DNA from: Escherichia phage vB_EcoM-pEB20
Strand: one strand, 5' to 3'
Length of the DNA stretch: 64,000 bases
Sequence record: OP114733
Each line of letters opens with the position of its first letter. The first letter of the stretch is position 1. The notes beneath the pieces were generated by a model that was given only the letters and a program-made list of their open reading frames with translations, had not been told where the DNA came from and did no database searches. Positions 1-64,000 of this stretch are shown in pieces. The position numbers and the translations under genes were made by a program.

Positions 1-291
1 ACCGGACATAATACGGCACACTCCGATGGTCCTGAGTTTGTTACTTTGCACATTTTAAACAACAATAAGACAGAAGTAGTTTTGACGGCGAATTTCTATA
101 AACCATGGATTTCTGATTTGAGTGAAATTGAATTTAGTTACACTGAAGATTCTGACCCTGCCGTTACGTGCGTAGCAACTATTCACTACGCGTATATGAC
201 GATAGAAAAGGATGGCGAAGTCATTGTATCTCAACAACCGCGTCAAGCGGTCGAATCTAAATCCATTTCTAGACACCCTTCCTTGCGTTAA
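1..291 (+). CDS. partial CDS, 3' end of a gene truncated by window start (by T4 synteny possibly gene 3 tail completion protein)
   Basis: Frame 1 open from nt 1 to stop at 289-291; sits directly upstream of gene 1 as gene 3 does in T4. Confidence 0.4.
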   Translation, partial: TGHNTAHSDGPEFVTLHILNNNKTEVVLTANFYKPWISDLSEIEFSYTEDSDPAVTCVATIHYAYMTIEKDGEVIVSQQPRQAVESKSISRHPSLR

Positions 292-344
292 TCGCTTCTA
301 GCTCCGTATGTTATAATCGCTCATAAATTATATGAGGAAAACCT

Positions 345-1079
345 ATGGAGCTAATCTTTTTAAGTGGCATCAAACGTAGTGGTAAAGACACTACTGCTGA
401 TTACATCAATTCAAACTTTAAATCTGTAAAATATCAATTAGCATATCCAATTAAAGACGCTTTAGCAATTGCCTGGGGTCGTAGGCATGCTGAAAATCCT
501 GATGTATTCACAGAGTTGAAATACGAATACTTTGAAGGCATTGGATACGACCGTGAAACACCATTAAATCTCAATAAGTTGGATGTTATTGAATTATTGG
601 AAGAAGCGCTAATTTATTTGCAAAGTCAATATTTGCCGATTAATAATGTTAAAGTATTATCATCGTTAGAAGGTGGATATTCGTATCTAGATATTAAACC
701 ATATGAAGCCCTGCGTGAAGCTATAAATAATATCAACGACACATGGTCAATCCGCCGTCTTATGCAAGCCCTCGGTACGGATGTTGTCGTTAATTTATTT
801 GACCGTATGTATTGGGTTAAACTTTTTGCATTAAACTATATGGATTATATTGGAAGTGATTTCGATTACTATGTTGTAACCGATACACGCCAAGTCCATG
901 AAATGGAAACCGCTAGAGCGATGGGTGCTACAGTTATTCATGTGGTTCGCTCTGGTACGGAATCCACCGATAAACATATTACAGAAGCTGGGTTGCCTAT
1001 TGAAGAAGGCGATTTAGTTATTACAAACGACGGCTCTTTAGAAGAGCTTTATTCTAAAATTGAAACAATCTTAAGGTAA
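345..1079 (+). CDS. 1: deoxynucleoside monophosphate kinase (gp1)
   Basis: 244 aa; N-terminal P-loop LSGIKRSGKDTTAD; near-identical in motif content to T4 gp1 as recalled. Confidence 0.9.
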   Translation: MELIFLSGIKRSGKDTTADYINSNFKSVKYQLAYPIKDALAIAWGRRHAENPDVFTELKYEYFEGIGYDRETPLNLNKLDVIELLEEALIYLQSQYLPINNVKVLSSLEGGYSYLDIKPYEALREAINNINDTWSIRRLMQALGTDVVVNLFDRMYWVKLFALNYMDYIGSDFDYYVVTDTRQVHEMETARAMGATVIHVVRSGTESTDKHITEAGLPIEEGDLVITNDGSLEELYSKIETILR

Positions 1080-1083
1080 TAAA

Positions 1084-1769
<686 letters not shown>

Positions 1770-1783
1770 TTTTCACAAAAACA

Positions 1784-1819
1784 GTTTACATAAGGATGAT
1801 GGTGTGTTACTATCATCCT
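1784..1819 (+). promoter_or_regulatory. early sigma70-type promoter (GTTTACA ... TACTAT) with inverted repeat AGGATGAT/ATCATCCT around -10
   Basis: -35 GTTTACA at 1784, ~18 nt spacer, -10 TACTAT at 1808; IR arms flank -10. Confidence 0.55.
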
Positions 1820-1849
1820 ATCAAATAAACAAACCAAACGGAAAAACAA

Positions 1850-2161
1850 ATGAAAACTTATCAAGAGTTTATCGCTGAAGCTACTAAAGCCGATAAAAAT
1901 TTTATTATTAACACCACCGGTCCGTTAGATGATGAATACGCTAATGCTATTATTAAGTCAATTTCTAATCAAGGCGTTGAAGTAACAAATTTCGAATATA
2001 AGAAAAATGATACTTATATGGTAATTAGTATCAAAAAAGGTTCAAAGGCTAAAATTAAATCTGCATTTGGTGTTATGCGAGTTGACCAAATTGATAACCA
2101 TGATTTTTCACAAACAGGGGTCAAACGCCAGAATACTATTTCATCTAAAGGCATAAAATAA
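1850..2161 (+). CDS. internal-protein-like (capsid-targeted) protein, ipI-locus position
   Basis: 103 aa beginning MKTYQEFIAEA, the T4 internal-protein capsid targeting sequence; located after 57B like T4 ipI. Confidence 0.7.
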   Translation: MKTYQEFIAEATKADKNFIINTTGPLDDEYANAIIKSISNQGVEVTNFEYKKNDTYMVISIKKGSKAKIKSAFGVMRVDQIDNHDFSQTGVKRQNTISSKGIK

Positions 2162-2162
2162 T

Positions 2163-2197
2163 TTACAACACGATAGGACTATGTTATAGTAGTCCTA
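2163..2197 (+). promoter_or_regulatory. early promoter embedded in perfect inverted repeat ATAGGACTA..TAGTCCTAT (PeSL-like)
   Basis: TTTACA at 2163, -10 TATAGT at 2185, IR arms 2173-2181 and 2189-2197. Confidence 0.55.
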
Positions 2198-2222
2198 TCA
2201 AAACAACAAAATGGAACCTAAA

Positions 2223-2486
2223 ATGAAAACTTTCAACGAATTCATCTCAGAATCGTCTGGTATGAAAATTAACAAAGCGGTCAATCAGGTTATTGCTGAT
2301 ATTCTTAATTTGTATAACATTGACTTAACTCCGCATATCACGCTTGGTAACAAACGAAACTTTTTCGTATTTGACACATCCGAACTTGATGAAAATCAGT
2401 TCAATAACATTCAACGTTTTGCGAATGATAAAGGTCTTCGACACGAGCCTGGTGGCTATAAAAAATACGCAATATATTTGAAATAA
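2223..2486 (+). CDS. small protein with capsid-targeting-like N-terminus
   Basis: 87 aa from internal ATG; starts MKTFNEFISES (CTS variant); track ORF begins 12 nt earlier. Confidence 0.55.
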   Translation: MKTFNEFISESSGMKINKAVNQVIADILNLYNIDLTPHITLGNKRNFFVFDTSELDENQFNNIQRFANDKGLRHEPGGYKKYAIYLK

Positions 2487-2489
2487 AGG

Positions 2490-2525
2490 TATACAAGCCT
2501 ATAGGGATATGTTATAGTAGTCCTA
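2490..2525 (+). promoter_or_regulatory. early promoter with inverted repeat ATAGGGATA..TAGTCCTAT (PeSL-like)
   Basis: TATACA at 2490, -10 TATAGT at 2513; third copy of the TAGTCCTATCAAAACAA motif. Confidence 0.5.
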
Positions 2526-2534
2526 TCAAAACAA

Positions 2535-2741
2535 ATGAGTAAATGGAGAAATAAAATGAAACGCGCTGAACTGATTCGTAATGTTGCTGTAGTAATTGCT
2601 TCAATGGCTTTTAGCTTTTCAATGTTTGTAGGATTCATTTGTGGACTACTGACAACAACTGAAAACTCTATCTCATTGGTAGTAGCATTTCTAATCGGCT
2701 TAATCGCTATCGTTATGGATAAAATTGCAAAAGGTGAGTAA
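2535..2741 (+). CDS. small membrane protein
   Basis: 68 aa with two hydrophobic segments (VAVVIASMAFSFSMFVGFICGLL, LVVAFLIGLIAIV). Confidence 0.45.
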   Translation: MSKWRNKMKRAELIRNVAVVIASMAFSFSMFVGFICGLLTTTENSISLVVAFLIGLIAIVMDKIAKGE

Positions 2742-2742
2742 A

Positions 2743-3105
2743 ATGAAATATCACGTATATGCTGATTTTGAAGCAAATCCTTCTAAAGACCCTGATTGCC
2801 GTTTGATACGCAGACCATTTGATTCAGCGGCTCAAGCATGGGCTTGGATTAAAACTTGTACTCCTTCTTACACTTTCTTTGAAGTGGTAGACGATAACGG
2901 TGTTCTGCATCCGGAACCTACAGAAACTATTAATTTCCTTCTGTTTGCTGGTTACGATTGTTATCCTCTTGGCGGTATTGATGATCTTGTTGCTACAGGA
3001 AAAACTGTTGAGGCTCTTCGCGAAATTTATAAAAACGCAGAAGAAAATTTTGACTGGTATCATATTGTTGATGCTCATACCTTTGAAGTGGTGGAACATT
3101 CATGA
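2743..3105 (+). CDS. hypothetical protein
   Basis: 120 aa from ATG 2743 preceded by GGTGAG SD; track ORF starts at upstream TTG 2725. Confidence 0.55.
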   Translation: MKYHVYADFEANPSKDPDCRLIRRPFDSAAQAWAWIKTCTPSYTFFEVVDDNGVLHPEPTETINFLLFAGYDCYPLGGIDDLVATGKTVEALREIYKNAEENFDWYHIVDAHTFEVVEHS

Positions 3106-3392
3106 TTCTTTATGCTAAAGTGTCATCTATTGAGAACGGATACGAAAGCGATCAACGTGCAGCTAAAGCACTAGTCGATGACTACGGTATTCTGACTAAC
3201 TTTGAGGTTGAAAAGGTTTACATCGACCGTTCGTCTTCACAGGTCAAATTACTATGGGAAGACCGTAAATTTAATACAGTGAACTTTGATTTCTTTATTG
3301 AAACTGAATCAGGTCCAATGGAATATAATATTTTCAAGAATCCTTTGAAATTACGTTGCATTGAATATAATTACATTAATATGGTACGGTGA
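3102..3392 (+). CDS. hypothetical protein
   Basis: 96 aa ORF, ATGA overlap with upstream gene. Confidence 0.5.
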   Translation: MILYAKVSSIENGYESDQRAAKALVDDYGILTNFEVEKVYIDRSSSQVKLLWEDRKFNTVNFDFFIETESGPMEYNIFKNPLKLRCIEYNYINMVR

Positions 3393-3396
3393 GTAA

Positions 3397-3912
3397 ATGA
3401 ATATTTGTTTAGGCAGTACAATTCCTAAGGGTTACGTAATTGATGTCACCACTTCGGAAAATGATGGTGACAACTATAAAACTAAAACGTTGTTTGGTGT
3501 AGAAGAGCATGAGCTCCAACAGTTTAAATATCTCTTGAAGAAATTTAAGAGTCGTCATTCTAGCACTAAAGCTGAACATTACTGTGGTAATACACCATTC
3601 AGTGATTGCTCGCTTTTAATCTATGAATACTTGGTTGAAGGACTGTTCTCAGACCAGCTTTATCCAGAATTCATTAAAAAGGTCTTTGATATTGAAGTCG
3701 ACCTCGGTAATAAATCTGAAGAAGATGAATCACGTGTATTTGACCTGTTCCGTGAGAATGGATATTTGGTATCAGAAGGTCTCATTGATATTCTCGGCCA
3801 TGCTTCTGAATATTATGATTATGATTTCTTGCGTGTAGTTGAATGTGTTGAATTTGCTTATATTGAAGAAGAAATCGTTTTGCCGACTGTTAAAATGATT
3901 GATTTGCTTTAA
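3397..3912 (+). CDS. hypothetical acidic protein
   Basis: 171 aa ORF, no recognised motif. Confidence 0.55.
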   Translation: MNICLGSTIPKGYVIDVTTSENDGDNYKTKTLFGVEEHELQQFKYLLKKFKSRHSSTKAEHYCGNTPFSDCSLLIYEYLVEGLFSDQLYPEFIKKVFDIEVDLGNKSEEDESRVFDLFRENGYLVSEGLIDILGHASEYYDYDFLRVVECVEFAYIEEEIVLPTVKMIDLL

Positions 3913-3991
3913 GAATTATGTGTTATTATTAATTCATACCCTCTATTACCAAAGGTGCTCTAAAGTGCCTTTCATAATAGAAAGTTATTTA

Positions 3992-4065
3992 GGCCCTGTA
4001 GCTCAACGGTTAGCAGCAGTCCCCTCATAAGGGAAAGGTTACCAGTTCGAATCTGGTCTGGGTCA
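3992..4065 (+). tRNA. tRNA with CAU anticodon (Met or Ile2/lysidine type)
   Basis: Acceptor stem GGCCCTG/CTGGGTC, T-arm ACCAG-TTCGAAT-CTGGT, anticodon loop CTCATAA; no encoded CCA; D and anticodon stems each have one mismatch. Confidence 0.7.
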
Positions 4066-4071
4066 TATATT

Positions 4072-4148
<77 letters not shown>

Positions 4149-4166
4149 ACTTTAAGTGAGGAAAAT

Positions 4167-4511
4167 ATGAAAGGCAATATTTATCTGGTAGTTCATGATT
4201 TAACGTTTTATTTTAACGAACATGATACAGTTATTTCAGGCCGATTGATTAATTTGTTATACCAACACGCAGATTACATCTATGTTCAAAATGAATTCGG
4301 CCATTGGAAGTTCATTAAAAACCGTTCCAGGTTAACTAGTTTTGAATACTTTGACCGTAAAGACCTTTTAAACGAAATTCCATTGCAACATCGGTTCCAG
4401 AAACGCGAATCATTATATTATTGCCGTCATATACCAAACGCCGAATGTGTTAATGAAGCGATTAATCTATGGCGTCGGCGTCGAGAGCAAATTGATGATA
4501 TGCCAAAATAA
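4167..4511 (+). CDS. hypothetical protein
   Basis: 114 aa from ATG 4167 with GAGGA SD; track ORF start 4119 lies inside tRNA-Arg and is rejected. Confidence 0.55.
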   Translation: MKGNIYLVVHDLTFYFNEHDTVISGRLINLLYQHADYIYVQNEFGHWKFIKNRSRLTSFEYFDRKDLLNEIPLQHRFQKRESLYYCRHIPNAECVNEAINLWRRRREQIDDMPK

Positions 4512-4822
4512 GAAGCCGGGTCGCTACCGGCAAGTCGTCGGACTGATGTTCCCTGGGTAAGGACTAGCCTTAATAAATCTTTATGTTTTGTTAATGCTCC
4601 CTTACATCACAGCAGAAACGGCGCACAGAATTATCGATTCGAGGAAATATCTTTGCCGTAAGCCGAGTAGCGTTTTTGACGGAACGTTCGGATATGGTCG
4701 AGATATGGCCTTTTAAAAATATTAAGTAGCGTCAACTACTTAATAACCAGGTTCAAATCCCGGCGTTTCGTACAAACACTTGCCTTAGCAGGTGGAACCC
4801 CGACAAGGTTGCCGCAAGGCTT

Positions 4823-4853
4823 AGCCCCTTCCGAAAGGTTGGGGCTTTTTTTT
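4823..4853 (+). terminator. rho-independent terminator
   Basis: Hairpin AGCCCC..GGGGCT followed by T8 run. Confidence 0.7.
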
Positions 4854-4897
4854 GCATAATAATAAATAGATAAGTTAATTAACTTAGGAAAAGTAAC

Positions 4898-5362
4898 ATG
4901 AAATCATATGCAGAATTTTTGACTGAACAATCTAGTTCAGATGTAAAAGCCGCTGCGATTGCAGCAATTCAAGCAGGTAAATATTCTTACAAAGACGCCT
5001 CTGATGAAGAACGTTTCCGTTTTATTAGAGATTTTAAAGCCGAAGGTTTTACTAATGCTAATACTGTTAGCCGAGTTTTTAAAAGCCTAGCTGCGTCAGG
5101 TGAATTGTTCCAGAAAGCTACAGGTAAAGCACCTGCGCCAAAAACAGACCCTAAAGCAGCTCAAGAAAAAAATATCGCCAAAGGAATTATTTCTAAGTAT
5201 GAAGCAATTCTTAAAGAGCTTTTAGTAATCAAAACAGAAGGCCAGAAACTGGCACGAGCACATAGCTTCAAAGATAATCCTCACGCTCATAGCCTTGAGT
5301 ATGTTGAAGATATCCAAAAACTTATTAAAGACCGTATCTGGTCTGCTAAACAAATTAAATAA
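4898..5362 (+). CDS. internal-protein-like protein with CTS-like N-terminus
   Basis: 154 aa starting MKSYAEFLTEQ (CTS variant); Lys/Ala-rich. Confidence 0.6.
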   Translation: MKSYAEFLTEQSSSDVKAAAIAAIQAGKYSYKDASDEERFRFIRDFKAEGFTNANTVSRVFKSLAASGELFQKATGKAPAPKTDPKAAQEKNIAKGIISKYEAILKELLVIKTEGQKLARAHSFKDNPHAHSLEYVEDIQKLIKDRIWSAKQIK

Positions 5363-5368
5363 TAGAAT

Positions 5369-5396
5369 GCCCCTTCCTTATGGTTGGGGCCTTTTG
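5369..5396 (+). terminator. rho-independent terminator
   Basis: Hairpin GCCCC-ttccttatggtt-GGGGC then CTTTTGG; same hairpin recurs at 20605. Confidence 0.65.
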
Positions 5397-5428
5397 GTAT
5401 CTAGGGCATAAAAATATTTCATAAAGTT

Positions 5429-5457
5429 GTTTACTTCTTCCCTAGATGTGTTACTAT
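5429..5457 (+). promoter_or_regulatory. early promoter
   Basis: GTTTAC at 5429, 17 nt spacer, extended -10 TGtTACTAT. Confidence 0.55.
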
Positions 5458-5485
5458 AGACCTATCAAAACATGAGGAGAATATT

Positions 5486-5791
5486 ATGAGTCTTTACACT
5501 GAACTGAATAAAAAATCTGAAGAATCTGCTGAAACTATTTTTAAAAACGTGCAAAAGCGTATTTTAGAAAAGATGTATAACACCGCAGCTAAAGGTGAAA
5601 AATCTTGCCGGTTCCCGATGAGGTGTTCTTCCGATTTATGCGCAAATACTATTGAATGGCTGGAAAGTGAAGGTCTTACGGTAGAGAAAAACCCGGCGAC
5701 TTCTATTGACAGCGAATCATATATTAGTATTTCTTGGGATAAACCTCGTATGAATGAAGGACACTACAAGTTGTTAAGTTGGAAAAATTAA
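5486..5791 (+). CDS. hypothetical protein
   Basis: 101 aa, SD GAGGAGAA upstream. Confidence 0.5.
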   Translation: MSLYTELNKKSEESAETIFKNVQKRILEKMYNTAAKGEKSCRFPMRCSSDLCANTIEWLESEGLTVEKNPATSIDSESYISISWDKPRMNEGHYKLLSWKN

Positions 5792-5859
5792 AAATAATGA
5801 TGTACAAGCACCAAGGATGGTGATACTATAGACTTATCAACTACAGAGGAGTAAACAAA

Positions 5860-6024
5860 ATGACTACTTTAATTATTTGGTTTGATGAAAATGAAGAAAC
5901 ATACTGTGTGAATATTGGTGAAAGTCCAATGCCTGAATTTGAATCCTCGGATAAAAACTCTGTTGTATCTTGGGCTGAAGGTTATAAAGCAGCTAAAGGT
6001 GACGTTGAAATAATTTACATCTAA
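5860..6024 (+). CDS. small hypothetical protein (54 aa)
   Basis: Below track size cut-off; ATG 5860 preceded by AGAGGAG; translated by hand to stop at 6022-6024. Confidence 0.4.
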   Translation: MTTLIIWFDENEETYCVNIGESPMPEFESSDKNSVVSWAEGYKAAKGDVEIIYI

Positions 6025-6070
6025 GTAAGTTTATGTTATAGTAATCACAACAAATCAAGAGGAAAACAAA

Positions 6071-6298
6071 ATGGCTAAAGTTAGTATTGATGTCGTTGAT
6101 TATGAATACACTGAAGAAGTTATTCGCAACCGTCACCCTGAAGTTCGTATCGATTCAGTCCAAGATTCCAAGTTCTGGACAACCGAGCTTAATCTGAGTG
6201 GTCCTTATGAAGCTGTTAAGAAGTTCATGGTTGAAGAATACTGCGAAGGCATGCACCCCGAAGACGCCAAGTTTTATGTCAATTTGATTAAAAAATAA
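6071..6298 (+). CDS. hypothetical protein
   Basis: 75 aa ORF with SD AAGAGGAAAA. Confidence 0.5.
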   Translation: MAKVSIDVVDYEYTEEVIRNRHPEVRIDSVQDSKFWTTELNLSGPYEAVKKFMVEEYCEGMHPEDAKFYVNLIKK

Positions 6299-6334
6299 TT
6301 TACAAACTCTTGAGAGCAGAGTATAATGCTCTCA
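6299..6334 (+). promoter_or_regulatory. early promoter TTTACA..TATAAT flanked by IR TGAGAGCA/TGCTCTCA; near-identical copy at 36028
   Basis: -35 TTTACA 6299, -10 TATAAT 6322; about 45-bp repeat shared with 36028-36075. Confidence 0.55.
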
Positions 6335-6368
6335 TTGGATAATAAACCACCAATTGAAAGGTAATAAT

Positions 6369-6962
6369 ATGAACACACTGAAGAAACTTGTTGAATTCAT
6401 CCGCACTAAACTGGGTACTGCTATGGCTAAAAATCTGACTGTCGAAGAACAGTATAACGCAGCTGCAGATAAGTTGATTACCCAAATCAAAGAACTAAAA
6501 ACAGCTTCTGTTAAATCTATTAATGAAGAAAAACGTATTCGCGAACTTGTTAATGAAAAGAACAAGCAAGCCGCTTCTAAGGAACGTGAAATTCGTAAGC
6601 TCTTGGCTGAAGGACAAGATGTTACCATGCATGCTAAGCTTGGTCTTCTGTATCGTCGAACTGCCGAACAACTTAATACAAAAGCTGACGGATATGCCGC
6701 TATGCGAATTGAAATTGCTCGTAAGGTGGTTGAACTTGACGATGCTCGTCAGAACCTGGCAATCAAACTCGAATACATTCGTGAAACTCGAGCAGCCAAT
6801 GCCCTTGGTATCTCTACGGCCGATGATGTAATTGAAATCGCTGCACTGACTAAGGTTGATATCGAAGACACTCTGACTCGTGTTGAAACGTTCAATGGCA
6901 CTCCAGTCGGCGTCGAAACCACTTCTGCTGATGTACAAGAATATATTAACTCTTTGAAATAA
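6369..6962 (+). CDS. coiled-coil hypothetical protein
   Basis: 197 aa from ATG 6369; Lys/Glu-rich heptad-like sequence. Confidence 0.6.
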
Positions 6963-6970
6963 AATAATAC

Positions 6971-6992
6971 GGAGGACTCCGGTCCTCCTTTT
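6971..6992 (+). terminator. rho-independent terminator
   Basis: Hairpin GGAGGAC-tccg-GTCCTCC followed by TTTTGG. Confidence 0.7.
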
Positions 6993-7011
6993 GGATAATA
7001 AAGGAGTTAAC

Positions 7012-7614
7012 ATGCGAAACCAAAATAATGATATTGACTCAATGTTCGAAGAGTTCCGAGATAAGGTAAATCCACCTACGTCTTTAGTTGATTCATTACG
7101 ATATGTTGCAACCGGACGTAAATGGTACTGGTCGTCTTCTTATGAGACCGCCGAGAAAACGGCTAGCCATAGCAGAAAATCTTTATTAGCCCCAGGTATT
7201 ATGATTCATGATATCGGAGCTATTGCTAAACTAGTTGCAGACCATGATATTAGATTCACTGATTTCGTTGCTCCTACGTGGTCTGTTTGTTGTTTAAACA
7301 CTGAATGGGAATATATCAGCGAACGCTCTGAAGATTATTATGGTTTTAGAGATAAGCTTCTGAGGTCTAATATGTTTTATATCGATACAGAAGTTCTAGT
7401 CGATAATAAAAAATATTACTTTACGTTAATCATCGATTCTGAAACTATGTATGAAGGCAAGCCTTTGCTTAAAAGAGTTGATGCTTTAAGTGCTATTGAT
7501 GCGCTTTATGAAACTATGGTTGTTAGTCCTAATTTCACTAACAATTTAATCCTTGAGCAATTTATTATGGAATGTAGAGAATATGTCAAAGCCAACCCTA
7601 TACATGCCAAGTAA
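7012..7614 (+). CDS. hypothetical protein, C-terminus carries the QFIMECR motif
   Basis: 200 aa from ATG 7012 with AAGGAG SD; C-terminal motif shared with four membrane proteins. Confidence 0.6.
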   Translation: MRNQNNDIDSMFEEFRDKVNPPTSLVDSLRYVATGRKWYWSSSYETAEKTASHSRKSLLAPGIMIHDIGAIAKLVADHDIRFTDFVAPTWSVCCLNTEWEYISERSEDYYGFRDKLLRSNMFYIDTEVLVDNKKYYFTLIIDSETMYEGKPLLKRVDALSAIDALYETMVVSPNFTNNLILEQFIMECREYVKANPIHAK

Positions 7615-7978
7615 GCCCTGGGCATACGAATACAAACGTAAATTAATCCCAAATGAAGTACTATTTGGCCCTATTTTAGCTTTAGCATTTTTAATCTTTA
7701 TGATTATAGGAGCTATTTTAGATTCTAGTGAAGTTATATCGTCTGATGCAGTGTTTTTACTTATTATAGTCGGGTCGTTTATTGTGCCATTTTTATTAAT
7801 GCCTATTAATTGGGTAGGATATTGGCACCAAGGCCGTCATCACAGAGCCCGATTAAGAGAATGGAAAGTTCAGTGCGCAAAAGCCCAAGCTCAGTATGAT
7901 GAAGCTGTTAAAAAGTATGAATATGAAGAAGCTATGGAATTCGTTAAGGAAATAAGATGCAAAAGCCTCAACTCTTAA
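7583..7978 (+). CDS. membrane protein of the [NR]FI-x-EC-R C-terminal family
   Basis: Two predicted TM helices; C-terminal EFVKEIRCK; start uncertain (7583 or 7604). Confidence 0.5.
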   Translation: MSKPTLYMPSKPWAYEYKRKLIPNEVLFGPILALAFLIFMIIGAILDSSEVISSDAVFLLIIVGSFIVPFLLMPINWVGYWHQGRHHRARLREWKVQCAKAQAQYDEAVKKYEYEEAMEFVKEIRCKSLNS

Positions 7979-8316
7979 CCGTATGGCCTTCTCTTGGTGA
8001 GAACATTCTAATTTTTATTATGAGTATTGGCATGGGATTTGCCTTTGGATTAGTTGGATTTCTTATTGACGGCGTTGTGTTAGGATTTATAGGGAACACT
8101 GGTGGATTCACAGACCAATGGCAGGACTTACGATATACTCAAGCCTTTGCATCCATTGCATCATTTTGTACTATAGTCTATTTTTACTACGATTTTATAA
8201 ACCATAACAAGAAAAATAAAAAGGTTTACGCTTCTCAAATGATTAGTTATAATGAACTCCTAGCTAGACGTGAAAATGAAACAATCGAAAACTTTATTAA
8301 GGAATGTAGAAAATGA
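7957..8316 (+). CDS. membrane protein of the NFIKECR C-terminal family
   Basis: 119 aa, TM segments, C-terminal ENFIKECRK. Confidence 0.55.
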   Translation: MQKPQLLTVWPSLGENILIFIMSIGMGFAFGLVGFLIDGVVLGFIGNTGGFTDQWQDLRYTQAFASIASFCTIVYFYYDFINHNKKNKKVYASQMISYNELLARRENETIENFIKECRK

Positions 8317-8618
8317 GTAAGATTATTGAAATTAAAGTACCAGAGTTTAATGATGCCAAATCCGCTTCAGATGCAATTTATAAACTTCTGAATCAAGCTG
8401 AACGTATCGAAGAAGAAGCAACAAAGATCGCAGACCAATATGCCGTATCATTTTCTGTAGGTGATTATGGTAGCGGTCGTACTTATTATCCTAAGGGTGA
8501 AATCGTATCCCAGTGGATGAAAGATGAAATTGAAAATAATGGTGGCGATGTTAAGCGTGAAGGTAATGGTTACGTTATTACTGAAGGTGCTTGGGTTTCG
8601 TCTTCTGCGTTGTGCTAA
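8313..8618 (+). CDS. small protein, paralog 1 of GWVSSSxxC family
   Basis: 101 aa ending GAWVSSSALC. Confidence 0.55.
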   Translation: MSKIIEIKVPEFNDAKSASDAIYKLLNQAERIEEEATKIADQYAVSFSVGDYGSGRTYYPKGEIVSQWMKDEIENNGGDVKREGNGYVITEGAWVSSSALC

Positions 8619-8627
8619 GGAATCATT

Positions 8628-8900
8628 ATGTCTAAAGAACAAACCGAACTGGCTGAAGCTGTAGCAAAAATCTATGCAGCTATTGAGGCTGCCAAAGAAA
8701 TTGCTGATAAACAAAACACAACATTCGACTTGTACCCAGCTTATGGTATGGGTGGAACCTATCATTCACCCGGACATCTTAAAGCCGATCTTGAACGTTG
8801 TACAAAAAACGGCTATGCTGAATGGGCTGACGTTTACCAATACGACTACAACCTGAGCCTTGAAGATGGCGGTTGGGTTGCATCTTCTCACACTTGCTAA
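8628..8900 (+). CDS. small protein, paralog 2 of GWVSSSxxC family
   Basis: 90 aa ending GGWVASSHTC; junction TGCTAAGGAA gives SD for itself. Confidence 0.55.
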   Translation: MSKEQTELAEAVAKIYAAIEAAKEIADKQNTTFDLYPAYGMGGTYHSPGHLKADLERCTKNGYAEWADVYQYDYNLSLEDGGWVASSHTC

Positions 8901-8909
8901 GGAAACAAT

Positions 8910-9107
8910 ATGTCTCGTGAATTAGATTGTGCTGTACGTACGGCAGTAGCTGCTCTGGAAAACCTGTTCCAAATTGCAACAGAAGAACGCGAAGAAGTTA
9001 CATTATGGATTGAAGATAACGCAGGTCTGAATCTCCAGGACGCGATCTCATTATCCCACAATAGTATCACTGTTCAAGGCTGGGTATCATCTAGTTATTC
9101 TTGCTAA
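8910..9107 (+). CDS. small protein, paralog 3 of GWVSSSxxC family
   Basis: 65 aa ending QGWVSSSYSC. Confidence 0.5.
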   Translation: MSRELDCAVRTAVAALENLFQIATEEREEVTLWIEDNAGLNLQDAISLSHNSITVQGWVSSSYSC

Positions 9108-9111
9108 AACA

Positions 9112-9148
9112 GTTTACAACAAGATAGGGCTATGTTATAGTAGTCCTA
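9112..9148 (+). promoter_or_regulatory. early promoter in IR ATAGGGCTA..TAGTCCTAT (PeSL-like)
   Basis: GTTTACA 9112, -10 TATAGT 9136. Confidence 0.55.
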
Positions 9149-9169
9149 TCAAAACAAATGGAGTCCACA

Positions 9170-9409
9170 ATGATTTATTACGAAAGTATCGGAACCAAAG
9201 TGGTTGGTAAAACCATTACTCGTGAAAAGTTTGCAAAGATATTCGATATGCGTTATAAAAAATCTGAACACAAAGGCATCCGATTCGAAGATGCGCACTG
9301 TACAATTTGCCCTTATAATGAAGACATAAACGGTACAATCGTTCCATTGGTAGAGGCTTCACATGATGACCTCTGGGATGAATATGATATCGCATGTCGT
9401 GAAATTTAA
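9170..9409 (+). CDS. hypothetical protein
   Basis: 79 aa from ATG 9170 (GGAG SD 6 nt upstream). Confidence 0.5.
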   Translation: MIYYESIGTKVVGKTITREKFAKIFDMRYKKSEHKGIRFEDAHCTICPYNEDINGTIVPLVEASHDDLWDEYDIACREI

Positions 9410-9437
9410 GTTAATGAATTAATCCGAGGAAAATATT

Positions 9438-10394
9438 ATGATGTTGGTTATTGGTTCTCGTGCACTTCACTATCACGGTCTTATTGATTCTAGCGCTATT
9501 AAAAATAGTGATTGGGACTTTATTGCGGACCAATGTTCTTGGAATGCATTCAAAAATCAAATGATGGGTGTATATGTTCACCAAGATAACCCTGATGTCC
9601 AAGTTTTCAAATGCTTCCATAATGGACGCGAAACTCATTTTGAAGCATATATTGTTCCGGCAATCACTAATGTCCGTGAATTAGTCGGTGAACTCACTCC
9701 TGAAGATTTCACGTCTTCTTATGACCTTTTAAAATACGCCAAGAAAAATTTGACTAAAGACCGTTTGAACGGGTTTTACTGGGCAACTCCTGAGATATGT
9801 CTTGCAATTAAGATGTCTCATCGTTTCAAGAAAAATAATCCATTCTTTTTAAAGACTATGAACCATATTCAGTATCTTCGTGGTAAAGGTGTTACACTGG
9901 ACGATGAACTTACTGAAATTATGCTGAAACGCCAGAAAGAAACCTTGAATTATGCTCACCCAGTTCTTGACACTTCTAAAAGTGCGTTCTTTAAAGATGA
10001 CATCTATACATATGACCATGATACTATTCATGAAGCCATTGCACTAACAGACCGTCCAGCGTATACATTTTACATGAAAGATGGTTCTGAAGTCATGACC
10101 TCACGCGAGAAGTTCGAATCATTACCAGAAATGGTCAAATTGGCTGGTGTATACGAAGAATCATGTGTACTAGCGTTAGAACGTTCTCAGATTCCTAATA
10201 ACTTTGAAATCCATCCACGTGATAGTTTTATGATGGCTCTTGAAAAGGTCTGTACTTCAATCACATCAGGTTGGTTCCGTGAATACGCCTGGGAAAACCA
10301 CAGCAAAGTAGTAAGTATGTACCAAAGCTTAGGACATGACGATTACGTCAAACGTTTCAAACAAAATTTCCATATGGTAAAACCTTTCAAATAA
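9438..10394 (+). CDS. hypothetical protein with weak nucleotidyltransferase-like N-terminal motif
   Basis: 318 aa; VIGSRALHYHG...SDWDF resembles the G[SG]...D-x-D NTase signature; unverified. Confidence 0.55.
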   Translation: MMLVIGSRALHYHGLIDSSAIKNSDWDFIADQCSWNAFKNQMMGVYVHQDNPDVQVFKCFHNGRETHFEAYIVPAITNVRELVGELTPEDFTSSYDLLKYAKKNLTKDRLNGFYWATPEICLAIKMSHRFKKNNPFFLKTMNHIQYLRGKGVTLDDELTEIMLKRQKETLNYAHPVLDTSKSAFFKDDIYTYDHDTIHEAIALTDRPAYTFYMKDGSEVMTSREKFESLPEMVKLAGVYEESCVLALERSQIPNNFEIHPRDSFMMALEKVCTSITSGWFREYAWENHSKVVSMYQSLGHDDYVKRFKQNFHMVKPFK

Positions 10395-10406
10395 TTTCGC
10401 AAAACT

Positions 10407-10444
10407 GTTTACATCTTGATAGGACTATGTTATAGTAGTCCTAT
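10407..10444 (+). promoter_or_regulatory. early promoter in IR ATAGGACTA..TAGTCCTAT (PeSL-like)
   Basis: GTTTACA 10407, -10 TATAGT 10431. Confidence 0.55.
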
Positions 10445-10464
10445 TAAAACATGAGGAGAATATT

Positions 10465-10770
10465 ATGAAATTAGGCGAAACCAACCGAATTGGTCTTTTA
10501 ACAATATTTGTATCACTTTTTTACGCAGCTCTTTCTGTTGCAGTATTACAAAAGGCTTACAGTATGGATGGTGTTCCTGGTTTTGTATTCTTATCGCCGT
10601 TTTTGCTATTCGTTGGAGCATTGTTATTATATGCCACGACTAGTTTCGACCATAATGTCTGGGTCAATTATAAATGTAAATTGTCTGAAGAAGAACACGC
10701 AGAAGCTCGTAAAAAAGCTATTGAATCTACCAATCTAGAAAATTTCATTAAAGAATGTCGAGGAAAATAA
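10465..10770 (+). CDS. membrane protein of the NFIKECR C-terminal family
   Basis: 101 aa, two TM helices, C-terminal ENFIKECRGK; SD GAGGAG. Confidence 0.55.
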   Translation: MKLGETNRIGLLTIFVSLFYAALSVAVLQKAYSMDGVPGFVFLSPFLLFVGALLLYATTSFDHNVWVNYKCKLSEEEHAEARKKAIESTNLENFIKECRGK

Positions 10771-10771
10771 T

Positions 10772-11458
10772 ATGAATAGTTCTAAAGTGTTTAATAGTCA
10801 AGCTCGTGCAGTAGGTGGTTTTGCTCATGCGATTAAAAATGACCAGATTAAAAACGAGCCTATGTTCTTTAACTGCGATTTGAATTTTGCTTTTGATAAT
10901 GGCGGCCCAATTACTCGTAGCTTTATCCAAAATCTTCCTGACGATTGGAAAGACTCGGATGTAGTATTTGATTCACGAGTCCACATGTTGATGCCTGGTT
11001 GGTATCCTGCTATCCCAGGTTATCACCATGACGATGTACCACGCCCGGATATTCCGGTTGGTCAACATTTTATTACTGCAGGACAACCTGACTATGACAA
11101 CCCTCGTTACCATTCTGAACATATTCTTGGTCTTGTTAACGCTGATGTGTGTCCTACTCATTTTGCAACAGGAACTGCAGAGTTCAGTCAGATTCCTGAT
11201 GGCGAACTTATCTATCGCCAGTGGCACAAAGAAGTCCTCGAAAAAATTGAAAAAGGTGAACTAGAGAAATGGGAAGCTCCAGACCGTACTCTTCTTCAGT
11301 TTGATTGGCAAACATGGCACACTGGCTCTCATGCAATTAGTAATGGATGGCGTTGGTTCGGACGTGTATCTCGTAATACAGACCGAGTTAAAAAGATTAC
11401 CAATGAAATTCGTGTCAATGCTCAAGTTTATCTGGAATTCCCTATGGAAGGCTGGTAA
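10772..11458 (+). CDS. hypothetical protein, possible Fe(II)/2-oxoglutarate dioxygenase fold
   Basis: 228 aa; His-x-Asp (YHHDD), distal His (WHTGSH) and Arg-x-Ser (GRVSR) in the order typical of 2OG oxygenases; unverified. Confidence 0.55.
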   Translation: MNSSKVFNSQARAVGGFAHAIKNDQIKNEPMFFNCDLNFAFDNGGPITRSFIQNLPDDWKDSDVVFDSRVHMLMPGWYPAIPGYHHDDVPRPDIPVGQHFITAGQPDYDNPRYHSEHILGLVNADVCPTHFATGTAEFSQIPDGELIYRQWHKEVLEKIEKGELEKWEAPDRTLLQFDWQTWHTGSHAISNGWRWFGRVSRNTDRVKKITNEIRVNAQVYLEFPMEGW

Positions 11459-11949
11459 TGATTAACAAAACATATTGGTCTAATATTGACGACGGCAATG
11501 AAGGTATTTCGTACTATTCAGTGGATTGGACAGGATGTCCATCCTACTTAGTGAAACATATTTGCCAAGAATTTAAAATCGACCAGCCAGCAGGTATTAT
11601 TGTGAACAGATACATTAATGGATATCAACCTATCGATGAAGTAATACGAACAACTCAAGCTGAGCTTGAAAAGTTTTTCAATAAGTGCCAATGGATAACA
11701 GGATGGATTATATTTGTACCGTCGGTATGGTTTTTTAGTACTAAGGTGAGTTCTTTCGGTTTTGTTGATATTACTGCTATCTTATTAGCATCTAGTATCA
11801 TAAGTGTTGTTGGTGGCATCATTGGCGGCGGTGCCGCCGCTATCATTATTAATCTTATTAAAAGTAGTTTACAAGAACGTAAAGACAAGATAAAAGCCAA
11901 GAATAATGAAGTTGAACGTTTTATTACCGAATGCAGGAATTTGAGATGA
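11458..11949 (+). CDS. membrane protein of the NFIKECR-like C-terminal family
   Basis: 163 aa, TM helix and Gly-rich segment, C-terminal ERFITECRNLR. Confidence 0.55.
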   Translation: MINKTYWSNIDDGNEGISYYSVDWTGCPSYLVKHICQEFKIDQPAGIIVNRYINGYQPIDEVIRTTQAELEKFFNKCQWITGWIIFVPSVWFFSTKVSSFGFVDITAILLASSIISVVGGIIGGGAAAIIINLIKSSLQERKDKIKAKNNEVERFITECRNLR

Positions 11950-12182
11950 GTATAGCAATTTACATTAAATCAGAATCATGTGATAGTTATCTGTACACAT
12001 ACGATAAAGATGTGTCAGAAGAAAAAATCAAAGACGACCTTAATATGGACCTTGATATGTTCTGTCCTATTGCAGATTACAAACTTGCGGTCTCTAATAG
12101 TGAAAGTCCATCTAAAGAAACGCGCATTGAAGAATTTATGTCCGAATTAATGGCCAAATCATGGGACCGAGATGATGAGTAA
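11946..12182 (+). CDS. small acidic hypothetical protein
   Basis: 78 aa; ATGA overlap with upstream gene. Confidence 0.45.
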   Translation: MSIAIYIKSESCDSYLYTYDKDVSEEKIKDDLNMDLDMFCPIADYKLAVSNSESPSKETRIEEFMSELMAKSWDRDDE

Positions 12183-12630
12183 GAAAAATAAAGTGAAAGA
12201 ACTATCAGCCGGTATTATTTTCCTTACCGAAGATAAAGAATTATTCATGGGGCGTGTAACTGGTTCTCGTCCTAAAGGTTCTTTAGCTCATCGGTGGGAT
12301 ATTCCTAAAGGACGTGTCGAGCCCGGTGAATCTCCTATTGAAGCCGCTATTCGCGAATGCGAAGAAGAAACTGGGTTTACACAATATGACCCTGCCTTCC
12401 TGAAAGACCTAGGTGAACATCATTACTCAGACAATAAGAATATTCATCTGTTCCTATATACCATCCCTGTAGAGCACGAGCAATTCAGAAACAGTGTTTG
12501 TAATTCCTATCATACATTCCCAGACGGACGACAGATTCCTGAATTTGATGCATTCGCTTTAATTAAACCTTCTCAATGGGAATATGTAATGGGCAAATCA
12601 TTATATAGGGTGCTCACTACCCTCCTATAA
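12172..12630 (+). CDS. nudE: Nudix hydrolase NudE
   Basis: 152 aa with Nudix box GRVEPGESPIEAAIRECEEETG; immediately upstream of e as T4 nudE (e.1). Confidence 0.85.
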   Translation: MMSKKNKVKELSAGIIFLTEDKELFMGRVTGSRPKGSLAHRWDIPKGRVEPGESPIEAAIRECEEETGFTQYDPAFLKDLGEHHYSDNKNIHLFLYTIPVEHEQFRNSVCNSYHTFPDGRQIPEFDAFALIKPSQWEYVMGKSLYRVLTTLL

Positions 12631-12638
12631 GTAATAAA

Positions 12639-12662
12639 TACCTCCTATAAACATGGGAGGTA
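12639..12662 (+). promoter_or_regulatory. SD-sequestering hairpin with embedded late-promoter-like TATAAACA upstream of lysozyme gene
   Basis: TACCTCC-tataaacatg-GGAGGTA; 3' arm is the e gene SD; same arrangement described for T4 e. Confidence 0.6.
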
Positions 12663-12664
12663 TT

Positions 12665-13153
12665 ATGAATATATTTGAAATGCTTCGTAATGACGAAGGT
12701 CTTAGACTGACTTTATACAAAGACACTGAAGGCTTTTGGACGATTGGCATCGGCCATTTAGTAACAAAGAACCCGTCTTTAGCCGTAGCTAAAGCTGAAC
12801 TTGACAGAATGATCGGTCGTAAATGCAACGGTACAATTACCCTTGATGAGGCTGAAAAGCTATTTAATGAAGACGTTGATAAAGCCGTCCGCGGAATCTT
12901 GGGTAATGCTAAACTTAAACCGGTATATGATTCTTTAGATGCGGTTCGTCGATGCGCATTGGTTAATATGGTCTTCCAAATGGGTGTATCAGGCGTCGCC
13001 GGTTTTACTAATTCTCTTCGTATGCTTCAACAGAAACGTTGGGATGAAGCGGCAGTAAATCTAGCCCAATCTAAATGGTATCGTCAGACACCTAATCGTG
13101 CGAAACGCGTAATCTCAACATTTAAAACAGGAACTTGGAAAGCGTATATATGA
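12665..13153 (+). CDS. e: lysozyme (endolysin) e
   Basis: 162 aa [15 protein letters not shown]...; near-identical to T4 lysozyme including catalytic E11/D20/T26 region. Confidence 0.95.
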
Positions 13154-13431
13154 AAACATATAGTGAATTTTTATCAGAATCTATTCTTAACGAAGCTACT
13201 GACACATTTGCAACTAAGCTAGGTGCAGCTTTGGTTGAAGCTGAAAGTCTATTAGCACGTATTTCTGAACTTGCTAGTAAGATAGATACTCGCAAATTTG
13301 AACGTACCAGCGATATCGCTAAGCTTGAAGCCTTGTTACGTATGTGCGATAAACCGGAAGAAATCGCTAAGAACGGCTCGCTAATGAAACAACGTCTTGA
13401 AAAATATATTTCAGGCGCTTCGGAAAAATAG
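13150..13431 (+). CDS. internal-protein-like protein with CTS
   Basis: 93 aa starting [11 protein letters not shown]; ATGA overlap with e stop. Confidence 0.6.
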
Positions 13432-13432
13432 T

Positions 13433-13486
13433 GTTTACTTCCTCCAAGGACTTTGATACTATACATTCATCAACTACTTGGAGGAA
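13433..13486 (+). promoter_or_regulatory. early promoter with long IR TTCCTCCAAG/CTTGGAGGAA spanning promoter and SD of denV
   Basis: GTTTAC 13433, -10 TACTAT 13457; 3' IR arm contains SD GGAGGAA. Confidence 0.55.
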
Positions 13487-13489
13487 ATT

Positions 13490-13903
13490 ATGACCCGTAT
13501 CAATTTAACACTTGTTTCTGAACTGTCCGACCAACATCTTATGGCTGAGTATCGTGAATTACCACGCGTATTTGGTGCAGTCCGTAAACATGTTCAAAAC
13601 GGTAAACGTGTAAAGGATTTTAAAATCTCTCCAACATTTATCTTAGGCACAGGTCACGTAACATTCTTTTACGACAAACTCGAATTTTTACGTTTACGAC
13701 AAATCGAGCTAATCGCTGAATGCTTGAAACGTGGTTTCAAAATCAAGGACACGACTGTCCAGGATATTTCCGACATCCCTGCCGAATTTCGTAATAATTA
13801 TGTCCCGTCCGAAGCGTCCATTGCGATAAGTCAAGCACGCTTAGATGAAAAAATTGCTCAACGTCCGACTTGGTACAAATACTATGGTAAATCAATTTAC
13901 TAA
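13490..13903 (+). CDS. denV: endonuclease V (pyrimidine dimer DNA glycosylase) DenV
   Basis: 137 aa [29 protein letters not shown]...; near-identical to T4 endo V. Confidence 0.95.
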
Positions 13904-13910
13904 GGAAAAA

Positions 13911-14171
13911 ATGAAAATGTATCAAGAATTTATCACTGAAGCAGATGCCAAAGGTCCTAAATTTAAAGTTAAAGCTTTCATTGGTGATGCGGAAGACTTT
14001 GGCTCATTAAAACGTAATGGGTATTCTTTCTTAGGTGGCAATGGTAAAGAAATCAACACCTATGCAAAACGTAGTGAAATTGCTTATGTTGTAGCAAGCC
14101 CTAAAGTAGATGTTGACGATATTGGATACGATTTTAACAACTTCGGAATTATTTCTGGCGGTAAAGATTAA
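13911..14171 (+). CDS. internal-protein-like protein with CTS
   Basis: 86 aa starting MKMYQEFITEA; SD AAGGAAA. Confidence 0.6.
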   Translation: MKMYQEFITEADAKGPKFKVKAFIGDAEDFGSLKRNGYSFLGGNGKEINTYAKRSEIAYVVASPKVDVDDIGYDFNNFGIISGGKD

Positions 14172-14174
14172 ATT

Positions 14175-14204
14175 GTTTACGCTTAAGTATTAATATGGTA
14201 TAAT
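14175..14204 (+). promoter_or_regulatory. early promoter
   Basis: GTTTAC 14175, 18 nt spacer, TATAAT 14199. Confidence 0.5.
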
Positions 14205-14235
14205 TACTCTATCAAAACAAACAAGGAAACAAAAA

Positions 14236-14550
14236 ATGAAAACGTATAAAGAATTTATTGCAGAATCCGCCAACCAACGCGTTGAAGGTGGTTATATTTG
14301 GATTGAACAAGTTGAGCCACCGAGCCGCACTTCTACAGGTAAATGGAAAATTACTGTTGACGGTCCTGGCGGTAAACGTAGGACTCTTAAAGAAATTAAC
14401 GGGTACTATGAAGAAGCTCTTTCGGATGCAGGAACTTACATGATGCAAATCATGATTAAAAACCCTGAAAACCGTTTTGCAGCTAAAGTCTTCCGCCGTA
14501 TTGGTAATAAACTTTATGATGCATACTCTAAAAACTTCCCTAAAGAATAA
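14236..14550 (+). CDS. internal-protein-like protein with CTS
   Basis: 104 aa starting MKTYKEFIAES. Confidence 0.65.
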   Translation: MKTYKEFIAESANQRVEGGYIWIEQVEPPSRTSTGKWKITVDGPGGKRRTLKEINGYYEEALSDAGTYMMQIMIKNPENRFAAKVFRRIGNKLYDAYSKNFPKE

Positions 14551-14575
14551 CATAAATTAAAACAATAGGAACAAA

Positions 14576-14905
14576 ATGAAAACATATCAGGAGTTTATCA
14601 CTGAAGTTACATTATCTGCGGAACAGAAAGCTGCTATCGAAGAAGGTAAAAATCCCAAAGTAACATATAAAGTAAATAGTAAAGGCGTTTTTGATGGCTT
14701 GGTTCAAGACCCTGAATTGAAAAAAGCTCTTTCTAAAACTAATGCGTACTTTGCTCCTAAATTTAACACAGCCGGTGTACTTATTGGATTGGATGTATTC
14801 AACTCTAAAGGTGTTCTATCTAATGCCTTTGGTTATGCCGCTAACAAAATTACCAAAGCCGCATGGGAATCCAATACCAAACAAGCTCAAAAGCCTAGAG
14901 TATAA
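14576..14905 (+). CDS. internal-protein-like protein with CTS
   Basis: 109 aa starting MKTYQEFITEV. Confidence 0.65.
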   Translation: MKTYQEFITEVTLSAEQKAAIEEGKNPKVTYKVNSKGVFDGLVQDPELKKALSKTNAYFAPKFNTAGVLIGLDVFNSKGVLSNAFGYAANKITKAAWESNTKQAQKPRV

Positions 14906-15077
14906 TTCTTGCCTAATAAATGGAAACGCAACCTCTCCTCATGAACGTCGAGTCCTCTGAGTGATGTACCTTTTCCAACCTGTAATAAGGTCGAGCGCAA
15001 TGCGGTAATGGGTTTACATAGCGAGTCGAAGGACCTAACATGTGCCACGGAATGGCCCAAACCTTAAGAGAAATAAT

Positions 15078-15617
15078 ATGAGAACATTTTTAACTGGACC
15101 TTATCTATCCCTGATGAATGCTTTTACACACCATTCTGATGCTAGAGTAGAAGAAATTTGTAAGAACGGTTATGTCCCGCCATTTGAAGACGTACTCAAG
15201 CAGTACTGCACACTTCGTTTAGACGGCGGCCGACAATCAGGTAAATCAATTGCTGTGACTAACTTTGCTGCTAATTGGCTGTATGATGGTGGAACAGTTA
15301 TTGTTCTTTCTAATACTTCAGCTTATGCTAAAATTTCTGCTGGCAACATTAAAAAAGAATTTTCTCGTTATTCTAGCGATGATATTCGATTCCGTTTATT
15401 TACTGATTCTGTTCGTAGTTTTATTGGCAATGAAGGTTCTAAATTCCGTGGATTAACGCTTTCTCGTATTCTGTATATAATTGACGAGCCTATTAAAGCT
15501 CCTGATATGGATAAGATTTACAATGTACATATTAAAACAGTCCAACACTGTTGCAAAAGCAAATATTGCATCGGCGGTAATGCTCGTCCTCAATTTTTTG
15601 TGATTGGAATGCAATGA
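15078..15617 (+). CDS. P-loop NTPase-like hypothetical protein
   Basis: 179 aa from ATG 15078; Walker A GGRQSGKS and Walker B-like ILYIIDEP. Confidence 0.55.
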   Translation: MRTFLTGPYLSLMNAFTHHSDARVEEICKNGYVPPFEDVLKQYCTLRLDGGRQSGKSIAVTNFAANWLYDGGTVIVLSNTSAYAKISAGNIKKEFSRYSSDDIRFRLFTDSVRSFIGNEGSKFRGLTLSRILYIIDEPIKAPDMDKIYNVHIKTVQHCCKSKYCIGGNARPQFFVIGMQ

Positions 15618-15922
15618 TGACAACTATTGAAGTTTTTGAGTATTGTTATAACAGCCCAGTATGCAATAAAAGGGCTCTTGTAGAAAATTACGAGATTTAC
15701 CATTTTAAACCTAAACGATACCGTTTGACTAAAGGTCCGTTCGCAGGGCAGCAGGTTCTTTGTACTGCTCCTAATGCACGGTTGATGACTAGTATTCCGC
15801 ATTTCAAAATGGAATTTATTGACGGGCCATTTAAGGGATTAATCACTCAAAGTTTAATGGCGTTTAATTCCGACCCATTTTTGATTAAAGAAAAAACTTG
15901 GATAAATTTATTTTCTAATTGA
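15614..15922 (+). CDS. hypothetical protein
   Basis: 102 aa ORF overlapping upstream stop. Confidence 0.5.
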   Translation: MMTTIEVFEYCYNSPVCNKRALVENYEIYHFKPKRYRLTKGPFAGQQVLCTAPNARLMTSIPHFKMEFIDGPFKGLITQSLMAFNSDPFLIKEKTWINLFSN

Positions 15923-15928
15923 GGTTAT

Positions 15929-16291
15929 ATGAAAGCATATCAAATTCTTGAAGGTACACATAAAGGCACTATTTATTTTGAAGATGGTACTCAAGCCCGG
16001 ATTATTGTCTCTAAAACTTTTAAAGAAGACGCTATTGTAGACCCAGAAATTTTCTACGGTTTGCATGCCCGTGAAATTGAAATTGAACATCAACCTAAAG
16101 TTAAAATTGAAGGTGGTCAACATCTGAATGTTAACGTTCTGCGTCGTGAAACTCTAGAAGATGCAGTTAAGCATCCGGAAAAATATCCGCAGCTGACCAT
16201 CCGTGTATCCGGTTATGCAGTTCGCTTTAACTCTCTGACTCCGGAACAGCAGCGCGACGTTATCGCTCGCACCTTTACTGAGAGTCTATAA
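15929..16291 (+). CDS. grcA: autonomous glycyl radical cofactor (GrcA/YfiD-like)
   Basis: 120 aa; glycyl radical motif RVSGYAV; C-terminal ~70 aa matches E. coli GrcA as recalled; a T4 homolog (Y06I) is described. Confidence 0.85.
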
Positions 16292-16515
16292 TGGCTAAAT
16301 TGATTATAGAAGGGTCTGAAGATGTTTTAAAATGTTTTGCCGCCTGGTTTAGTTGCTCAGGCGAGCAATCATTCACTGAAGCATTTAGAACGGGTGATAT
16401 TACTGGAAAATATCCGACAACCGATATCACTGTACGTGGATATGGTATTAATGAGCCTATCCAATTGGTCGAATATGACCTTGCCACCGATGAGGAAATT
16501 CCTTATGTCGATTGA
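16291..16515 (+). CDS. hypothetical protein
   Basis: 74 aa ORF. Confidence 0.45.
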   Translation: MAKLIIEGSEDVLKCFAAWFSCSGEQSFTEAFRTGDITGKYPTTDITVRGYGINEPIQLVEYDLATDEEIPYVD

Positions 16516-16771
16516 AGACATCAAAGGCTACAAGCCGCATACCGATGATAAAATCGGTAAAGTGAACGCTATTAAAGATGCAGAAGTCCGTCTTGGATTG
16601 TTGTTTGATGCTCTGATTGAAGAAGCATATATCTTGAAAGAAAATGAAACAGAGCAACAAACCAAAGAAGATATGGATGCAGTGCAGGCTCTTAAGTATG
16701 CTAAGCAACATCTAAAAGAAGCCAGCATGTGGGCGTGTCGTGCAGTATTTCGACCTGAGGAAAAATACTAA
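16505..16771 (+). CDS. small helical hypothetical protein
   Basis: 88 aa from ATG 16505 with GAGGAAA SD; track ORF start 16337 is out of frame with neighbour and rejected. Confidence 0.45.
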   Translation: MSIEDIKGYKPHTDDKIGKVNAIKDAEVRLGLLFDALIEEAYILKENETEQQTKEDMDAVQALKYAKQHLKEASMWACRAVFRPEEKY

Positions 16772-16986
16772 TGGCTTCTACTATTACTGGGTTATTGGAC
16801 TTTCAAGAAAAGGTCAACAAAATTTGTAGTGAATACTTAAAGTATCTTGAAGAAGACCTTGAAGATTGTAAGGAAGAAGGCGAAGAAGACTATGCTGACC
16901 AGCGTCGACGCCAAATCGAAGAGATGAGGCATTTCGCCAATATAGTATCTAAAGAATCTTGGGCTTTAACTCCATTTTATCAATAA
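16771..16986 (+). CDS. small acidic hypothetical protein
   Basis: 71 aa ORF. Confidence 0.45.
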   Translation: MASTITGLLDFQEKVNKICSEYLKYLEEDLEDCKEEGEEDYADQRRRQIEEMRHFANIVSKESWALTPFYQ

Positions 16987-16990
16987 AGTA

Positions 16991-17040
16991 GTTTACTTCT
17001 CCTCTAGTTGTGTTACTATAGACCTGTCAACTAGAGGAGA
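16991..17040 (+). promoter_or_regulatory. early promoter with 13-bp IR TCTCCTCTAGTTG/CAACTAGAGGAGA spanning -10 and SD
   Basis: GTTTAC 16991, -10 TACTAT 17015; 3' arm includes GAGGAGA SD of regB. Confidence 0.55.
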
Positions 17041-17047
17041 AATCAAA

Positions 17048-17506
17048 ATGACTATCAATTCAGACGTTTTTATCCGCCGTAATAAACTCCGTCGAATCTT
17101 TGAAACGGAGTTCCGCAAAATAAATGCCGGTATAAAAGATGCTGCAAAGTCTCTTGGACTACCAGGCTTTCATATCAAGTATTCTCAACATCTCTTAGAT
17201 CGTGCCATCCAGAGAGAAATAGATGAGAATTACGTTTTTGAATTATTTCATAAAGTAAAAAATCACGTTAAAGAAGTTGCAGAATTTTTGTCAATGCCGG
17301 CACGTCCAGATGTTGATGAAGATTTTGTCGAAGGTGTCGAGTATCGTCCAGGCCGTTTAGAAATAACTGACGGAAATCTTTGGTTAGGACTTACAGTTTG
17401 TCGCGAAAATCCGGCATTCAAAATGAAGACTCTTCAATGCAGAATGGCTATTATTAACAGTAAACGACTACCAGGAAAAGCTTCTAAAGCAGTGATTAAA
17501 ATCTAG
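17048..17506 (+). CDS. regB: endoribonuclease RegB
   Basis: 152 aa MTINSDVFIRRNKLRR...; near-identical to T4 RegB as recalled. Confidence 0.9.
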   Translation: MTINSDVFIRRNKLRRIFETEFRKINAGIKDAAKSLGLPGFHIKYSQHLLDRAIQREIDENYVFELFHKVKNHVKEVAEFLSMPARPDVDEDFVEGVEYRPGRLEITDGNLWLGLTVCRENPAFKMKTLQCRMAIINSKRLPGKASKAVIKI

Positions 17507-17514
17507 AGGTAAAC

Positions 17515-18057
17515 ATGAGAAAAGCACTACTCGCTGGTCTATTTGCTCTTTCATTATCAGCACATAGCTCCGAGCATACTTTTAGTAATGTCCAACTCGA
17601 TAACTTGAATTATGCTTATCAGTTTGGGGAACAGTTTTCTAAGGACGGAAAATTTAAAACGCATGAAAATATGCATAAGAAAGGACTTGGATACATAATG
17701 GCCGCAATACTATGGCAGGAATCATCCGCCGGTATTAATCTTAAAGATAAGAAAGGTCACCATGCGTATGGAATGTTCCAAAATTATCTACCAACAATGA
17801 GGGCAAGAATTAACCAGCTTGGTTATAATATGACTGATGCCCAAATTAAGAAAATGCTATCTAAGCGGTCTAATTCAGCCAGATGGGCTTATATCGAATT
17901 TTCTTATTGGTTAAATATACATAACGGGGATATAAGAAAAGCTATATCCTCATATAATGCGGGATGGAAGACAAGTGCTGGAAGTAAATATGCTTCTGAA
18001 GTCCTAGAAAAGGCTAATTACCTTAAATCAAATAAACTACTGGAAATAAAAGAATGA
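17515..18057 (+). CDS. secreted lytic transglycosylase-like (SLT domain) protein
   Basis: Signal peptide; E-S catalytic motif (LWQESSAG), GMFQ and YNAG motifs of SLT family. Confidence 0.65.
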   Translation: MRKALLAGLFALSLSAHSSEHTFSNVQLDNLNYAYQFGEQFSKDGKFKTHENMHKKGLGYIMAAILWQESSAGINLKDKKGHHAYGMFQNYLPTMRARINQLGYNMTDAQIKKMLSKRSNSARWAYIEFSYWLNIHNGDIRKAISSYNAGWKTSAGSKYASEVLEKANYLKSNKLLEIKE

Positions 18058-18401
18058 CCAAAATGTTGGCTTTAATAGTTGGCTTGGTTTCATTTAACGC
18101 TCTTGCTAATACTACATATACTGATGTAACGGAGTATACAAACAGAACGGCGTCTGATTATTGCGGTAAAAGTCAAGAGTGTAAAGTAGATTTTTCACAA
18201 AAATTGTTATATGCGTATAAAGACGGAGAAAAAGATGGGGCGTCTAGTAGGTTCAAGGCGTCTACCTTAATTAAAAGATACTATAAAAAATGGCAAATAT
18301 TAGAATGCTCGGTGGCGGAACCTAAAGATAAGGCAGCATGCAATTCTATGGTGGACCGTCTAGTTGACTCTTATAATAGAGGACTTGCAGCAAGTGATTA
18401 A
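18054..18401 (+). CDS. secreted Cys-containing hypothetical protein
   Basis: 115 aa with signal peptide MTKMLALIVGLVSFNALA and 4 Cys. Confidence 0.55.
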   Translation: MTKMLALIVGLVSFNALANTTYTDVTEYTNRTASDYCGKSQECKVDFSQKLLYAYKDGEKDGASSRFKASTLIKRYYKKWQILECSVAEPKDKAACNSMVDRLVDSYNRGLAASD

Positions 18402-18861
18402 AAACTATATCAAGGGCGATATTGTCGCCCTGTTTTCTAAAGGTAATAATATTGCTCACGGGTGTAATTGTTTTCATACAATGGGCGCCGGTGTAGCAGG
18501 CCAATTAGCAAAGGCTTATCCAAAAATTTTAGAAGCCGATAAACTTCAAACCGAATTCGGAGACGAGTCTAAACTCGGGACTTATTCGGTTTATGAAAAA
18601 TATTTTAAGACCCATAAAGCTTATTGCTTTAATCTTTATACACAGTTTGAGCCGGGACCTAATTTTGAGTACTCTGCTTTAATGAATTGTATAATAGAAT
18701 TAAATGAATTCGGAAAGAATAAGATAACAAAGCCTGTAATTTATATGCCAAGAATTGGTGCAGGTATTGGTGGTGGAAACTGGGATGTCATCGAAGAGAT
18801 TTTAGATACGTATTCCACTAAACTAGAAATTGTGATTGTTGATTGGGAACCGTTATTATGA
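18394..18861 (+). CDS. macro-domain-like protein (putative ADP-ribose binding/hydrolase)
   Basis: About 155 aa; GDIVAL...HGCNC...MGAGVAGQ and PRIGAGIGGG resemble macro domain motifs; start uncertain (GTG 18394 or TTG 18364). Confidence 0.55.
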   Translation: MIKNYIKGDIVALFSKGNNIAHGCNCFHTMGAGVAGQLAKAYPKILEADKLQTEFGDESKLGTYSVYEKYFKTHKAYCFNLYTQFEPGPNFEYSALMNCIIELNEFGKNKITKPVIYMPRIGAGIGGGNWDVIEEILDTYSTKLEIVIVDWEPLL

Positions 18862-19070
18862 ATATACATTATCCACATCCATATGATCCAAAGAATAAGG
18901 CAGTAATTATTCGTCAATGGGAACGCATTTGTCGTACTAAATGTCCAATTAATAGTCCACATGATGTAGATAAAGACTACATCGGAACATTCGTTGAATA
19001 TACCTTTATTGATAAGAAAGGCCGTAAACAACATGTAGAAGAATATTGCTTAAAGGTGACATGGCTATGA
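18858..19070 (+). CDS. hypothetical protein
   Basis: 70 aa; ATGA overlap. Confidence 0.45.
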   Translation: MNIHYPHPYDPKNKAVIIRQWERICRTKCPINSPHDVDKDYIGTFVEYTFIDKKGRKQHVEEYCLKVTWL

Positions 19071-19273
19071 GTCAAACAAAAATTCTTACAGGTGCTAAAT
19101 GCGAAAAATGCGAATGGCCTGTAGTTTTTGCTTTATGCAATGACGAAATGGCTTGTGATTTTGATTATTGGTGTTACTGTTCGAACAAAGGTTGTAGCAA
19201 TCATAAAGGTGAAGGGTTTTACTCAGGATTTTACCCTTACCCAGATTTCGTTAAAGAAGGTGAACCTAAATGA
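19067..19273 (+). CDS. Cys-rich small protein (possible zinc binding)
   Basis: 68 aa with 8 Cys (CEKCEW...CNDEMAC...CYCSNKGC). Confidence 0.45.
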   Translation: MSQTKILTGAKCEKCEWPVVFALCNDEMACDFDYWCYCSNKGCSNHKGEGFYSGFYPYPDFVKEGEPK

Positions 19274-19452
19274 AATTGACTAAAGAAGAGAAAGCTAAAC
19301 TGTTCGAACTTATCCATGACCTATTGGATGAGCAAGCAGCCACCAATGCGTACGATGAATATGCTCCTTTAACAGATGAAGAATATAATGCATTGATGGA
19401 ATCATTTGACAGGAAAGAACAAGAACTCATTGACTACGTGAATTCACTATAA
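19270..19452 (+). CDS. small acidic hypothetical protein
   Basis: 60 aa; ATGA overlap. Confidence 0.45.
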   Translation: MKLTKEEKAKLFELIHDLLDEQAATNAYDEYAPLTDEEYNALMESFDRKEQELIDYVNSL

Positions 19453-19461
19453 AGGACTCTT

Positions 19462-20043
19462 ATGGCTAGTTTAATTTTTACCTATGCCGCTATGAACGCT
19501 GGTAAGTCTGCTTCATTACTTACTGCCGCACATAACTATAAAGAACGTGGCATGGGTGTATTAGTTCTTAAACCGGCTATTGATACTCGCGATTCAAAAG
19601 GTGAAATAGTCTCTCGTATTGGTATTCGTCAGGATGCCAATATAATTACAAAAGACATGGATATCTTTGAATTCTATAAATGGGCTGCAGCACAAAAGGA
19701 TATTCACTGTGTATTTGTTGACGAAGCTCAGTTCTTAACTACTGAAAAGGTGTATCAACTTAGTCGTATTGTTGACGTATACAATGTGCCGGTAATGGCA
19801 TATGGACTACGAACAGATTTTAAAGGTAATCTATTTGAAGGTTCTCAAGCATTAATGGCTATTGCCGATAAGCTTGTTGAACTTAAAGGTGTCTGTCATT
19901 GTGGTAAAAAGGCCACAATGGTAGCTAGAGTCACGGAAGACGGACTTCCAATTACAGATGGCAGTCAAATTGAAATTGGTGATACAGATAGATACGTGTC
20001 ATTATGCCGGAAGCATTGGAACGATTTGACAGGGTTGTTATAA
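19462..20043 (+). CDS. tk: thymidine kinase
   Basis: 193 aa; P-loop AMNAGKS, VDEAQF, C-terminal zinc ribbon CHCGKK...CRKH. Confidence 0.95.
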   Translation: MASLIFTYAAMNAGKSASLLTAAHNYKERGMGVLVLKPAIDTRDSKGEIVSRIGIRQDANIITKDMDIFEFYKWAAAQKDIHCVFVDEAQFLTTEKVYQLSRIVDVYNVPVMAYGLRTDFKGNLFEGSQALMAIADKLVELKGVCHCGKKATMVARVTEDGLPITDGSQIEIGDTDRYVSLCRKHWNDLTGLL

Positions 20044-20070
20044 ATACTAATATCTAACCAAGAGGTATAT

Positions 20071-20283
20071 ATGCAGCAATTAAACGAAAGACAACTTCGT
20101 AATCTTACTGTAACCCAATTGGATGAAATCCGAAGAGAATTAGGACATTCTATTTCTCATTTAAACGAGGATATCCGTCAAACTGGTTCTAAAGCTGATT
20201 ATACACGCAAGCGCAAGCTGGAAAAATACCTCACAGATGTTAAGGCCGTCCAAAGGCGAAAAATAAATACTGGCCAAAATTAA
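20071..20283 (+). CDS. hypothetical basic protein
   Basis: 70 aa ORF; TATAAATA late-promoter-like element at 20039-20046. Confidence 0.5.
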
Positions 20284-20295
20284 CAGGAGGCCTAT

Positions 20296-20598
20296 ATGGC
20301 CTTAAGAGCGATAGCTGTCATGGCGATGCTGGGGTTTTTTGCAGCAACAACTCCTATCGTTGGTACTGCATATATCGACCCATATTTTGATAACTTTATG
20401 GAATCAGGGATTAAAAACGTATATACTTTGTTTGAAATTCAAAATGTCGAGAATTCTGAAAAATTCTATAAGTATATGGCAAAGCATTACAAAAATAGCC
20501 CCTGTGATGATGCATTTGAATGTCATGAACAAGGCATAAAAACTGCCAGACAATTTGCTGAGTTCATGAAAATAAAATTAGAGCCTACATCTATCTAA
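20296..20598 (+). CDS. rI: lysis inhibition regulator rI
   Basis: 100 aa with N-terminal signal-anchor; matches T4 RI in size, topology and position as recalled. Confidence 0.8.
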   Translation: MALRAIAVMAMLGFFAATTPIVGTAYIDPYFDNFMESGIKNVYTLFEIQNVENSEKFYKYMAKHYKNSPCDDAFECHEQGIKTARQFAEFMKIKLEPTSI

Positions 20599-20604
20599 TT
20601 TACT

Positions 20605-20632
20605 AGCCCCTTCCTTATGGTTGGGGCTTTTT
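20605..20632 (+). terminator. rho-independent terminator
   Basis: AGCCCC-ttccttatggtt-GGGGCT + TTTTT; same hairpin as 5369. Confidence 0.7.
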
Positions 20633-20643
20633 GGCATCTATCA

Positions 20644-20695
20644 GTTTACTTCTCCTCAGGTTGTGTTATAGTAGTCCTTACTTACTAGAGGAGAA
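20644..20695 (+). promoter_or_regulatory. early promoter with IR TTCTCCTC/GAGGAGAA
   Basis: GTTTAC 20644, -10 TATAGT 20667, 3' arm is SD. Confidence 0.55.
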
Positions 20696-20699
20696 CGTT

Positions 20700-20879
20700 A
20701 TGACACGTAAAGAAAAGATTTCTAAGTTAATGTTTTTGATTGAAGAGTACGCTAATGCGGTATCTGATTGGGAAAATGCCCATGGTTGCGAAGATGGAGA
20801 CATCGACATTAACAGAGCTATGAAAAAGATGGCCGAAGCCCACACCGAATTGCAAATGTATGTTAACGAGATTATGTGA
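20700..20879 (+). CDS. small hypothetical protein
   Basis: 59 aa from ATG 20700 with GAGGAGAA SD; track ORF start 20631 spans terminator and is rejected. Confidence 0.45.
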   Translation: MTRKEKISKLMFLIEEYANAVSDWENAHGCEDGDIDINRAMKKMAEAHTELQMYVNEIM

Positions 20880-20886
20880 GGATATT

Positions 20887-21093
20887 ATGCTTTACGATTA
20901 TACTGGAAAATCTGAAGACGGTGTACTTGAACTTTTACCTGAAAGCGCTGAAGATGATGATATGGTGGTGATGTTTTGTAAAAATGGTCCTGGGGATAAG
21001 GGATGGATTTATCTTCGCCAAGAAAATGACCTAATTGTTTTGGACCCTAAACAAGTTGAAGAACTTTATCAACATTTAAAACATAATCGGTAG
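20887..21093 (+). CDS. small acidic hypothetical protein
   Basis: 68 aa from ATG 20887 (GAGGA SD). Confidence 0.45.
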   Translation: MLYDYTGKSEDGVLELLPESAEDDDMVVMFCKNGPGDKGWIYLRQENDLIVLDPKQVEELYQHLKHNR

Positions 21094-21130
21094 TTTACAT
21101 GCTAATAGGACTATGATATAGTAGTCCTAT
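21093..21130 (+). promoter_or_regulatory. early promoter in IR ATAGGACTA..TAGTCCTAT (PeSL-like)
   Basis: GTTTACA 21093, -10 TATAGT. Confidence 0.55.
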
Positions 21131-21150
21131 CAAATCAATTGGAGAACAAA

Positions 21151-21261
21151 ATGAAACTTTTGCTTATCGCTTATGTTGTAGTACAATACAATTATCCGAT
21201 GTTTACTTATAACATGGTAAACGGCATAGTGAATCTTATTGAAACGAGTATGGTAAAATGA
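21151..21261 (+). CDS. very small hydrophobic peptide ORF (36 aa)
   Basis: ATG 21151 after GGAGAA; MKLLLIAYVVVQYNY...; below track cut-off; speculative. Confidence 0.3.
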   Translation: MKLLLIAYVVVQYNYPMFTYNMVNGIVNLIETSMVK

Positions 21262-21373
21262 CCCGTGAACAAGCTAATAAATTGATGGACCTTATTTAAT
21301 TTTTATAGAAATCAGGTTGATGCTCGTCAGAATGATTTGGTGAATTTTGTTGAAACTTTAATTGGTGAATAAT

Positions 21374-21904
21374 ATGAAAACTGTAATTGAAACGACTGAG
21401 TTGTTTGGTGATTTATGTATCGAAAAACGTGGTTATGCGTACGTTCTGACGCAAGAAGATGATGTTGTTACTATTCTTCCTATGGAACTAGACAAGATTT
21501 TGAAACTCAATCCACCCGGCCATGCATCTGTAATTAACATTGATGAAGACCTTCAAGTTCGTTTTTATCACAGTCTTTATAGTGGGGTTAATATCGAAAC
21601 AGAAGATGAATGCCTTTCTATCAATAATTGGAAAACATTCGTCACTAAGGTGAAAGAATTCATAGAATCTGAAACAGCCAAAAAGGCCAAACTTCAATGG
21701 GCTAAATGCCGTAATGCTTTTATTACAAATCAGGACCGCCCTGACTATACAACAGTCCTAGGCGTTAATCCTTCTTATGAAGACGGTGATGTCGTAGTTA
21801 TTCGCCAAATTGATGACCTTCGTCAGCATATCATTACATTAGACAAAGATGAAGCAGTTGCTCTTAAAGCTTATCTCGATTCTATTATCCCGACTTTGAA
21901 ATAA
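21374..21904 (+). CDS. hypothetical protein
   Basis: 176 aa from ATG 21374. Confidence 0.55.
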   Translation: MKTVIETTELFGDLCIEKRGYAYVLTQEDDVVTILPMELDKILKLNPPGHASVINIDEDLQVRFYHSLYSGVNIETEDECLSINNWKTFVTKVKEFIESETAKKAKLQWAKCRNAFITNQDRPDYTTVLGVNPSYEDGDVVVIRQIDDLRQHIITLDKDEAVALKAYLDSIIPTLK

Positions 21905-21913
21905 GGAATTATT

Positions 21914-22387
21914 ATGATTATCAATGAAAACTCTTGGCATTTTAAAATTTATGCCGCGTTCAATAGTACATGGAATCGCCCGAAAACGTTGTGTGCTTAT
22001 TTTTGGAAAACGTTAATCCCAGTATTGGCTGTTTCAATTATTGGATTTGCGATTTTAGCAGCAGTCACAATCATTGGCCATGAAATTTTAACTAAATTCT
22101 TTGTTTTTAGCAGTCTATGGACATTAGTTCCAGCCTCAATTGGTGTAGGCATTTTATTGGTAGCAGTCATGGCTTTTATTTCTACCGGGTTGGTAATTGG
22201 TCCGTCTTGGTTGTTAGACAAATATAACGACAGAAAATATTATAAAGAAATTGAGCTCATTGCACAAAACCAAGAACGAATTAAAAATGGACTTGAGCCT
22301 ATTGAACGTAAGAAATCATTAATAGGCGAATACCTTAAAGCTCGTAAAGAAAAAGTCTGTCCTACTCTTGAATATAAGGCTAAATGA
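21914..22387 (+). CDS. membrane protein
   Basis: 157 aa with about 3 TM helices. Confidence 0.55.
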   Translation: MIINENSWHFKIYAAFNSTWNRPKTLCAYFWKTLIPVLAVSIIGFAILAAVTIIGHEILTKFFVFSSLWTLVPASIGVGILLVAVMAFISTGLVIGPSWLLDKYNDRKYYKEIELIAQNQERIKNGLEPIERKKSLIGEYLKARKEKVCPTLEYKAK

Positions 22388-23373
22388 TGAAAACAATTAT
22401 GAAAGGCTACTTTGGTAGCCACCTTTATGGAACGTCTACCCCAGAATCTGACGTTGATTTTAAAGAAATTTATGTCCCTCATGCTCGTGATATCTTGACC
22501 GGTAACGTTAAAGAACATATGAGCAAGAACACGAATAACACATCTTCTAAGAACACAAAAGACGACGTGGACCATGAGTTATATAGTCTCAAATATTTCT
22601 TTAAACTAGCTGCGGATGGTGAAACTGTCGCATTAGATATGCTTCACACTCCACCAAGTCTAGTAGTTAAATCTGATTTGCCTGATGTATGGAAGTATAT
22701 TCAAGATAACAGGTCTCGTTTCTATACCACTAACATGAAATCTTATTTAGGGTATGTCCGTAAGCAAGCTTCTAAATATGGTGTCAAGGGTTCTCGACTG
22801 GCTGTTCTTCGTCAAGCCCTTAAACGTTCTAATGAATGGGGACAATACTTTGATAACGGTGCAGTAATTCGTTTATCACATATGAAGAATGTTCTGCCTG
22901 TAGGTGAATTTGCTTCATGGGTTGAAATCGAAAACGAGAAAACAGGTAAGCAAACATTCTATAATCTGTTAGACCGTAAATTCCAAGACACGTTAACCAA
23001 TAAAGAGTTCAATGCCATCCTGGTTAAACTGGAAGAGAACTATGGTGAACGTGCTCGTAAGGCAGAAGCTAACGAAGGTATTGACTGGAAAGCATTGAGT
23101 CATGCATGTCGTGGTGGACTTCAATTATTGGAAATTTACAAAACCGGCGACCTGGTTTACCCACTTCAGGATGCTCCATTTATTCTCGATGTTAAGCTTG
23201 GTAAACATACGTTTAAAACTGTACAAGAATTCCTAGAAGATATCGTTGACCAAGTTGAACATGCGTCAGAACAAGCTGCCAAGAATGGTATGCAACAAAA
23301 AGTAGATATGAGTTTCTGGGATGATTTCCTTGAGCAGGTCTATCTCGAAAATCATAATTCTTACTATAAATAA
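22384..23373 (+). CDS. hypothetical protein with nucleotidyltransferase-like N-terminal motif
   Basis: 329 aa; GSHLYGTSTPESDVDF matches G-S...D-x-D NTase signature; unverified. Confidence 0.55.
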   Translation: MMKTIMKGYFGSHLYGTSTPESDVDFKEIYVPHARDILTGNVKEHMSKNTNNTSSKNTKDDVDHELYSLKYFFKLAADGETVALDMLHTPPSLVVKSDLPDVWKYIQDNRSRFYTTNMKSYLGYVRKQASKYGVKGSRLAVLRQALKRSNEWGQYFDNGAVIRLSHMKNVLPVGEFASWVEIENEKTGKQTFYNLLDRKFQDTLTNKEFNAILVKLEENYGERARKAEANEGIDWKALSHACRGGLQLLEIYKTGDLVYPLQDAPFILDVKLGKHTFKTVQEFLEDIVDQVEHASEQAAKNGMQQKVDMSFWDDFLEQVYLENHNSYYK

Positions 23374-23404
23374 ATAGATAAATAACCATTAACTTGAGGT
23401 AAAT

Positions 23405-23686
23405 ATGAAAAAATTAGTAATTGGTTTATTCGCAGTAATGATGGCATTCTCTGTTGGTGCTACCACGGGTTCAGCCAGCGGTAGTGCAGGAACTGGTGGT
23501 AACCAGTCTTCTGGGCCTTCCAACGGTTCGGTAAATGCATCACATTCTCAGGGTATTGAGAATATCAAATCAAGCTATATTAATAGCACGGCCGGACAAG
23601 CAACTGAAGCATGGTCAAAGGGTCGAGTAGTTACACGCTCCGTATTCTGTGATATGCCTAATTATGTTGCTAAGTGCGATAAGTAA
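23405..23686 (+). CDS. secreted Gly/Ser-rich small protein
   Basis: 93 aa with signal peptide MKKLVIGLFAVMMAFSVGA. Confidence 0.55.
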   Translation: MKKLVIGLFAVMMAFSVGATTGSASGSAGTGGNQSSGPSNGSVNASHSQGIENIKSSYINSTAGQATEAWSKGRVVTRSVFCDMPNYVAKCDK

Positions 23687-23691
23687 ATGTG

Positions 23692-23710
23692 GGGACCTTC
23701 GGGTCCCTTT
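23692..23710 (+). terminator. hairpin terminator with UUCG tetraloop
   Basis: GGGACC-TTCG-GGTCCC followed by TTT. Confidence 0.55.
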
Positions 23711-23804
23711 AGGGGGTTAAAATATTTTTAAAAAGTGGTGTACATGCTTTTAGGATATGTTATTATAGACCTATCGAAACGAAATGAGTAAATTGGAGAA
23801 TAAA

Positions 23805-24785
23805 ATGTTCAACGTTCAAATCAAAAAAGGTATCTATCGTAATAACGAAATCTCTGGTTCTTATGTTGCCACAAAGACCTGGTTCCCGGCAAAGCTTAAT
23901 CCTGAATGTTCCCACTTAGGTGATGGTAAAATTTTCGTTATGATTGATGGTTCTGAACGTGGAGTATGGGTCTTCAAATCAGACATCGTAATGGAAGGAG
24001 TTGAGACGTCACCGGTTGCAGTTGTTGAAAGCACTGAAGATATGAAAACTCGTATCAACAAACGCTTTAAAGTAATGAACATGATGACGAATGGTATTAT
24101 CGATGGCAAAATTCGTTCACTCATTATTTCAGGTGCAGCCGGTATCGGTAAGACGTATTCTCTGGATAAAGCACTTAATAGTGCTAATGATAACGGTTTC
24201 ATCAAATACAAAAGCATTAATGGTAAAATCTCTGGTATTGGCCTTTACGAACAACTTTGGCTCAACCGTGATGCAGACAGCGTTCTCTTAATCGACGACG
24301 TTGATGTATTCTCAGATATGGATATCTTGAACCTTCTTAAAGCAGCATTAGATACCGGTGATAAACGCAAAGTTTGTTGGAGCACTGCGTCATCTTATCT
24401 TGATGATAAGGGTATTGATAAAGAATTTGAGTTTGAAGGTACTATCGTTTTCATTACAAACGTTGATATTGATAAAGAGTTAGAACGCGGTTCGAAACTT
24501 GCTCCGCACCTTCAAGCTTTAGTATCTCGTTCAGTGTATCTCGACCTTGGAGTACACTCTAATGAAGAGATTATGGTTCGAGTTGAAGATGTAATATTAT
24601 CTACTGACATGATGCAGAAACGTGGCTTGACTGATGCTGAAACGTACAAAGCATTGTCCTGGATGAAGGCTAACGTATCTCGTCTTCGCAATGTATCATT
24701 ACGTACGGCTCTTTATGTAGCAGATTTTATTTCAACTGATAAAGATGGTTGGGAGGAAATCTCTGAAGTAACTTTACTGAAATAA
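23805..24785 (+). CDS. AAA+ family ATPase
   Basis: 326 aa from ATG 23805 (GGAGAA SD); Walker A GAAGIGKT, Walker B VLLIDDVD. Confidence 0.7.
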   Translation: MFNVQIKKGIYRNNEISGSYVATKTWFPAKLNPECSHLGDGKIFVMIDGSERGVWVFKSDIVMEGVETSPVAVVESTEDMKTRINKRFKVMNMMTNGIIDGKIRSLIISGAAGIGKTYSLDKALNSANDNGFIKYKSINGKISGIGLYEQLWLNRDADSVLLIDDVDVFSDMDILNLLKAALDTGDKRKVCWSTASSYLDDKGIDKEFEFEGTIVFITNVDIDKELERGSKLAPHLQALVSRSVYLDLGVHSNEEIMVRVEDVILSTDMMQKRGLTDAETYKALSWMKANVSRLRNVSLRTALYVADFISTDKDGWEEISEVTLLK

Positions 24786-24923
24786 GCTTATAGGAAGTTC
24801 TGAGGTAACAAAAGCCATAAAGATGAATAATCATATGGCTTACCTCAAAGAAGGACACCAGGAACCTACTGAGGGCATAGAAATATTTAAAAATAATGAT
24901 GTACAAATCAAAGAGGATATGTT

Positions 24924-25211
24924 ATGGATTTTATGCAAAAAATTAAAGCCGCAGTCGAACTGTATGCTCATCGTATGGTTAGTTCTACAATGCAATATAG
25001 CGAGGAGGTTCGCCAGGACTCTTCCTTGAAAGGAAAAACTAAAGCCTTAATTACCTTAGATCGTTTGCAAAAGAATGCCATAGAGATGCTCCAGTACGAC
25101 AAGGGTGTATATAAGAAAGAACAGGAAGAGAAACTTAAATCTGAAAAATTACAAAAAATCCCGAAGTCTGTTTGGTTCAGTGGAAAAAATACCGAAAAAA
25201 GTTTCTTTTAG
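24924..25211 (+). CDS. hypothetical protein
   Basis: 95 aa with AGAGGA SD. Confidence 0.45.
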   Translation: MDFMQKIKAAVELYAHRMVSSTMQYSEEVRQDSSLKGKTKALITLDRLQKNAIEMLQYDKGVYKKEQEEKLKSEKLQKIPKSVWFSGKNTEKSFF

Positions 25212-25213
25212 TT

Positions 25214-25250
25214 GTTTACAAGGTCTATGGTTATGTTATTATAGACCTAT
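25214..25250 (+). promoter_or_regulatory. early promoter with IR AGGTCTAT/ATAGACCT
   Basis: GTTTACA 25214, -10 TATTAT 25237. Confidence 0.5.
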
Positions 25251-25269
25251 CAACTACTGGAGGTAAAAC

Positions 25270-25797
25270 ATGAACGCTAAAGATATTTTCAACCTGGTAA
25301 ATTATAACGACGGTAAATTTAAATCTGAAGCACAAAGCAAGTTCTTTAATGACGTTGCTTATGGTAACGAGATTACCGTGGACGGAGGTCAGATTTTCAA
25401 ATCTCGCTGGAATTGGATTGTTATCATCGATTCAGTTGGAATTGTGGAAGTCTACAAAAACACTAACAAAAAACGTACATTATTCTGGTCTCGTGAAACT
25501 AACGAGCAGTACAAAAAGGATAAAGCATCTCGTTTATCCAAAGTAACCCAGGAAGATATCGAGTTTATCAAGAAAGATATCGAGATGTACGAAAATTTAA
25601 TCGCTGAAGACCAGGCAGTACTCGATAAGTTTGATGAAATTAAAGCTTCTCGTGAAATCCCTGACTTCATGAAAGAATCAGTAAACGAACGATACGCTCT
25701 CACTTCAGAACGTATTGCAAACTATACAAAACAGAAAGCAGAACGTATTAGTACTCTTCGGAAATTTGAAGAACGTTTAAAGACGGTTCACGCATAA
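25270..25797 (+). CDS. hypothetical protein
   Basis: 175 aa ORF. Confidence 0.55.
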   Translation: MNAKDIFNLVNYNDGKFKSEAQSKFFNDVAYGNEITVDGGQIFKSRWNWIVIIDSVGIVEVYKNTNKKRTLFWSRETNEQYKKDKASRLSKVTQEDIEFIKKDIEMYENLIAEDQAVLDKFDEIKASREIPDFMKESVNERYALTSERIANYTKQKAERISTLRKFEERLKTVHA

Positions 25798-25799
25798 AC

Positions 25800-25824
25800 G
25801 CTTTACCCAAGGACGGGTTATAAT
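25800..25824 (+). promoter_or_regulatory. middle (MotA-type) promoter candidate
   Basis: MotA-box-like GCTTTAC at 25800, 12 nt, TATAAT at 25819. Confidence 0.45.
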
Positions 25825-25859
25825 GGTTCTGAGTTCCAATTCAATCTGAGGAAATAGTT

Positions 25860-26855
25860 ATGAGCATTACATCTGATGCGGTAAAACATGAAATTAACGG
25901 TTTATGTGCTTCACAGATTAAAGTGTGGTTTAAAGACCATAATGATCGCAGAGCACTTAATTATGAACAAATTGCTATCCAAGTTCATCAATTACTGGTT
26001 AGTAAATTTGATTTTCATATGCCGTCTGAAATCTATACTAATCTGCCGCGAGCACTTATTAAAGCGTGTAAAGGTTATGGAAAATCAATGGCTGATGGAA
26101 TCTTCAGCGCGCTGAATAAACTTAACGTTCTGTCGATGATTAACTCTAACAACATCCTTCGTAATCTAGGACGTACTGATTTGTTCGGTCGTGAACAGGG
26201 TAAAATGCCTTTGAAATGGATTGTTGCTCATCTTAACGAGAACCAAACACGTTTTATGGCCGTAACAGCACGCTTACAAATGGGCCTAGATCGTCAGATG
26301 AACTTTAAAACTCATCCACGTTATTCAGGTTCAACTGACTTTTATAAATGTGAGCTTCAAAAGGTTGCAGGTAAAACTGTCTTAGTAGTTCGTGTAACGT
26401 TTGAAGGACGACGTCAAGGATATTTTGACATAATCGGCTCCGGGCTTAAACATTGTGGATTTATCGACGAAGTTGATATCAAGCGAGACGGCATTGGATA
26501 CCGTATTGGATATGTTTGTACTCTTAAAGAAGAGATTTCAGGACCAGCACCAGGACTAAAAGACGTTAGATATAAAGACGAGCTCATTGAAGAAATAAAA
26601 GAAGTTGAATATGATATCAACCAAGAAGATGCTCTTAAAGACCTTATTGACGAACTAAACCAAGACTTTATTCCGGTTCAGAAATTTGAATCAAAACATG
26701 CTGAGCAAATCAAATACTTTGAAGCTTTGATTAACGAACTTAATGTAACTATTCAACAGACCGACGATGAAATCTCACGATTAGCAGGCTTAAATGGTAA
26801 AAATAAAACAGAACGAGCTAATCTTATTCAAGTAGTAAAACTTCTTAAGGAATGA
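25860..26855 (+). CDS. hypothetical protein with C-terminal coiled coil
   Basis: 331 aa ORF. Confidence 0.6.
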   Translation: MSITSDAVKHEINGLCASQIKVWFKDHNDRRALNYEQIAIQVHQLLVSKFDFHMPSEIYTNLPRALIKACKGYGKSMADGIFSALNKLNVLSMINSNNILRNLGRTDLFGREQGKMPLKWIVAHLNENQTRFMAVTARLQMGLDRQMNFKTHPRYSGSTDFYKCELQKVAGKTVLVVRVTFEGRRQGYFDIIGSGLKHCGFIDEVDIKRDGIGYRIGYVCTLKEEISGPAPGLKDVRYKDELIEEIKEVEYDINQEDALKDLIDELNQDFIPVQKFESKHAEQIKYFEALINELNVTIQQTDDEISRLAGLNGKNKTERANLIQVVKLLKE

Positions 26856-26884
26856 TGTACAACCAAGGAAGGTTGGAGTATAAT
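26856..26884 (+). promoter_or_regulatory. early promoter, near-identical to copy at 27851
   Basis: TGTACA..CAACCAAGGAAGGTTGGAG..TATAAT. Confidence 0.5.
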
Positions 26885-26910
26885 AAATTTTTCAACATGA
26901 GGAATATAAA

Positions 26911-27846
26911 ATGGCTTCTATTACACGTAGAGAACTTATCAAAGAATTTACCTCGAACGCATATACCCCAGGACCTAATCCTATCCGTATGCCTGTAAAG
27001 ACTCCTGAAGAGATTGAGGAAATCTGTTCATATTATGGGATTAATTCTCGTAAGTTTACTCAATTTGAATGCGTTACTAACACACCCGTTAAAGAGTTCA
27101 TTAAAAATGGTGAGTTCAGCCGTTTATTAGCCAAACAGAAACTTCGTAATTTTTGTATCGGCGGTTACGGACAATATTTCGCTAAGCAGTTCCGGAATAA
27201 CCTTAACAATCTGATGGCCATTGCTTCTCGTATTCGTCCTCAAGCAATTAACATGAAACATTTGAAATATACTTACGATAAGTTGGAAATCATGGTTATC
27301 AGTGAGAATGAGTTCACTCTCACGTATAAACCTAAGAATGATAACGTTGCTCGTGTATTCCACCAAGCGTTGGAAGTGTTAGGTGATAATATTCACCAGA
27401 TTAAAGCAATTTATTCTCGTGAGCTTAATATTATCAACCCTATCAAGAATAAGGGCCATATCGCTATCCAGGCTCGTGTATCTATTGGTAAAAAGGTTCC
27501 TGCGCCATGGTGGCACAAAGACTCTGAATACTATCAAAATCTTAAAAAGGAAAATGCAACGTTCGAAGCGTCAATTACTGCAACACCAATTGGCCATGCT
27601 GAAGTTCTAGGTGCATATTCTACTGCTCCATCTATACACATTTCACCGTCGACTAAACTGGAAATCTCTAACGGTCTTCTTCCTGCCGAAGATTACCATT
27701 ATAATCAAATCAAGGCCACTGTAGACCAACTATCCGTTGAACTTGACAAAGCACAAGCTAAGCTTCGTGATGCTCAACAAGTAGTTACCAAGCTCCAGTT
27801 GCAGTACTCTAAACTTTTTAACGCAATGAATGCGTTAAAATCATAA
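26911..27846 (+). CDS. hypothetical protein with C-terminal coiled coil
   Basis: 311 aa ORF. Confidence 0.6.
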   Translation: MASITRRELIKEFTSNAYTPGPNPIRMPVKTPEEIEEICSYYGINSRKFTQFECVTNTPVKEFIKNGEFSRLLAKQKLRNFCIGGYGQYFAKQFRNNLNNLMAIASRIRPQAINMKHLKYTYDKLEIMVISENEFTLTYKPKNDNVARVFHQALEVLGDNIHQIKAIYSRELNIINPIKNKGHIAIQARVSIGKKVPAPWWHKDSEYYQNLKKENATFEASITATPIGHAEVLGAYSTAPSIHISPSTKLEISNGLLPAEDYHYNQIKATVDQLSVELDKAQAKLRDAQQVVTKLQLQYSKLFNAMNALKS

Positions 27847-27850
27847 ATCA

Positions 27851-27880
27851 GTTTACAACCAAGGATGGTTGGAGTATAAT
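27851..27880 (+). promoter_or_regulatory. early promoter, near-identical to copy at 26856
   Basis: GTTTACA 27851, CAACCAAGGATGGTTGGAG, TATAAT 27875. Confidence 0.55.
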
Positions 27881-27908
27881 GAATTTATCTTAACGAGAGG
27901 AAAATATT

Positions 27909-28859
27909 ATGACACGTTCACATTACATTGAATACTTTGCAGGTCTTATCGCTAACGTTCATGCCCAACGTGCTTCTGGTGCACTAGGATTTGATGTTCC
28001 ACACCGAGATGTAGTAAGTGGTATTCTTCGCGATTTTGGTACATACACAGGCCAAGAAAATCATATCTGTAAAGATACTCAGAATGCGTATTCTCATTCA
28101 TTAGGGACGCTGCTTCAATGGTTCAAACGTTCTCGTTTATTATCTTCTACTGTAGCTCGCGATAACATTAAAAACTTTATGAAACCGAGCTTTATTAAAT
28201 CTGTGACATCTAAAACTGATTTGGTTGAATTCACTATTGTTAATGATGTTAAAAAGACTCATTTGGCTGATTGGTTATCTACCATTCCTGAAACTAAATT
28301 TGCTGATAAATTTGCTTGTGAATTCAATAAACAAGTGAATATGCTTTTTAAACATTCTCGTAAATTATTCACTGGCGGTGATGGCCGTACAAATAAAGTT
28401 CATGTTAAAGATTGGGTTACTGCAGTATTCAAACCAACTGGTAATGGTAACGCATCATTATCAATTGATATCCAGGTTCCTTATTACTACTCACGTAATC
28501 TCGGTACCATGAAAGCCGAAGAAATTAATAAGCACAACAAAACTATTCGTTCGTTGTCTTATAAACTTATTACATTGTTAGAGACTATGGATGTTGTTGA
28601 AACGTTCGACGAATCCGAAGATAACGGTTCAATGTTATATAGTTCTCGTACCCGAATTAAGTTGAAGAACCCTAACGAGTATAAACTTAAGACTATTAAA
28701 GAACCTAAAGTAGAAAAGGTTGATATCATGGCTGAAGAACGTGAATATCTCAAATCTCGTCTGAAAGAAGTCGAAGCCCAGATTGCAGAACAAACTAAAT
28801 CGTTAAAAGCTCTGAATGCGAAAGCGGATGGTTTACGAAATGCCATTGAGGTGTTATAA
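27909..28859 (+). CDS. hypothetical protein with C-terminal coiled coil
   Basis: 316 aa ORF. Confidence 0.6.
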   Translation: MTRSHYIEYFAGLIANVHAQRASGALGFDVPHRDVVSGILRDFGTYTGQENHICKDTQNAYSHSLGTLLQWFKRSRLLSSTVARDNIKNFMKPSFIKSVTSKTDLVEFTIVNDVKKTHLADWLSTIPETKFADKFACEFNKQVNMLFKHSRKLFTGGDGRTNKVHVKDWVTAVFKPTGNGNASLSIDIQVPYYYSRNLGTMKAEEINKHNKTIRSLSYKLITLLETMDVVETFDESEDNGSMLYSSRTRIKLKNPNEYKLKTIKEPKVEKVDIMAEEREYLKSRLKEVEAQIAEQTKSLKALNAKADGLRNAIEVL

Positions 28860-29164
28860 TGAGCCTACGTCTTTTAGAGGATATTGATATGAGCACTAAT
28901 CATGACTTGGTTAAGTTTATTGACGATAGTTCAAAGATTGAATTTGTTCAGCGAGATAAAATCCACGGTGAAGAAGAGTTCGTTCCTCCGGCATGGAACG
29001 AAATAATGAAAATGGTTGAACGACGTGAAAATGCTGCCAAATCGGCAGCAAAACATCCATGCCCGGAATGTGGAACTATCCAAGTCCAACTGGTTAACTG
29101 GACCACTGATAACTTGAAATTGAAATGCCGTAAATGCTTCCACAAATTTGAGAGAACATTATAA
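28859..29164 (+). CDS. zinc-ribbon hypothetical protein
   Basis: 101 aa; CPECG...CRKC. Confidence 0.5.
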   Translation: MSLRLLEDIDMSTNHDLVKFIDDSSKIEFVQRDKIHGEEEFVPPAWNEIMKMVERRENAAKSAAKHPCPECGTIQVQLVNWTTDNLKLKCRKCFHKFERTL

Positions 29165-29577
29165 TGAGATATAGCCTTCGTTGTTTTATCGCAGCTTTAG
29201 TTTTTGCTATTATTCCATTCATTTGGAACAGCCAGAATACTTACATGGAAACTAAAGTAATTCCTGTGGAGGTAGTGGAATTAATCTCAGGCCAATCTAC
29301 AGGAAAATATTCTAAATTAGAATTTATTGCAGTCTATAAAGATGAGCAAGGACGAGTTTTTGACAGGCGTGTATCACCGTCGTTTTATACGCTTCTGAAT
29401 AAAGGTGATACGATAGCTATAGAAATTCGTGAGATGGATATCAAACAAACTACTAAAGATAACTTGATTTGGTTCTTTGGTACGGTGTTGTTGGTTTCTA
29501 TCTGTATCACAGGTTTTATTACATGTATTGTATTTGGCATTGCATATTTAATCGATGAAAGGAAAAATAATGTTTAA
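29164..29577 (+). CDS. membrane protein
   Basis: 137 aa; N- and C-terminal TM helices. Confidence 0.5.
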   Translation: MRYSLRCFIAALVFAIIPFIWNSQNTYMETKVIPVEVVELISGQSTGKYSKLEFIAVYKDEQGRVFDRRVSPSFYTLLNKGDTIAIEIREMDIKQTTKDNLIWFFGTVLLVSICITGFITCIVFGIAYLIDERKNNV

Positions 29578-29833
29578 AGTGTACGGGTATGACTCTACTA
29601 TTCATAAATGCATTTATTGTGATAATGCGAAACGATTGCTGACTGTTAAGAAACAGCCGTTCGAATTCATTAACGTGATGCCAGAAAAAGGTGTTTTTGA
29701 TGATGAGAAAATTGCTGAGCTTCTGGTTAAGCTTGGACGTGAATCACAAGTCGGATTGACTATGCCTCAAGTGTTTGCTCCTGACGGAAGTCACATTGGT
29801 GGATTTGATCAACTGCGAGAATATTTTAAATGA
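29570..29833 (+). CDS. nrdC: glutaredoxin/thioredoxin NrdC
   Basis: 87 aa MFKVYGYDSTIHKCIYCDNAKRLL; CxxC redox motif; near-identical to T4 NrdC as recalled. Confidence 0.9.
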   Translation: MFKVYGYDSTIHKCIYCDNAKRLLTVKKQPFEFINVMPEKGVFDDEKIAELLVKLGRESQVGLTMPQVFAPDGSHIGGFDQLREYFK

Positions 29834-30045
29834 TGCTTGAAGGAACTGATTATATCCATGACTACCGCGGAAGCGCGGTATATGTAGGTGATGAAGTTGC
29901 AGTTTATTATGGGTATGGAACTTTGATGACAGCCAAGGTTATTCAAATTAAAAATAATCGTGCTAAACTCGAAGTTTATTATTCTAATGGCGAAAAGTCT
30001 ATTTCTAAATGGAAATACGGCGATTGCATGGTCAAACTGGGGTAA
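29830..30045 (+). CDS. hypothetical protein
   Basis: 71 aa ORF. Confidence 0.5.
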   Translation: MMLEGTDYIHDYRGSAVYVGDEVAVYYGYGTLMTAKVIQIKNNRAKLEVYYSNGEKSISKWKYGDCMVKLG

Positions 30046-30047
30046 AT

Positions 30048-30218
30048 ATGATTTACGATATTAGTGCAGCAAGAGCTCCATCAATGGTTACTATTCCTGT
30101 TGAAGAATTAGATCGTCTTCAGAAAATTGAAGAGCTTCTTTGGGAAATTGAATCTGATTTGCCATCTGGGCTAGAATCCTGGATTGATTATGAAGAACTT
30201 AATAAGCTCCGCGGTTAA
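30048..30218 (+). CDS. small hypothetical protein
   Basis: 56 aa from ATG 30048. Confidence 0.4.
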   Translation: MIYDISAARAPSMVTIPVEELDRLQKIEELLWEIESDLPSGLESWIDYEELNKLRG

Positions 30219-30267
30219 ACCATGGTATTCGGCTCGATGGGAGACGGTCGAGCCAGACGTCGAAACA

Positions 30268-30297
30268 GTTTACAACGACGAAGAAACGTGTTATGAT
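30268..30297 (+). promoter_or_regulatory. early promoter
   Basis: GTTTACA 30268, 17 nt, TATGAT 30292; preceded by 7-bp hairpin 30231-30254. Confidence 0.5.
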
Positions 30298-30346
30298 GAA
30301 CCTTCAATAAATGAATTAATTGATATGGAAATGGGAAGAGATTATT

Positions 30347-30517
30347 ATGCAAGTTAAATTATTGTACCGTTTATTAAAAAATGGCAAGCATGATTGGTAT
30401 TTGCTTATTAAAACCGATCCGAATTTTTTCTCTGGACAACCATTTACAGTTCGTCCTACTAAACGTCAGCTTCGCAAAGCTAAACGTTCTCATCGTAACT
30501 TTTATAGAGAATATTGA
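30347..30517 (+). CDS. small basic hypothetical protein
   Basis: 56 aa from ATG 30347 with GGAAGAG SD. Confidence 0.4.
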   Translation: MQVKLLYRLLKNGKHDWYLLIKTDPNFFSGQPFTVRPTKRQLRKAKRSHRNFYREY

Positions 30518-30518
30518 T

Positions 30519-30944
30519 ATGAATATTTCTGAAACTCGCGGTAAATGGTTCAAGATTGTTAAAGAAGATGAAGAACTACAAGTCAAGTTTCCTGAATTAA
30601 AGAAAGGAACAATCATCAAGGTAATTGGTACTACGACCGAAGATGGTTATGGCGACCATGGCATTATTGAAGTGATGTTGAACACTGGTGAGAAACTTTG
30701 CATCTATGACCGTGATACTTCTCTTTGGTGCTTCTGGGAATCACATTCAATAGATGAACTCGAAGAAATTGATTCGGCTGATATTGCGGATGTGCTAGGT
30801 AGTAAACTTGGCGAATTCGAAGGTGAACGTATTTCTTATGCATTAGCTAAATTAGCCGGACAAGAAAATAACGACGGCTATGAAGGTAACCTGATGCAAG
30901 CAGCCGCAGAATACATTGAATATTTAGAAAGACGTTTAAGTTAA
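30519..30944 (+). CDS. hypothetical acidic protein (position of T4 pin, identity unverified)
   Basis: 141 aa from ATG 30519. Confidence 0.5.
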   Translation: MNISETRGKWFKIVKEDEELQVKFPELKKGTIIKVIGTTTEDGYGDHGIIEVMLNTGEKLCIYDRDTSLWCFWESHSIDELEEIDSADIADVLGSKLGEFEGERISYALAKLAGQENNDGYEGNLMQAAAEYIEYLERRLS

Positions 30945-30979
30945 TAAATACCCTTATCTATTTAAGGTAAGGGTTTATC

Positions 30980-31453
30980 ATGTTATTATCAGGCGCAAAA
31001 TATAAAGAAGAAAAACAAAAATTTTATGATGCACAGAACGGTAAGTGTCCTATTTGCCACCGTGAATTAGACCCTGATGTTCAAGGTAACCATCTTGACC
31101 ACGACCACGAATTAAACGGGCCAAAAGCAGGTAGAGTTCGTGGGTTACTCTGTTCTCTGTGCAACGCAGCAGAAGGTCAAATGAAGCATAAGTTCAACCG
31201 TTCCGGTCTTAAAGGTCGTGATGTCAACTACCTAGAATGGCTTGAAGCTCTTCTTGCTTATTTGAAACAAGATTATTCTGATAATAATATCCATCCTAAT
31301 TTTGTTCCAGACAAAACTAAAGAGTTCTCAAGACTAGGTAAAGAGGAAATGATGGCCGAGATGCTTCAAAGAGGATTTGAATATAATGAATCTGATACTA
31401 AAACACAATTAATAGCTTCATTCAAAAAGCAGCTTAGAAAGAGTTTAAAATGA
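30980..31453 (+). CDS. 49: recombination endonuclease VII (Holliday junction resolvase)
   Basis: 157 aa MLLSGAKYKEEKQKFYDAQNGKCPIC...HLDHDHE; near-identical to T4 gp49. Confidence 0.95.
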   Translation: MLLSGAKYKEEKQKFYDAQNGKCPICHRELDPDVQGNHLDHDHELNGPKAGRVRGLLCSLCNAAEGQMKHKFNRSGLKGRDVNYLEWLEALLAYLKQDYSDNNIHPNFVPDKTKEFSRLGKEEMMAEMLQRGFEYNESDTKTQLIASFKKQLRKSLK

Positions 31454-33267
31454 AAATTGAAAAAGAAATTGAAGGATTAATTCATAAAACTAATAAAGAT
31501 CTTTTGAACGAGAACGCTAATAAAGATTCTCGTGTTTTTCCAACTCAACGGGACCTTATGGCTGGTATTGTGTCTAAGCACATTGCCAAAAATATGGTCC
31601 CGTCTTTTATTATGAATGCGCATGAAAGCGGAATCATTCACATGCATGATATTGATTATTCTCCTGCTCTTCCGTTTACCAATTGCTGTTTAGTCGATTT
31701 AAAGGGGATGCTTGAGAATGGATTTAAATTAGGCAATGCTCAAATTGAAACGCCTAAATCTATTGGTGTTGCTACTGCAATTATGGCACAAATTACTGCA
31801 CAAGTTGCTTCACACCAGTATGGCGGAACTACATTTGCGAATGTCGATAAAGTTCTTTCTCCTTATGTTAAACGCACATACGCTAAACATGTTGAAGATG
31901 CAGAAAAATGGCAAATCGCTGATGCGTTGAATTATGCTCAATCCAAAACAGAAAAAGATGTCTATGACGCGTTCCAAGCTTATGAATATGAAGTAAATAC
32001 TCTCTTTAGTTCAAACGGACAAACGCCTTTTGTAACAATTACATTTGGTATGGGAACTGACTGGACTGAACGAATGATTCAGAAGGCAATTCTTAAAAAC
32101 CGCATTAAAGGTCTTGGTCGTGATGGAATAACTCCTATTTTTCCTAAACTTGTTATGTTTGTTGAAGAAGGTGTTAATCTTTATAAAGATGATCCAAACT
32201 ATGATATTAAACAACTTGCGTTAGAATGTGCAAGCAAAAGAATGTATCCTGACATTATTTCGGTTAAGAATAATAAAGCTATTACCGGTTCTTCAGTTCC
32301 AGTTTCTCCAATGGGTTGCCGTAGTTTCTTGAGCGTATGGAAAGATTCGACTGGTAATGAAATTCTTGATGGACGTAATAATCTTGGTGTTGTAACACTG
32401 AATCTTCCTCGTATCGCATTAGATTCTTATATTGGAACACAGTTCAATGAACAGAAATTTATCGAATTGTTTAATGAACGAATGGATCTGTGTTTTGAAG
32501 CTTTGATGTGTAGAATTAGTTCCTTAAAAGGAGTTAAAGCGACTGTTGCTCCTATTCTTTACCAAGAAGGTGCATTCGGGGTTCGTCTTAAACCTGATGA
32601 CGATATAATTGAGTTATTTAAAAACGGTAGAAGTTCAGTGTCTTTGGGATACATTGGTATTCACGAATTGAATATTCTTGTCGGTCGTGATATTGGACAA
32701 GAAATTTTAACTAAAATGAATGCTCATCTTAAACAGTGGACTGAAAGAACTGGTTTTGCTTTTAGTTTATATTCTACTCCTGCTGAAAACCTTTGTTATC
32801 GCTTCTGTAAACTCGATACAGAAAAATATGGAAGTGTAAAGGATGTTACCGATAAAGGCTGGTACACTAATAGTTTCCATGTTTCAGTAGAAGAAAATAT
32901 TACTCCGTTTGAAAAGATTTCTCGTGAAGCGCCATATCATTTCATTGCGACAGGTGGTCACATTTCTTATGTTGAACTTCCAGATATGAAAAACAATTTA
33001 AAGGGACTTGAGGCTGTCTGGGATTATGCTGCACAACATTTAGATTATTTTGGTGTTAATATGCCAGTGGATAAATGTTTTACATGCGGAAGTACTCATG
33101 AAATGACTCCCACTGAAAACGGATTTGTTTGTTCAGTTTGTGGAGAAACTGATCCTAAAAAGATGAACACAATAAGAAGAACATGTGGTTATTTGGGAAA
33201 TCCGAACGAACGCGGATTTAATCTCGGTAAAAATAAAGAAATCATGCATAGGGTTAAACACCAATGA
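31450..33267 (+). CDS. nrdD: anaerobic ribonucleoside-triphosphate reductase NrdD
   Basis: 605 aa; C-terminal glycyl radical motif RRTCGYLG and Zn ribbon CFTCGS...CSVCG; uninterrupted (no intron). Confidence 0.95.
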   Translation: MKIEKEIEGLIHKTNKDLLNENANKDSRVFPTQRDLMAGIVSKHIAKNMVPSFIMNAHESGIIHMHDIDYSPALPFTNCCLVDLKGMLENGFKLGNAQIETPKSIGVATAIMAQITAQVASHQYGGTTFANVDKVLSPYVKRTYAKHVEDAEKWQIADALNYAQSKTEKDVYDAFQAYEYEVNTLFSSNGQTPFVTITFGMGTDWTERMIQKAILKNRIKGLGRDGITPIFPKLVMFVEEGVNLYKDDPNYDIKQLALECASKRMYPDIISVKNNKAITGSSVPVSPMGCRSFLSVWKDSTGNEILDGRNNLGVVTLNLPRIALDSYIGTQFNEQKFIELFNERMDLCFEALMCRISSLKGVKATVAPILYQEGAFGVRLKPDDDIIELFKNGRSSVSLGYIGIHELNILVGRDIGQEILTKMNAHLKQWTERTGFAFSLYSTPAENLCYRFCKLDTEKYGSVKDVTDKGWYTNSFHVSVEENITPFEKISREAPYHFIATGGHISYVELPDMKNNLKGLEAVWDYAAQHLDYFGVNMPVDKCFTCGSTHEMTPTENGFVCSVCGETDPKKMNTIRRTCGYLGNPNERGFNLGKNKEIMHRVKHQ

Positions 33268-33734
33268 ATTATGATAGATTTTATCCTTGCGATTTTGTGA
33301 ATGGCCCTGGCTGCAGGGTCGTTCTTTTCGTTACAGGTTGTTTGCATAAATGCGAAGGGTGTTATAATAAATCAACATGGAATGCTAGAAATGGTATTCC
33401 ATTCACTGGAGAGACACTAGAACAATTGATTGAATGTTTGAATAATGATTATATAGAAGGATTAACTATAACCGGAGGAGACCCTCTCTATCCTGATAAT
33501 CGAGATGTTATTCATTGCATTGTTCAAACAGTAAAACATCTTTATCCCAATAAAAGCATTTGGTTGTGGACAGGATATAAGTTTGAAGATATTAAACAAC
33601 TAGAAATGCTTAAATATGTTGATGTTATTATTGATGGGAAGTATGAGAAAAATCTTCCGACTAAAAAGCTGTGGCGAGGATCAGATAATCAGCGACTTTG
33701 GTCAAATACCGATGGGGTGTGGAAACATGATTAA
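33264..33734 (+). CDS. nrdG: anaerobic RNR activating enzyme NrdG (radical SAM)
   Basis: 156 aa; CLHKCEGC radical SAM cluster motif. Confidence 0.9.
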   Translation: MNYDRFYPCDFVNGPGCRVVLFVTGCLHKCEGCYNKSTWNARNGIPFTGETLEQLIECLNNDYIEGLTITGGDPLYPDNRDVIHCIVQTVKHLYPNKSIWLWTGYKFEDIKQLEMLKYVDVIIDGKYEKNLPTKKLWRGSDNQRLWSNTDGVWKHD

Positions 33735-33844
33735 ATTGAATTACATTATGGATACTATAAATGATATGATTTTTCGTTTTGGTCCAGAATTTTATTCGCA
33801 ATATAGTTTAGTGCTTATCAATGCTTAGTTAATTAAGGGCAAAT

Positions 33845-34060
33845 ATGTATAAATTTCGTAAAGGTTTAGCTGATTTTCTTACAACTGTAACGTTCTTTTT
33901 GTTTATGGCAGTTGGAGCTATTTTTCTTATTCCTTTTACTGTTGTATTTTTCGTGATTAGTTTAATTTCTCCGGAAAAGGGTTTATCCTCCAGCGAATTC
34001 AATGAACGTTTGGACAAAATTACTAATAAACTGAATTCTGTTCTTGATAAAAAGGCTTAA
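33845..34060 (+). CDS. small membrane protein
   Basis: 71 aa, one long hydrophobic stretch. Confidence 0.5.
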   Translation: MYKFRKGLADFLTTVTFFLFMAVGAIFLIPFTVVFFVISLISPEKGLSSSEFNERLDKITNKLNSVLDKKA

Positions 34061-34062
34061 TT

Positions 34063-34380
34063 ATGATTAGTTTTGAGCGGTATGTAGTAGAGAGTTGGAA
34101 TGGTTTTGATATGTTCGGTAATGACTATTATTTCTATGAATGTAGTCTGAACCCAAGCTTCTGGGCTGGACGTGAACAAGACCTCGAAGAAATCAACGCT
34201 CGTGCCGATTTGTTAGGTGAACTGCCTACGGTTTATTTTACCTTTGATGAATCCGGCTTCGTTATCCAGGTTTATTTTCCTGAAGAAAACTCTGGTGAGG
34301 ATTCTGTTAATCCTCCTTATTGGGCTTACCAAGGAATTATTTCTCGTGGAACAAAACTCGAACTTAAAGAACAAGATTGA
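34063..34380 (+). CDS. hypothetical protein
   Basis: 105 aa ORF. Confidence 0.5.
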   Translation: MISFERYVVESWNGFDMFGNDYYFYECSLNPSFWAGREQDLEEINARADLLGELPTVYFTFDESGFVIQVYFPEENSGEDSVNPPYWAYQGIISRGTKLELKEQD

Positions 34381-34669
34381 AATTTATGGCATCCCTGAAG
34401 AAGTTGGACGTTGTCCAGGATGTTATACTGTTACAAAACTTTTAAAGGAGCTCAATGCTCCTTATACATTTTATAAAGTCCTCACTAATAATGGTAAGAT
34501 TGAATATGACCGTCCTTTAATCGTATCTCTTGCTAAACGTGCAGGATTCACTTCACTTAATATTCGTTATCCTGTCATATTTTTAAATGATAAGAAACAA
34601 AAGAATATTGCAGAGTTTAAAAAGTCCTTGATTTCATTAGGATATGACTCTGATATCATAGAAGATTGA
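34346..34669 (+). CDS. nrdH: NrdH/glutaredoxin-like redoxin
   Basis: About 107 aa; CPGC motif in KIEIYGIPEEVGRCPGCYTV; start uncertain (GTG 34346); track ORF 34217 includes out-of-context N-terminus. Confidence 0.5.
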   Translation: MEQNSNLKNKIEIYGIPEEVGRCPGCYTVTKLLKELNAPYTFYKVLTNNGKIEYDRPLIVSLAKRAGFTSLNIRYPVIFLNDKKQKNIAEFKKSLISLGYDSDIIED

Positions 34670-34693
34670 CCAGGTGCCGCCTGGTCTTCTTTA
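34669..34693 (+). terminator. hairpin terminator-like element
   Basis: ACCAGG-tgccg-CCTGGT followed by CTTCTTT. Confidence 0.45.
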
Positions 34694-34777
34694 TCTCATT
34701 TCTAATATAATCCATTGGAATCTTCACTTCACTATCTCCTTGTGCCCCTCTCAAATCAAAAATATTTCATAAAACCA

Positions 34778-34807
34778 GTTTACATCCTCGATAGATATGT
34801 TAAGATT
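34778..34807 (+). promoter_or_regulatory. early promoter
   Basis: GTTTACA 34778, 17 nt, TAAGAT. Confidence 0.45.
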
Positions 34808-34835
34808 AACACCATCTACTATAGAGGAAAATAAA

Positions 34836-35084
34836 ATGATTAGTTTAGATTCAAAGAAAGTTGTTCTAACCCTTAAAGTTAATGACGAGCGTCTGGTATT
34901 CGTTACCATTTCCGATTTGCATGTTGAAATTGCTAATGGCGTTCGTACTTATCAAGCAAATAAAACTCATTGGGATTATATCCCAATGTTGACGCTTACT
35001 CAGCGTTTAGAATCAATCGGTCTTAAAGACCTTTCAGTAAGTGAAGTGAATTTTATCAAACGCGTTGTATCAATCAACCTCTGA
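34836..35084 (+). CDS. hypothetical protein
   Basis: 82 aa from ATG 34836 with AGAGGAAA SD. Confidence 0.5.
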   Translation: MISLDSKKVVLTLKVNDERLVFVTISDLHVEIANGVRTYQANKTHWDYIPMLTLTQRLESIGLKDLSVSEVNFIKRVVSINL

Positions 35085-35091
35085 GGTACTT

Positions 35092-35385
35092 ATGGGTAAA
35101 ACATATCGTCGTAAAGATTTGAAAGTTCGCGATTACGACTATTTTGGTAAGCGTAAAGCTCCTGACGGTGTTAGCCACAAAGACATGGTTGAAAACATTT
35201 TCCGCTCAGATAAATGGAAACGTATGAAAGGCGTTGATTCTGAAGTCAAGAACGAAATGAATCGACAACTCCGCAAAGAAGTTCGTAAGTTGAAAAAAGA
35301 TGTTTACAGTAAAGAAGATTATGATTATAATACTTCTCATACTGAAGCCAAACGTAAAGCTAACGAATGTTATCGTTACAGTTGA
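35092..35385 (+). CDS. hypothetical basic protein
   Basis: 97 aa from ATG 35092 (TGAGGT SD). Confidence 0.5.
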   Translation: MGKTYRRKDLKVRDYDYFGKRKAPDGVSHKDMVENIFRSDKWKRMKGVDSEVKNEMNRQLRKEVRKLKKDVYSKEDYDYNTSHTEAKRKANECYRYS

Positions 35386-35392
35386 GGAAATT

Positions 35393-35527
35393 ATGAATAT
35401 CAAACGAATGCTTTTTAAGCAGGGATTATATACTTTAAATGTTAATCCAAAGGGTGATACAACTAAATGGTCTGTAAATGACTGGATTAAGTTCATCGAT
35501 GAAAATGGGGCCTGGAACACAAAATGA
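35393..35527 (+). CDS. small hypothetical protein
   Basis: 44 aa from ATG 35393 with GAGGAAA SD. Confidence 0.35.
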   Translation: MNIKRMLFKQGLYTLNVNPKGDTTKWSVNDWIKFIDENGAWNTK

Positions 35528-35724
35528 ATCCTGAATCTATGTTATCGCAAAAGCTTCGTGAAGAACGTGCCGAATTCTTTGCCAATATGAAACTCAACGG
35601 CGTTGAGGATGAAGACTTCTTACGCTGGTTCTGGATTTACAAATACAAAGAATGCCAACATGCCGTGCTATTGACTTGCGCAGTTATGTACGAAGGCTGG
35701 AAAGGCGCTAAAAAGTTCGGTTAA
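35524..35724 (+). CDS. small hypothetical protein
   Basis: 66 aa; ATGA overlap. Confidence 0.45.
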   Translation: MNPESMLSQKLREERAEFFANMKLNGVEDEDFLRWFWIYKYKECQHAVLLTCAVMYEGWKGAKKFG

Positions 35725-35727
35725 TAA

Positions 35728-35767
35728 TGTACAACGATAGGAAGATAATAACATGACTTCCTATCGT
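35728..35767 (+). promoter_or_regulatory. promoter region within perfect 11-bp IR ACGATAGGAAG/CTTCCTATCGT
   Basis: TGTACA then IR arms 35733-35743 and 35757-35767. Confidence 0.45.
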
Positions 35768-35787
35768 CTTAAAATGAGGAAAATATC

Positions 35788-36027
35788 ATGGCCCAAGAAT
35801 TAGATTTTATCAAATTCAAAAAACACCTCGACGTTAAAATTGGGGATTCAATTGTTAGGATTGAGTATGACATTTTAACAGATGCTATTACTGTTAGTTG
35901 TGATGGAAATAGTTTCAGCTTCGATACAACCGAAAACAAATACCCAATCTATAAAGGCATCTTTGATATGGGTGTTGATATTACTCCACGTGATACAAAT
36001 TACTTACTTTTCATGCTTAAAAAATAA
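35788..36027 (+). CDS. hypothetical protein
   Basis: 79 aa ORF. Confidence 0.5.
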   Translation: MAQELDFIKFKKHLDVKIGDSIVRIEYDILTDAITVSCDGNSFSFDTTENKYPIYKGIFDMGVDITPRDTNYLLFMLKK

Positions 36028-36062
36028 TATACAAACTCTTGAGAGATGAGTATAATGCTCTC
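36028..36062 (+). promoter_or_regulatory. early promoter, near-identical repeat of 6299-6334
   Basis: ATACAAACTCTTGAGAGatGAGTATAATGCTCTCgTTGGATAATAAA. Confidence 0.55.
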
Positions 36063-36093
36063 GTTGGATAATAAAATAACCGAGGAAAATAAT

Positions 36094-36426
36094 ATGTCTA
36101 CTAAAATCAAAAACGTAGTTAATTCTTTCGCTTTCGATAAAGTTGTTGCTCTTCTGGAATCCGGCAATATTGTTACTCCTCAAGTTCTTGACGCGTGGGA
36201 ATTCCGTCTTTATGAAATCATGCAAAAACACGACCAGAAAATTGGACGTAATTCTATTCGTGAAATTCTAGTACAATATATTCTTTCTGAATTTGGCGTT
36301 GCTGCATTTGGTGTTGAATCTAAAGCTTATCAGAAACATGAAATCTCTGAAAAGACTATCCGTCGTATGAAAAATCAACGTAAGAAAAAATTCGTTGACC
36401 TGAAAATTGTTAAGGCGGCAAAATGA
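36094..36426 (+). CDS. hypothetical protein
   Basis: 110 aa from ATG 36094 with GAGGAAAA SD. Confidence 0.5.
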   Translation: MSTKIKNVVNSFAFDKVVALLESGNIVTPQVLDAWEFRLYEIMQKHDQKIGRNSIREILVQYILSEFGVAAFGVESKAYQKHEISEKTIRRMKNQRKKKFVDLKIVKAAK

Positions 36427-36650
36427 GCGTATTAACAGAAACTTTGATTAATGACCTGCGTCTAGCTGGTTACGAAGTTGGTACAAATAGCCTAGGTCTT
36501 CCTCAGATTGAAGGTCCTGGATTTATTCTAGAATATGAATTCAAACAATGGTGGTTATATGCTACGGTTGATGATGCGATGAATATTGATTTCGTCGACC
36601 AATTTGATTCGCTGGATGCTGCTCTTGAAGCAGCAAAGGAACTAGAATGA
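36423..36650 (+). CDS. small acidic hypothetical protein
   Basis: 75 aa; ATGA overlap. Confidence 0.45.
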   Translation: MSVLTETLINDLRLAGYEVGTNSLGLPQIEGPGFILEYEFKQWWLYATVDDAMNIDFVDQFDSLDAALEAAKELE

Positions 36651-36916
36651 AATTAACTCGAATCAGTATAACTGAAGAAAAGCTGGGCGAATTTTATGTT
36701 GACGAATACATGAAAGTTACGTATTTTCCATTCGTTAAAGGTGTTGGTTTTTGGGAAACTCATGTATCTCAATTAAACGAAGGCGACTATAACGAAACAC
36801 ATGAGAACTTTTTAGATTTTCTTTATAATGCCGGTCTTACTGAGCTTTATATCGATATCCATGAGTTCAAACGTTTAATGGAAAAAGTGTTTCAGGCTTA
36901 TTGTTTGCTCCGATAG
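36647..36916 (+). CDS. hypothetical protein
   Basis: 89 aa; ATGA overlap. Confidence 0.5.
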   Translation: MKLTRISITEEKLGEFYVDEYMKVTYFPFVKGVGFWETHVSQLNEGDYNETHENFLDFLYNAGLTELYIDIHEFKRLMEKVFQAYCLLR

Positions 36917-36988
36917 TATCTCGTGCTTTAAGATAGGTCTCTAAATATTATGATATAATAGACCTATGAATTGAGCCAAGAGGTACTT

Positions 36989-37546
36989 ATGACTGAACAA
37001 AAACCTAAAAATAACTATGTGAATAATAAAGAGCTTCTCGCCGCTATAATCGAGTGGAAAAAGGAGCTCTTAAATAATAAAGACCCAAACAAAATTATTC
37101 GTCAGAATGATACCATCGGTTTAGCAATTATGCTTATCGCCGAAGGCCTGTCCAAACGTTTCAACTTTTCAGGATATACCCAGTCTTGGAAGCAGGAGAT
37201 GATTGCAGATGGGATTGAAGCCTCTATTAAGGGACTTCATAATTTCGACGAAACTAAGTACAATAACCCACATGCATACATAACTCGAGCTTGTTTTAAT
37301 GCTTTTGTCCAACGTATCAAAAAAGAACGTAAGGAAGTTGCAAAGAAATACAGTTACTTCGTTCATAATGTCTACGACAGTCATGACGATGATATGGTAG
37401 CGTTGGTAGATGAAACGTTTATTCAAGACATCTACGATAAAATGACGCATTATGAAGAATCCGCTTATAAAGCTCCTGGGGCTGAAAAGAAGGAAGTTGT
37501 TAGCGATTCGCCTAGTTTGGATTTTTTATATGAGGATGACAATTGA
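36989..37546 (+). CDS. 55: late-transcription sigma factor gp55
   Basis: 185 aa [27 protein letters not shown]...; near-identical to T4 gp55 as recalled. Confidence 0.95.
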
Positions 37547-37745
37547 CATCTCTAACTACTTAGAAGAACCTTTTGACGAAGCAATCCCTTATTTGGTAAA
37601 ACTGTTGGGTCGGGAATTTAAAATTAATTTTGACATCGACCCTTTGAACCCACATGACGTGTCATTTTCGATAAATGGGACTCCGGTTGAGTATGAGTTC
37701 TGTATTGAAGAGGATGGACGTTTTTATTTTAATTTAATGAGATAA
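37536..37745 (+). CDS. small hypothetical protein
   Basis: About 69 aa; start ambiguous (37530 or 37536), weak RBS. Confidence 0.35.
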
Positions 37746-37746
37746 T

Positions 37747-38070
37747 ATGACTACCGAGATTATTGAAAATAAAGAAGCAGAAGATGCAGTAGCTAAAATG
37801 CTACAAGAAATCCAAAAGAAAAATGAAGCTGAAGCACGTAAAAAATCCGAAAAGATTCTTAAAAAGAATCGTTTTGAACTAAACCGTCTTTATGCTCATG
37901 CTCAAGAAGCAGCAATTCAAAACAACTTCGAAGCTTACGAATATGCTATTAAGAAATCTCGGGATATTCTACGACAACCATATAATGACAAGTTAATTAA
38001 AATCCAGTGGGTTACTACTCGTCAGGCTATTGAGGACATCATTAATGGCGCTAGTTCAAACAAAGTTTAA
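37747..38070 (+). CDS. hypothetical helical protein
   Basis: 107 aa ORF. Confidence 0.5.
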   Translation: MTTEIIENKEAEDAVAKMLQEIQKKNEAEARKKSEKILKKNRFELNRLYAHAQEAAIQNNFEAYEYAIKKSRDILRQPYNDKLIKIQWVTTRQAIEDIINGASSNKV

Positions 38071-38251
38071 ACGTCTGAAGCTGAACGCAGGGTTCACCCT
38101 TAAATTGGGAGGTCCTCTTTGTGTTAAAATTTCTGAAAAGGAATATCACGATGGTTCTATTACAGAAATTTGTCCGCCTATTGTAAAGGCAGACCCAAAA
38201 CAACTTGTGTGGGTTGATTCATTTCAAGTTAAGAAATGGTGGAAACGATGA
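38045..38251 (+). CDS. small hypothetical protein
   Basis: 68 aa from ATG 38045 (GAGGA SD). Confidence 0.4.
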   Translation: MALVQTKFKRLKLNAGFTLKLGGPLCVKISEKEYHDGSITEICPPIVKADPKQLVWVDSFQVKKWWKR

Positions 38252-38290
38252 GAGAAATTGATTTAGGCATTTTCTGAGAGGTGCTTATGC

Positions 38291-38464
38291 ATGACGAACA
38301 TCCCGACTTCTGAAAATTTCGATAAAATCCGTAAAGGCAAAGCAGAAAGAATGAGACGTTTTAAAGAGTCTTATGATAAAGCTAAAGCCGAAGGAACTAT
38401 TACGTACAAGCCCATTCGATTTAAAAGTTCAAATGAGCCTCTGTACGGTGTACTATGTGGATAG
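38291..38464 (+). CDS. small basic hypothetical protein (57 aa)
   Basis: ATG 38291 after GAGAGGTG; below track cut-off; followed by terminator. Confidence 0.35.
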   Translation: MTNIPTSENFDKIRKGKAERMRRFKESYDKAKAEGTITYKPIRFKSSNEPLYGVLCG

Positions 38465-38487
38465 GAACTCTTCGGAGTTCCTTTTTT
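38464..38487 (+). terminator. rho-independent terminator with UUCG tetraloop
   Basis: GGAACTC-TTCG-GAGTTCC + T6. Confidence 0.75.
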
Positions 38488-38510
38488 GCTTTATAAACGG
38501 ATGATAGAAT
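38487..38510 (+). promoter_or_regulatory. middle (MotA-type) promoter candidate for gene 47
   Basis: MotA box TGCTTTA at 38487, 11 nt, -10 TAGAAT at 38505. Confidence 0.5.
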
Positions 38511-38533
38511 GAATTAACTAATGAGGAAATAAT

Positions 38534-39553
38534 ATGAAAATTTTGCACTTAGGCGACTTCCATATCGGAGTCAAACAAGACGACCCATGGGTTCAAGATA
38601 TTCAACGTGATGGTATTCGTCAAGCAATTGAATACTCTAAGAAACACGGGATTAAAACTTGGATTCAGTACGGTGATTGGTTTGACGTCCGTAAAGCAAT
38701 AACACATCGTACAATGGAATTCAATCGTGAAATCGTTGATATGATTTCTAAAGCAGACATTCACGTTCATGTCACGATAGGAAACCATGACATGGCGTTT
38801 AAGAATACAATAACACCTAACACTGTTTCTGAATTGTTAACTCAATTTGAAAACTTTACTATTTACGAGCATCCGACTACTGTAGATTTTGATGGATGTC
38901 TGATTGATATCGTTCCATGGATGTGTGAAGAAAATACAGGTGAAATCTTAGAGCACATCAAGACTTCTTCTGCCGCATATTGTGTTGGTCACTGGGAATT
39001 AAATGGCTTCTATTTCTATAAAGGAATGAAGTCTCATGGGCTTGAACCTGATTTCTTAAAGACCTATAAACAAGTCTGGTCCGGCCACTTCCACACAATC
39101 TCTGAAGCTGCTAACGTCAAATATATTGGGACACCATGGACCCTTACTGCAGGCGATGAGAACGACCCACGCGGATTCTGGGTATTTGACACTGATGTTG
39201 AACATATGGAATTTATTCCTAATGAAACAACATGGCATCGACGAATCACTTATCCGTTTAAAGGCAAAATTAATTATTCTGATTATACTAATCTAGCCGT
39301 ACGTGTTATAGTATCAGAAATTGATTCAGAGTTGACTAAGTTTGAATCTGAACTTGAAAAAGTAGTTCACTCTCTTCGTATGGTTTCTAAAGTTGATAAC
39401 AGTGTTGAATCTGATGATGACCAGGAAATCGAGATTAAATCACTTCAAGATATCATTAAAGAATATATTGACGCGATTCCAGATATCTCAGACGAAGACA
39501 GAGAAGCGCTGGTCAAATATTCCAACGAACTTTATATTGAGGCAACACAATGA
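38534..39553 (+). CDS. 47: recombination nuclease subunit gp47 (Mre11-like)
   Basis: 339 aa; phosphoesterase motifs LGDFH, GDWFD, GNHD. Confidence 0.95.
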   Translation: MKILHLGDFHIGVKQDDPWVQDIQRDGIRQAIEYSKKHGIKTWIQYGDWFDVRKAITHRTMEFNREIVDMISKADIHVHVTIGNHDMAFKNTITPNTVSELLTQFENFTIYEHPTTVDFDGCLIDIVPWMCEENTGEILEHIKTSSAAYCVGHWELNGFYFYKGMKSHGLEPDFLKTYKQVWSGHFHTISEAANVKYIGTPWTLTAGDENDPRGFWVFDTDVEHMEFIPNETTWHRRITYPFKGKINYSDYTNLAVRVIVSEIDSELTKFESELEKVVHSLRMVSKVDNSVESDDDQEIEIKSLQDIIKEYIDAIPDISDEDREALVKYSNELYIEATQ

Positions 39554-39807
39554 CTTTAGATGAATTTAACAATGCTGGGCTCGGGCTTGAAGTTGAAATG
39601 GACGTTAAAGATGATGATGGATTCGAGAACACTATCAAGTATTGGATTGAACCATTACGTGTTGAAGGCAATGAAGTTAAAGCAGTTCATGTTTGTACCG
39701 ACTGGGCTATTGAATTTAGCTTTAATATAATGGACAATGATACTCCTGGCTCTATTCTTAAAATGGCTGAAGCGTGTATCGAGGATGCGTATAATGACGA
39801 AGACTGA
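39550..39807 (+). CDS. small acidic hypothetical protein
   Basis: 85 aa; ATGA overlap. Confidence 0.5.
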   Translation: MTLDEFNNAGLGLEVEMDVKDDDGFENTIKYWIEPLRVEGNEVKAVHVCTDWAIEFSFNIMDNDTPGSILKMAEACIEDAYNDED

Positions 39808-40033
39808 TTATGAAATCCATCGTCATGAATTTAGTATTGGTGACGGTTATATTGGTATTGTTGAATGGACTGAGAATTACGAGGAATCAACTCCTCGTTT
39901 CTTTGGAACAATGTATGTTACCTGTGAGTATGCACCAGGTGTTGTTATGTATGCAGAACTAGATGAGTATTTTGCTGATAGAGATGACATGTTAAAATAT
40001 GTAGAGGACTTCATTCGAAGAGAATACATATGA
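39794..40033 (+). CDS. hypothetical protein
   Basis: 79 aa from ATG 39794 (GAGGA SD). Confidence 0.5.
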   Translation: MTKTDYEIHRHEFSIGDGYIGIVEWTENYEESTPRFFGTMYVTCEYAPGVVMYAELDEYFADRDDMLKYVEDFIRREYI

Positions 40034-41718
40034 AATCATTTAAATTAAATCGTGTTCGTTATCAAAACATCATGTCGGTAGGTGGGAATCCTATTGATAT
40101 CCAATTAGATAAAGTCCAAAAGACATTAATCACTGGTAAAAATGGCGGTGGTAAATCTACGATGTTAGAAGCCATTACTTTCGGACTTTTCGGTAAACCA
40201 TTTCGTGATGTTAAGAAAGGACAAATCATTAATAGCACGAACAAGAAAGAGCTCTTAGTTGAGCTTTGGATGGAATTCGATGATAAAAAATACTTCATTA
40301 AACGTGGCCAAAAGCCCAATATTTTCGAAATCTCCGTTGACGGTGTTCGTCTTGATGAATCTGCCAGCAGTCGTGACTTCCAAGAAGAATTTGAACGTAG
40401 CATCGGAATGTCATACGCGTCTTTTAAACAAATCGTTGTGCTTGGGACGGCAGGGTATACCCCTTTCATGGCTCTTAGCACCCCTGCTCGTAGAAAACTT
40501 GTCGAAGACCTTTTAGAAGTAGGCACACTCGCTGAAATGGATAAAATCAATAAGTCTCAAGTTCGAGAACTTAATTCCCAGGGACAAGTTCTCGATGCCA
40601 AGAAAGATGGTGTTATCCAACAAATTAAGATTTATAATGAGAATATCGAACGTCAAAAGAAATTATCTGGTGATAATGTAGCGCGTCTACAGAATATGTA
40701 TGACGACCTAGCCAAAGAAGCTCGTTCATTAAAAGCAGAAATCGAAGAAGCTAATGAGCGACTACTTAATATCGTTCTTGATGAAGACCCTACTGAGGCA
40801 TTCAACAAGATAGGACAAGAAGCATTCTTGATTAAATCTAAAATCGACTCATATAACAAAGTTATTAAGATGTATCATGATGGCGGTACATGTCCTACTT
40901 GTGCATCACAGTTGCACCAGGGTGATCCTATTGTCTCTAAGATTACCGATAAGCTTCATGAATGTAATCACTCATTCGAGCAACTTACCTGTCACAGAGA
41001 TAATCTGAGTGTCCTAGTGGACGAATATAGAGCTAATGTTAAGACTAAACAGGACCTTGCATCTGATATTCGTACCAAGAAACAAGCAATGATTGCCACT
41101 ATTGATAAAGCTAAGAAAGTTAAAGCTGCAATAGAACAAGCCTCAGCAGAATTTATCGACCATGCCGATGAGATAGCTTTGCTTCAAAAAGAACTTGATA
41201 AAATCATTAAAACAAAATCGGATATCGTTCTTGAAAAATACCATCGTGGTATTATCACAGATATGTTAAAAGATTCTGGTATTAAAGGTGCTATCATTAA
41301 AAAATATGTGCCTCTGTTTAATAAGCAGATTAACCATTATCTTAAAATCATGGAAGCTGATTACGTGTTTTCTATTGATGAAGAATTCAATGAATCTATA
41401 AAATCACGTGGTCGTGAAGAGTTCAGTTATGCTTCATTTAGTCAAGGTGAAAAAGCACGTATCGATATTGCACTGTTGTTTACATGGCGAGATATTGCTG
41501 AAAAGGTCTCTGGTGTTAGAATCAATACATTAATTATGGACGAAGTCATGGATTCCGCGACTGATTCTGAAGGTATTAAAGCTATTTCAACAATTCTTAA
41601 CTCTCTAACCGATGCAAACGTGTTTATAATTAGTCACAGAGACCATGACCCACAAGCTTATGGACAACATCTTCAAATGAGCAAAGTTGGACGATTTACT
41701 GTAATGACTGTTTCATAA
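40030..41718 (+). CDS. 46: recombination ATPase gp46 (Rad50/SbcC-like)
   Basis: 562 aa; Walker A GKNGGGKST, zinc hook CPTC, Walker B LIMDEV. Confidence 0.95.
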   Translation: MKSFKLNRVRYQNIMSVGGNPIDIQLDKVQKTLITGKNGGGKSTMLEAITFGLFGKPFRDVKKGQIINSTNKKELLVELWMEFDDKKYFIKRGQKPNIFEISVDGVRLDESASSRDFQEEFERSIGMSYASFKQIVVLGTAGYTPFMALSTPARRKLVEDLLEVGTLAEMDKINKSQVRELNSQGQVLDAKKDGVIQQIKIYNENIERQKKLSGDNVARLQNMYDDLAKEARSLKAEIEEANERLLNIVLDEDPTEAFNKIGQEAFLIKSKIDSYNKVIKMYHDGGTCPTCASQLHQGDPIVSKITDKLHECNHSFEQLTCHRDNLSVLVDEYRANVKTKQDLASDIRTKKQAMIATIDKAKKVKAAIEQASAEFIDHADEIALLQKELDKIIKTKSDIVLEKYHRGIITDMLKDSGIKGAIIKKYVPLFNKQINHYLKIMEADYVFSIDEEFNESIKSRGREEFSYASFSQGEKARIDIALLFTWRDIAEKVSGVRINTLIMDEVMDSATDSEGIKAISTILNSLTDANVFIISHRDHDPQAYGQHLQMSKVGRFTVMTVS

Positions 41719-41720
41719 AC

Positions 41721-41744
41721 GCTTTAACACGATGTGGTTATAAT
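41721..41744 (+). promoter_or_regulatory. middle promoter candidate within IR GATGTGGT/ACCACATC
   Basis: GCTTTAA at 41721, 11 nt, TATAAT at 41739. Confidence 0.45.
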
Positions 41745-41772
41745 GACCACATCAAATTAAATGGAGAACAAC

Positions 41773-41961
41773 ATGGAGTATTCAACCGGACAACATCTTC
41801 TTGTTGTCCCTGAAATTAAAAAATATGTTTTGACCAATACGTTTTCAGGTGAAGAACATATTGTTACTGAACAAATGCTCAAATCTGCTTTTAAAGATGA
41901 GTATAATAAAATAATGTCTAATCGCAATTCCGCATGGACAGTTACCGACTTCTACGAATAA
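41773..41961 (+). CDS. small hypothetical protein
   Basis: 62 aa from ATG 41773. Confidence 0.45.
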   Translation: MEYSTGQHLLVVPEIKKYVLTNTFSGEEHIVTEQMLKSAFKDEYNKIMSNRNSAWTVTDFYE

Positions 41962-41973
41962 GAGAGAAATAAT

Positions 41974-42390
41974 ATGTTTACTACTGCTAAAGGTTTCACT
42001 GCTGCTGATCTGAAAGTTACTTCTATCCGTACTGACGCTAACCCACATAACCATAATCGTGTTCGTAAAGCATGGGTCCTGCATTGTGATGACGCAAGTG
42101 CTAAAAAGCTTCAATCTCTTCCACAAGAAACTCGTTTCATGATTTATGGCTTTATTGATAACGATGTGTCTGATATGTGGATTCATTTGATGCGTAAGCA
42201 CTATAAAGATTCTATCGAAGCAGGTGCTAAAATCGTTCTTGATAAAGACGGTTCTGAACGCCTTGAAGATTTTTACTGTGTTGATGCCGACGAACAACTA
42301 ATTGCAGCTGGCGAAATTGTTGCTTCTAAAATTCCAGAATATATTGAATCACTGCCTGAAGCTATTAAAAAGCAGATGGTTGCTGCATAA
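41974..42390 (+). CDS. rpbA: RNA polymerase binding protein RpbA-like (by position)
   Basis: 138 aa between 46 and 45 as T4 rpbA; sequence identity not verified. Confidence 0.55.
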   Translation: MFTTAKGFTAADLKVTSIRTDANPHNHNRVRKAWVLHCDDASAKKLQSLPQETRFMIYGFIDNDVSDMWIHLMRKHYKDSIEAGAKIVLDKDGSERLEDFYCVDADEQLIAAGEIVASKIPEYIESLPEAIKKQMVAA

Positions 42391-42432
42391 TAAATTTGTT
42401 ATAAACTTTGAATTGTCTTGAAAGGAAATAAA

Positions 42433-43119
42433 ATGAAACTGTCTAAAGATACTATCGCTATTCTGAAAAACTTCGCTTCTATTAACTCTGGCATCCTGCT
42501 GAGTCAAGGTAAATTTATTATGACTCGTGCAGTTAATGGCACCACTTACGCAGAAGCAAATATCTCTGATGAAATTGATTTTGACGTAGCACTTTATGAT
42601 TTGAATAGCTTCTTAAGCATTTTGAGTCTAGTGTCTGATGATGCTGAAATTTCAATGCACACCGATGGCAATATTAAAATTGCAGATACACGTTCTACTG
42701 TTTATTGGCCTGCCGCAGACAAGAGCACTATCGTGTTCCCGAATAAGCCAATTCAGTTCCCAGTAGCTTCCGTTATTACTGAAATTAAAGCTGAAGACCT
42801 CCAACAATTGCTCCGAGTTTCACGTGGACTGCAGATTGATACAATTGCTATTACAAATAAAGATGGTAAAATTGTTATCAATGGCTATAATAAAGTTGAA
42901 GATTCTGGACTAACTCGTCCTAAGTATTCTTTGACTCTTACCGATTATGATGGTTCTAACAACTTTAACTTCGTAATCAATATGGCTAATATGAAAATCC
43001 AGCCAGGTAACTATAAAGTAATGTTGTGGGGAGCTGGTGATAAAGTTGCAGCCAAGTTTGAAAGCTCTCAAGTAAGTTATGTTATTGCGATGGAAGCCGA
43101 TTCTACTCACGACTTCTAA
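42433..43119 (+). CDS. 45: sliding clamp gp45
   Basis: 228 aa MKLSKDTIAILKNFASINSGILL...; near-identical to T4 gp45 as recalled. Confidence 0.95.
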   Translation: MKLSKDTIAILKNFASINSGILLSQGKFIMTRAVNGTTYAEANISDEIDFDVALYDLNSFLSILSLVSDDAEISMHTDGNIKIADTRSTVYWPAADKSTIVFPNKPIQFPVASVITEIKAEDLQQLLRVSRGLQIDTIAITNKDGKIVINGYNKVEDSGLTRPKYSLTLTDYDGSNNFNFVINMANMKIQPGNYKVMLWGAGDKVAAKFESSQVSYVIAMEADSTHDF

Positions 43120-43194
43120 GTCAAAGCTTTACGTTTATTGTGATACGATTATGGAGGAGAAATCCTCCAGTTTAATGATAATGAGGAAAATTAC

Positions 43195-44157
43195 ATGATT
43201 ACTATCAATTCCAAAGAACACATTCTAGAACAGAAATATCGTCCTTCTTCCATTGACGAATGTATTCTGCCTGCGTATGACCATGAAACATTCAAGTCTT
43301 TAGTATCTAAAGGAAAACTTCCTCATATTATTTTACACTCTCCATCTCCTGGTACCGGTAAAACAACCGTGGCAAAAGCATTATGTAACGATATCAACGC
43401 TGAAATGATGTTCGTCAACGGTTCTGATTGTAAAATTGATTTTGTACGTGGTCCGTTAACTGCATTCGCTCGTTCAGTCTCAATGGAAGGCAAGCCGAAA
43501 GTTATCGTTATCGATGAATTTGACCGTAGTGGCCTTGCTGAATCACAACGGCACCTTCGTACGTTTATGGAAGAATTCTCTAGTAACTGTTCTATTATTA
43601 TTACTGCCAACAACATCGATGGAATTATCGAACCGTTACGTAGTCGTTGTCGAGTTATCGAATTCGGACGTCCAACCGAAGAAGATAAAATCTCAATGAT
43701 GAAGAAAATGATTCATCGCATGGTTGAAATCTGTAAGAACGAAAATATCGAAATCGCTGATATGAAAGTTGTTGCAGCTCTGGTTAAAAAGAACTTCCCA
43801 GACTTTCGTCGTACAATTGGCCAATTAGACCAGTACTCGTCTAAAGGTGTTCTTGATGCGGGTATTTTGTCGATTGTAACCAATGATCGTGGCACGGTAG
43901 ATGATGTCATAGAAGCAATGAAAAATAAAGATATCAAACAGCTTCGTGCATTAGCTCCAAAATATGCCGCTGATTATTCATGGTTCATCGATAAATTAGT
44001 TTCTGAGTGTTATGACAAAGTTGCACCGGGTAAAAGTATTATTTCGCTTTACGAAATTGCAGGCGAAAATAATAAGTTTCATGGGCTAGCTAGTAATATT
44101 GAATTACATGTTATGTATATGCTTCTTCAATTGACTTGTGAATTGACTTGGAAATAA
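43195..44157 (+). CDS. 44: clamp loader large subunit gp44
   Basis: 320 aa AAA+; Walker [10 protein letters not shown], Walker B VIVIDEFD. Confidence 0.95.
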
Positions 44158-44158
44158 T

Positions 44159-44722
44159 ATGAACTTATTTGATGATGACGTCCAACTTAACGAGCACCAA
44201 ATCGCATGGAAGTCTAATGACGCTGATGCGATTCAAAAATGTGCTGATATGTTTAAAGAAAAACCTGAGAATGAATTCTTTAAAATCATTAATGCTATTA
44301 ATGAAAAGAAATCTATGTCAATTGCTCAGGTTGACTACTCAAAATTTATGGTTGAGAACTCATTATCCCAGTTCCCGGAATGTATGCCTGCAGTTTACAT
44401 GATGAACTTGGTCGGCTCTGAATTAAGCGATGAAGCACACTTCAACTACATGATGGCCGCCATTCCGCGTGGTCGTCGATTCTCTAAATGGGCTAAACTA
44501 GTTGAAGACACTTCAGAGTTACTAGTTATCAAACTGTTGATGAAACATTACATAATCAACATGAATGATGCCACCGAGTATAAGCGGCTCCTTGAAAAAA
44601 ATAACAAGTTGCCAATAGTCCTTAAAGAACTGAAGGCCATGGTCACTGATGAGTTTCTCAAAGAAGTTACAAAAAATGTGAAAGAACAAAAACAATTTAA
44701 AAAATTAGCATTGGAATGGTAA
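44159..44722 (+). CDS. 62: clamp loader small subunit gp62
   Basis: 187 aa; position between 44 and regA. Confidence 0.9.
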
Positions 44723-44724
44723 AA

Positions 44725-45093
44725 ATGATTGAAATTAAATTGAAGAACCCTGAAGATTTTCTGAAAGTCAAAGAGACTTTGACCCGTATGGGCATCGCTA
44801 ATAACAAGGATAAAGTCCTTTATCAGTCCTGTCATATCCTCCAAAAGCAAGGTAAATATTACATCGTCCACTTTAAAGAAATGCTGCGAATGGACGGACG
44901 TCAGGTTGATATTGATGGTGAAGACTATCAGCGACGTGATTCGATTGCTCAGTTGCTTGAAGACTGGGGATTGATTGTTATTGAAGACTCTGCTCGTGAA
45001 GATCTGTTTGGCCTGACTAATAACTTCCGTGTTATCTCTTTTAAACAGAAAGATGACTGGACTTTGAAAGCAAAATATACAATTGGTAATTAA
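44725..45093 (+). CDS. regA: translational repressor RegA
   Basis: 122 aa MIEIKLKNPEDFLKVKETLTRMGIANNKDKVLYQSCHILQK; near-identical to T4 RegA. Confidence 0.9.
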   Translation: MIEIKLKNPEDFLKVKETLTRMGIANNKDKVLYQSCHILQKQGKYYIVHFKEMLRMDGRQVDIDGEDYQRRDSIAQLLEDWGLIVIEDSAREDLFGLTNNFRVISFKQKDDWTLKAKYTIGN

Positions 45094-45097
45094 AGCA

Positions 45098-45118
45098 ATG
45101 GGACTTCGGTCCCATTTG
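45098..45118 (+). terminator. hairpin with UUCG tetraloop (terminator/RNA stability element)
   Basis: ATGGGAC-TTCG-GTCCCAT then TTGG. Confidence 0.5.
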
Positions 45119-45174
45119 GAGTATAATAAGTTCATCAACAAACAAAAGACAATAACTCGTCTAAAGGAAATTAA

Positions 45175-47886
45175 ATGAAAGAATTTTACTTAACGGTTGA
45201 ACAGATTGGTGATTCAATTTTTGAACGTTACATCGATTCTAATGGCCGTGAACGTACTCGTGAAGTAGAATATAAACCATCACTGTTTGCTCATTGTCCA
45301 GAAAGTCAGGCTACAAAATATTTCGATATCTACGGTAAGCCGTGTACTCGTAAGTTGTTCGCTAATATGCGTGATGCCTCCCAATGGATTAAACGCATGG
45401 AAGATATCGGACTTGAAGCACTTGGCATGGACGATTTCAAATTGGCGTATTTGTCTGACACTTATAACTATGAAATCAAATACGACCATACAAAAATTCG
45501 TGTGGCTAACTTCGACATCGAAGTAACATCTCCGGACGGGTTCCCTGAGCCGTCACAAGCAAAACATCCGATTGATGCTATCACCCATTATGACTCAATT
45601 GACGACAGGTTCTACGTATTTGATCTATTGAATTCTCCATATGGTAATGTAGAAGAATGGTCTATTGAAATCGCTGCTAAGCTTCAAGAACAAGGTGGTG
45701 ATGAAGTTCCATCTGAAATTATCGATAAAATCATTTATATGCCGTTCGATAGCGAAAAAGAATTGTTGATGGAATATCTCAACTTCTGGCAACAGAAAAC
45801 TCCTGTCATTTTGACTGGATGGAACGTTGAGTCATTTGATATTCCATATGTGTATAACCGAATCAAGAATATTTTTGGCGAATCTACTGCGAAACGTTTA
45901 TCACCACATCGTAAAACTCGTGTTAAAGTTATCGAAAACATGTATGGTTCTCGTGAAATCATTACATTGTTCGGTATCTCTGTTCTTGATTACATTGACC
46001 TTTACAAAAAATTCTCTTTTACCAATCAACCGTCGTATTCTCTGGATTACATTTCAGAATTTGAATTGAACGTTGGTAAACTGAAATATGACGGCCCTAT
46101 TTCTAAGCTTCGTGAAAGCAATCACCAACGATATATTTCTTATAACATTATCGACGTGTATCGTGTATTGCAAATTGATGCTAAGCGTCAGTTCATCAAC
46201 TTGAGCTTGGACATGGGTTATTATGCTAAGATACAGATTCAATCTGTGTTCAGCCCAATTAAAACATGGGATGCCATTATTTTTAATAGCCTTAAAGAGC
46301 AGAACAAGGTGATTCCACAAGGTCGTTCTCACCCGGTTCAACCTTATCCTGGCGCTTTTGTTAAGGAACCTATTCCAAATCGATACAAATATGTAATGAG
46401 TTTCGACCTTACATCTCTGTATCCAAGTATTATTCGCCAAGTGAATATTAGCCCGGAAACAATAGCAGGAACGTTTAAAGTAGCTCCACTGCATGATTAT
46501 ATTAACGCTGTTGCTGAACGTCCTTCAGATGTGTACAGTTGTTCTCCTAACGGCATGATGTATTATAAAGACCGTGATGGTGTAGTTCCAACTGAAATCA
46601 CTAAGGTCTTTAATCAACGTAAAGAACATAAAGGTTACATGCTTGCAGCTCAACGTAATGGTGAAATAATTAAAGAGGCATTGCATAATCCTAATCTTTC
46701 TGTTGACGAACCATTAGATGTTGATTATCGTTTCGACTTCAGCGATGAGATTAAAGAAAAGATTAAAAAGTTGTCTGCTAAATCTCTTAATGAAATGTTG
46801 TTTAGAGCTCAACGTACTGAAGTTGCAGGTATGACTGCACAAATTAACCGTAAATTGCTCATCAACTCACTTTATGGTGCACTTGGAAACGTTTGGTTCC
46901 GTTATTATGATTTGCGTAATGCTACTGCAATCACAACATTCGGGCAAATGGCTTTACAGTGGATTGAACGTAAAGTTAATGAATATCTGAATGAGGTTTG
47001 TGGTACAGAAGGCGAAGCTTTCGTTCTATATGGTGATACAGACTCCATTTACGTATCTGCAGATAAAATTATTGATAAGGTTGGTGAATCTAAATTCCGT
47101 GATACCAACCATTGGGTAGACTTCTTAGATAAGTTCGCTCGTGAACGTATGGAACCAGCTATTGATAGAGGTTTCCGTGAAATGTGTGAATACATGAACA
47201 ATAAACAACACTTAATGTTCATGGACCGAGAAGCTATCGCTGGGCCTCCGCTCGGTTCTAAAGGTATTGGTGGATTCTGGACTGGTAAGAAACGTTATGC
47301 ATTAAACGTGTGGGATATGGAAGGTACTCGTTACGCTGAGCCTAAACTCAAAATCATGGGTCTCGAAACACAGAAATCTTCGACTCCTAAAGCAGTACAG
47401 AAAGCTCTTAAGGAATGTATTCGTCGTATGCTTCAAGAAGGTGAAGAATCATTACAAGAATATTTTAAAGAGTTTGAAAAAGAATTCCGTCAATTGAATT
47501 ATATTAGCATCGCGTCGGTATCTTCTGCGAATAACATTGCTAAATATGACGTCGGTGGATTCCCTGGCCCCAAATGTCCGTTCCATATTCGTGGAATTCT
47601 GACATATAACCGGGCTATCAAAGGTAATATTGATGCTCCACAAGTTGTAGAAGGTGAAAAAGTATATGTTCTGCCTTTACGTGAAGGAAACCCATTCGGT
47701 GATAAATGTATCGCATGGCCTTCTGGTACTGAAATCACAGATTTAATTAAAGACGACGTACTTCATTGGATGGACTACACTGTTCTCCTTGAGAAGACAT
47801 TTATTAAACCACTTGAAGGATTCACATCAGCAGCGAAACTCGATTACGAGAAGAAAGCATCTCTGTTCGATATGTTCGATTTTTGA
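45175..47886 (+). CDS. 43: DNA polymerase gp43 (B family)
   Basis: 903 aa; exo motifs FDIEV, YNIIDV; pol motifs DLTSLYPSII, KILINSLYGALG, YGDTDS; matches RB69 polymerase as recalled; no intein/intron. Confidence 0.97.
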   Translation: MKEFYLTVEQIGDSIFERYIDSNGRERTREVEYKPSLFAHCPESQATKYFDIYGKPCTRKLFANMRDASQWIKRMEDIGLEALGMDDFKLAYLSDTYNYEIKYDHTKIRVANFDIEVTSPDGFPEPSQAKHPIDAITHYDSIDDRFYVFDLLNSPYGNVEEWSIEIAAKLQEQGGDEVPSEIIDKIIYMPFDSEKELLMEYLNFWQQKTPVILTGWNVESFDIPYVYNRIKNIFGESTAKRLSPHRKTRVKVIENMYGSREIITLFGISVLDYIDLYKKFSFTNQPSYSLDYISEFELNVGKLKYDGPISKLRESNHQRYISYNIIDVYRVLQIDAKRQFINLSLDMGYYAKIQIQSVFSPIKTWDAIIFNSLKEQNKVIPQGRSHPVQPYPGAFVKEPIPNRYKYVMSFDLTSLYPSIIRQVNISPETIAGTFKVAPLHDYINAVAERPSDVYSCSPNGMMYYKDRDGVVPTEITKVFNQRKEHKGYMLAAQRNGEIIKEALHNPNLSVDEPLDVDYRFDFSDEIKEKIKKLSAKSLNEMLFRAQRTEVAGMTAQINRKLLINSLYGALGNVWFRYYDLRNATAITTFGQMALQWIERKVNEYLNEVCGTEGEAFVLYGDTDSIYVSADKIIDKVGESKFRDTNHWVDFLDKFARERMEPAIDRGFREMCEYMNNKQHLMFMDREAIAGPPLGSKGIGGFWTGKKRYALNVWDMEGTRYAEPKLKIMGLETQKSSTPKAVQKALKECIRRMLQEGEESLQEYFKEFEKEFRQLNYISIASVSSANNIAKYDVGGFPGPKCPFHIRGILTYNRAIKGNIDAPQVVEGEKVYVLPLREGNPFGDKCIAWPSGTEITDLIKDDVLHWMDYTVLLEKTFIKPLEGFTSAAKLDYEKKASLFDMFDF

Positions 47887-47926
47887 TATAATGTCATGGA
47901 CGGTAAACTAATTAAATGAGAGAAAT

Positions 47927-48562
47927 ATGAAAACTACTCCTATTACTATCGCTATTGACGCAATTATAAAACAAGCTTCTTCTTTGGCCGCTATGGCCAA
48001 AGTAATTAGTCAAAACCCTGCTCGTTATAATGCTATTCTAGAAACTCTTCGACGCCCTGGACTTAGTAATTATGAAAGCCGGGTAATTATTACAGGTGTT
48101 GGTAAGAATGCTAATATCGCAACTAAAGCTTCCGAGACTTTTGCTTCACTCGGTATCCCGAGTATGTACTTGAACACTGGGCATTATTCTCACGGTGATG
48201 CAGGATTCATTGCGCCTAATGATGTGTTGATTCATATTAGTCGTTCTGGTAAAACTGAAGAAATGATAGGCGTGGCTAAGCATCTTAAAATGATTCGTCC
48301 GAATGTCAAACAGATTCTGTTGCATTGTAACCCAGACATTCCACAAGAAAATGAAGCCCTTTTTGATTACTCTTTCTGTACAGGCATCGCGGTAGAGGTT
48401 GATGAGAATTCTCTGGCTCCGACTATGTCCACTACATTGTTGTTAGCGCTTATCGATACGTTTGCTATCAACCTTTCGTCTGAGCGTGGATTTACCTCTA
48501 ATGACTTCCTTAAGTTCCATCCAGGCGGTGCACTAGGTGCCATGTTACGAGGCGAACAATGA
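47927..48562 (+). CDS. SIS-domain sugar-phosphate isomerase (arabinose-5-phosphate isomerase-like, KdsD/GutQ family)
   Basis: 211 aa; GVGKNANIATKASETFASLG, HGD, LAPTMSTT and HPGGALG motifs align with the KdsD SIS domain; no CBS domains. Confidence 0.8.
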   Translation: MKTTPITIAIDAIIKQASSLAAMAKVISQNPARYNAILETLRRPGLSNYESRVIITGVGKNANIATKASETFASLGIPSMYLNTGHYSHGDAGFIAPNDVLIHISRSGKTEEMIGVAKHLKMIRPNVKQILLHCNPDIPQENEALFDYSFCTGIAVEVDENSLAPTMSTTLLLALIDTFAINLSSERGFTSNDFLKFHPGGALGAMLRGEQ

Positions 48563-48743
48563 AAGCAATAACAATAGGACTTTTACTATTGATGCTTGTC
48601 ATGACTATCTACTGGAGCTTAACGGCTCCAGTAATGATTCCAACACTTGTAATTGGATGGATTATGATTGGACTACAAGCAAAGTATGAATGCTTTAACT
48701 AGAATAGTGTACAATACTCCTACTTACCAATGAGGACTTCAAC

Positions 48744-50429
48744 ATGAAAAAAGCTGTTATTCTTGGTGCTGGACTGGCAACTCGTTTGTATCCAATAACG
48801 CACCATATTCCTAAGGTGCTTGTTAACTATAAACAAGACACTATTCTAAGCAATTTGTATACAATTTATTCTGACCTTGGCGCAGATGAAATTATTGTAG
48901 TAGTTCATTCAAAATTTGCTGAAACTGTTCGAGCTTATTGTGAGCAAGAAGGGTTCAATGTGACTATTCGTACAGTTGATGAAGCGTATGGTTCTGCTTA
49001 TGCTCTTGCTAAATTACACAAAGATTTAGACGGCCATAATGTAATTGTTAACTGGTGTGATATTATTCCTGATTTTGGTTCATGGTCTTGGAATGTTAAC
49101 GCAATCTATGTTAAGGGTGACGAATGTCGATATAATTTCGACGGTGAAAATATCACTAACGTAGGTTCAACAGGTGGTAATGTTGTAGGAATTTATCAGT
49201 TCAAAGACTGGGAATTCTATATGGGTTCTACTGATGAGGAAATTCATGAATACTGCAAAGGACGTGATTTCGTAGAATTCCTTTACGGCAGCGCATTCAA
49301 TAAATCAGAGCTTATGAATCTAATTGATTTAGGTGATATGCCTAAACTTGAAAAAGCTCATGAAGTTCGTGAACTTAATCGTAGTTTTAATGCAGTTGAA
49401 ATTGGTGAAGAAACTGTAACTAAATTCGCATTAACCGAACAGGGTCGAGCTCTTCAGAAAGATGAGATTTCATGGTATCTTAAAGTGAAATCAGATTCAG
49501 TTCCTCAGTTAGTTTCGGTAAATGAAAATAATTTTGAAATGGAACGTATTAAAGGTAAGCCGGCATTTGAATATATTAAATCCAAATCAAGTCTTGCTCG
49601 TCCACAAATTGTTGATGCAATTTTAGATGCACTGAAATTCAGCACAGACACTTATTTTGTAAGTCCTGAAACTGTTCGTCGTGATTTCACTAAAGAGTTC
49701 TATACGAAAGTTATTGATCGTTGTGAAAGCATTCAACCATTGATTGATTCATTTGGTAAAATCACACATGTGAACTACACTAAGATTGGACGTCTGAAGC
49801 CAATGCTGAAACAAGCTTTAGAACACCTTATTCGTTATCATAACCGTTCTCAGGGACAGTACTCTGTTATTCATGGTGACCCGAACTTCAGTAATACTAT
49901 GATTACTGATAACGGCGAAGTCAAGTTTATAGACCCTCGTGGATATTTTGGCGAAACCAAGATTTATGGGCCAAAATTGTATGATGAAGCTAAAGTGCTT
50001 TATGCTGTTTCAGGATATGATGAATTCAATGCTAATCCGACCTGGGGACAGTTTACTATTGATGAAACAACTTGTAATGTGACTATTAACATCAATCCAT
50101 TAGTTTACAAATATGGAAAGATGAGTTCGTTTAACGAGTATCATCATTTGGCTGTAGCAATTATCTGGATTGCATTAGGTGGTTATTTCAAGAATAATCC
50201 ACTTAAAGCGGTAGCCGCATATTATAAAGGTATGGAACTTCTGACTAAGCAATTACGTAACATGGGCCGTGTACTTCAGGACGGCTCTATTAGTTATGAC
50301 GTAGCAGAACCTGTAACGGCTACTCTGATTACAAAAAATCCTGGTAAATGGGTACTAACTGATAAAGAAACCGGTGTTTCCTATCGTCCAATCGGTGGCG
50401 ATATCACTCATCAATGGGAACGAATTTAA
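48744..50429 (+). CDS. bifunctional sugar-1-phosphate nucleotidyltransferase / kinase-like protein
   Basis: 561 aa; N-terminal GAGLATRLYP (RmlA/GlmU-type NTase); C-terminal HGDPNFSN...D.E resembles APH/choline-kinase fold. Confidence 0.7.
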   Translation: MKKAVILGAGLATRLYPITHHIPKVLVNYKQDTILSNLYTIYSDLGADEIIVVVHSKFAETVRAYCEQEGFNVTIRTVDEAYGSAYALAKLHKDLDGHNVIVNWCDIIPDFGSWSWNVNAIYVKGDECRYNFDGENITNVGSTGGNVVGIYQFKDWEFYMGSTDEEIHEYCKGRDFVEFLYGSAFNKSELMNLIDLGDMPKLEKAHEVRELNRSFNAVEIGEETVTKFALTEQGRALQKDEISWYLKVKSDSVPQLVSVNENNFEMERIKGKPAFEYIKSKSSLARPQIVDAILDALKFSTDTYFVSPETVRRDFTKEFYTKVIDRCESIQPLIDSFGKITHVNYTKIGRLKPMLKQALEHLIRYHNRSQGQYSVIHGDPNFSNTMITDNGEVKFIDPRGYFGETKIYGPKLYDEAKVLYAVSGYDEFNANPTWGQFTIDETTCNVTININPLVYKYGKMSSFNEYHHLAVAIIWIALGGYFKNNPLKAVAAYYKGMELLTKQLRNMGRVLQDGSISYDVAEPVTATLITKNPGKWVLTDKETGVSYRPIGGDITHQWERI

Positions 50430-50794
50430 TGCAACTATGCTTCGATGTCGATGATTGTATAACCGAATGGAATAACAATCGTGATTACGCTAATTTTAAA
50501 CCGGACCTAGAAATGGTGGCAGCCATTAATGCCTTGTATGACGCAGGGCATACCATCACGCTTTACACTGCTCGTGGTATGAAGTCTGTAGGTCCTGGAC
50601 GTATTGCTGTAGATATCCTACCAGGTCTGTTACAGAACTTAGCTAACATTGGTTTGAAGTATCATAATTTGCTAACACATAAACCAGTATATGATTGGAT
50701 TATCGACGACAAAGCTATGCGTCCTGACGAATTCAAAGCTCTTATGAATAAAGGCGAATTCGAAACATTTAAATCATATAAACCAAATCTATAA
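50429..50794 (+). CDS. HAD-superfamily phosphatase-like protein
   Basis: About 121 aa; motif I FDVDDCIT; start 50429 (TAATG overlap) or 50414. Confidence 0.6.
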   Translation: MQLCFDVDDCITEWNNNRDYANFKPDLEMVAAINALYDAGHTITLYTARGMKSVGPGRIAVDILPGLLQNLANIGLKYHNLLTHKPVYDWIIDDKAMRPDEFKALMNKGEFETFKSYKPNL

Positions 50795-50840
50795 TAATTT
50801 AAGTAAGACCTGCAAAAACCGTCGCATCAATTAACGCGAG

Positions 50841-52010
50841 ATGCAAAAAATGAATACTTTTAAAATTGGAACGAATTTCGATTTAGCTCTTCTTGATAAA
50901 ATCGTAGAGCTCAATAAAACTTATCCTAATAGCTTGATAAATGAAGTATACGGCTCTACAAGAGAAATGGCTTTTGTAGCAGCCAGACCTGATTTTAGGC
51001 TTCCTGACGTTGACAAAAAGATGTTAGAAGACTACGTTAAACGTTGTAACGAATTAGGTATTTGCTTTAACTATACACTCAACACGATAAATCCTGGTTC
51101 AAAAAGAGAACTAGTTGAGTGGAAGAAGAAAGCTATTCAGGATTATGTTCAGTATCTTTGGTCAATAGGCGTATGGCGTATTACTATCGCTAACCCTGTT
51201 GTTATGGAAATTGTTCGTGAAGTCAATAAAGACATTGAGATTGAAGTTTCAACAATTCTACATGTCGATGCTGTAACTCAAATCAAATACTTGCATGACC
51301 AGTATAATATCAAAAAGGTCTGCTGTGGAATTCATAAGAACCGTTCAGTTTCTTTCCTGAAGCGTGCAGCAGAGTTTTGCAATAAGAACAATATAATATT
51401 TGAAGTTCTTGTAAATGAGTTCTGTTCTAATGCTGGTAAAGGGTATACAACACATTGTAGCTATCGTGACTCTTGCTATATTTTCCATAGTACTGATGTT
51501 ACAGCTGATGATGCTAAATCCTTAAACGGATATCCTATGCAGCACTGTATTAAAGCTCGTGATACAGACCCATTTAACTGGTTGAGAACTCGTTTTGTTC
51601 GTCCTCAAGATTTGAAACTTTATAATGATATTGGTATCACTCAATTTAAAGTTTCAGGACGTACAGGTAGCACAGACTACATTTTGAAAGTTCTTGAAGC
51701 ATACGCTTCTGAAAAGTTTGAAGGTAATTTGTTAGAACTGTGGAAGCCTTTAGAGACTATTTTCACTCTTGAAAACGAAACTGAGTTTTCACATACGGTA
51801 AATATTGAAACCTCTTTGTTAGACGGCTTTTTAGAAAAAAGGTGGTTCAGACATCCAGATTTCGATTGTGCTAATGAAATCTGCGGGACGACGTGTACAT
51901 ATTGTGAAAGATATTATAAACGTCAGTTATCTAAAAATGGGTTATCAGAAAACTCTATATCTATTATTGATATAACTAACTCTGATGACGCTTTGAGGTA
52001 CCCGGAATGA
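50841..52010 (+). CDS. peptidase U32-family-like protein (putative Fe-S dependent enzyme)
   Basis: 389 aa; EVLVNEFCSNAGKG and QFKVSGRTGSTDYI resemble U32 signature regions; C-terminal Cys cluster C-x4-C-x3-C-x2-C; assignment tentative. Confidence 0.5.
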   Translation: MQKMNTFKIGTNFDLALLDKIVELNKTYPNSLINEVYGSTREMAFVAARPDFRLPDVDKKMLEDYVKRCNELGICFNYTLNTINPGSKRELVEWKKKAIQDYVQYLWSIGVWRITIANPVVMEIVREVNKDIEIEVSTILHVDAVTQIKYLHDQYNIKKVCCGIHKNRSVSFLKRAAEFCNKNNIIFEVLVNEFCSNAGKGYTTHCSYRDSCYIFHSTDVTADDAKSLNGYPMQHCIKARDTDPFNWLRTRFVRPQDLKLYNDIGITQFKVSGRTGSTDYILKVLEAYASEKFEGNLLELWKPLETIFTLENETEFSHTVNIETSLLDGFLEKRWFRHPDFDCANEICGTTCTYCERYYKRQLSKNGLSENSISIIDITNSDDALRYPE

Positions 52011-52246
52011 TTTCTAGAAAAACTTTTAACCACCAACTTAATGAAGAGATTTTGACTATAAAACTGAACACTAACGAACAAATTCTTAAAAAGGCCCTGA
52101 TGGGCCTGTTTGAAACTAAAGCGGCTAAAGTGATTAAAGAACCTGTTCAATTGGAATACTACGCTGATGCATTTCTTCATAGTGTTCTTGGAAGTATCGA
52201 TGCTGAAGCTTTACGTTATATCAACATTGTCAAGAAATTCAAATAA
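52007..52246 (+). CDS. hypothetical protein
   Basis: 79 aa ORF; ATGA overlap. Confidence 0.45.
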   Translation: MISRKTFNHQLNEEILTIKLNTNEQILKKALMGLFETKAAKVIKEPVQLEYYADAFLHSVLGSIDAEALRYINIVKKFK

Positions 52247-52288
52247 GCTTTACGAATTGAGTATATAATAAATTGTATTGAGGTAAAC

Positions 52289-53005
52289 ATGGGAAAACAT
52301 AACACAATGAAATATATCAAAGCCGCAGATTTTCAAACCGCATTTAAAGCAGTCAATCGTGAAATTTTAGAAAACCCGGAATTCGTAACTGATTCTCGTA
52401 TTGGACGTTGTAATGAAATTGGGTCTATGACAGTAGTTGTTGACACTCCATCATCATTCAAAATGACCGACCCACGTATTAACCGCATCTCTTATGAATA
52501 TGCCGAAGACTTCTGGAAGTTTATGATTTCTGGTGGTACCAACGCAGAAGAAGCGTTTAAGGCATATCCTAATGTCGCTAAATTTATTTCTAAACCAAAA
52601 TCAGATGTTTTGCCGGCGAACTTCAACACTTTCTATGGTCCTCGCATTGCGGCCCAATTACCAGCTCTTCTAAAAGAACTTAAAGAGAAGCCTAACTCTC
52701 GAAGAGTTGTGTTCCAAATTCTAGAAAGTTCTGATCAGGCTTTGCTTGATTCAGACGAAACGCTTGAATATCCATGTACTGACTCAGTGACTTATTATAT
52801 TCGTGATGGTAAGCTTTATACCCACTGTCATATGCGTTCTCAGAACTGTGCTGTTGTTATGCAGTTGGATTTTTATCTCCAAGGAAAATTACTTCATTAT
52901 ATCGCTAACGAATGCGGTGTAGAAGTTGGTGATTATACTCATACCATGGTAAGTGCCCATGTGTTTGAACGTGATTTTGATTATGTTAAAGGATTCCTTG
53001 ACTAA
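52289..53005 (+). CDS. 42: thymidylate-synthase-fold pyrimidine hydroxymethylase (gene 42-like dCMP hydroxymethylase)
   Basis: 238 aa; PNSRRVVFQI and catalytic-Cys region YPCTDSVTYYIRDGKLYTHCHMRSQN align to TS/dCMP-HMase motifs; more divergent from T4 gp42 than neighbours. Confidence 0.7.
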   Translation: MGKHNTMKYIKAADFQTAFKAVNREILENPEFVTDSRIGRCNEIGSMTVVVDTPSSFKMTDPRINRISYEYAEDFWKFMISGGTNAEEAFKAYPNVAKFISKPKSDVLPANFNTFYGPRIAAQLPALLKELKEKPNSRRVVFQILESSDQALLDSDETLEYPCTDSVTYYIRDGKLYTHCHMRSQNCAVVMQLDFYLQGKLLHYIANECGVEVGDYTHTMVSAHVFERDFDYVKGFLD

Positions 53006-53904
53006 TGGCTATTTTCCGCGTACCTATCTTGAGTATGCGGTCTTATGAAACTGGACAGTATGCTATCCTTAAGGATGGCAACTTCCAACTTCATTTGCAC
53101 CGTGCTAATCCGGGTGATGTGATTACATATCCACGTAATGCATCTGATATTAAAGAATGCGAACGTCTTTTCCCAGAATTTAAGTTTGTTCCGTTATGGT
53201 ATAAAGATAACGCATATAATACTCGTAAATATTTCTGGTCTGAAAATGAATTTGTAGTTGATTCGTTGATTGCTTATTATGATTGTGATTTTCTCATCAC
53301 GGATATCACTGGATATGATGGTGCTTTTGACGTAGAATTCAATTTCAATATCACTGCAGACCCTAATAAACCACGTTTTTATATTGACGAATTCTTAAAA
53401 ACTGATATGTTGTCGGTTAATCGTTCACTTCAAACTACTGTGTTGAATGAACGTCAAAAAGAAGTGCTGGTTAACGCAGGTGCAGATGGTAATAAGATTA
53501 TCGTAACGCAGAAAGTTATACGTCCTTCCATCATGCAGCGTCTTGTAGGTGATTTGGCTCCTATTCATCTAGATGGTATTTTTCATCCATTTCGAATTAG
53601 TGACCCGTGCTATCGTTTTGAACAAGTGGTTGAATGTGCAATTCAATTAGGCCAACCGCTTTATATAACCGATCCAAATAATAGCTTCGACAGAAATAAG
53701 TATCCTGAAGAAGCACTGATTCGAATTTTTAAACCAACTAAAACTGAGTACTATCAAATTCTTAAAGGACGTCCGAAGATTCAATATTTCGAAAATCCTG
53801 AAGAAGTATTCCATCCAGGTCTTGGTGAGTTCATCTACTTTAACGCTTTAATTTCTTCGCCGTATAATATACCTAAATATGAAGATGTCGTAATCGAGGA
53901 ATAA
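53005..53904 (+). CDS. hypothetical protein at the position of T4 beta-glucosyltransferase
   Basis: 299 aa; no recognised motif; synteny only. Confidence 0.55.
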   Translation: MAIFRVPILSMRSYETGQYAILKDGNFQLHLHRANPGDVITYPRNASDIKECERLFPEFKFVPLWYKDNAYNTRKYFWSENEFVVDSLIAYYDCDFLITDITGYDGAFDVEFNFNITADPNKPRFYIDEFLKTDMLSVNRSLQTTVLNERQKEVLVNAGADGNKIIVTQKVIRPSIMQRLVGDLAPIHLDGIFHPFRISDPCYRFEQVVECAIQLGQPLYITDPNNSFDRNKYPEEALIRIFKPTKTEYYQILKGRPKIQYFENPEEVFHPGLGEFIYFNALISSPYNIPKYEDVVIEE

Positions 53905-53905
53905 A

Positions 53906-54454
53906 ATGGCTAAAATTATTTTAGTAGATGGCCCGGATAATGCTGGTAAAACAACTTTCATTAATGACATAATGGAAATTAGTGAAAGATATGTAAAGAT
54001 TGATTTCCCTAAACGAACAGTTGATGGGCGTTTCGATGTTAAGTCTCGAAATGAAGTTGGCTGTTTCGAAACGATGTTGAATTATTTAGACCCTACTAAG
54101 ATTTATCTGTTAGACCGTGGATATATTAGTAACTGGGTTTATGGACGTATTCGACAAGATGCGGACTCGATTCTTGACGTTTATGAACAGGACTATGTTC
54201 GTCTTTGCCAAAACCATGATGTGTTCACAATTATTTTAACACGTAACGAAATGACTGAAAGTTTTGAAGACGACCTTATTACTTTGTCTTCACTCAGTTT
54301 CAATACAGTCATTTCACATTTTGAAGAGTTTGCAATTCATAACAAAATCCAAACGTATCAATTACTTAATCATGATGGTGCTAACAAAGTTATAGGATTT
54401 AATGCAAGCGAACGTAATTATTTGATTACAGAAATTATCAAATGGGCTCGTTAA
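53906..54454 (+). CDS. P-loop kinase-like protein
   Basis: 182 aa; Walker A VDGPDNAGKTT at N-terminus as in NMP/small-molecule kinases. Confidence 0.6.
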   Translation: MAKIILVDGPDNAGKTTFINDIMEISERYVKIDFPKRTVDGRFDVKSRNEVGCFETMLNYLDPTKIYLLDRGYISNWVYGRIRQDADSILDVYEQDYVRLCQNHDVFTIILTRNEMTESFEDDLITLSSLSFNTVISHFEEFAIHNKIQTYQLLNHDGANKVIGFNASERNYLITEIIKWAR

Positions 54455-54552
54455 GAGCCATTTAAAGTTTTAAATGCTGTATAACCCTTAGTATATAATC
54501 ATCTTATCTTTTAAACATGAGTAAAATATAATGATGCCTATGGAAAAATACA

Positions 54553-55725
54553 ATGTCTGATTTAAAATCTCGTCTGATTAAAGCTTCTACTTCTAAAATG
54601 ACTGCGGACTTGACTAAGTCTAAGCTGTTTAATAATCGCGATGAAGTCCCTACTCGTATTCCGATGTTGAATATTGCATTAGGCGGTGCACTGAATGCCG
54701 GGTTGCAATCAGGCTTAACTATTTTTGCTGCTCCTTCTAAACACTTTAAAACGTTGTTTGGACTGACCATGGTTGCAGCGTATATGAAGAAATATAAAGA
54801 TGCAATCTGTTTGTTTTATGACTCAGAATTCGGTGCTTCAGAATCTTATTTTCGTTCAATGGGTGTTGATTTAGACCGTGTAGTTCATACTCCTATTCAA
54901 TCTGTCGAACAACTTAAAGTTGATATGACTAATCAGCTAGATGCAATCGAACGTGGCGAGAAAGTTATTATCTTTATTGACTCAATCGGTAACACTGCAT
55001 CTAAGAAAGAAACCGAAGATGCTTTGAACGAGAAAGTTGTAGGCGATATGTCTCGTGCTAAGGCACTTAAATCTTTATTTCGTATCGTAACGCCTTATCT
55101 GACTATTAAAGATATTCCGTGCGTTGCAATTAACCACACTGCTATGGAAATTGGTGGATTATATCCTAAAGAGATTATGGGTGGTGGTACAGGTATTCTT
55201 TATTCAGCCAACACCGTATTCTTTATCTCTAAACGTCAGGTTAAAGAAGGTACAGAATTGACCGGTTATGACTTCACGTTGAAAGCAGAAAAATCTCGTA
55301 CAGTTAAAGAGAAATCTACTTTCCCAATCACGGTTAATTTTGATGGCGGTATTGACCCATTCAGTGGCTTGTTAGAAATGGCAACTGAAATTGGTTTTGT
55401 AGTTAAGCCTAAAGCCGGTTGGTATGCTCGTGAATTCCTTGACGAAGAAACAGGTGAAATGATTCGTGAAGAGAAATCGTGGCGTGCTAAAGCTACTGAT
55501 TGTGTAGAATTCTGGGGACCTTTGTTTAAACATAAGCCTTTCCGTGACGCAATTGAAATGAAATATAAGCTAGGCGCTATCTCGTCTATTAAAGAAGTTG
55601 ATGACGCTGTTAACGACCTTATTAATTGCAAAGCAACAACTAAAGTTCCGGTTAAAGCTTCTGATGCTCCATCTGCAGCAGATATTGAAAACGACCTGGA
55701 CGAAATGGAAAATTTTGATGAATAA
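54553..55725 (+). CDS. uvsX: RecA-like recombinase UvsX
   Basis: 390 aa MSDLKSRLIKASTSKMTADL...; Walker A GLTIFAAPSKHFKT; near-identical to T4 UvsX as recalled. Confidence 0.95.
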   Translation: MSDLKSRLIKASTSKMTADLTKSKLFNNRDEVPTRIPMLNIALGGALNAGLQSGLTIFAAPSKHFKTLFGLTMVAAYMKKYKDAICLFYDSEFGASESYFRSMGVDLDRVVHTPIQSVEQLKVDMTNQLDAIERGEKVIIFIDSIGNTASKKETEDALNEKVVGDMSRAKALKSLFRIVTPYLTIKDIPCVAINHTAMEIGGLYPKEIMGGGTGILYSANTVFFISKRQVKEGTELTGYDFTLKAEKSRTVKEKSTFPITVNFDGGIDPFSGLLEMATEIGFVVKPKAGWYAREFLDEETGEMIREEKSWRAKATDCVEFWGPLFKHKPFRDAIEMKYKLGAISSIKEVDDAVNDLINCKATTKVPVKASDAPSAADIENDLDEMENFDE

Positions 55726-56059
55726 TCTCGATGATTTAAATCTAGAAATCGTTGATGAATCCCCTTCTTCGGAAGGGGAAGACATTCGCAAAGAACGAGT
55801 GTTTAATGAATCTCTTAAAATTGTCCGTTCAGCAATGGAAAATGTCATTCAAGAGATTCTGATTACACTTGAAGACGGTTCCCATCATATAGTCTATATT
55901 ACAAAACTAGACTGGGTTGATGGTAAAATCGTAATGGACTTTGCAGTTCTTGACCAGGACAGAAAAGCAGAACTTGCACCACACGTTGAAAAATGTGTTA
56001 CAATGCAAGTACAACAAGCTTTTAATGAACGGACCAAGAAAAAATTTAAATTCTTTTAA
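55718..56059 (+). CDS. 40: gp40-like protein (by position between uvsX and 41)
   Basis: 113 aa; ATG overlaps uvsX stop; synteny-based. Confidence 0.5.
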   Translation: MNNLDDLNLEIVDESPSSEGEDIRKERVFNESLKIVRSAMENVIQEILITLEDGSHHIVYITKLDWVDGKIVMDFAVLDQDRKAELAPHVEKCVTMQVQQAFNERTKKKFKFF

Positions 56060-56068
56060 GGAGTTATC

Positions 56069-57511
56069 GTGGTAGAAATTATTTTGTCTCATCTAGTATA
56101 TGACCAGGCTTATTTTTCTAAGGTCTGGCCTTATATGGATTCTGAGTATTTTGAGCGTGGACCGGCAAAAAATGTCTTTAAAATTATAAAGAGCCACGTT
56201 AACGAATATAATGCAATGCCATCTATCAATGCGTTAAAGGTGGCTTTAGATAACAGTTCTTTAACTGAAGCCGAATATAAAGGAACTTCAGACCTAATTG
56301 AAAAATTGGCTGATACTCCTGAAGACCACGAATGGTTGGTTAAAGAAACCGAGAAATATGTCCAGCAAAAAGCGATGTATAATGCTACGTCCAAAATCAT
56401 TGAGATTCAGTCTAATGCTGAACTACCTCCAGAACAACGTAACAAGAAAATGCCTGACGTAGGAGCTATTCCTGATATTATGCGTCAAGCACTTTCAATT
56501 TCGTTCGATAGTTATGTTGGACATGACTGGATGGAAGACTACGAAGCACGCTGGCTTTCTTATCTAAATAAAGCACGTAAGGTCCCGTTCAAATTAAACA
56601 TTTTGAATAAAATCACTAAAGGTGGTGCTGAAACCGGTACACTGAATGTTTTAATGGCCGGTGTTAACGTTGGTAAATCTTTAGGCCTTTGTTCACTTGC
56701 TGCAGATTATCTTCAAACAGGTCATAACGTTCTTTATATTTCTATGGAAATGGCTGAAGAAGTTTGTGCTAAGCGTATCGATGCAAACATGCTTGACGTA
56801 TCACTTGATGATATTGATGATGGTAACGTATCTTATGCTGAATATAAAGCCAAGATGGAAAAATGGCGTTCAAAATCCACATTAGGACGTTTAGTAGTTA
56901 AACAGTATCCTACTGGTGGAGCTAATGCTAATACATTTCGTGCATTGCTTAATGAGTTAAAACTTAAGAAGAACTTTGTACCATCTGTAATCATGGTTGA
57001 TTACTTAGGTATTTGTGGGTCTTGTCGTATCAGAGTTTACACTGAAAATAGCTACACATTAGTTAAAGCTATCGCAGAAGAACTTCGTGCATTAGCAGTA
57101 GAATCTGAAACAGTTCTATGGACTGCAGCTCAAGTAGGACGTGCAGCATGGGATGCTTCAGACATGAACATGAGTGATATCGCAGAATCAGCAGGTTTAC
57201 CAGCAACGGCAGATTTCATGTTGGCCGTAATTGAAACCGAAGAACTTGCACAAGCTGAACAACAACTTATCAAACAAATCAAATCACGATATGGCGATAA
57301 GAATAAGTGGAATAAATTCCTGATGGGTGTACGTAAAGGCAACCAGAAATGGGTTGAGATTGAGCAAGAAGGCATGAACACACCTAACACAGTAAATGAA
57401 AACGCAGGTGCTCAGATGCGTCAGGCAGAGGTGAATCGTACGGAACGCGTAGGTAAAGCCAAAGCAACACGTGCTGACCTAGATAGCTTAGCCAATGAGT
57501 TAAAATTTTAA
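56069..57511 (+). CDS. 41: replicative DNA helicase gp41
   Basis: 480 aa, GTG start; Walker A GVNVGKS; near-identical to T4 gp41 as recalled. Confidence 0.95.
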   Translation: MVEIILSHLVYDQAYFSKVWPYMDSEYFERGPAKNVFKIIKSHVNEYNAMPSINALKVALDNSSLTEAEYKGTSDLIEKLADTPEDHEWLVKETEKYVQQKAMYNATSKIIEIQSNAELPPEQRNKKMPDVGAIPDIMRQALSISFDSYVGHDWMEDYEARWLSYLNKARKVPFKLNILNKITKGGAETGTLNVLMAGVNVGKSLGLCSLAADYLQTGHNVLYISMEMAEEVCAKRIDANMLDVSLDDIDDGNVSYAEYKAKMEKWRSKSTLGRLVVKQYPTGGANANTFRALLNELKLKKNFVPSVIMVDYLGICGSCRIRVYTENSYTLVKAIAEELRALAVESETVLWTAAQVGRAAWDASDMNMSDIAESAGLPATADFMLAVIETEELAQAEQQLIKQIKSRYGDKNKWNKFLMGVRKGNQKWVEIEQEGMNTPNTVNENAGAQMRQAEVNRTERVGKAKATRADLDSLANELKF

Positions 57512-57517
57512 TAAAAA

Positions 57518-57537
57518 GGAGACTTCGGTCTCCTTTC
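57518..57537 (+). terminator. hairpin terminator with UUCG tetraloop
   Basis: GGAGAC-TTCG-GTCTCC then TTTCGGGGTTT. Confidence 0.6.
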
Positions 57538-57540
57538 GGG

Positions 57541-57570
57541 GTTTACATCTTCCTCTAGGCATGATATGAT
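57541..57570 (+). promoter_or_regulatory. early promoter
   Basis: GTTTACA 57541, 17 nt, TATGAT 57565. Confidence 0.5.
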
Positions 57571-57599
57571 GAACTTACACCAACCAAGAGGAAAACATT

Positions 57600-57974
57600 A
57601 TGAATATGTCTCAAGCAATTTTTACTGCAATCACCGAAAACACAACTGTTGAAGTAGTTTCTCCGCTGGCAACCTACGTTATTCTTGCTCCTAAAACTAT
57701 TGTATCTCGTATGGAAAACATGGGCAAACGTATCGTACAAATTGTTGGAGCCGGAAATCAAAAACTTGATTATCTGCGAACCATCAAAGCTTATGAACAT
57801 TTCCAACTCGAAAAAGGTTCTCCTATCCAGGTAGAACTCGTAAATGGTGATATCGTTCGAGCAATGTTCCATCATTTCTATGCATTGAATGACCCATCTA
57901 AAGCAGTTCGTTTAATTGCATACGACGCAAACCAAAACGAAATCAACGCGGATATATCTAAATTACGTTTTTAA
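57600..57974 (+). CDS. hypothetical protein
   Basis: 124 aa ORF. Confidence 0.5.
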   Translation: MNMSQAIFTAITENTTVEVVSPLATYVILAPKTIVSRMENMGKRIVQIVGAGNQKLDYLRTIKAYEHFQLEKGSPIQVELVNGDIVRAMFHHFYALNDPSKAVRLIAYDANQNEINADISKLRF

Positions 57975-58025
57975 GTTTACTTCTCCAGTAGTTGTGTTAT
58001 TATAGACCTATCAACTACTGGAGAA
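57975..58025 (+). promoter_or_regulatory. early promoter with perfect 14-bp IR TTCTCCAGTAGTTG/CAACTACTGGAGAA spanning -10 and SD
   Basis: GTTTAC 57975, -10 TATTAT 57998; 3' arm contains SD. Confidence 0.55.
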
Positions 58026-58029
58026 CAAA

Positions 58030-58347
58030 ATGAAAACCATCGATTGTAAAGCAGAATTTAAGATTTTTTATCACGGTTCAAGTAGTTCAGCTAACATCGA
58101 AAACATGCTTTGTCCTCCTGAAGAAACAGGAGTTCTGTCTGAAACTGGACGTAAGAAAAACTTGGATCGTGTATTCTTTACTGAAGATATCGGTTTAGCA
58201 AAGATTTATGCAGGACGAGCAGCCCGCTCTTATGGAGGTGAACCACGTCTCTATCGAGTAATTTCTCCGGTAGATGTAGTTCAAATGAATGATACTAAAG
58301 GCGCTACAGTTTATCACGCTGAATGGGCCTTCTGTGAGGAAATATGA
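58030..58347 (+). CDS. hypothetical protein
   Basis: 105 aa ORF. Confidence 0.5.
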   Translation: MKTIDCKAEFKIFYHGSSSSANIENMLCPPEETGVLSETGRKKNLDRVFFTEDIGLAKIYAGRAARSYGGEPRLYRVISPVDVVQMNDTKGATVYHAEWAFCEEI

Positions 58348-58532
58348 GCAAATTAACTAAAGTTACTTTTATCGGTTGGTTTAAAAGCGGTGAGATGTTC
58401 ACTAAAGATATCATGTTATCAGGTGATCGCGAAGAAATCGAGTGGGTTGCGGTACAACTTGCTGAAGTGAACAAAGCATTAGTTAAAGCATTTGTTAATG
58501 ACGAGAAAGTTTTCGAAGCAGATTTTCGATAA
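58344..58532 (+). CDS. dmd: Dmd antitoxin (inhibitor of RnlA/LsoA mRNA endoribonuclease toxins)
   Basis: 62 aa MSKLTKVTFIGWFKSGEMFTKDIML...EVNKALVKAF; closely matches T4 Dmd as recalled. Confidence 0.8.
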   Translation: MSKLTKVTFIGWFKSGEMFTKDIMLSGDREEIEWVAVQLAEVNKALVKAFVNDEKVFEADFR

Positions 58533-58545
58533 TTTTAAAATAACT

Positions 58546-58575
58546 GTTTACAAGCCCCACATACTGTGTTACTAT
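58546..58575 (+). promoter_or_regulatory. early promoter
   Basis: GTTTACA 58546, -10 TACTAT 58570. Confidence 0.5.
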
Positions 58576-58603
58576 CTTTCTATCAACTACAGAGGAAATT
58601 GAA

Positions 58604-58972
58604 ATGAAAAAATTAATCGCTTTAGCAATGGTATTTGGATTAACCGGATGTGGTGCCCATGGCTTTATCCCTAATAACGTTGGCCAACTGATTTACAATC
58701 CGAATGTTAAACAGTACGACCACCCTAAAGTTGAAGTGGAAGACCCGGTTACTGTAGGTAATCGAATGATTCAAGCTGATGCCCATGCTCAACGTTATCG
58801 TGACTCTGATACTGTAGCATTGTCAAAAGAACAACGCGTTAAAGAACATTGCTTACAGGCTACTGAAATCGCATTCATTCGCTATGTTGAAACAACTGGT
58901 AAAGAGCCTACCCAGAAACAAATCGCGAATAACTACGTACAGTGTATTGAACGTTTAAACAAATTTAATTAA
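58604..58972 (+). CDS. putative lipoprotein
   Basis: 122 aa; signal peptide with lipobox LTGC. Confidence 0.6.
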   Translation: MKKLIALAMVFGLTGCGAHGFIPNNVGQLIYNPNVKQYDHPKVEVEDPVTVGNRMIQADAHAQRYRDSDTVALSKEQRVKEHCLQATEIAFIRYVETTGKEPTQKQIANNYVQCIERLNKFN

Positions 58973-59033
58973 TTGGTTTACACCAAAGTTAAAATAAGAT
59001 ACTATAAACATAACAAATCAAGAGGAAATTAAC

Positions 59034-59282
59034 ATGGAATTATTCGTAGCTAGTTCAGTAGCAGTTTTAATCGCAGGTATTGGTTCAATCATCATTTACA
59101 TGTTGCCTTGGGTAATCGCACTTATTCGTGGTACAAAAAGCACAACAGCAATCTTCTTTGTATCTTTACTCTTTAACTGGACGATGATTGGTTGGATTGG
59201 AACTTTAATTTGGTCTATCGTTGCCGAAAAGAAATCTGCTCAGCAGCCTCAACAAGTAATTATTATTCGCGAAAAAGAATAA
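59034..59282 (+). CDS. small membrane protein
   Basis: 82 aa, two TM helices, SD AGAGGAAA. Confidence 0.5.
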   Translation: MELFVASSVAVLIAGIGSIIIYMLPWVIALIRGTKSTTAIFFVSLLFNWTMIGWIGTLIWSIVAEKKSAQQPQQVIIIREKE

Positions 59283-59286
59283 ACTT

Positions 59287-59325
59287 GTTTACATTATAGA
59301 TGGACTATAGTATAGTAGTCCTATC
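59287..59325 (+). promoter_or_regulatory. early promoter with IR GGACTA/TAGTCC (PeSL-like)
   Basis: GTTTACA 59287, -10 TATAGT, TAGTCCTATCAAA motif. Confidence 0.55.
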
Positions 59326-59345
59326 AAATCAACTAAGGAGTTAAA

Positions 59346-59639
59346 ATGAAAAAGTTATCATTGGCAGCAATCTTACTTGCAGTATCATGTGCACCAGCTC
59401 CAGTTACGGCAGGTTATGATAAAGACCTCTGTGAGTGGTCAATGACTGCAAATCAAGAAGATGTTGAACAACAAATCTTCTCTGATATCATGAACATCAC
59501 TAAAAGAGACCGTCCTAATATGGTTAATAAAGTTGTTGAACAACTTAAGTCTGGCGGTATCATGCAGTACAACTATGTTTTGTATTGTGACCCTAATTTC
59601 GATAACAAAGATATCGTAACCGAAATCACAGGTGAATAA
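59346..59639 (+). CDS. sp: Spackle (periplasmic superinfection-exclusion protein, inhibitor of gp5 lysozyme)
   Basis: 97 aa with signal peptide; AGYDKDLCEWSMTA...GGIMQYNYVLYCD matches T4 Sp as recalled. Confidence 0.8.
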   Translation: MKKLSLAAILLAVSCAPAPVTAGYDKDLCEWSMTANQEDVEQQIFSDIMNITKRDRPNMVNKVVEQLKSGGIMQYNYVLYCDPNFDNKDIVTEITGE

Positions 59640-59640
59640 T

Positions 59641-60291
59641 ATGATTTATTATATGCACAAAAACGCGCCATTTAAATATGGTAAATTTCCTAATGCACAA
59701 TGTTATAATATAACGCCGAATGAAAATAATAATGGATACCATATTGGTGTAATTTTTGTAATTGTTAAAGATAATGAAATCGTTGCCTGGGCAGATTTTA
59801 AAGGTACAACATATGATGTTAATCCGGTGCCTTTCACATATTACAATATAATGGATTTGGCATATGATTATAATTGGTTTAATCATGACACGTTGGCTCA
59901 TATTGAAGGTGTAGGATTTGACATCTCTTATTCTAGCTATTCATTATGTCCTATGAGCCGAGCTCACGGTAAAGATGCATCATATCTTTCAATTCGGAAA
60001 CGTGTAAACTTCAAACGTAGTACAGAGTATGTTGGTGGACTCTTTGTTAAAGATAATAAAATAACCCGTATTAGTTATCCTTTAAGTGTAGGTCAAAAAG
60101 ATGTTGATGTTGATTTGGACTTAACTGAAAATAACATTAATCGCATTGCTTCTGTATATTTTGATATCGATGAAAAAATTGTAGTGTGTGGATACGAATT
60201 ACCACCTGAAGAAAAGGCTGAAGCAATTGAAGTCGAATTAGAAATTTCTGTTGATGACCAAATATTTAATGCATTTATGAATCGAGGTTAA
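59641..60291 (+). CDS. hypothetical protein at T4 61.2 position
   Basis: 216 aa from ATG 59641 (AGGTGA SD); synteny only. Confidence 0.55.
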   Translation: MIYYMHKNAPFKYGKFPNAQCYNITPNENNNGYHIGVIFVIVKDNEIVAWADFKGTTYDVNPVPFTYYNIMDLAYDYNWFNHDTLAHIEGVGFDISYSSYSLCPMSRAHGKDASYLSIRKRVNFKRSTEYVGGLFVKDNKITRISYPLSVGQKDVDVDLDLTENNINRIASVYFDIDEKIVVCGYELPPEEKAEAIEVELEISVDDQIFNAFMNRG

Positions 60292-60292
60292 A

Positions 60293-60490
60293 ATGACTAC
60301 TGCAATTTGCACTGGTTCTAAAATTAGTGTTTTTACAAGTTTTGAAGATTATGAAGTTGTTTCAAAACACCAATGCCATATTAGCGTAAAAGCTAATGAT
60401 GGTGTAATTTGGAATATTCCACAGTATGAAGGCACTACATATGAAGTCACAGATATAAATGGTGATAAAGCGATCTTTGTGATTGATTAA
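60293..60490 (+). CDS. small hypothetical protein
   Basis: 65 aa ORF. Confidence 0.45.
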   Translation: MTTAICTGSKISVFTSFEDYEVVSKHQCHISVKANDGVIWNIPQYEGTTYEVTDINGDKAIFVID

Positions 60491-60509
60491 ATATACTCAG
60501 GAGGTACCT

Positions 60510-60977
60510 ATGGGTATTATTAACACTGCAATAGATTCTGTTTATGCATATAAGTTTATTCGACTAATGCAAAAACCTTTTACTGAATGGAAAGCATACG
60601 AAGCCAAAATCATCGATGAACGTGGAAGTGTTCTTAAACGTCCTTCCACTCCTGAAGAGAAAGCGGCTTATACACCTTTTCATGCTTCAGTTCGTTCAAT
60701 GAAGCGAATGATGAGCACTGTTCCAGGTCTTAATGGAATGGCCTCAATGATGTCTGCTTGGAGTGCTGTAGCTTCACGCTATAACATTACGGAAGAACAA
60801 CAGAAAGAAATATTTAAAGAACTCCCTTTATTTGAGGATATGGTTGCTGGCGATTCAGGTGGCAGCCCTCAAGCTATTGCATCAGGAACAACTACAGGTG
60901 CAGTCGTAAATAAAGGTCCAGAACAAATTCCTTCCAAGAAAAGAAAGCGAATTAAAGTAAATATTAACAAGTTGTGA
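60510..60977 (+). CDS. hypothetical protein (T4 61.1 position)
   Basis: 155 aa from ATG 60510 with AGGAGGT SD. Confidence 0.55.
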   Translation: MGIINTAIDSVYAYKFIRLMQKPFTEWKAYEAKIIDERGSVLKRPSTPEEKAAYTPFHASVRSMKRMMSTVPGLNGMASMMSAWSAVASRYNITEEQQKEIFKELPLFEDMVAGDSGGSPQAIASGTTTGAVVNKGPEQIPSKKRKRIKVNINKL

Positions 60978-61016
60978 TATGATGGCCTTATTAATTTAAG
61001 GCCTCTGGAGAATACT

Positions 61017-62039
61017 ATGGCTGAATGGATAGATAATGAATTTGCTTATCGTGCGTTTTCTCACCTACCTCGTTTTAGACAAATCAATAATTCAAGCACA
61101 TTTAAATTAACGTTTCGTTGTCCAGTTTGTGGCGACTCTCAGACAGATGCAATGAAAGCCCGCGGATGGTATTATGGCGGTACTCCTGGTAATGTACATT
61201 GCTATAACTGCCAATACCACAATACAATTTCCGGATACTTAAAAGAGTATGATGAAGAGCTTTATCGCGAATATCTAATGGAAGTTCGTAAAGAAAAGGC
61301 TAGAATGGAACCAAAGATTGAAAAGGTTCCTGAACATAAACCAGAACCGGAGAAAAAGACTATAAATTCTTTGCCGTCTTGTTCTCGTCTAGACAAGTTG
61401 CCTGAAGAGCATCCTATTGTGAAATATGTTAAGTCTCGGTGTATTCCTAAAGAATCGTGGAACAGATTATGGTTCACATTGGAATGGCCTAAATTGGTCA
61501 ACAAGATTCAACCTGGCACATATAAGAAAGAGATTCCCGAACCACGTTTAGTTATTCCTATTTTTAATAAAGATGGGAAGGCCGAGTCATTCCAAGGACG
61601 TGCACTTCGTAAAGATGCTCCTCAGAAATATATCACTATTAAAGCGTTTGAGTCTGCAACAAAAATTTATGGTGTTGAACGTGTTAAGGAAGGAGACGTC
61701 TGGGTAATGGAAGGCCCTATTGATAGTTTATTCATACCAAACGCAATCGCTATTACAGGCGGCTCAATAGATTTAGATGTGGTACCATTTAAAGAACGTC
61801 GGGTATGGGTAATGGATAATGAACCTAGGCATCCAGATACTATAGCTCGCATGAAGCGATTAGTTGATGCAGGCGAACGTGTCATGTTCTGGGACCGAGC
61901 TCCGTGGAGTTCAAAGGATGTGAATGATATGGTAATGAAAGAAAATGCAACACCACAAGAAATTTTAGAATATATGAAACAGAATATTTCAAGTGGGTTG
62001 CATGCTAAAATGAGATTATCTCGTTATTCGAAGATTTAA
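61017..62039 (+). CDS. 61: DNA primase gp61
   Basis: 340 aa; N-terminal zinc ribbon CPVCGDS...CYNC; TOPRIM-like region; T4 synteny. Confidence 0.95.
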   Translation: MAEWIDNEFAYRAFSHLPRFRQINNSSTFKLTFRCPVCGDSQTDAMKARGWYYGGTPGNVHCYNCQYHNTISGYLKEYDEELYREYLMEVRKEKARMEPKIEKVPEHKPEPEKKTINSLPSCSRLDKLPEEHPIVKYVKSRCIPKESWNRLWFTLEWPKLVNKIQPGTYKKEIPEPRLVIPIFNKDGKAESFQGRALRKDAPQKYITIKAFESATKIYGVERVKEGDVWVMEGPIDSLFIPNAIAITGGSIDLDVVPFKERRVWVMDNEPRHPDTIARMKRLVDAGERVMFWDRAPWSSKDVNDMVMKENATPQEILEYMKQNISSGLHAKMRLSRYSKI

Positions 62040-62233
62040 ACCAGTCCTACAATAGCAAAGGCCAAATCAACTACAGTATCCAATGGAACAGAAGGAACTA
62101 TAATACCATGGGCAACTAACAATGGTGCAATCCCGAAGTTCCATGAAATAATGCCACCTACAACTATTGCAGCGATAGCAGTTTTCTTTTTATTGCCTTT
62201 AATAGCGTTGATTAACGATGGAAGTTTAAACAT
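62036..62233 (-). CDS. small membrane protein (only minus-strand gene candidate)
   Basis: 65 aa, two TM helices; ATG preceded by strong SD TAAGGAG with 6-nt spacing; convergent with gene 61. Confidence 0.5.
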   Translation of the reverse strand: MFKLPSLINAIKGNKKKTAIAAIVVGGIISWNFGIAPLLVAHGIIVPSVPLDTVVDLAFAIVGLV

Positions 62234-62264
62234 AATAATCTCCTTAGTTACCTATTATTTATTA

Positions 62265-62289
62265 CGCTTTATAAAATTAATGTTAGAAT
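62265..62289 (+). promoter_or_regulatory. middle (MotA-type) promoter candidate for gene 56
   Basis: GCTTTA at 62266, 12 nt, TAGAAT at 62284. Confidence 0.45.
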
Positions 62290-62323
62290 TAAACTCTCTT
62301 ATACTGAATTGAAAGGAAAAATA

Positions 62324-62845
62324 ATGGCGCACTTTAACGAATGTTCACAACTTATTTCTGGTGTTGATAAAGCAGAAGAAGCTTATTTTAATGCTCTGAT
62401 TCACGAAGATAAAGACCCACTGCAGGTAATGCTTGATATGCAGAAATCTTTACAGGTTCGTCTGGCAAATGACAAGCCTGAACATAACAAACATCCTGAT
62501 GAATTGGCTACTGCTGGTGATGTTGTTGATTGGCTGCGTAATCAGAAAGATTATATTGATGACGAATTCCGTGAACTACTGACTTCACTTGGTGGTATGT
62601 CCAATGGTGAAAAAGCCGCTAGCTCTGTGTGGAAGCCATGGAAAGCACAACATGCCGAATATCGTAATCGTCGTATCGATGAACTGTCTCCTGAAGACCA
62701 GCTTGAAATTAAATTTGAGATGATTGATATCCTCCACTTTGTTCTGAATATGTTCCAAGGTCTGGGTCTTTCTGCTGAAGAAATCTTTAAACTTTACTAC
62801 TTGAAAAACCAACACAACTTTGAACGCCAGAATAATGGTTACTGA
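62324..62845 (+). CDS. 56: dCTP pyrophosphatase gp56 (MazG-like)
   Basis: 173 aa MAHFNECSQLISGVDKAEE...; matches T4 gp56 as recalled. Confidence 0.9.
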   Translation: MAHFNECSQLISGVDKAEEAYFNALIHEDKDPLQVMLDMQKSLQVRLANDKPEHNKHPDELATAGDVVDWLRNQKDYIDDEFRELLTSLGGMSNGEKAASSVWKPWKAQHAEYRNRRIDELSPEDQLEIKFEMIDILHFVLNMFQGLGLSAEEIFKLYYLKNQHNFERQNNGY

Positions 62846-62851
62846 TTAAGT

Positions 62852-62859
62852 TATAAATA
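62852..62859 (+). promoter_or_regulatory. late promoter TATAAATA upstream of soc
   Basis: Exact T4 late promoter consensus about 30 nt upstream of soc ATG. Confidence 0.65.
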
Positions 62860-62890
62860 CACCTGTAATTAAACAACAAAGGAGTTAATT

Positions 62891-63127
62891 ATGGGTGGTT
62901 ATGTAAACATCAAAACCTTTACGCATCCTGCGGGTGAAGGTAAAGAAGTTAAAGGTATGGAAGTTTCTGTACCGTTTGAGATTTATTCAAACGAACATCG
63001 GATTGCAGATTCTCATTACCAAATCTTTCCATCAGAAAAGGCAGCTTATTCTACTGTAGTTTCTGATGCAGCTGACTGGAAAACTAAGAACGCTGCAATG
63101 TTTACCCCTACACCAGTAAGTGGTTAA
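62891..63127 (+). CDS. soc: small outer capsid protein Soc
   Basis: 78 aa GYVNIKTF...HYQIFPSEKAAYSTV matches T4 Soc. Confidence 0.85.
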   Translation: MGGYVNIKTFTHPAGEGKEVKGMEVSVPFEIYSNEHRIADSHYQIFPSEKAAYSTVVSDAADWKTKNAAMFTPTPVSG

Positions 63128-63136
63128 ATAATTTAA

Positions 63137-63164
63137 GGAATCCTTCGGGATTCCTTTTTTTTTT
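63137..63164 (+). terminator. rho-independent terminator with UUCG tetraloop
   Basis: GGAATCC-TTCG-GGATTCC + T10. Confidence 0.8.
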
Positions 63165-63173
63165 GTTTCTACA

Positions 63174-63203
63174 GTTTACAACCACTAAAAACTGTGTTAA
63201 GAT
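63174..63203 (+). promoter_or_regulatory. early promoter
   Basis: GTTTACA 63174, 17 nt, TAAGAT. Confidence 0.45.
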
Positions 63204-63231
63204 ATTCTTACTTACTCAAGAGGAGAACAAT

Positions 63232-63459
63232 ATGTTAAATCGTTGGATTAAACCTAATAACACATTAGGTGCTTTGATTGCTCAAGAAGTTTCGTTGAAA
63301 TACGGTCTTGGATATTACGATGATGTAGTCGTACACTCATTCATGATGGATGTTGAAGACGTCAAATTTAATGCCGAAATCCGCTGGGATGATGGTGGTG
63401 TTCGTTTTGTTCGAGGAACAATTAATGCTTACGATACTGAAGAAGTTGTTTGCTGTTAA
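63232..63459 (+). CDS. hypothetical protein
   Basis: 75 aa from ATG 63232 with AAGAGGAGAA SD. Confidence 0.5.
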   Translation: MLNRWIKPNNTLGALIAQEVSLKYGLGYYDDVVVHSFMMDVEDVKFNAEIRWDDGGVRFVRGTINAYDTEEVVCC

Positions 63460-63472
63460 ACCAGGCGAAGGT

Positions 63473-63673
63473 ATGATGCCTATTCCTGATACACACGAAA
63501 AAAGTTGGGAATATATCGGTGACGGAATGATGGAAGAAGTTGTTCGTCCAAAAACAAAACAGGTTAATGCTTCAAGCTCTTCAAGTTATAATCATTCATA
63601 CGTATCGTCTTGGCCTGGTGATTCCGGGTCAAGTTATTCTGATTGTGGTTCAAGCTCAGGGAGCTGCGAATGA
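63473..63673 (+). CDS. Ser-rich small protein
   Basis: 66 aa; C-terminal SSSSSYNHSYVSS...CGSSSGSCE. Confidence 0.4.
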   Translation: MMPIPDTHEKSWEYIGDGMMEEVVRPKTKQVNASSSSSYNHSYVSSWPGDSGSSYSDCGSSSGSCE

Positions 63674-63849
63674 ACAAGATAGTTAAATGGTTTAAAAGCT
63701 GGGACGATGGTGTCGGTCCAGAAGATTGGCTGGATGTTCTTGAAGAGAATATGGCTAAAGAATTCCAGAAACATGAAGAAAAGCTCGTCGAAGATGAAGG
63801 CGAACGTATTGTAAAACTTTATATGGGTGAACCATCGAGGAAATTATAA
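63670..63849 (+). CDS. small acidic hypothetical protein
   Basis: 59 aa; ATGA overlap. Confidence 0.45.
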   Translation: MNKIVKWFKSWDDGVGPEDWLDVLEENMAKEFQKHEEKLVEDEGERIVKLYMGEPSRKL

Positions 63850-64000
63850 TGGATGCTATGCTATTTAAAATGTATTTGCTTGAAGCCAAGTCATTTAAAC
63901 ATATACCAGTGGAAGATAAGACTCCACTAGAAATAGCTATTCTCATTAACAAAAGTCTAAATAATCCGCAATATATCGTAGAAGAATTCTGCAAATTGCA
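63849..64000 (+). CDS. partial CDS, 5' end (continues past window end)
   Basis: ATG 63849 overlapping upstream stop; open to nt 64000. Confidence 0.5.
   Translation, partial: MDAMLFKMYLLEAKSFKHIPVEDKTPLEIAILINKSLNNPQYIVEEFCKL

Follow-up and report, generated by a model that had tools for sequence, protein, structure and literature searches.

In the Fe(II)/2-oxoglutarate (2OG) oxygenase superfamily, iron is held by an HxD/E...H triad and a basic residue follows the distal His. The sequence of TauD from E. coli reads W98-H99-T-D101 and H255-x10-R266-x3-R270-x-T272, and in this enzyme R266 binds the C5 carboxylate of 2OG and R270 binds the sulfonate of taurine. PhyH has its 2OG-binding Arg at the same spacing from the distal His as TauD. 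The arrangement in AlkB is different, with R204 and R210 sitting 17 and 23 residues past H187, as checked in its sequence. Phages themselves encode enzymes of this kind, since the TET/JBP 5-methylpyrimidine dioxygenases of phages are Fe(II)/2OG oxygenases built on a jelly-roll core (bioRxiv 10.1101/2025.08.14.668559). The protein described here has in common with these that it is phage-encoded, that it is predicted to be of the Fe(II)/2OG type, and that its predicted core is a jelly roll.

The DNA analyzed here is a 64,000-nt stretch (hereafter the window) from an RB69-like T-even phage of the genus Mosigvirus. We are confident that one of its open reading frames encodes a soluble, stand-alone, non-haem Fe(II)/2OG-dependent oxygenase, and that its catalytic residues are the ones named below. 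The original prediction of such an enzyme, made from three short motifs, gains support from the invariance of five residues across the family, from the fold predicted by AlphaFold2 (AF2) and its Foldseek matches, and from the joint loss of the same five residues in duplicated copies of the domain. The family reads W/Y84-H85-x-D87 and H183-x10-R194-x3-R198-x-S/T200, which follows the order and register of TauD in alignments that fall short of statistical significance, and it has a conserved T129 between the HxD motif and the distal His, like T126 in TauD.

Gene, reading frame, and locus

The features of the locus are collected in Table 1. The DNA of the gene is 96.8% identical to that of RB69 and 97.5% identical to that of Mosigvirus mar005p1, and the RB69 homolog, RB69ORF132c, has the database label "hypothetical protein". 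The stop codon of the oxygenase gene shares bases with the ATG of e.2, which follows it (TAATG), and further 3' come a small ORF (ORF130c), the Nudix hydrolase gene nudE, and the lysozyme gene e. A weak similarity to e.2 can be seen at the C terminus of the upstream ORF133c homolog.

Table 1. Features of the oxygenase locus, numbered from the first base of the window
Feature	Position	Strand	Remarks
Candidate sigma-70 / T4-early-like promoter, TTTACA-17-TATAGT, extended -10 TG, 5' of ORF133c	10408..10436	+	consensus scan, 10/12 matches
RB69ORF133c homolog, upstream neighbor, 101 aa	10465..10770	+	match to membrane-protein family PHROG 2203
GAGG Shine-Dalgarno, 8 nt 5' of the oxygenase ATG, within the 3' end of the upstream gene	10760..10763	+	read from sequence
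CDS of the predicted Fe(II)/2OG oxygenase, ATG start, TAA stop, 228 aa	10772..11458	+	RB69ORF132c homolog, PHROG 1843
H85-H86-D87 codons, proposed HxD metal ligands H85 and D87, in the conserved P-x-I-P-G-W/Y-H-x-D motif	11024..11032	+	H85, D87 invariant, 88/88
H183 codon, proposed distal His metal ligand	11318..11320	+	invariant, 88/88; strand E182-185
R194-W-F-G-R198-V-S200 codons, two invariant Arg and S/T, last core strand	11351..11371	+	R194, R198 88/88; strand E192-201
e.2 homolog, downstream neighbor, 163-aa membrane protein, start overlaps oxygenase stop	11458..11949	+	

From ORF133c to nudE, the genes abut or overlap and are packed without gaps. Judged from its position, the candidate promoter 5' of ORF133c would drive ORF133c, the oxygenase gene, e.2, ORF130c, and nudE as a single unit. 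Because of this promoter-like site and the tight packing of the genes, we consider early co-transcription of the oxygenase gene with its small membrane-protein neighbors and nudE probable.

RB69ORF132c belongs to a run of ORFs specific to RB69 (139c-132c), which in that genome separates e.3 from e.2. In T4, e.2 directly abuts e.3 with no gene between them, so the remark in the original prediction that T4 has no such gene at this position was correct. We also found no homolog of the oxygenase in T4 bases 1-50000 or 62000-76000. The oxygenase gene is thus an accessory gene, present in RB69-like and many other phages and absent at the T4 site.

Conserved residues and a proposed mechanism

The three motifs from which the prediction started, YHHDD, WHTGSH, and GRVSR, were found in that order by direct reading of the sequence. 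YHHDD corresponds to Y84-H85-H86-D87-D88 (H85 codon at 11024-11026, D87 codon at 11030-11032), WHTGSH runs from W182 and H183 to H187, and GRVSR corresponds to G197-R198-V199-S200-R201 (11360-11374). On its own, this combination of motifs goes only weakly beyond chance: the pattern HxD..(40-160)..H..(8-20)..RxS occurs in 4.8% of 20,000 composition-preserving shuffles of the oxygenase protein, and in 7.2% of them if HxD/E is allowed. The window has 49 ORFs that are 150 aa or longer, and the oxygenase ORF alone among them carries the pattern.

The motif becomes meaningful because its residues are conserved across homologs. In an alignment of 88 diverse homologs, 32-54% identical to the oxygenase protein, the only invariant columns are H85, D87, H183, R194, and R198. 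The metal-binding triad proposed earlier therefore stands as H85-x-D87...H183, which is the HxD/E...H triad of the superfamily, but the neighboring H86, D88, and H187, which lie in the same motifs, vary among the 88 homologs. The R-x-S element is likewise conserved, as R198-x-S/T200 (51 of the 88 sequences have S and 34 have T, 85 together), but the earlier reading had omitted the second invariant Arg, R194. R194 lies 11 residues and R198 15 residues past H183, and together with S/T200 they supply the basic residue expected after the distal His, on strand E192-201. Further basic residues are also well kept, with R69, R91, R198, and R214 found in 81-88 of the 88 homologs and H71 and H117 in 81 each.

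An independent view of the same five residues comes from the long homologs found in Chlamydiae MAGs, Oligoflexales MAGs, and metagenomes, which are tandem duplications of the oxygenase domain. In all six that were inspected, the N-terminal copy retains H85, D87, H183, R194, and R198, and all five have gone together from the diverged C-terminal copy. This joint loss in degenerate copies argues that the residues behave as a catalytic set. The duplicated arrangement also hints that the single-domain oxygenase may act as a dimer. Domain fusions were considered as a clue to function and rejected, since the long homologs duplicate their own domain and carry no foreign one.

If the analogy with characterized Fe(II)/2OG oxygenases holds, then H85, D87, and H183 would form the 2-His-1-carboxylate facial triad that binds Fe(II), and the iron would be chelated by 2OG, whose C5 carboxylate would be held by R194 and/or R198-x-S/T200, possibly with help from T129. 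O2 would drive the decarboxylation of 2OG to succinate and CO2, and the Fe(IV)=O species would then hydroxylate or otherwise oxidize a C-H bond of the prime substrate. R194 may be the residue that binds 2OG, because its spacing from the distal His equals that of R266 in TauD, and by the same analogy R198 may bind an anionic group of the substrate.

Predicted fold and relation to known families

The original prediction had proposed looking for a double-stranded beta-helix (DSBH) in an AlphaFold model, and a jelly-roll core of this type is present in the model that we obtained. With 27 homologs as input, AF2 gave a mean pLDDT of 88.3 and a pTM of 0.86, with core strands E64-73, E116-122, E129-138, E165-168, E173-178, E182-185, and E192-201. 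The model is less confident at residues 91-110 and in the last seven residues, and the HxD segment with the 28-residue insert that follows it (88-115) has the lowest pLDDT of the core (66-85) and little regular structure. Strand E64-73, the first long strand of the core, precedes H85 and D87; H183 is part of strand 182-185; and R194, R198, and S200 belong to the following strand, 192-201. In the canonical DSBH topology, these are the strand positions of the HxD motif, the distal His, and the 2OG-binding Arg, and in the predicted structure the motif residues would thus occupy their canonical places. This strand mapping speaks, indirectly, for the spatial clustering of the motif residues on which the original prediction was to stand or fall.

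In a Foldseek search against the PDB, the top matches of the model were Fe/2OG dioxygenases such as SptF, EvdO2, the proline hydroxylase H11, GriE, HygX, and EctD, at modest scores (E ~1e-3, TM 0.3-0.4). Among predicted viral structures, the close matches are uncharacterized phage proteins, and names such as PhyH or 2OG-Fe(II) oxygenase appear among the more distant matches. The PhyH-like small-molecule enzymes (EasH 4nao, EctD 4nmi, H11 7dzz, ColD 8xpf, EvdO2 4xac) are 9-15% identical to the oxygenase protein, which is shorter than they are (228 versus 245-290 aa). The phage family further differs from them in having the conserved 28-residue insert (G-Q-P-x-Y...P) between the HxD motif and the next core strand, the second invariant Arg, R198, and a conserved C-terminal G-W. 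AlkB-type enzymes have lower structural scores than the PhyH-like ones, and they differ from the phage family, which is acidic.

At the level of sequence, the protein stands apart from established families. The oxygenase protein hit neither a Pfam-A family at E <= 1 nor an NCBIfam model, the PADLOC defense-system families gave no match at E <= 0.01, and PDB sequence searches with the single protein and three family profiles gave nothing significant. The protein belongs to PHROG 1843, which has no assigned function, and one homolog cluster in UniRef is automatically labeled "Phytanoyl-CoA dioxygenase family protein". A Pfam scan of the 88 family members stayed at noise level, with PF05721 matched by 1 of the 88 at E 0.068. 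Kinship with AlkB, TET/JBP, or PhyH, the families put forward for comparison in the original prediction, was not borne out by the Pfam models, none of which matched at E <= 1. We accordingly rejected membership in PhyH (PF05721), in AlkB (PF13532; hhalign against E. coli AlkB gave an uninformative probability of 0.2%), and in TET/JBP (PF12851), which is also absent among the top structural matches. Membership in TauD/TfdA (PF02668) was rejected as well, with no Pfam match and an hhalign probability of 0.6% (E 0.096).

In the hhalign comparison with a TauD/TfdA alignment of 14 sequences, built from plasmid records, H183, R194, R198, and S200 fall on H255, R266, R270, and T272, at the non-significant probability just given; against the single E. 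coli TauD sequence, the family profile reached an uninformative 0.2%. The TauD-like register is also recovered in an alignment to E. coli TauD, again without statistical significance, and in the best local alignments to TauD-family proteins, likewise non-significant, WHxD aligns with the WH99TD101 of TauD. When a profile of the actinophage subfamily was searched against the PDB with HMMER, the best match was the TauD-family structure 3swt at a non-significant E of 0.42, with the distal His and both Arg residues coinciding. We take the resemblance as a possible mechanistic analogy, not as membership.

Distribution and genomic context

The protein has 1295 detectable homologs, a library of 1.84 billion proteins contains 737 clusters of the family at 50% identity, and 472 phage-collection records contain the gene, all of them annotated as hypothetical. 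Carriers include RB69-like coliphages, other T4-like genera whose hosts are Aeromonas, Klebsiella, Citrobacter, Enterobacter, Serratia, and Edwardsiella, a 50-kb Stenotrophomonas phage, Vequintavirinae, phages of Gordonia, Mycobacterium, and Lysinibacillus, and T7-like prophages. A conserved-peptide pattern drawn from the family alignment was searched in 185,579 genomes of Bacteria and Archaea, one per species, and yielded only 25 confirmed loci. All eight of these that were inspected lie near phage-type genes (replication genes, a T7-like RNA polymerase, or a DNA methylase), and the idea that the bacterial homologs offer a cellular operon context was rejected, since their neighbors are phage-type replication genes. 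The family appears to be essentially phage-borne.

Across the T4-like genera, the oxygenase is the best conserved gene of its own neighborhood, with 76-90% identity compared to 44-82% for NudE, 59-80% for lysozyme, and 44-74% for the upstream DUF7275 protein. The oxygenase protein has a pI of 5.6, the family median is 6.15, and 72 of the 88 aligned members are acidic.

For an overview of gene neighborhoods, we assembled 244 loci, of which 167 are non-identical and which fall into 33 lineages at 60% identity. When the neighbors in the first 110 loci were clustered all against all, no partner gene proved constant beyond 4 of 29 lineages, and partial associations were followed by seeded searches over all 244 loci. 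In many lineages, the gene sits in replication or nucleotide modules beside DnaB, a T7-type primase-helicase, PolA, DNA ligase, dCMP deaminase, or ThyX. Of the 167 non-identical loci, 60 (from 15 of the 33 lineages) have tRNA genes no more than 10 kb away, and in four (L071, L085, L073, and L074) these are directly adjacent, at 34-91 bp. The RNA ligase RtcB is encoded within 10 kb in 15 loci, 14 of them within 3 kb, from 3 lineages. Its carriers are the actinophages ClubL and Rey, related prophages, and one metagenomic contig, and a general link to RtcB was rejected given this limited spread.

NAMPT occurs within 3 kb in 9 loci from 5 lineages. In four of these (L038, L049, L072, and L079), it is a PF04095 + PF18127 protein encoded directly upstream with a 4-bp stop/start overlap, and it also lies within 3 kb in L064, L071, L080, and L084. 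The oxygenases of the NAMPT loci are 45-68% identical to one another, an NMNAT-Nudix fusion is found in 6 loci from 4 lineages, and some NAMPT loci also have a Macro-domain gene. Sampling in the reverse direction found the oxygenase in 1 of 80 phage NAMPT loci from IMG/VR, and a link to NAMPT or NARP2 as a general rule was rejected on this basis. No publication came up in literature searches for the gene name or for a phage oxygenase together with either RtcB or NAMPT. Taken as a whole, this is a stand-alone gene of early, replication, or accessory regions, where tRNA clusters, RNA-repair genes, and NAD-salvage genes also reside.

Candidate substrates

If the protein is an Fe(II)/2OG oxygenase, we tentatively prefer, at a little under even confidence, a small anionic metabolite or nucleotide over a polymer as its substrate. 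Four features point this way: the closest folds belong to PhyH-like enzymes that act on small molecules, most members of the family are acidic, a second invariant Arg stands at the position of R270 in TauD, and the conserved basic residues exceed what 2OG binding alone would need.

The same chemistry could instead be directed at nucleic acid, as AlkB-like repair or as base or ribose modification of DNA, mRNA, or, most attractively, tRNA, of the phage or of its host. The replication and nucleotide-metabolism neighbors in many lineages, the tRNA genes, and the RtcB genes within 3 kb in ClubL, Rey, and related prophages would all suit such a role, and the protein is close to AlkB in size (228 versus 216 aa). 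These neighborhoods fit a nucleic-acid substrate equally as well as a small molecule. On the other hand, the AlkB and TET/JBP models of Pfam are unmatched, the Arg spacing is unlike that of AlkB, the family is mostly acidic, tRNA clusters are common in accessory regions anyway, and RtcB is a neighbor in few loci and lineages. In addition, the DNA-modification pathway of RB69 that makes arabinosyl-5-hydroxycytosine has been fully assigned to other genes and includes no oxygenase (PMC13326640). On balance, we consider a nucleic-acid substrate rather unlikely. A role for the gene in that pathway had been a candidate of its own and was rejected, since the published gene set does not contain RB69p132 (PMC13326640).

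A host-takeover hydroxylase would act on protein, for example on a conserved host translation factor or ribosomal protein. Bacterial precedents for protein hydroxylation are the EF-Tu prolyl hydroxylase and YcfD/RoxA, and both the strong conservation across T4-like genera, which fits a highly conserved macromolecular target, and the probable early expression of the gene are consistent with such a function. Recent horizontal transfer, or a small-molecule substrate that is universal, would explain the conservation equally well, however, and the matches behind this reading do not outscore those to many other subfamilies. The P4H, JmjC, and cupin_4 models of Pfam are unmatched, and the 228 aa of the protein make up a bare catalytic domain, with neither a peptide-binding extension nor an extra domain. 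A protein substrate is therefore unlikely in our view.

There is a slim chance that the enzyme serves in counter-defense or host takeover, oxidizing a nucleotide-derived molecule (for example an immune signaling nucleotide or an NAD/ADP-ribose derivative) or a tRNA or translation component that host defenses target. To our knowledge, such oxidative chemistry is not yet known among phage anti-defense proteins. The gene recurs in accessory islands near tRNA clusters, RtcB RNA-repair genes, and NAD+-salvage genes.

A narrower proposal would give the oxygenase an accessory role in the NAD+ reconstitution or ADP-ribose metabolism of phages, a counter-defense of the NARP2 type, in which it would act on nicotinamide, PRPP, NMN, ADP-ribose, or a related nucleotide. 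It draws on the four loci with NAMPT directly upstream, on the recurrence of NAMPT beside oxygenases as divergent as those of the NAMPT loci, on the NMNAT-Nudix fusions and Macro-domain gene of some NAMPT loci, and on nudE, a Nudix-domain gene two genes downstream in the window whose RB69 and T4 homologs are annotated as active on ADP-ribose and NADH. This proposal is very unlikely, given that NAMPT is found in so few oxygenase loci, that the oxygenase is found in only one of the sampled NAMPT loci, and that the NARP2 preprint, which describes a Nampt + Nmnat pathway, names no oxygenase partner. Stop/start overlaps are also the norm in phage genomes, as at the junction between the oxygenase gene and e.2, and by themselves show no functional link.

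Also very unlikely, and the least probable reading, is a non-catalytic DSBH/cupin-fold protein that binds metal or ligand, or a motif arising by coincidence, for although the pattern turns up in about 5% of shuffles, no significant sequence-level tie to any 2OG oxygenase family was found, and the HxD region is modeled with lower confidence, the only residues invariant in 88 sequences are exactly the five expected to bind Fe(II) and 2OG, and they are lost jointly in the degenerate copies.

Implications for phage biology

The protein very probably represents a phage-restricted, uncharacterized family of a well-known kind of enzyme, for which Pfam and NCBIfam have no model. The gene was already in the databases as a hypothetical protein; its assignment to an enzyme class, with named catalytic residues, makes its function directly testable. 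RB69 and its relatives are both model and therapeutic phages. The top conservation of the gene within its neighborhood, along with its occurrence in unrelated phages, argues for a selectable and host-independent function. If the substrate turns out to be a nucleotide, a tRNA, or an immune signal, then oxidative chemistry would join the counter-defense repertoire of phages, and if it is an ordinary metabolite, the family would add one further auxiliary metabolic gene.

Conservation and architecture of the predicted oxygenase

Across T4-like genera, no other protein of the neighborhood is as well conserved as the predicted Fe(II)/2OG oxygenase (window 10772-11458 compared with loci L010-L078). 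At comparison locus L015 the oxygenase is 82% identical to its counterpart in the window, whereas NudE, lysozyme and DenV reach 44%, 59% and 64%, respectively. Such high conservation would reflect either unusually strong constraint or recent horizontal exchange. The G227-W228 pair at the extreme C-terminus is kept in 85-87 of the 88 aligned homologs, and this terminus is the sole part of the AF2 model with pLDDT below 50. This conserved tail might close over the active site as a lid or take part in a dimer contact.

In homologs of 387-474 aa, found at three comparison loci (L107, L111 and L112; see table) and as proteins P0136, P0166, P0220 and P0269, the oxygenase domain is tandemly duplicated. 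The proposed Fe(II)/2OG-binding residues (H85, D87, H183, R194 and R198 in the window protein) are kept in the N-terminal copy and lost from the C-terminal copy in all six of these proteins that were compared, and the terminal Trp is retained in the C-terminal copy wherever its C-terminal end still aligns (4 of 6). This pattern suggests that the working unit of the oxygenase is dimeric, with a pseudo-enzyme partner in the tandem-duplicated homologs.

Gene neighborhood

In most sampled T4-like genera, the oxygenase shares its locus with a homolog of the window's RB69ORF134c-type protein, at identities of 44-74%. The 2 small genes on either side of the oxygenase gene, ORF133c and e.2, have a common C-terminal motif, ...E-x-F-I-x-E-C-R (BLASTP E 0.002), and ORF133c also matches PHROG 2203, that of e.2 (E 1.2e-4). 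The two may be diverged paralogs. The e.2 product is 163 aa long in the window but just 102 aa in T4. Farther upstream, the tRNA-Met/tRNA-Arg pair corresponds, in reduced form, to the tRNA cluster that T4 carries beyond e.8. In T4 itself, gene 57B (L113 11953-12411) is labeled "RNA ligase" in the RefSeq record; we take its product to be the anti-CBASS phosphodiesterase Acb1, in which case this label may be outdated.

Features of the window and of comparison loci (L-numbers)
Feature	Location	Strand	Remarks
tRNA-Met(CAT) + tRNA-Arg(TCT), neighboring pair	window 3992-4148	+	~6.6 kb upstream of oxygenase gene
RB69ORF134c homolog, 318 aa	window 9438-10394	+	DUF7277 N-terminal, DUF7275 C-terminal
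ORF133c	window 10465-10770	+	
Oxygenase residues 223-228, FPMEGW	window 11438-11455	+	C-terminal
e.2	window 11458-11949	+	RB69 annotation: membrane protein
Tandem-duplicated oxygenase homolog	L107 9923-11290		
Tandem-duplicated oxygenase homolog	L111 4717-6060		
Tandem-duplicated oxygenase homolog	L112 9797-11221		
NAMPT + oxygenase genes	L038, L049, L072, L079, about 8530-10700 in each		
NAMPT + oxygenase locus	L296 3-2065		

NAD+ salvage genes beside the oxygenase gene in some contigs

In several metagenomic phage contigs, the end of a nicotinamide phosphoribosyltransferase (NAMPT) gene overlaps the start of the oxygenase gene by 4 bp. Near this pair, one such locus (L079) carries NMNAT-Nudix, a Macro-domain gene, RtcB, a metallophosphoesterase and a Pol-beta-type nucleotidyltransferase. 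The NAMPT/oxygenase neighborhood looks like an accessory island joining NAD+ salvage with RNA repair.

Follow-up and report, generated by a model that had tools for sequence, protein, structure and literature searches.

The vs.6 locus

The window analysed here is a stretch of 64,000 nt of Escherichia phage vB_EcoM-pEB20 (record OP114733), for which the nearest public genome is that of Escherichia phage AV115 (Mosigvirus), with a DNA identity of 98.1%. The gene under study, vs.6 (also Y06I or phage grcA; Table 1), lies in the denV-to-tk early region of this T4-like phage, a dense cluster of co-directional genes in which the order vs.8-vs.7-vs.6-vs.5-vs.4-vs.3-regB is common to the window and T4. 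Its open reading frame has its own start and stop codons and encodes a small stand-alone protein of 120 aa, in keeping with the size of about 14 kDa that characterizes the GrcA/YfiD cofactors. The product matches phrog_1209 over residues 1-120 (E = 5e-63) and the Gly_radical domain of Pfam (PF01228; E = 2e-18), and it is 95% identical to T4 Vs.6, which is likewise 120 aa long and differs from it by six amino acids. Candidate promoters and terminators specific to vs.6 were also sought, and their counts were no higher than in shuffled sequence.

In the RefSeq reference annotation of T4, vs.6 is described as 'autonomous glycyl radical cofactor GrcA'. Since the window protein is 95% identical to T4 Vs.6/Y06I, a reported cofactor that rescues pyruvate formate-lyase (PFL), both the gene and its function are already known (T4 Y06I/Vs.6, E. 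coli YfiD/GrcA); it is the evolutionary pattern described below that represents an addition of modest interest.

Table 1. Coordinates of vs.6, of its segments and signals, and of the neighbouring genes in the window.
Feature	Position	Strand	Remarks
denV	13478		Neighbour gene; three ORFs resembling internal head proteins also in this region
vs.8	15042		Neighbour gene
vs.7	15614		Neighbour gene
Probable Shine-Dalgarno of vs.6 (GAGG)	15921..15924	+	ATG 4 nt downstream; shares bases with the TGA stop of vs.7; assigned from sequence
vs.6 (Y06I / phage grcA) CDS	15929..16291	+	ATG start, 120 codons, TAA stop
Phage-type 5′ half, codons 1-60	15929..16108	+	Codon use, DNA identities, BLASTP of the N-terminal half
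Host-derived tract, codons 61-117, Escherichia grcA type	16109..16279	+	Differs from the E. coli allele in L171 at three of 171 nt, all synonymous
Perfect run with E. coli grcA, 113 nt	16157..16269	+	Codon alignments
RVSGY glycyl radical motif, codons 92-96	16202..16216	+	Aligned to GrcA, PDB 6owr and PflB 1h16
Phage-type 3′ end (GAG AGT CTA TAA) with the vs.5 ATG	16280..16293	+	Hosts have GAA AGC CTG
vs.5	16291		Neighbour gene; ATG (16291-16293) overlaps the vs.6 stop (TAATG)
vs.4	16505		Neighbour gene
vs.3	16771		Neighbour gene
regB	17048		Pfam REGB_T4; followed by vs.1, vs and tk.4

Composition and identity of the two halves of vs.6

The two halves of vs.6 differ in base composition and in codon usage. 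The GC content rises from 33.3% in the 5′ half to 48.3% in the 3′ half, and GC3 from 0.18 to 0.38. GC3 alone was rejected as evidence of host origin because it is not extreme (14% of the background 60-codon windows reach 0.38), and we relied instead on codon identity and codon choice. In the 3′ half all three Pro codons are CCG, four of the six Leu codons are CTG and three of the six Arg codons are CGC, while the corresponding frequencies in the genes of the window are 18%, 11% and 9%; overall, CCG, CTG, CGC, CAG and ATC prevail in this half and are minority codons among the window genes. When 60-codon windows are ranked by how typical of the phage their codon usage is, the 3′ half falls in the lowest 4.7% and the 5′ half in the top 0.2%. 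The original prediction of an AT-rich, phage-like 5′ half followed by a more GC-rich segment with E. coli-like codons is thus borne out, the choice of CCG, CTG and CGC in the latter being unusual for the phage.

At the protein level, codons 61-120 (16109-16288) encode a sequence 100% identical to residues 68-127 of E. coli GrcA. The identity that had been predicted for the last 70 or so codons is therefore real, but its extent is 60 codons, as codons 48-60 have only partial similarity to GrcA. At the DNA level the same 180 nt are 95.6% identical to the K-12-type allele of grcA, with eight differences that are all synonymous, and two of which are natural polymorphisms of E. coli; codons 61-117 differ from the allele of strain 382634_2f at just three sites. 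Given eight differences, the occurrence of an identical run of 37 codons (111 nt, inside the 113-nt stretch of Table 1) has a probability P = 0.0018. The tract was matched in all 5,426 complete E. coli genomes searched, with 95-99% identity in 5,350 of 5,432 records; the best match to an E. coli allele reaches 96.7% over 183 nt, and no allele 100% identical to the tract of the window was found among the 5,426 genomes. The other 63.6 kb of the window have no megablast match in the same genomes, so the vs.6 tract is the only host-homologous DNA of the window.

An identity of this magnitude exceeds what conservation of the protein would by itself produce. Synonymous resampling of the segment with the codon usage of the window yielded identities to E. 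coli grcA of 77.7 ± 2.3%, none of the 20,000 draws exceeding 86.7% (z = 7.9 for the observed value), and resampling with the codon usage of the grcA genes of other genera yielded 83.3 ± 2.3%, with a maximum of 91.7%. An empirical control is provided by Cronobacter phage leE and by the IMG/VR sequences L101 and L102, which encode the same 60 residues with 83% DNA identity to E. coli. The original prediction would have been contradicted by a nucleotide identity to the host gene no higher than the protein-level expectation; the observed value is 95.6%, as opposed to an expectation of 78-83%.

Boundaries of the host-like tract

The DNA of the 5′ half is only 44% identical to E. coli grcA, but 73% identical to the corresponding segments of Klebsiella phage KP17 and Kosakonia phage Kc304. 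The N-terminal halves of the window protein and of GrcA nevertheless recognize each other in a BLASTP comparison (E = 6e-6, 33% identity over 40 aa). Judging from these identities, the 5′ half is a diverged homologue of grcA, and the two halves of the gene differ greatly in age. The switch between them is located at codon 60|61: codons 58-60 (GTT AAA ATT) are of the phage type, and the E. coli type begins with codon 61 (GAA GGT GGT CAA). A max-chi2 analysis in which the parents were E. coli grcA and either Kc304 or KP17 as the phage-type relative places the breakpoint at 16106-16135 (permutation P ≤ 0.0005). When Cronobacter phage leE was used as the phage parent the breakpoint fell inside the 5′ half, a placement that results from the N-terminus of leE being too diverged and that was not used.

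At the other end, codon 117 (ACT) is still of the host type and codons 118-120 (GAG AGT CTA) are of the phage type. The latter three codons, or near variants of them, occur in every phage lineage that we examined, including the unconverted leE and Roth27, whereas all the hosts examined have GAA AGC CTG at the same positions. The sequence GAGAG (16280-16284), located 6 nt before the ATG of vs.5, is probably the ribosome-binding site of this gene. We infer two reasons for the persistence of the last three codons of vs.6, namely that the translation signals of vs.5 are contained in them and that a conversion patch has to terminate within a region of homology.

Donor lineage and a second event in Klebsiella phages

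The comparison with hosts covered the grcA genes of 80 species. Across the final 180 nt, E. coli grcA is 98.3% identical to that of another Escherichia species, 92.2% to Citrobacter, 88.9% to K. pneumoniae and 83.3% to Salmonella. Over the same segment the tract of the window (95.6%) is closer to E. coli than the grcA of any other genus is, and that of T4 is closer still (97.8%). Since these values exceed those of Citrobacter, Salmonella and K. pneumoniae, the phage tract, as judged by sequence identity, nests within Escherichia.

A similar relationship to a different host is observed in Klebsiella phage KP17 (Jiaodavirus). The 3′ half of its gene is 94.4% identical to K. pneumoniae grcA (100% in the first 104 nt) and 86.7% identical to E. 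coli grcA, and its GC3 rises from 0.27 in the 5′ half to 0.63 in the 3′ half. The sequence used for K. pneumoniae grcA derives from a 5.37-Mb, chromosome-sized record that is filed as a 'plasmid'; the grcA genes of Klebsiella and Raoultella metagenome-assembled genomes, which were candidates for the role of K. pneumoniae reference, gave ambiguous matches of 85-88%. In the quartet formed by the window, KP17, E. coli and K. pneumoniae, the sites that support the host-tracking, phage|host and third topologies number 16, 2 and 0 for the 3′ half but 0, 59 and 2 for the 5′ half, and both of the phage|host sites of the 3′ half fall in the last codons.

The same partition is recognizable in larger collections, with the host of each phage taken as it is written in the name of its record. 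There are 497 phage records that are 95-99% identical to E. coli grcA, and all of the 20 such matches listed belong to phages named after Escherichia, Shigella, Salmonella or Yersinia (Tequatrovirus/Mosigvirus). For K. pneumoniae grcA there are 80 records with 95-99% identity; among the matches listed for this query, the three at 95% or above and the next one (93.6%) are all Klebsiella phages, and E. coli phages appear at 85-88%.

Other T4-like phages carry a 3′ half that does not resemble that of any host. As an example, a 5′ half of the T4 type is joined in Kosakonia phage Kc304 (Winklervirus) to a 3′ half that is at most 77.8% identical to any host and has a phage-like GC3; Kc304 represents the unconverted state. 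Phage-type tails are also kept by several E. coli T4-like phages and by Slopekvirus-like Klebsiella phages such as Roth27, which we assume to be a Slopekvirus although its record is unclassified. With respect to Salmonella and Yersinia artesiana, no phage was found with a tail at least 95% identical to the grcA of either host. An IMG/VR locus (L117) is 91% identical to Yersinia grcA, which we regard as a hint only. A general rule by which the gene tracks the host was considered and rejected, as it fails for Salmonella and Yersinia artesiana, and also for those E. coli and Klebsiella phages that have phage-type tails.

Distribution of the mosaic allele among T-even phages

The allele of the tract is common to T4 and to hundreds of other T-even phages, and thus the event that produced it is not specific to the phage of the window. 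Some T-even alleles (IMG/VR sequences L090 and L092) differ from E. coli K-12 at a single site of codons 61-117, and this site is itself polymorphic in E. coli. The term 'recent' that had been applied to the acquisition is appropriate relative to the splits between enterobacterial genera, but it does not extend to identity of the window's tract with any sampled E. coli allele.

The values of dS between T4 and the window are 0.27 for the 5′ half of vs.6 and 0.18 for the 3′ half, while those of the flanking genes range from 0.7 to saturation. Correspondingly, a plateau of high identity between the two phages extends from approximately 15865 to 16283, and the identity drops right after the stop codon. 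The unusual similarity of T4 and the window thus covers all of vs.6, 5′ half included, and it follows that transfer of the mosaic allele, in whole or in part, has also taken place between T-even genera. With such spread from phage to phage, a definite number cannot be assigned to the separate E. coli-to-phage events. At the right-hand edge of the tract the two phages differ by one codon, T4 switching between GAA and AGT and the window between ACT and GAG, a difference that could reflect either separate conversions or a point mutation.

The glycyl radical domain and the likely function of the protein

The host-like tract encodes the part of the protein that is expected to carry the radical. Residues 92-96 (RVSGY) are identical to GrcA 99-103, and Gly95 (16211-16213) corresponds to Gly102 of GrcA and to Gly734 of PflB; the glycine of this motif is identified as the radical residue in PMC8683613. 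The vs.6 product matches the NMR structure of E. coli YfiD/GrcA (PDB 6owr) with E = 1.9e-42, and in a phmmer search of the PDB residues 696-759 of PflB align with its residues 57-120 (E = 3.1e-26). With 158.6 bits it remains below the cut-off (170) of the NCBIfam GrcA equivalog (TIGR04365, IPR011140), because its N-terminal half is diverged.

The same paper, which refers to Wagner et al. 2001, describes YfiD of E. coli and Y06I of T4 as spare-part proteins that receive their radical from the PFL activase and restore the activity of PFL that has been cleaved by oxygen at Gly734 (Wagner et al. 2001 via PMC8683613). This source further states that YfiD's N-terminal half matters for activation and for the binding of cleaved PFL, and that the structured domain of GrcA begins at residue 61; codon 61 of the phage gene corresponds to residue 68 of GrcA (PMC8683613). 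Since the window protein retains an identical domain, including RVSGY with Gly95, the best-supported reading of its sequence is that it works by the YfiD/Y06I mechanism. The host activase PflA would place a glycyl radical on Gly95, and the C-terminal domain would then substitute for the piece of PflB that is lost upon cleavage by oxygen at Gly734, such that the fermentative production of acetyl-CoA and formate could continue in the infected cell. By encoding a spare part of its own, the phage would be able to sustain fermentative energy metabolism under micro-oxic conditions after expression of the host genes has been shut off.

The original prediction had named both PFL and the phage NrdD as possible objects of this repair. 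NrdD, whose gene lies in the same window (31450-33264; Pfam NRDD and Gly_radical), is likewise a glycyl radical enzyme subject to cleavage by oxygen, so that a spare part intended for it rather than for the host PFL would not be out of place. However, the NrdD of the window and the vs.6 product have no significant similarity to each other (BLASTP E = 6.3), while the domain encoded by vs.6 is 100% identical to that of host GrcA and is matched by the 696-759 segment of PflB with E = 3e-26. Moreover, T4 Y06I, 95% identical to the window protein, is reported in PMC8683613 to reconstitute cleaved PFL. We consider it very unlikely that NrdD is the target, and only the PFL part of the prediction is retained.

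Origin of the mosaic

These results can be interpreted in terms of the history of the gene. In our judgement it is highly probable that vs.6 is the orthologue of T4 vs.6, encoding a PFL-rescuing cofactor, that it became a mosaic through conversion by host grcA, and that an independent event with K. pneumoniae grcA took place in Klebsiella phages. T4-like phages would carry an old, full-length homologue of grcA. In a lineage that infects E. coli, codons 61-117 would have been overwritten by homologous recombination (gene conversion) with the chromosomal grcA, leaving in place the diverged 5′ half and the last three codons with the translation signals of vs.5. In Klebsiella phages an event of the same kind would have occurred independently, with K. 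pneumoniae grcA as the donor. As far as sequence comparison can establish them, the mosaic structure, its breakpoint, the lineage of the donor and the independent second event are documented here; the recombination mechanism and the benefit to the phage are what we infer. T-even phages degrade the host DNA early in infection, which should make exchanges of this type rare. The evidence base consists of sequence patterns over 180 nt, and it is from these that the mechanism is deduced.

Several alternative explanations deserve consideration. Host DNA could be mimicked without any transfer if strong purifying selection were combined with convergent codon choice, an explanation that draws some appeal from the near or complete invariance of the 60 residues in many phages and bacteria, and from the high expression and codon bias attributed to grcA. 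Yet even the codon usage of grcA genes does not carry the resampled sequences (83.3 ± 2.3%, at most 91.7%) up to the observed 95.6%, and in leE, L101 and L102 the same residues are encoded with a DNA identity of 83%. Furthermore, the grcA genes of E. coli and Citrobacter differ at 14 synonymous sites across the tract, and the synonymous variants that are specific to K. pneumoniae are present in the phages of Klebsiella; a mimicry of this precision is extremely improbable. Almost no weight can be given to the idea that the phage contig took up host reads at a conserved stretch during assembly. Host DNA is indeed present in phage lysates, and every E. coli genome has a match to the tract, but the T4 reference genome and 497 independent phage records have the same mosaic, the tract conserves substitutions specific to phages as well as the phage-type 3′ end, and both the reading frame and the overlapping start codon of vs.5 are intact. 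It might also be argued that the 3′ halves of grcA in E. coli and K. pneumoniae were acquired from phages, as identity alone has no direction. The host alleles, however, follow host taxonomy: the nearest relative of the E. coli gene is that of another Escherichia species (98.3%), followed by Citrobacter (92.2%), and after K. pneumoniae the next closest to the tail of KP17 is the grcA of K. aerogenes (92.0%; this copy is frameshifted in the assembly used). Because of this taxonomic order, and because the tract resembles the host and departs from the phage in both codon usage and GC3, the direction of transfer is from host to phage, and there is scarcely any chance of the opposite.

The original prediction left the choice between capture and gene conversion open, and the distinction is relevant to how the gene came to be. 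A fragment of host grcA could have been fused by a single illegitimate event to an unrelated phage ORF, giving rise to a new chimeric gene; the abruptness of the switch at codon 60|61, which falls some seven residues into the structured domain, is what one would expect from such a fusion. On the other hand, the 5′ half is by itself similar to the N-terminal half of GrcA (E = 6e-6), and orthologues that combine the same 5′ half with a phage-type 3′ half are present at the same locus in phages of Kosakonia, Cronobacter, Enterobacter and Klebsiella. The last three codons, in addition, are of the ancestral phage type, as expected of a conversion patch flanked by homology on both sides. With a 5′ half that is a diverged grcA homologue, and with relatives that have a non-host-like 3′ half at the same locus, conversion of a pre-existing homologue fits the data better than de novo capture, which we regard as unlikely.

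Relation to known systems

The closest known gene is vs.6 of T4 itself, which the window gene resembles in the 95% identity and common length of the two proteins, in its location between vs.7 and vs.5 upstream of regB, and in its E. coli-like 3′ half; it is distinguished by the six amino acid changes, by the shifted right-hand edge of the tract and by the Mosigvirus backbone of the genome in which it is embedded. With E. coli GrcA (YfiD) the product shares the identical C-terminal 60 residues, the nature of a small stand-alone protein and a detectable homology of the N-terminus. It differs in having an N-terminal half that is only 33% identical over 40 aa and 7 residues shorter, in being encoded within a phage early-gene cluster with phage translation signals, and in scoring below the NCBIfam equivalog cut-off. 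In T5-like and jumbo phages, glycyl radical genes that carry the annotation pyruvate formate-lyase or GrcA encode the same Gly_radical C-terminal domain with similar residues, but the DNA of their 3′ halves is just 62-75% identical to E. coli grcA; since this is at or below the protein-level expectation, they show no recent exchange with the host.

From an evolutionary standpoint, the closest analogue of the vs.6 mosaic is recombination in the psbA gene of cyanophages. Work by Sullivan and colleagues from 2006 is said to have described intragenic recombination between host and phage in the psbA of marine T4-like lytic cyanophages, with segments that differ in composition. Both cases concern a metabolic gene derived from the host, and incongruent segments, a significant breakpoint and a shift of composition toward the donor are all found in vs.6. 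The gene, the hosts and the environment are different, however, and in vs.6 the patch consists of approximately 170 nt in a 363-nt gene of classical T-even phages, with a second independent event that has K. pneumoniae as the donor. No earlier description of the vs.6 mosaic, or of host tracking by this gene, was found in the searchable literature, in which most subscription journals are missing.

A practical consequence concerns the detection of these phages. A proposal exists to use grcA as a PCR/qPCR marker for Straboviridae (PMC12845203); primers located in its conserved 3′ half would also match the chromosome of E. coli or Klebsiella.

Biological significance

The tract of approximately 170 nt, together with its K. 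pneumoniae counterpart in a second genus, indicates that virulent T4-like phages exchange DNA with the chromosomes of their hosts by homologous recombination, and vs.6 offers a small natural system in which the rate and the enzymology of such exchange could be measured. Whether T4-like lytic phages repeatedly patch their grcA with the allele of the current host is a question on which we lean slightly toward the negative, although two or more independent events, with E. coli and K. pneumoniae as donors, together with what may be a micro-patch in Slopekvirus-like Klebsiella phages such as Roth27, speak in its favour. Patching of this kind may be maintained because it matches the spare-part domain to the PflB and PflA of the host. 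If repeated patching proves to be true, vs.6 would represent a natural and datable record of homologous recombination from host to virulent phage in the best-studied group of phages.

Probable spread of the mosaic allele between T-even genera

The level of similarity between T4 (L083) and the window, which belongs to a Mosigvirus, is not uniform along this region. Synonymous divergence (dS) is 0.27 and 0.18 in the two halves of vs.6, against values from 0.7 to saturated in the flanking genes; the excess of similarity over the flanks, which is large, covers window positions 15865-16283 and thus includes the phage-type 5' half of the gene, while identity falls directly past the vs.6 stop codon. 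Since vs.6 is more alike in the two phages than its surroundings, these data suggest that the mosaic allele has been passed between T-even genera.

Genomic context

Other features recognized in the window and in other phages are listed in the table below. The vs.4 homologue, two genes downstream of vs.6, matches the domain of the Acb2/Tad1 family, whose members are made by phages and sequester the cyclic nucleotides used as defence signals. The motif shared by the three small ORFs resembles the N-terminal sequence that targets T4 internal proteins to the capsid; these ORFs lie between denV and vs.8, whereas T4 ipII and ipIII are on the opposite side of denV. NrdD is a second glycyl radical protein of the window besides the vs.6 product, and the two are not similar.

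Features of the window and homologues in other phages
Feature	Coordinates	Description
Three tandem small ORFs	window 13845-14905	MK(T/M)Y(Q/K)EFI at or near product start
vs.4 homologue	window 16505-16771	Pfam Acb2/Tad1 hairpin domain, E 4e-18
tk.4 homologue	window 18364-18861	Macro domain, Pfam PF01661, E 2e-6
NrdD, anaerobic ribonucleotide reductase	window 31450-33267	605 aa; Pfam NRDD, E 2e-171, and Gly_radical
Roth27 grcA	L085:324-686	3' half phage-type
Morganella phage vB_Mm5 grcA homologue	L088:39-692	217 aa; N-terminal extension of about 97 residues

In vB_Mm5 an HNH endonuclease gene directly follows the grcA homologue.

Possible host tracking in other phage grcA tails

The 3' half of grcA in Klebsiella phage Roth27 is 80% identical to that of K. 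pneumoniae. Comparison with L086 and L169 shows that near residues 77-81 Roth27 reads CTG GAT GCG GTT GAA, where its relative, Cronobacter phage leE (L086), reads GAA GAT GCT GTG AAG; this patch, which encodes the Klebsiella-type residues L and E, may reflect either micro-conversion or convergent adaptation. A 19-kb IMG/VR contig (L117) may represent a third case of host tracking: its grcA tail shares 91% identity with grcA of Yersinia artesiana and encodes the Yersinia-type residues KNPEKYPQ and VITRTF. The isolate phage collection yielded no counterpart.

Database records and use of grcA as a marker

Two Klebsiella sequences labelled as plasmids in PLSDB, CP125156.1 (5.37 Mb) and LR134122.1, are chromosome-sized or chromosome-derived; K. 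aerogenes grcA is frameshifted in the LR134122.1 assembly.

For typing Straboviridae by PCR/qPCR, a 2026 paper (PMC12845203) chose grcA as marker gene. Because the conserved 3' half of the gene shares 95-98% identity with the host chromosome, Straboviridae grcA primers sited there could amplify E. coli DNA.

What the first reader, a model, noticed from the sequence alone, without database searches (positions are those of the whole stretch)
18394..18861. Macro-domain-like protein in the regB-tk interval
Motifs GDIVAL...HGCNC...MGAGVAGQ and PRIGAGIGGG resemble ADP-ribose-binding macro domains. T4-like phages ADP-ribosylate host proteins (Alt, ModA, ModB), and hosts use ADP-ribosylation of phage DNA (DarT) as defence. 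A phage macro domain could reverse host ADP-ribosylation or process ADP-ribose-derived signals.
Basis: inference. Interest (0 to 1): 0.55.

Follow-up and report, generated by a model that had tools for sequence, protein, structure and literature searches.

The report
Phage macrodomain AdfM (T4 Tk.4 orthologue)
This is a real ADP-ribose-handling macrodomain gene, the counterpart of phage T4 gene tk.4, which a 2025 preprint showed protects T4 from the bacterial DarTG2 defence; it is therefore a correct but already known finding.

Summary
Window 18394-18861 (+) is a 155-aa ORF with a GTG start. It scores above Pfam's Macro cut-off (28.3 vs 22 bits) and models with high confidence as a macrodomain (pLDDT 95.9). 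Its closest solved structures are TARG1, Poa1p, BT1257, DarG and SCO6735.

The window is a T-even-type (Mosigvirus-like) coliphage. The gene is the orthologue of T4 tk.4: 85% identity, no gaps, and the same gene order regB-vs.1-vs-tk.4-tk.3-tk.2-tk.1-tk. tk.4 orthologues were matched to the macro (A1pp) domain in 2006.

A November 2025 preprint found tk.4 as the only T4 gene needed on a DarTG2 host. A clean knockout made T4 sensitive, and the gene was named adfM.

The most likely mechanism is removal of ADP-ribose that DarT2 puts on thymidines of phage DNA. This is inferred; it has not been shown biochemically for the T4-type protein.

One detail seems worth recording. The catalytic lysine of DarG, TARG1 and PhiKZ AdfM is an invariant glutamine here (Q84), as in the thymidine-ADPr hydrolase SCO6735. 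The SCO6735 lysines K34 and K89 and its long loop are absent.

Verdict: reader correct, already known, low interest.

The parts
18394..18861 (+). adfM / tk.4 orthologue: single-domain macrodomain protein of 155 aa, GTG start, TGA stop
   Evidence: ORF and translation. Pfam Macro 28.3 bits vs GA 22. 85% identity without gaps to T4 Tk.4. AF2 pLDDT 95.9. Foldseek hits to TARG1, Poa1p, BT1257, DarG and SCO6735.
18379..18383 (+). Shine-Dalgarno GAGGA, about 11 nt upstream of the GTG start. The start overlaps the end of vs (GTGATTAA), which suggests translational coupling.
   Evidence: Sequence. Conserved in T4. The vs ORF ends at 18401.
18457..18468 (+). Codons H22-G23-C24-N25. They correspond to SCO6735 His24, Val25, Cys26 and Asn27; Asn27 locks the catalytic Gln in SCO6735 and is also needed in DarG.
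   Evidence: Conserved in >=90% of 71 family members. Invariant in distant phage homologues. Mapping by alignment. Residue roles from PMC9411070.
18481..18498 (+). Codons M30-A35 (MGAGVA): glycine-rich loop after strand 2, one of the two ADP-ribose-binding loops of macrodomains
   Evidence: G33 and A35 invariant, M30 and G31 >=90%. Aligns with TARG1 RMGAGIA.
18643..18645 (+). Codon Q84. It occupies the position of the catalytic Lys84 of TARG1, Lys80 of DarG and Lys78 of PhiKZ AdfM, and of Gln85 of SCO6735.
   Evidence: Invariant in the family. Profile alignment to TARG1 and BT1257. hhalign to PhiKZ gp104. SCO6735 numbering checked. Equivalence stated in PMC9411070.
18748..18783 (+). Codons P119-W130 (PRIGAGIGGGNW): phosphate-binding loop. 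G122 and G124 correspond to SCO6735 Gly126 and Gly128. G126 is at the position of TARG1 Asp125.
   Evidence: P119, I121, G122 and G124 invariant. Alignments.
18413..18431 (+). Stem-loop AGGGCGAUAUUGUCGCCCU followed by a U-rich run, 20 nt inside the ORF. It is a possible attenuator or transcript-end element; membership in the system is uncertain.
   Evidence: Terminator-like hit. About -13 kcal/mol, z about -2.5. Identical in T4 and phage teqdroes, absent in Klebsiella phage F48. Annotated 'terminator' in phage NBG1.
18858..19070 (+). Downstream gene tk.3 (DUF7202). Its ATG overlaps the macro stop codon (ATGA). Given as context, not shown to be functionally linked.
   Evidence: Pfam DUF7202 match begins at the Met encoded at 18858. 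T4 gene order.

Best explanation
The ORF encodes the orthologue of T4 Tk.4 (AdfM), a free-standing macrodomain enzyme. It is made as part of the regB-tk gene string, without a recognisable promoter of its own.

When the phage infects a cell carrying the DarTG2 toxin-antitoxin defence, the DarT2 toxin attaches ADP-ribose from NAD+ to thymidine N3 in single-stranded phage DNA, which blocks replication. AdfM binds the ADP-ribose moiety in the cleft formed by the MGAGVA loop and the PRIGAGIGGG loop. It then hydrolyses the ribose-thymine bond, releasing ADP-ribose and restoring intact DNA. In effect it acts as an orphan antitoxin.

The active site is of the glutamine type (H22, N25, Q84, G122, G124). 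Catalysis is therefore expected to follow the water-mediated, substrate-positioning mechanism proposed for SCO6735, not the lysine-dependent mechanism of DarG or TARG1.

Shown: the macrodomain identity, the orthology to T4 tk.4, and (in T4, by others) the genetic requirement on DarTG2 hosts. Inferred: the hydrolase activity and substrate of this protein, and the catalytic mechanism.
For: Macrodomain identity:
- Pfam Macro above its cut-off.
- AF2 model pLDDT 95.9.
- Foldseek hits to TARG1, Poa1p, BT1257, three DarG macrodomains and SCO6735, all at probability 1.00.
- PADLOC DarG model E=9e-9, over its macrodomain part only.

Orthology to T4 tk.4:
- 131/155 identical residues, no gaps.
- Identical gene order regB, vs.1, vs, tk.4, tk.3, tk.2, tk.1, tk.
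- None of the 24 differences falls on a conserved family position.

Genetics in T4:
- tk.4 was the only significant hit on a DarTG2 host, and the knockout is sensitive.
- T4 lacking adfA and adfN stays DarTG2-resistant, which implied a further factor.

Enzymology of relatives:
- SCO6735 carries Gln at the same position, removes DarT-made thymidine-ADPr faster than DarG or TARG1, and rescues cells from DarT. Its Q85A and N27S mutants lose activity.
- Q84, N25, H22, G122 and G124 are invariant or nearly so in 71 homologues and in distant phage members.
- An unrelated-lineage phage macrodomain, PhiKZ AdfM, was shown biochemically to remove T-ADPr and to counter DarTG2.
Against: - No biochemical assay exists for T4 Tk.4 or for this protein. 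The preprint itself only calls enzymatic removal 'likely'.
- The protein lacks the catalytic Lys of DarG, TARG1 and PhiKZ AdfM.
- It also lacks the SCO6735 DNA-positioning Lys34 (here A32) and Lys89 (here G88), and the longer mobile loop.
- Macrodomains of this class also act on Glu/Asp-linked protein ADP-ribose, so DNA may not be the only substrate. Activity on small ADP-ribose metabolites is known for the class from general knowledge.
- Catalytically dead SCO6735 still inhibits DarT, so protection need not be purely enzymatic.
- A 36%-identical homologue in an Acinetobacter phage sits directly behind NAD-salvage genes, hinting at other roles in some lineages.
- The genetic evidence is for T4, not for this Mosigvirus-like phage, and comes from a preprint.
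Confidence: 0.78

Rival explanations
1. It is a small-molecule ADP-ribose metabolite enzyme, as the database label 'phosphatase' implies. It would be an ADP-ribose-1''-phosphate phosphatase or O-acetyl-ADP-ribose deacetylase of the Poa1p type, tidying NAD-derived metabolites or feeding NAD+ salvage during infection.
For: Yeast Poa1p is among the best sequence and fold matches. Poa1p His23 aligns with H22 and Ser30 with T29 (mutant names). PHROG 335 and RefSeq label the family 'phosphatase'. A homologue in Acinetobacter phage 14/CRR8 lies directly downstream of ribose-phosphate pyrophosphokinase and nicotinamide phosphoribosyltransferase.
Against: The 'phosphatase' name derives from the old A1pp domain name, not from an assay. 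Poa1p Phe152 aligns with G126 and is not conserved. The only phenotype known for the T4 orthologue is on DarTG2 hosts. T-even phages have no NAD-salvage genes next to this gene.
Confidence: 0.1
2. It protects against DarT2 without catalysis. It would bind and block the toxin as the C-terminal domain of DarG or ICP1 AdfB do, or merely bind ADP-ribosylated DNA.
For: Catalytically dead SCO6735 Q85A inhibits DarT in vitro more strongly than dead DarG or TARG1. ICP1 AdfB neutralises DarT, likely by direct interaction. The window protein lacks the canonical catalytic Lys.
Against: The residues required for SCO6735 hydrolysis (Gln, Asn, His and the two loop Gly) are invariant or nearly so across the phage family, which is what selection on catalysis predicts. 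There is no DarT-binding domain; the PADLOC DarG match covers only model positions 4-145 of 329.
Confidence: 0.07
3. It erases other ADP-ribosylation: the phage's own Alt/ModA/ModB marks, including RNAylation, or marks made by other host ADP-ribosyltransferase defences such as CmdTAC on mRNA.
For: T-even phages encode ADP-ribosyltransferases; modA and modB are annotated in T4. TARG1-class macrodomains act on several linkages. RNA ADP-ribosylation defences against T-even phages exist (CmdTAC abstract).
Against: From general knowledge, not tested here: Alt, ModA and ModB modify arginine, a linkage cleaved by ARH-type enzymes and not by macrodomains. CmdTAC gives robust defence against T-even phages that carry tk.4 (abstract), so tk.4 does not neutralise it. 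SCO6735 is inactive on guanine-ADPr. The T4 screen phenotype was specific to DarTG2.
Confidence: 0.05

Closest known systems
T4 Tk.4 = AdfM (anti-DarT factor Macrodomain; bioRxiv 10.1101/2025.11.20.689424)
   Same: Orthologue. Both are 155 aa, with 85% identity and no gaps. The flanking genes are the same (vs upstream; tk.3, tk.2, tk.1 and tk downstream). All conserved family residues are shared, including Q84.
   Different: There are 24 substitutions, for example G127 here against K127 in T4. The start is GTG instead of ATG. The host phage is a Mosigvirus-like relative, not T4. The anti-DarTG2 phenotype has been tested only in T4.
SCO6735 (Streptomyces coelicolor) / Bt_1257 subclass of ALC1-like macrodomains
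   Same: Gln sits at the catalytic position (Q85 vs Q84). The Asn, His and the two phosphate-loop Gly are conserved. SCO6735 is a proven thymidine-ADPr DNA hydrolase and rescues cells from DarT.
   Different: Identity is only 23-31%. The phage protein lacks Lys34 (A32) and Lys89 (G88), and its loop after the Gln is about 5-6 residues shorter. SCO6735 is a chromosomal bacterial gene, not a phage gene.
DarG2 antitoxin macrodomain (T. aquaticus 5M31/5M3E, M. tuberculosis 5M3I)
   Same: Same fold (TM about 0.75) and the same proposed job of undoing DarT2 thymidine ADP-ribosylation. It matches the PADLOC and NCBIfam DarG models over the macrodomain.
   Different: There is no C-terminal DarT-binding domain. 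The catalytic Lys80 is replaced by Gln. The NCBIfam score of 31.9 bits is far below the equivalog cut-off of 250. No linked toxin gene is present.
PhiKZ gp104 AdfM (chimallivirus macrodomain; Cell Rep 2026, PMC13309987)
   Same: A phage-encoded single macrodomain that counters DarTG2. It was shown biochemically to remove T-ADPr from DNA.
   Different: It is only remotely related: BLASTP finds a 23-residue patch and hhalign gives probability 96%. It is Lys-type (K78 aligns with Q84). It is late-expressed and imported into the phage nucleus.
Human TARG1/OARD1
   Same: Top Foldseek hit (E=5.9e-10), with a profile match of 1.2e-16. According to the SCO6735 paper it also cleaves thymidine-linked ADPr DNA.
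   Different: The TARG1 catalytic residues Lys84 and Asp125 correspond to Q84 and G126 here.
Yeast Poa1p (ADP-ribose 1''-phosphate phosphatase)
   Same: High fold similarity (TMq about 0.80). The HxCNC motif and the following Ser/Thr are shared.
   Different: Poa1p Phe152 is not conserved. Poa1p acts on a tRNA-splicing by-product, and no such role is known for the phage protein.

Membership tests
Macrodomain superfamily (Pfam PF01661) | Score above Pfam's gathering threshold | tested here: met
   28.3 bits vs 22, E=1.9e-6, residues 22-136 over model positions 2-117 of 118.
Macrodomain superfamily (Pfam PF01661) | Three-layer alpha/beta/alpha macro fold | tested here: met
   AF2 pLDDT 95.9 and pTM 0.91. 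All 50 listed Foldseek PDB hits (of 130 with E<=0.001) are macrodomains or designed proteins related to one, at probability 1.00.
T4 Tk.4 / AdfM orthologous group | Full-length high identity to T4 Tk.4 | tested here: met
   131/155 identical, 146/155 similar, no gaps.
T4 Tk.4 / AdfM orthologous group | Conserved position between vs and tk.3 in the regB-tk string | tested here: met
   Window order by Pfam and PHROG equals the T4 annotation.
T4 Tk.4 / AdfM orthologous group | Confers resistance to DarTG2 | not testable with these tools
   Shown only for T4 by transposon screen and clean knockout.
DarG2 antitoxin (NCBIfam NF048014 equivalog) | Score above the curated equivalog cut-off | tested here: not met
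   31.9 bits vs cut-off 250.
DarG2 antitoxin (NCBIfam NF048014 equivalog) | C-terminal DarT-binding domain and an adjacent darT gene | tested here: not met
   The protein is 155 aa and matches only positions 4-145 of 329 in the PADLOC DarG model. The neighbours are vs and tk.3.
DarG2 antitoxin (NCBIfam NF048014 equivalog) | Catalytic lysine (Lys80 in T. aquaticus DarG) | tested here: not met
   The equivalent position is Q84.
TARG1/OARD1 | Catalytic Lys84 and Asp125 | tested here: not met
   The profile alignment puts Q84 under Lys84 and G126 under Asp125.
SCO6735/Bt_1257 subclass (Gln-type thymidine-ADPr hydrolases) | Gln at the catalytic position, held by a conserved Asn, plus His24 and Gly126/Gly128 | tested here: met
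   Q84, N25, H22, G122 and G124 align with them and are invariant or >=90% conserved.
SCO6735/Bt_1257 subclass (Gln-type thymidine-ADPr hydrolases) | Extended 'mobile loop' and DNA-positioning Lys34 and Lys89 | tested here: not met
   The loop is 5-6 residues shorter. Lys34 corresponds to A32 and Lys89 to G88. The feature is defined in PMC9411070.
Poa1p-like ADP-ribose-1''-phosphate phosphatase | Residues probed in the Poa1p structures (His23, Ser30, Phe152) | tested here: inconclusive
   His23 aligns with H22 and Ser30 with T29, but Phe152 aligns with G126. The Poa1p paper was not available, so the roles of these residues were not checked.
PhiKZ-type AdfM | Close sequence relationship and active-site Asn23/Lys78 | tested here: not met
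   BLASTP finds only a 23-aa local match. hhalign gives probability 96% with K78 aligned to Q84. The Asn is shared.
MacroD-type hydrolases | Catalytic Asp in the Nx6GG[VLI]D motif (definition from general knowledge) | tested here: not met
   The corresponding stretch is N25-CFHTM-GAGVA, with invariant A35 where the Asp would be.

The most novel reading that the evidence does not exclude
T4-type AdfM proteins form a separate, largely phage-borne branch of ALC1-like macrodomains. They combine the SCO6735-type catalytic glutamine with a short TARG1-like loop and have none of the known DNA-positioning lysines. Their chemistry or substrate range may therefore differ from both DarG and SCO6735. Possible extra substrates are other ADP-ribose linkages on nucleic acids or proteins, or NAD-derived metabolites, as the NAMPT-adjacent homologues hint. 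On this reading, DarT2 reversal is only one of their roles.
Probability: 0.15. Interest if true: 0.45.

Novelty: already known. Interest (0 to 1): 0.15.

Why it matters
It confirms that this phage carries the macrodomain counter-defence against DarTG2. Within the same 64-kb window it also carries a homologue of AdfA (gp61.2), which fits the view that T-even phages stack several anti-DarT factors. This is useful for predicting host range on DarTG-bearing strains.

The only point that goes slightly beyond the literature I could read is that the T4-type AdfM has a glutamine-type active site like SCO6735, not a lysine-type one like DarG, TARG1 or PhiKZ AdfM. This gives a concrete mutational test (Q84, N25) for the still-missing biochemistry.

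Several public records start this gene at an internal ATG and so lose the first 29 residues, including H22 and N25. Those annotations should be corrected.

Tried and rejected
- The longer ORF from TTG 18364 was rejected. It lies inside the vs coding region, and T4 has an in-frame stop just before its ATG at the aligned position.
- The minus-strand ORFs overlapping the gene (18346-18504 and 18741-19034) were treated as spurious, since the + strand frame has strong homology.
- The promoter scan of 16900-20200 found no more sigma-70-like sites than in shuffled sequence (9 vs 11.7 +/- 3.7), so no own promoter is claimed.
- ICP1 AdfB was considered as a relative and rejected. It is described as acting through direct interaction with DarT and shares only low sequence identity with DarG.
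- PhiKZ AdfM was considered as the same family. It is only a remote relative with a Lys-type site.
- MAFFT placed PhiKZ K78 one column away from Q84. I preferred the hhalign register.
- Three literature look-ups failed because a search term ('T4') was too short. A broad search on 'macro' and one on 'AdfM' returned mostly noise. The Poa1p structure paper is not in the library.
- The CmdTAC paper does not mention tk.4 or a phage macrodomain.

Full report
**The observation.** The + strand of the window carries an ORF from GTG 18394 to the TGA ending at 18861, encoding 155 aa.

The ORF listing reports an earlier in-frame TTG at 18364, but that stretch lies inside the upstream gene. The GTG aligns exactly with the annotated ATG of T4 tk.4. 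In T4 an in-frame TAG sits immediately before that ATG, and a GAGGA Shine-Dalgarno lies about 11 nt upstream in both phages.

The start overlaps the stop of the upstream gene (GTGATTAA). The stop overlaps the ATG of the downstream gene (ATGA at 18858-18861). This suggests translational coupling on both sides.

**Is it a macrodomain?** Yes, on every line of evidence.
- Pfam PF01661 (Macro) matches residues 22-136 over nearly the whole model, at 28.3 bits against a gathering score of 22 (E=1.9e-6).
- PHROG 335 matches at 4.7e-67.
- The single sequence finds solved macrodomains: BT1257 at 6.5e-11, yeast Poa1p at 1e-8, SCO6735 at 7e-5, and DarG and TARG1 near 1e-3.
- A profile of 71 homologues raises these to 2e-17 for BT1257, 1.2e-16 for TARG1, 2.7e-14 for SCO6735, 2.3e-13 for Poa1p and 4e-13 to 1e-11 for the DarG macrodomains.
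- An AlphaFold2 model built on that alignment has mean pLDDT 95.9 and pTM 0.91.
- Its Foldseek hits in the PDB are TARG1, Poa1p, BT1257, three DarG macrodomains, a DarTG complex and SCO6735, all at probability 1.00 with TM 0.7-0.8.

**What the window is, and which gene this is.** The 3.1 kb around the gene is 99% identical to Mosigvirus-type T-even coliphages such as vB_EcoM_SA79RD, JK36 and NicPhage. Several of those records already call the gene 'macro domain protein' or 'phosphatase'.

The neighbours are:
- RegB endoribonuclease (17048-17506)
- an SLT-like protein, vs.1 (17515-18057)
- the valyl-tRNA synthetase modifier, vs (18054-18401)
- the macrodomain gene
- DUF7202, a phage zinc-binding protein and DUF7438
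- thymidine kinase (19462-20043)

This is exactly the T4 order regB, vs.1, vs, tk.4, tk.3, tk.2, tk.1, tk. The protein is 85% identical to T4 Tk.4 (131/155, 94% similar, no gaps), so the gene is the tk.4 orthologue.

Homologues occur in 2,799 of 50,697 phage records, across Escherichia, Klebsiella, Salmonella, Pseudomonas, Vibrio, Acinetobacter and Aeromonas phages. The metagenomic homologues that sit on long contigs are on contigs of phage-genome size.

**What is already known about tk.4.** A 2006 comparison of T4-like genomes already noted that tk.4 orthologues match the A1pp (macro) domain (PMC1524935). The RefSeq label 'phosphatase' comes from that domain name.

The HIDEN-SEQ preprint (bioRxiv 10.1101/2025.11.20.689424, November 2025) then screened a T4 transposon library on a DarTG2 host. 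It found tk.4 as the single significant hit and showed that a clean knockout is sensitised. The authors named the gene adfM and stated that enzymatic removal of ADP-ribose from DNA 'seems likely'.

Independently, a chimallivirus macrodomain, PhiKZ gp104, was also named AdfM. It was shown biochemically to remove thymidine-linked ADP-ribose and to counter several DarTG2 systems (PMC13309987).

**Active site.** In the 71-sequence family alignment the invariant positions are C26, G33, A35, D49, G62, N80, Y82, Q84, P119, I121, G122 and G124. Positions G8, H22, G23, C24, N25, M30, G31, P43, K60, L61, T83, G88, I125, G128 and W130 are at least 90% conserved. H22, N25, Q84, G122 and G124 also hold in a Saclayvirus and a Felixounavirus homologue at about 40% identity.

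The profile alignment places Q84 under TARG1 Lys84 and G126 under TARG1 Asp125. hhalign places Q84 under PhiKZ AdfM Lys78. The SCO6735 paper states that its Gln85 is the equivalent of TARG1 Lys84 and DarG Lys80. My alignment puts SCO6735 Gln85 and BT1257 Gln on Q84.

I checked the SCO6735 numbering against the PDB chain, which has an offset of 20. The mapping is:
- His24 to H22
- Val25 to G23
- Asn27 to N25
- Gly126 to G122
- Gly128 to G124
- Lys34 to A32 (not conserved)
- Lys89 to G88 (not conserved)

The 'mobile loop' that characterises the SCO6735/Bt_1257 subclass is 5-6 residues shorter in the phage protein.

SCO6735 hydrolyses DarT-made thymidine-ADPr faster than DarG or TARG1, is inactive on guanine-ADPr, and rescues cells from DarT. 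It loses activity in the Q85A and N27S mutants. A water-mediated mechanism was proposed for it, in which Gln positions the distal ribose.

The window protein thus has the catalytic core of a proven Gln-type thymidine-ADPr hydrolase, but not its DNA-positioning lysines. None of the 24 differences from T4 Tk.4 touches a conserved position.

**Mechanism proposed.** The gene has no promoter signal of its own above background. It is embedded in the regB-tk string, so it is probably co-transcribed and translationally coupled.

In a DarTG2 host, DarT2 ADP-ribosylates thymidines in single-stranded phage DNA and blocks replication (background). AdfM binds the ADP-ribose between the MGAGVA and PRIGAGIGGG loops and cleaves the ribose-thymine bond. 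This regenerates normal DNA.

The macrodomain identity and the orthology are shown here. The genetic requirement is shown in T4 by others. The enzymatic step, its Gln-dependent chemistry and its operation in this particular phage are inferred. I put this at about 0.78.

**Rivals.**
- *Metabolite enzyme of the Poa1p type.* Poa1p is among the best matches, and its His23 and Ser30 align with H22 and T29. However, Phe152 aligns with G126 and the 'phosphatase' label was never tested. One Acinetobacter phage homologue sits directly behind ribose-phosphate pyrophosphokinase and NAMPT, which keeps this alive for some lineages. About 0.10.
- *Non-catalytic DarT inhibitor.* Dead SCO6735 still inhibits DarT, but the strict conservation of the catalytic core argues for catalysis. 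About 0.07.
- *Eraser of other ADP-ribosylation, either phage Alt/ModA/ModB marks or CmdTAC marks on mRNA.* From general knowledge, arginine-linked ADP-ribose is not a macrodomain substrate. CmdTAC defends robustly against T-even phages that carry tk.4. The T4 phenotype was specific to DarTG2. About 0.05.

**Family membership.**
- It is a macrodomain (met).
- It is a member of the T4 Tk.4/AdfM orthologous group by identity and synteny (met); the phenotype cannot be tested here.
- It is not a DarG equivalog: NCBIfam gives 31.9 bits against a cut-off of 250, there is no C-terminal DarT-binding domain, no adjacent toxin and no catalytic Lys.
- It is not TARG1-type, since Lys84 and Asp125 are absent.
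- It shares the Gln-type core with SCO6735/Bt_1257 but fails that subclass's loop and lysine features.
- It is only remotely related to PhiKZ AdfM.

It works like DarG, SCO6735 and PhiKZ AdfM without belonging to any of those families.

**Novelty and score.** The gene is annotated as a macrodomain in many records, was recognised as such in 2006, and had its function assigned genetically in 2025. It is already known.

The small residual point is that T4-type AdfM is a Gln-type enzyme that lacks the SCO6735 lysines. None of the passages I read discussed this, and it gives a direct mutational test. Interest is 0.15.

**Side observations.**
- A stable stem-loop followed by a U-rich run sits 20 nt inside the ORF (18413-18431). 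It is identical in T4 and teqdroes, absent in Klebsiella phage F48, and annotated as a terminator in NBG1.
- Some public records start the gene at the internal ATG (window 18481) and lose residues 1-29.
- The window also encodes a gp61.2/AdfA homologue at 59641-60288.
- tk.4 exists as strongly diverged alleles within T-even coliphages: about 97%, 84% and 58% identity groups.

Noticed in passing
window 18413-18431 (+): A GC-rich stem-loop (AGGGCGAUAUUGUCGCCCU, about -13 kcal/mol) followed by a U-rich run lies 20 nt inside the macrodomain ORF, just after the end of vs. It is nucleotide-identical in T4 and in phage teqdroes, whose protein is only 59% identical overall. It is absent in Klebsiella phage F48, and phage NBG1 annotates it as a terminator. 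It may attenuate read-through into adfM or mark a transcript end.
   Followed up: partly
window 59641-60288 (+): This stretch encodes a homologue of T4 gp61.2 (AdfA, the first described anti-DarT factor): 66% identity over the full 208 aa by tblastn. The same window thus carries two anti-DarT genes. dmd (58353-58529), gene 41 (56069-57508), gene 61 (61026-62036) and soc (62897-63112) are nearby. modA and modB are not in the window.
   Followed up: partly
L001 2982-3362 (NicPhage OY726582) and L003 1288-1668 (NBG1 MH243438); equals window 18481: These public records annotate the macrodomain gene from an internal ATG. That removes the first 29 residues, including the conserved H22 and N25. This is probably why NBG1 can place a 'terminator' feature in what is really coding sequence.
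   Followed up: yes
L008 904-4474 (Acinetobacter phage vB_AbaM_14/CRR8): A 36%-identical homologue with the same H, N and Q core starts at the last base of a nicotinamide phosphoribosyltransferase gene. Ribose-phosphate pyrophosphokinase lies just upstream. The gene is thus embedded in an NAD+ salvage cluster, which hints at a link to NAD/ADP-ribose metabolism in that lineage.
   Followed up: partly
L009 2983-3768 (Escherichia phage radambza, Felixounavirus): Here the macrodomain is the N-terminal half of a 261-aa protein with an uncharacterised C-terminal extension of about 100 aa. PHROG 335 has a 422-position profile, consistent with longer architectures in the family.
   Followed up: no
L005 1501-1980 (Escherichia phage teqdroes) vs L002 (T4): Within Tequatrovirus, tk.4 exists as diverged alleles. 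The teqdroes protein is about 90% identical to T4 over roughly the first 50 residues and much more diverged afterwards (59% to the window protein overall). This suggests mosaic recombination inside the gene.
   Followed up: no
window 18054-18401 (+), gene vs: The upstream neighbour is the valyl-tRNA synthetase modifier. The HIDEN-SEQ preprint reports vs as the most strongly depleted T4 gene in minimal glucose medium compared with LB. A separate preprint caught T2 tk.4 mRNA paired with the host sRNA ArcZ in RIL-seq, and mislabelled tk.4 as a putative thymidine kinase.
   Followed up: no
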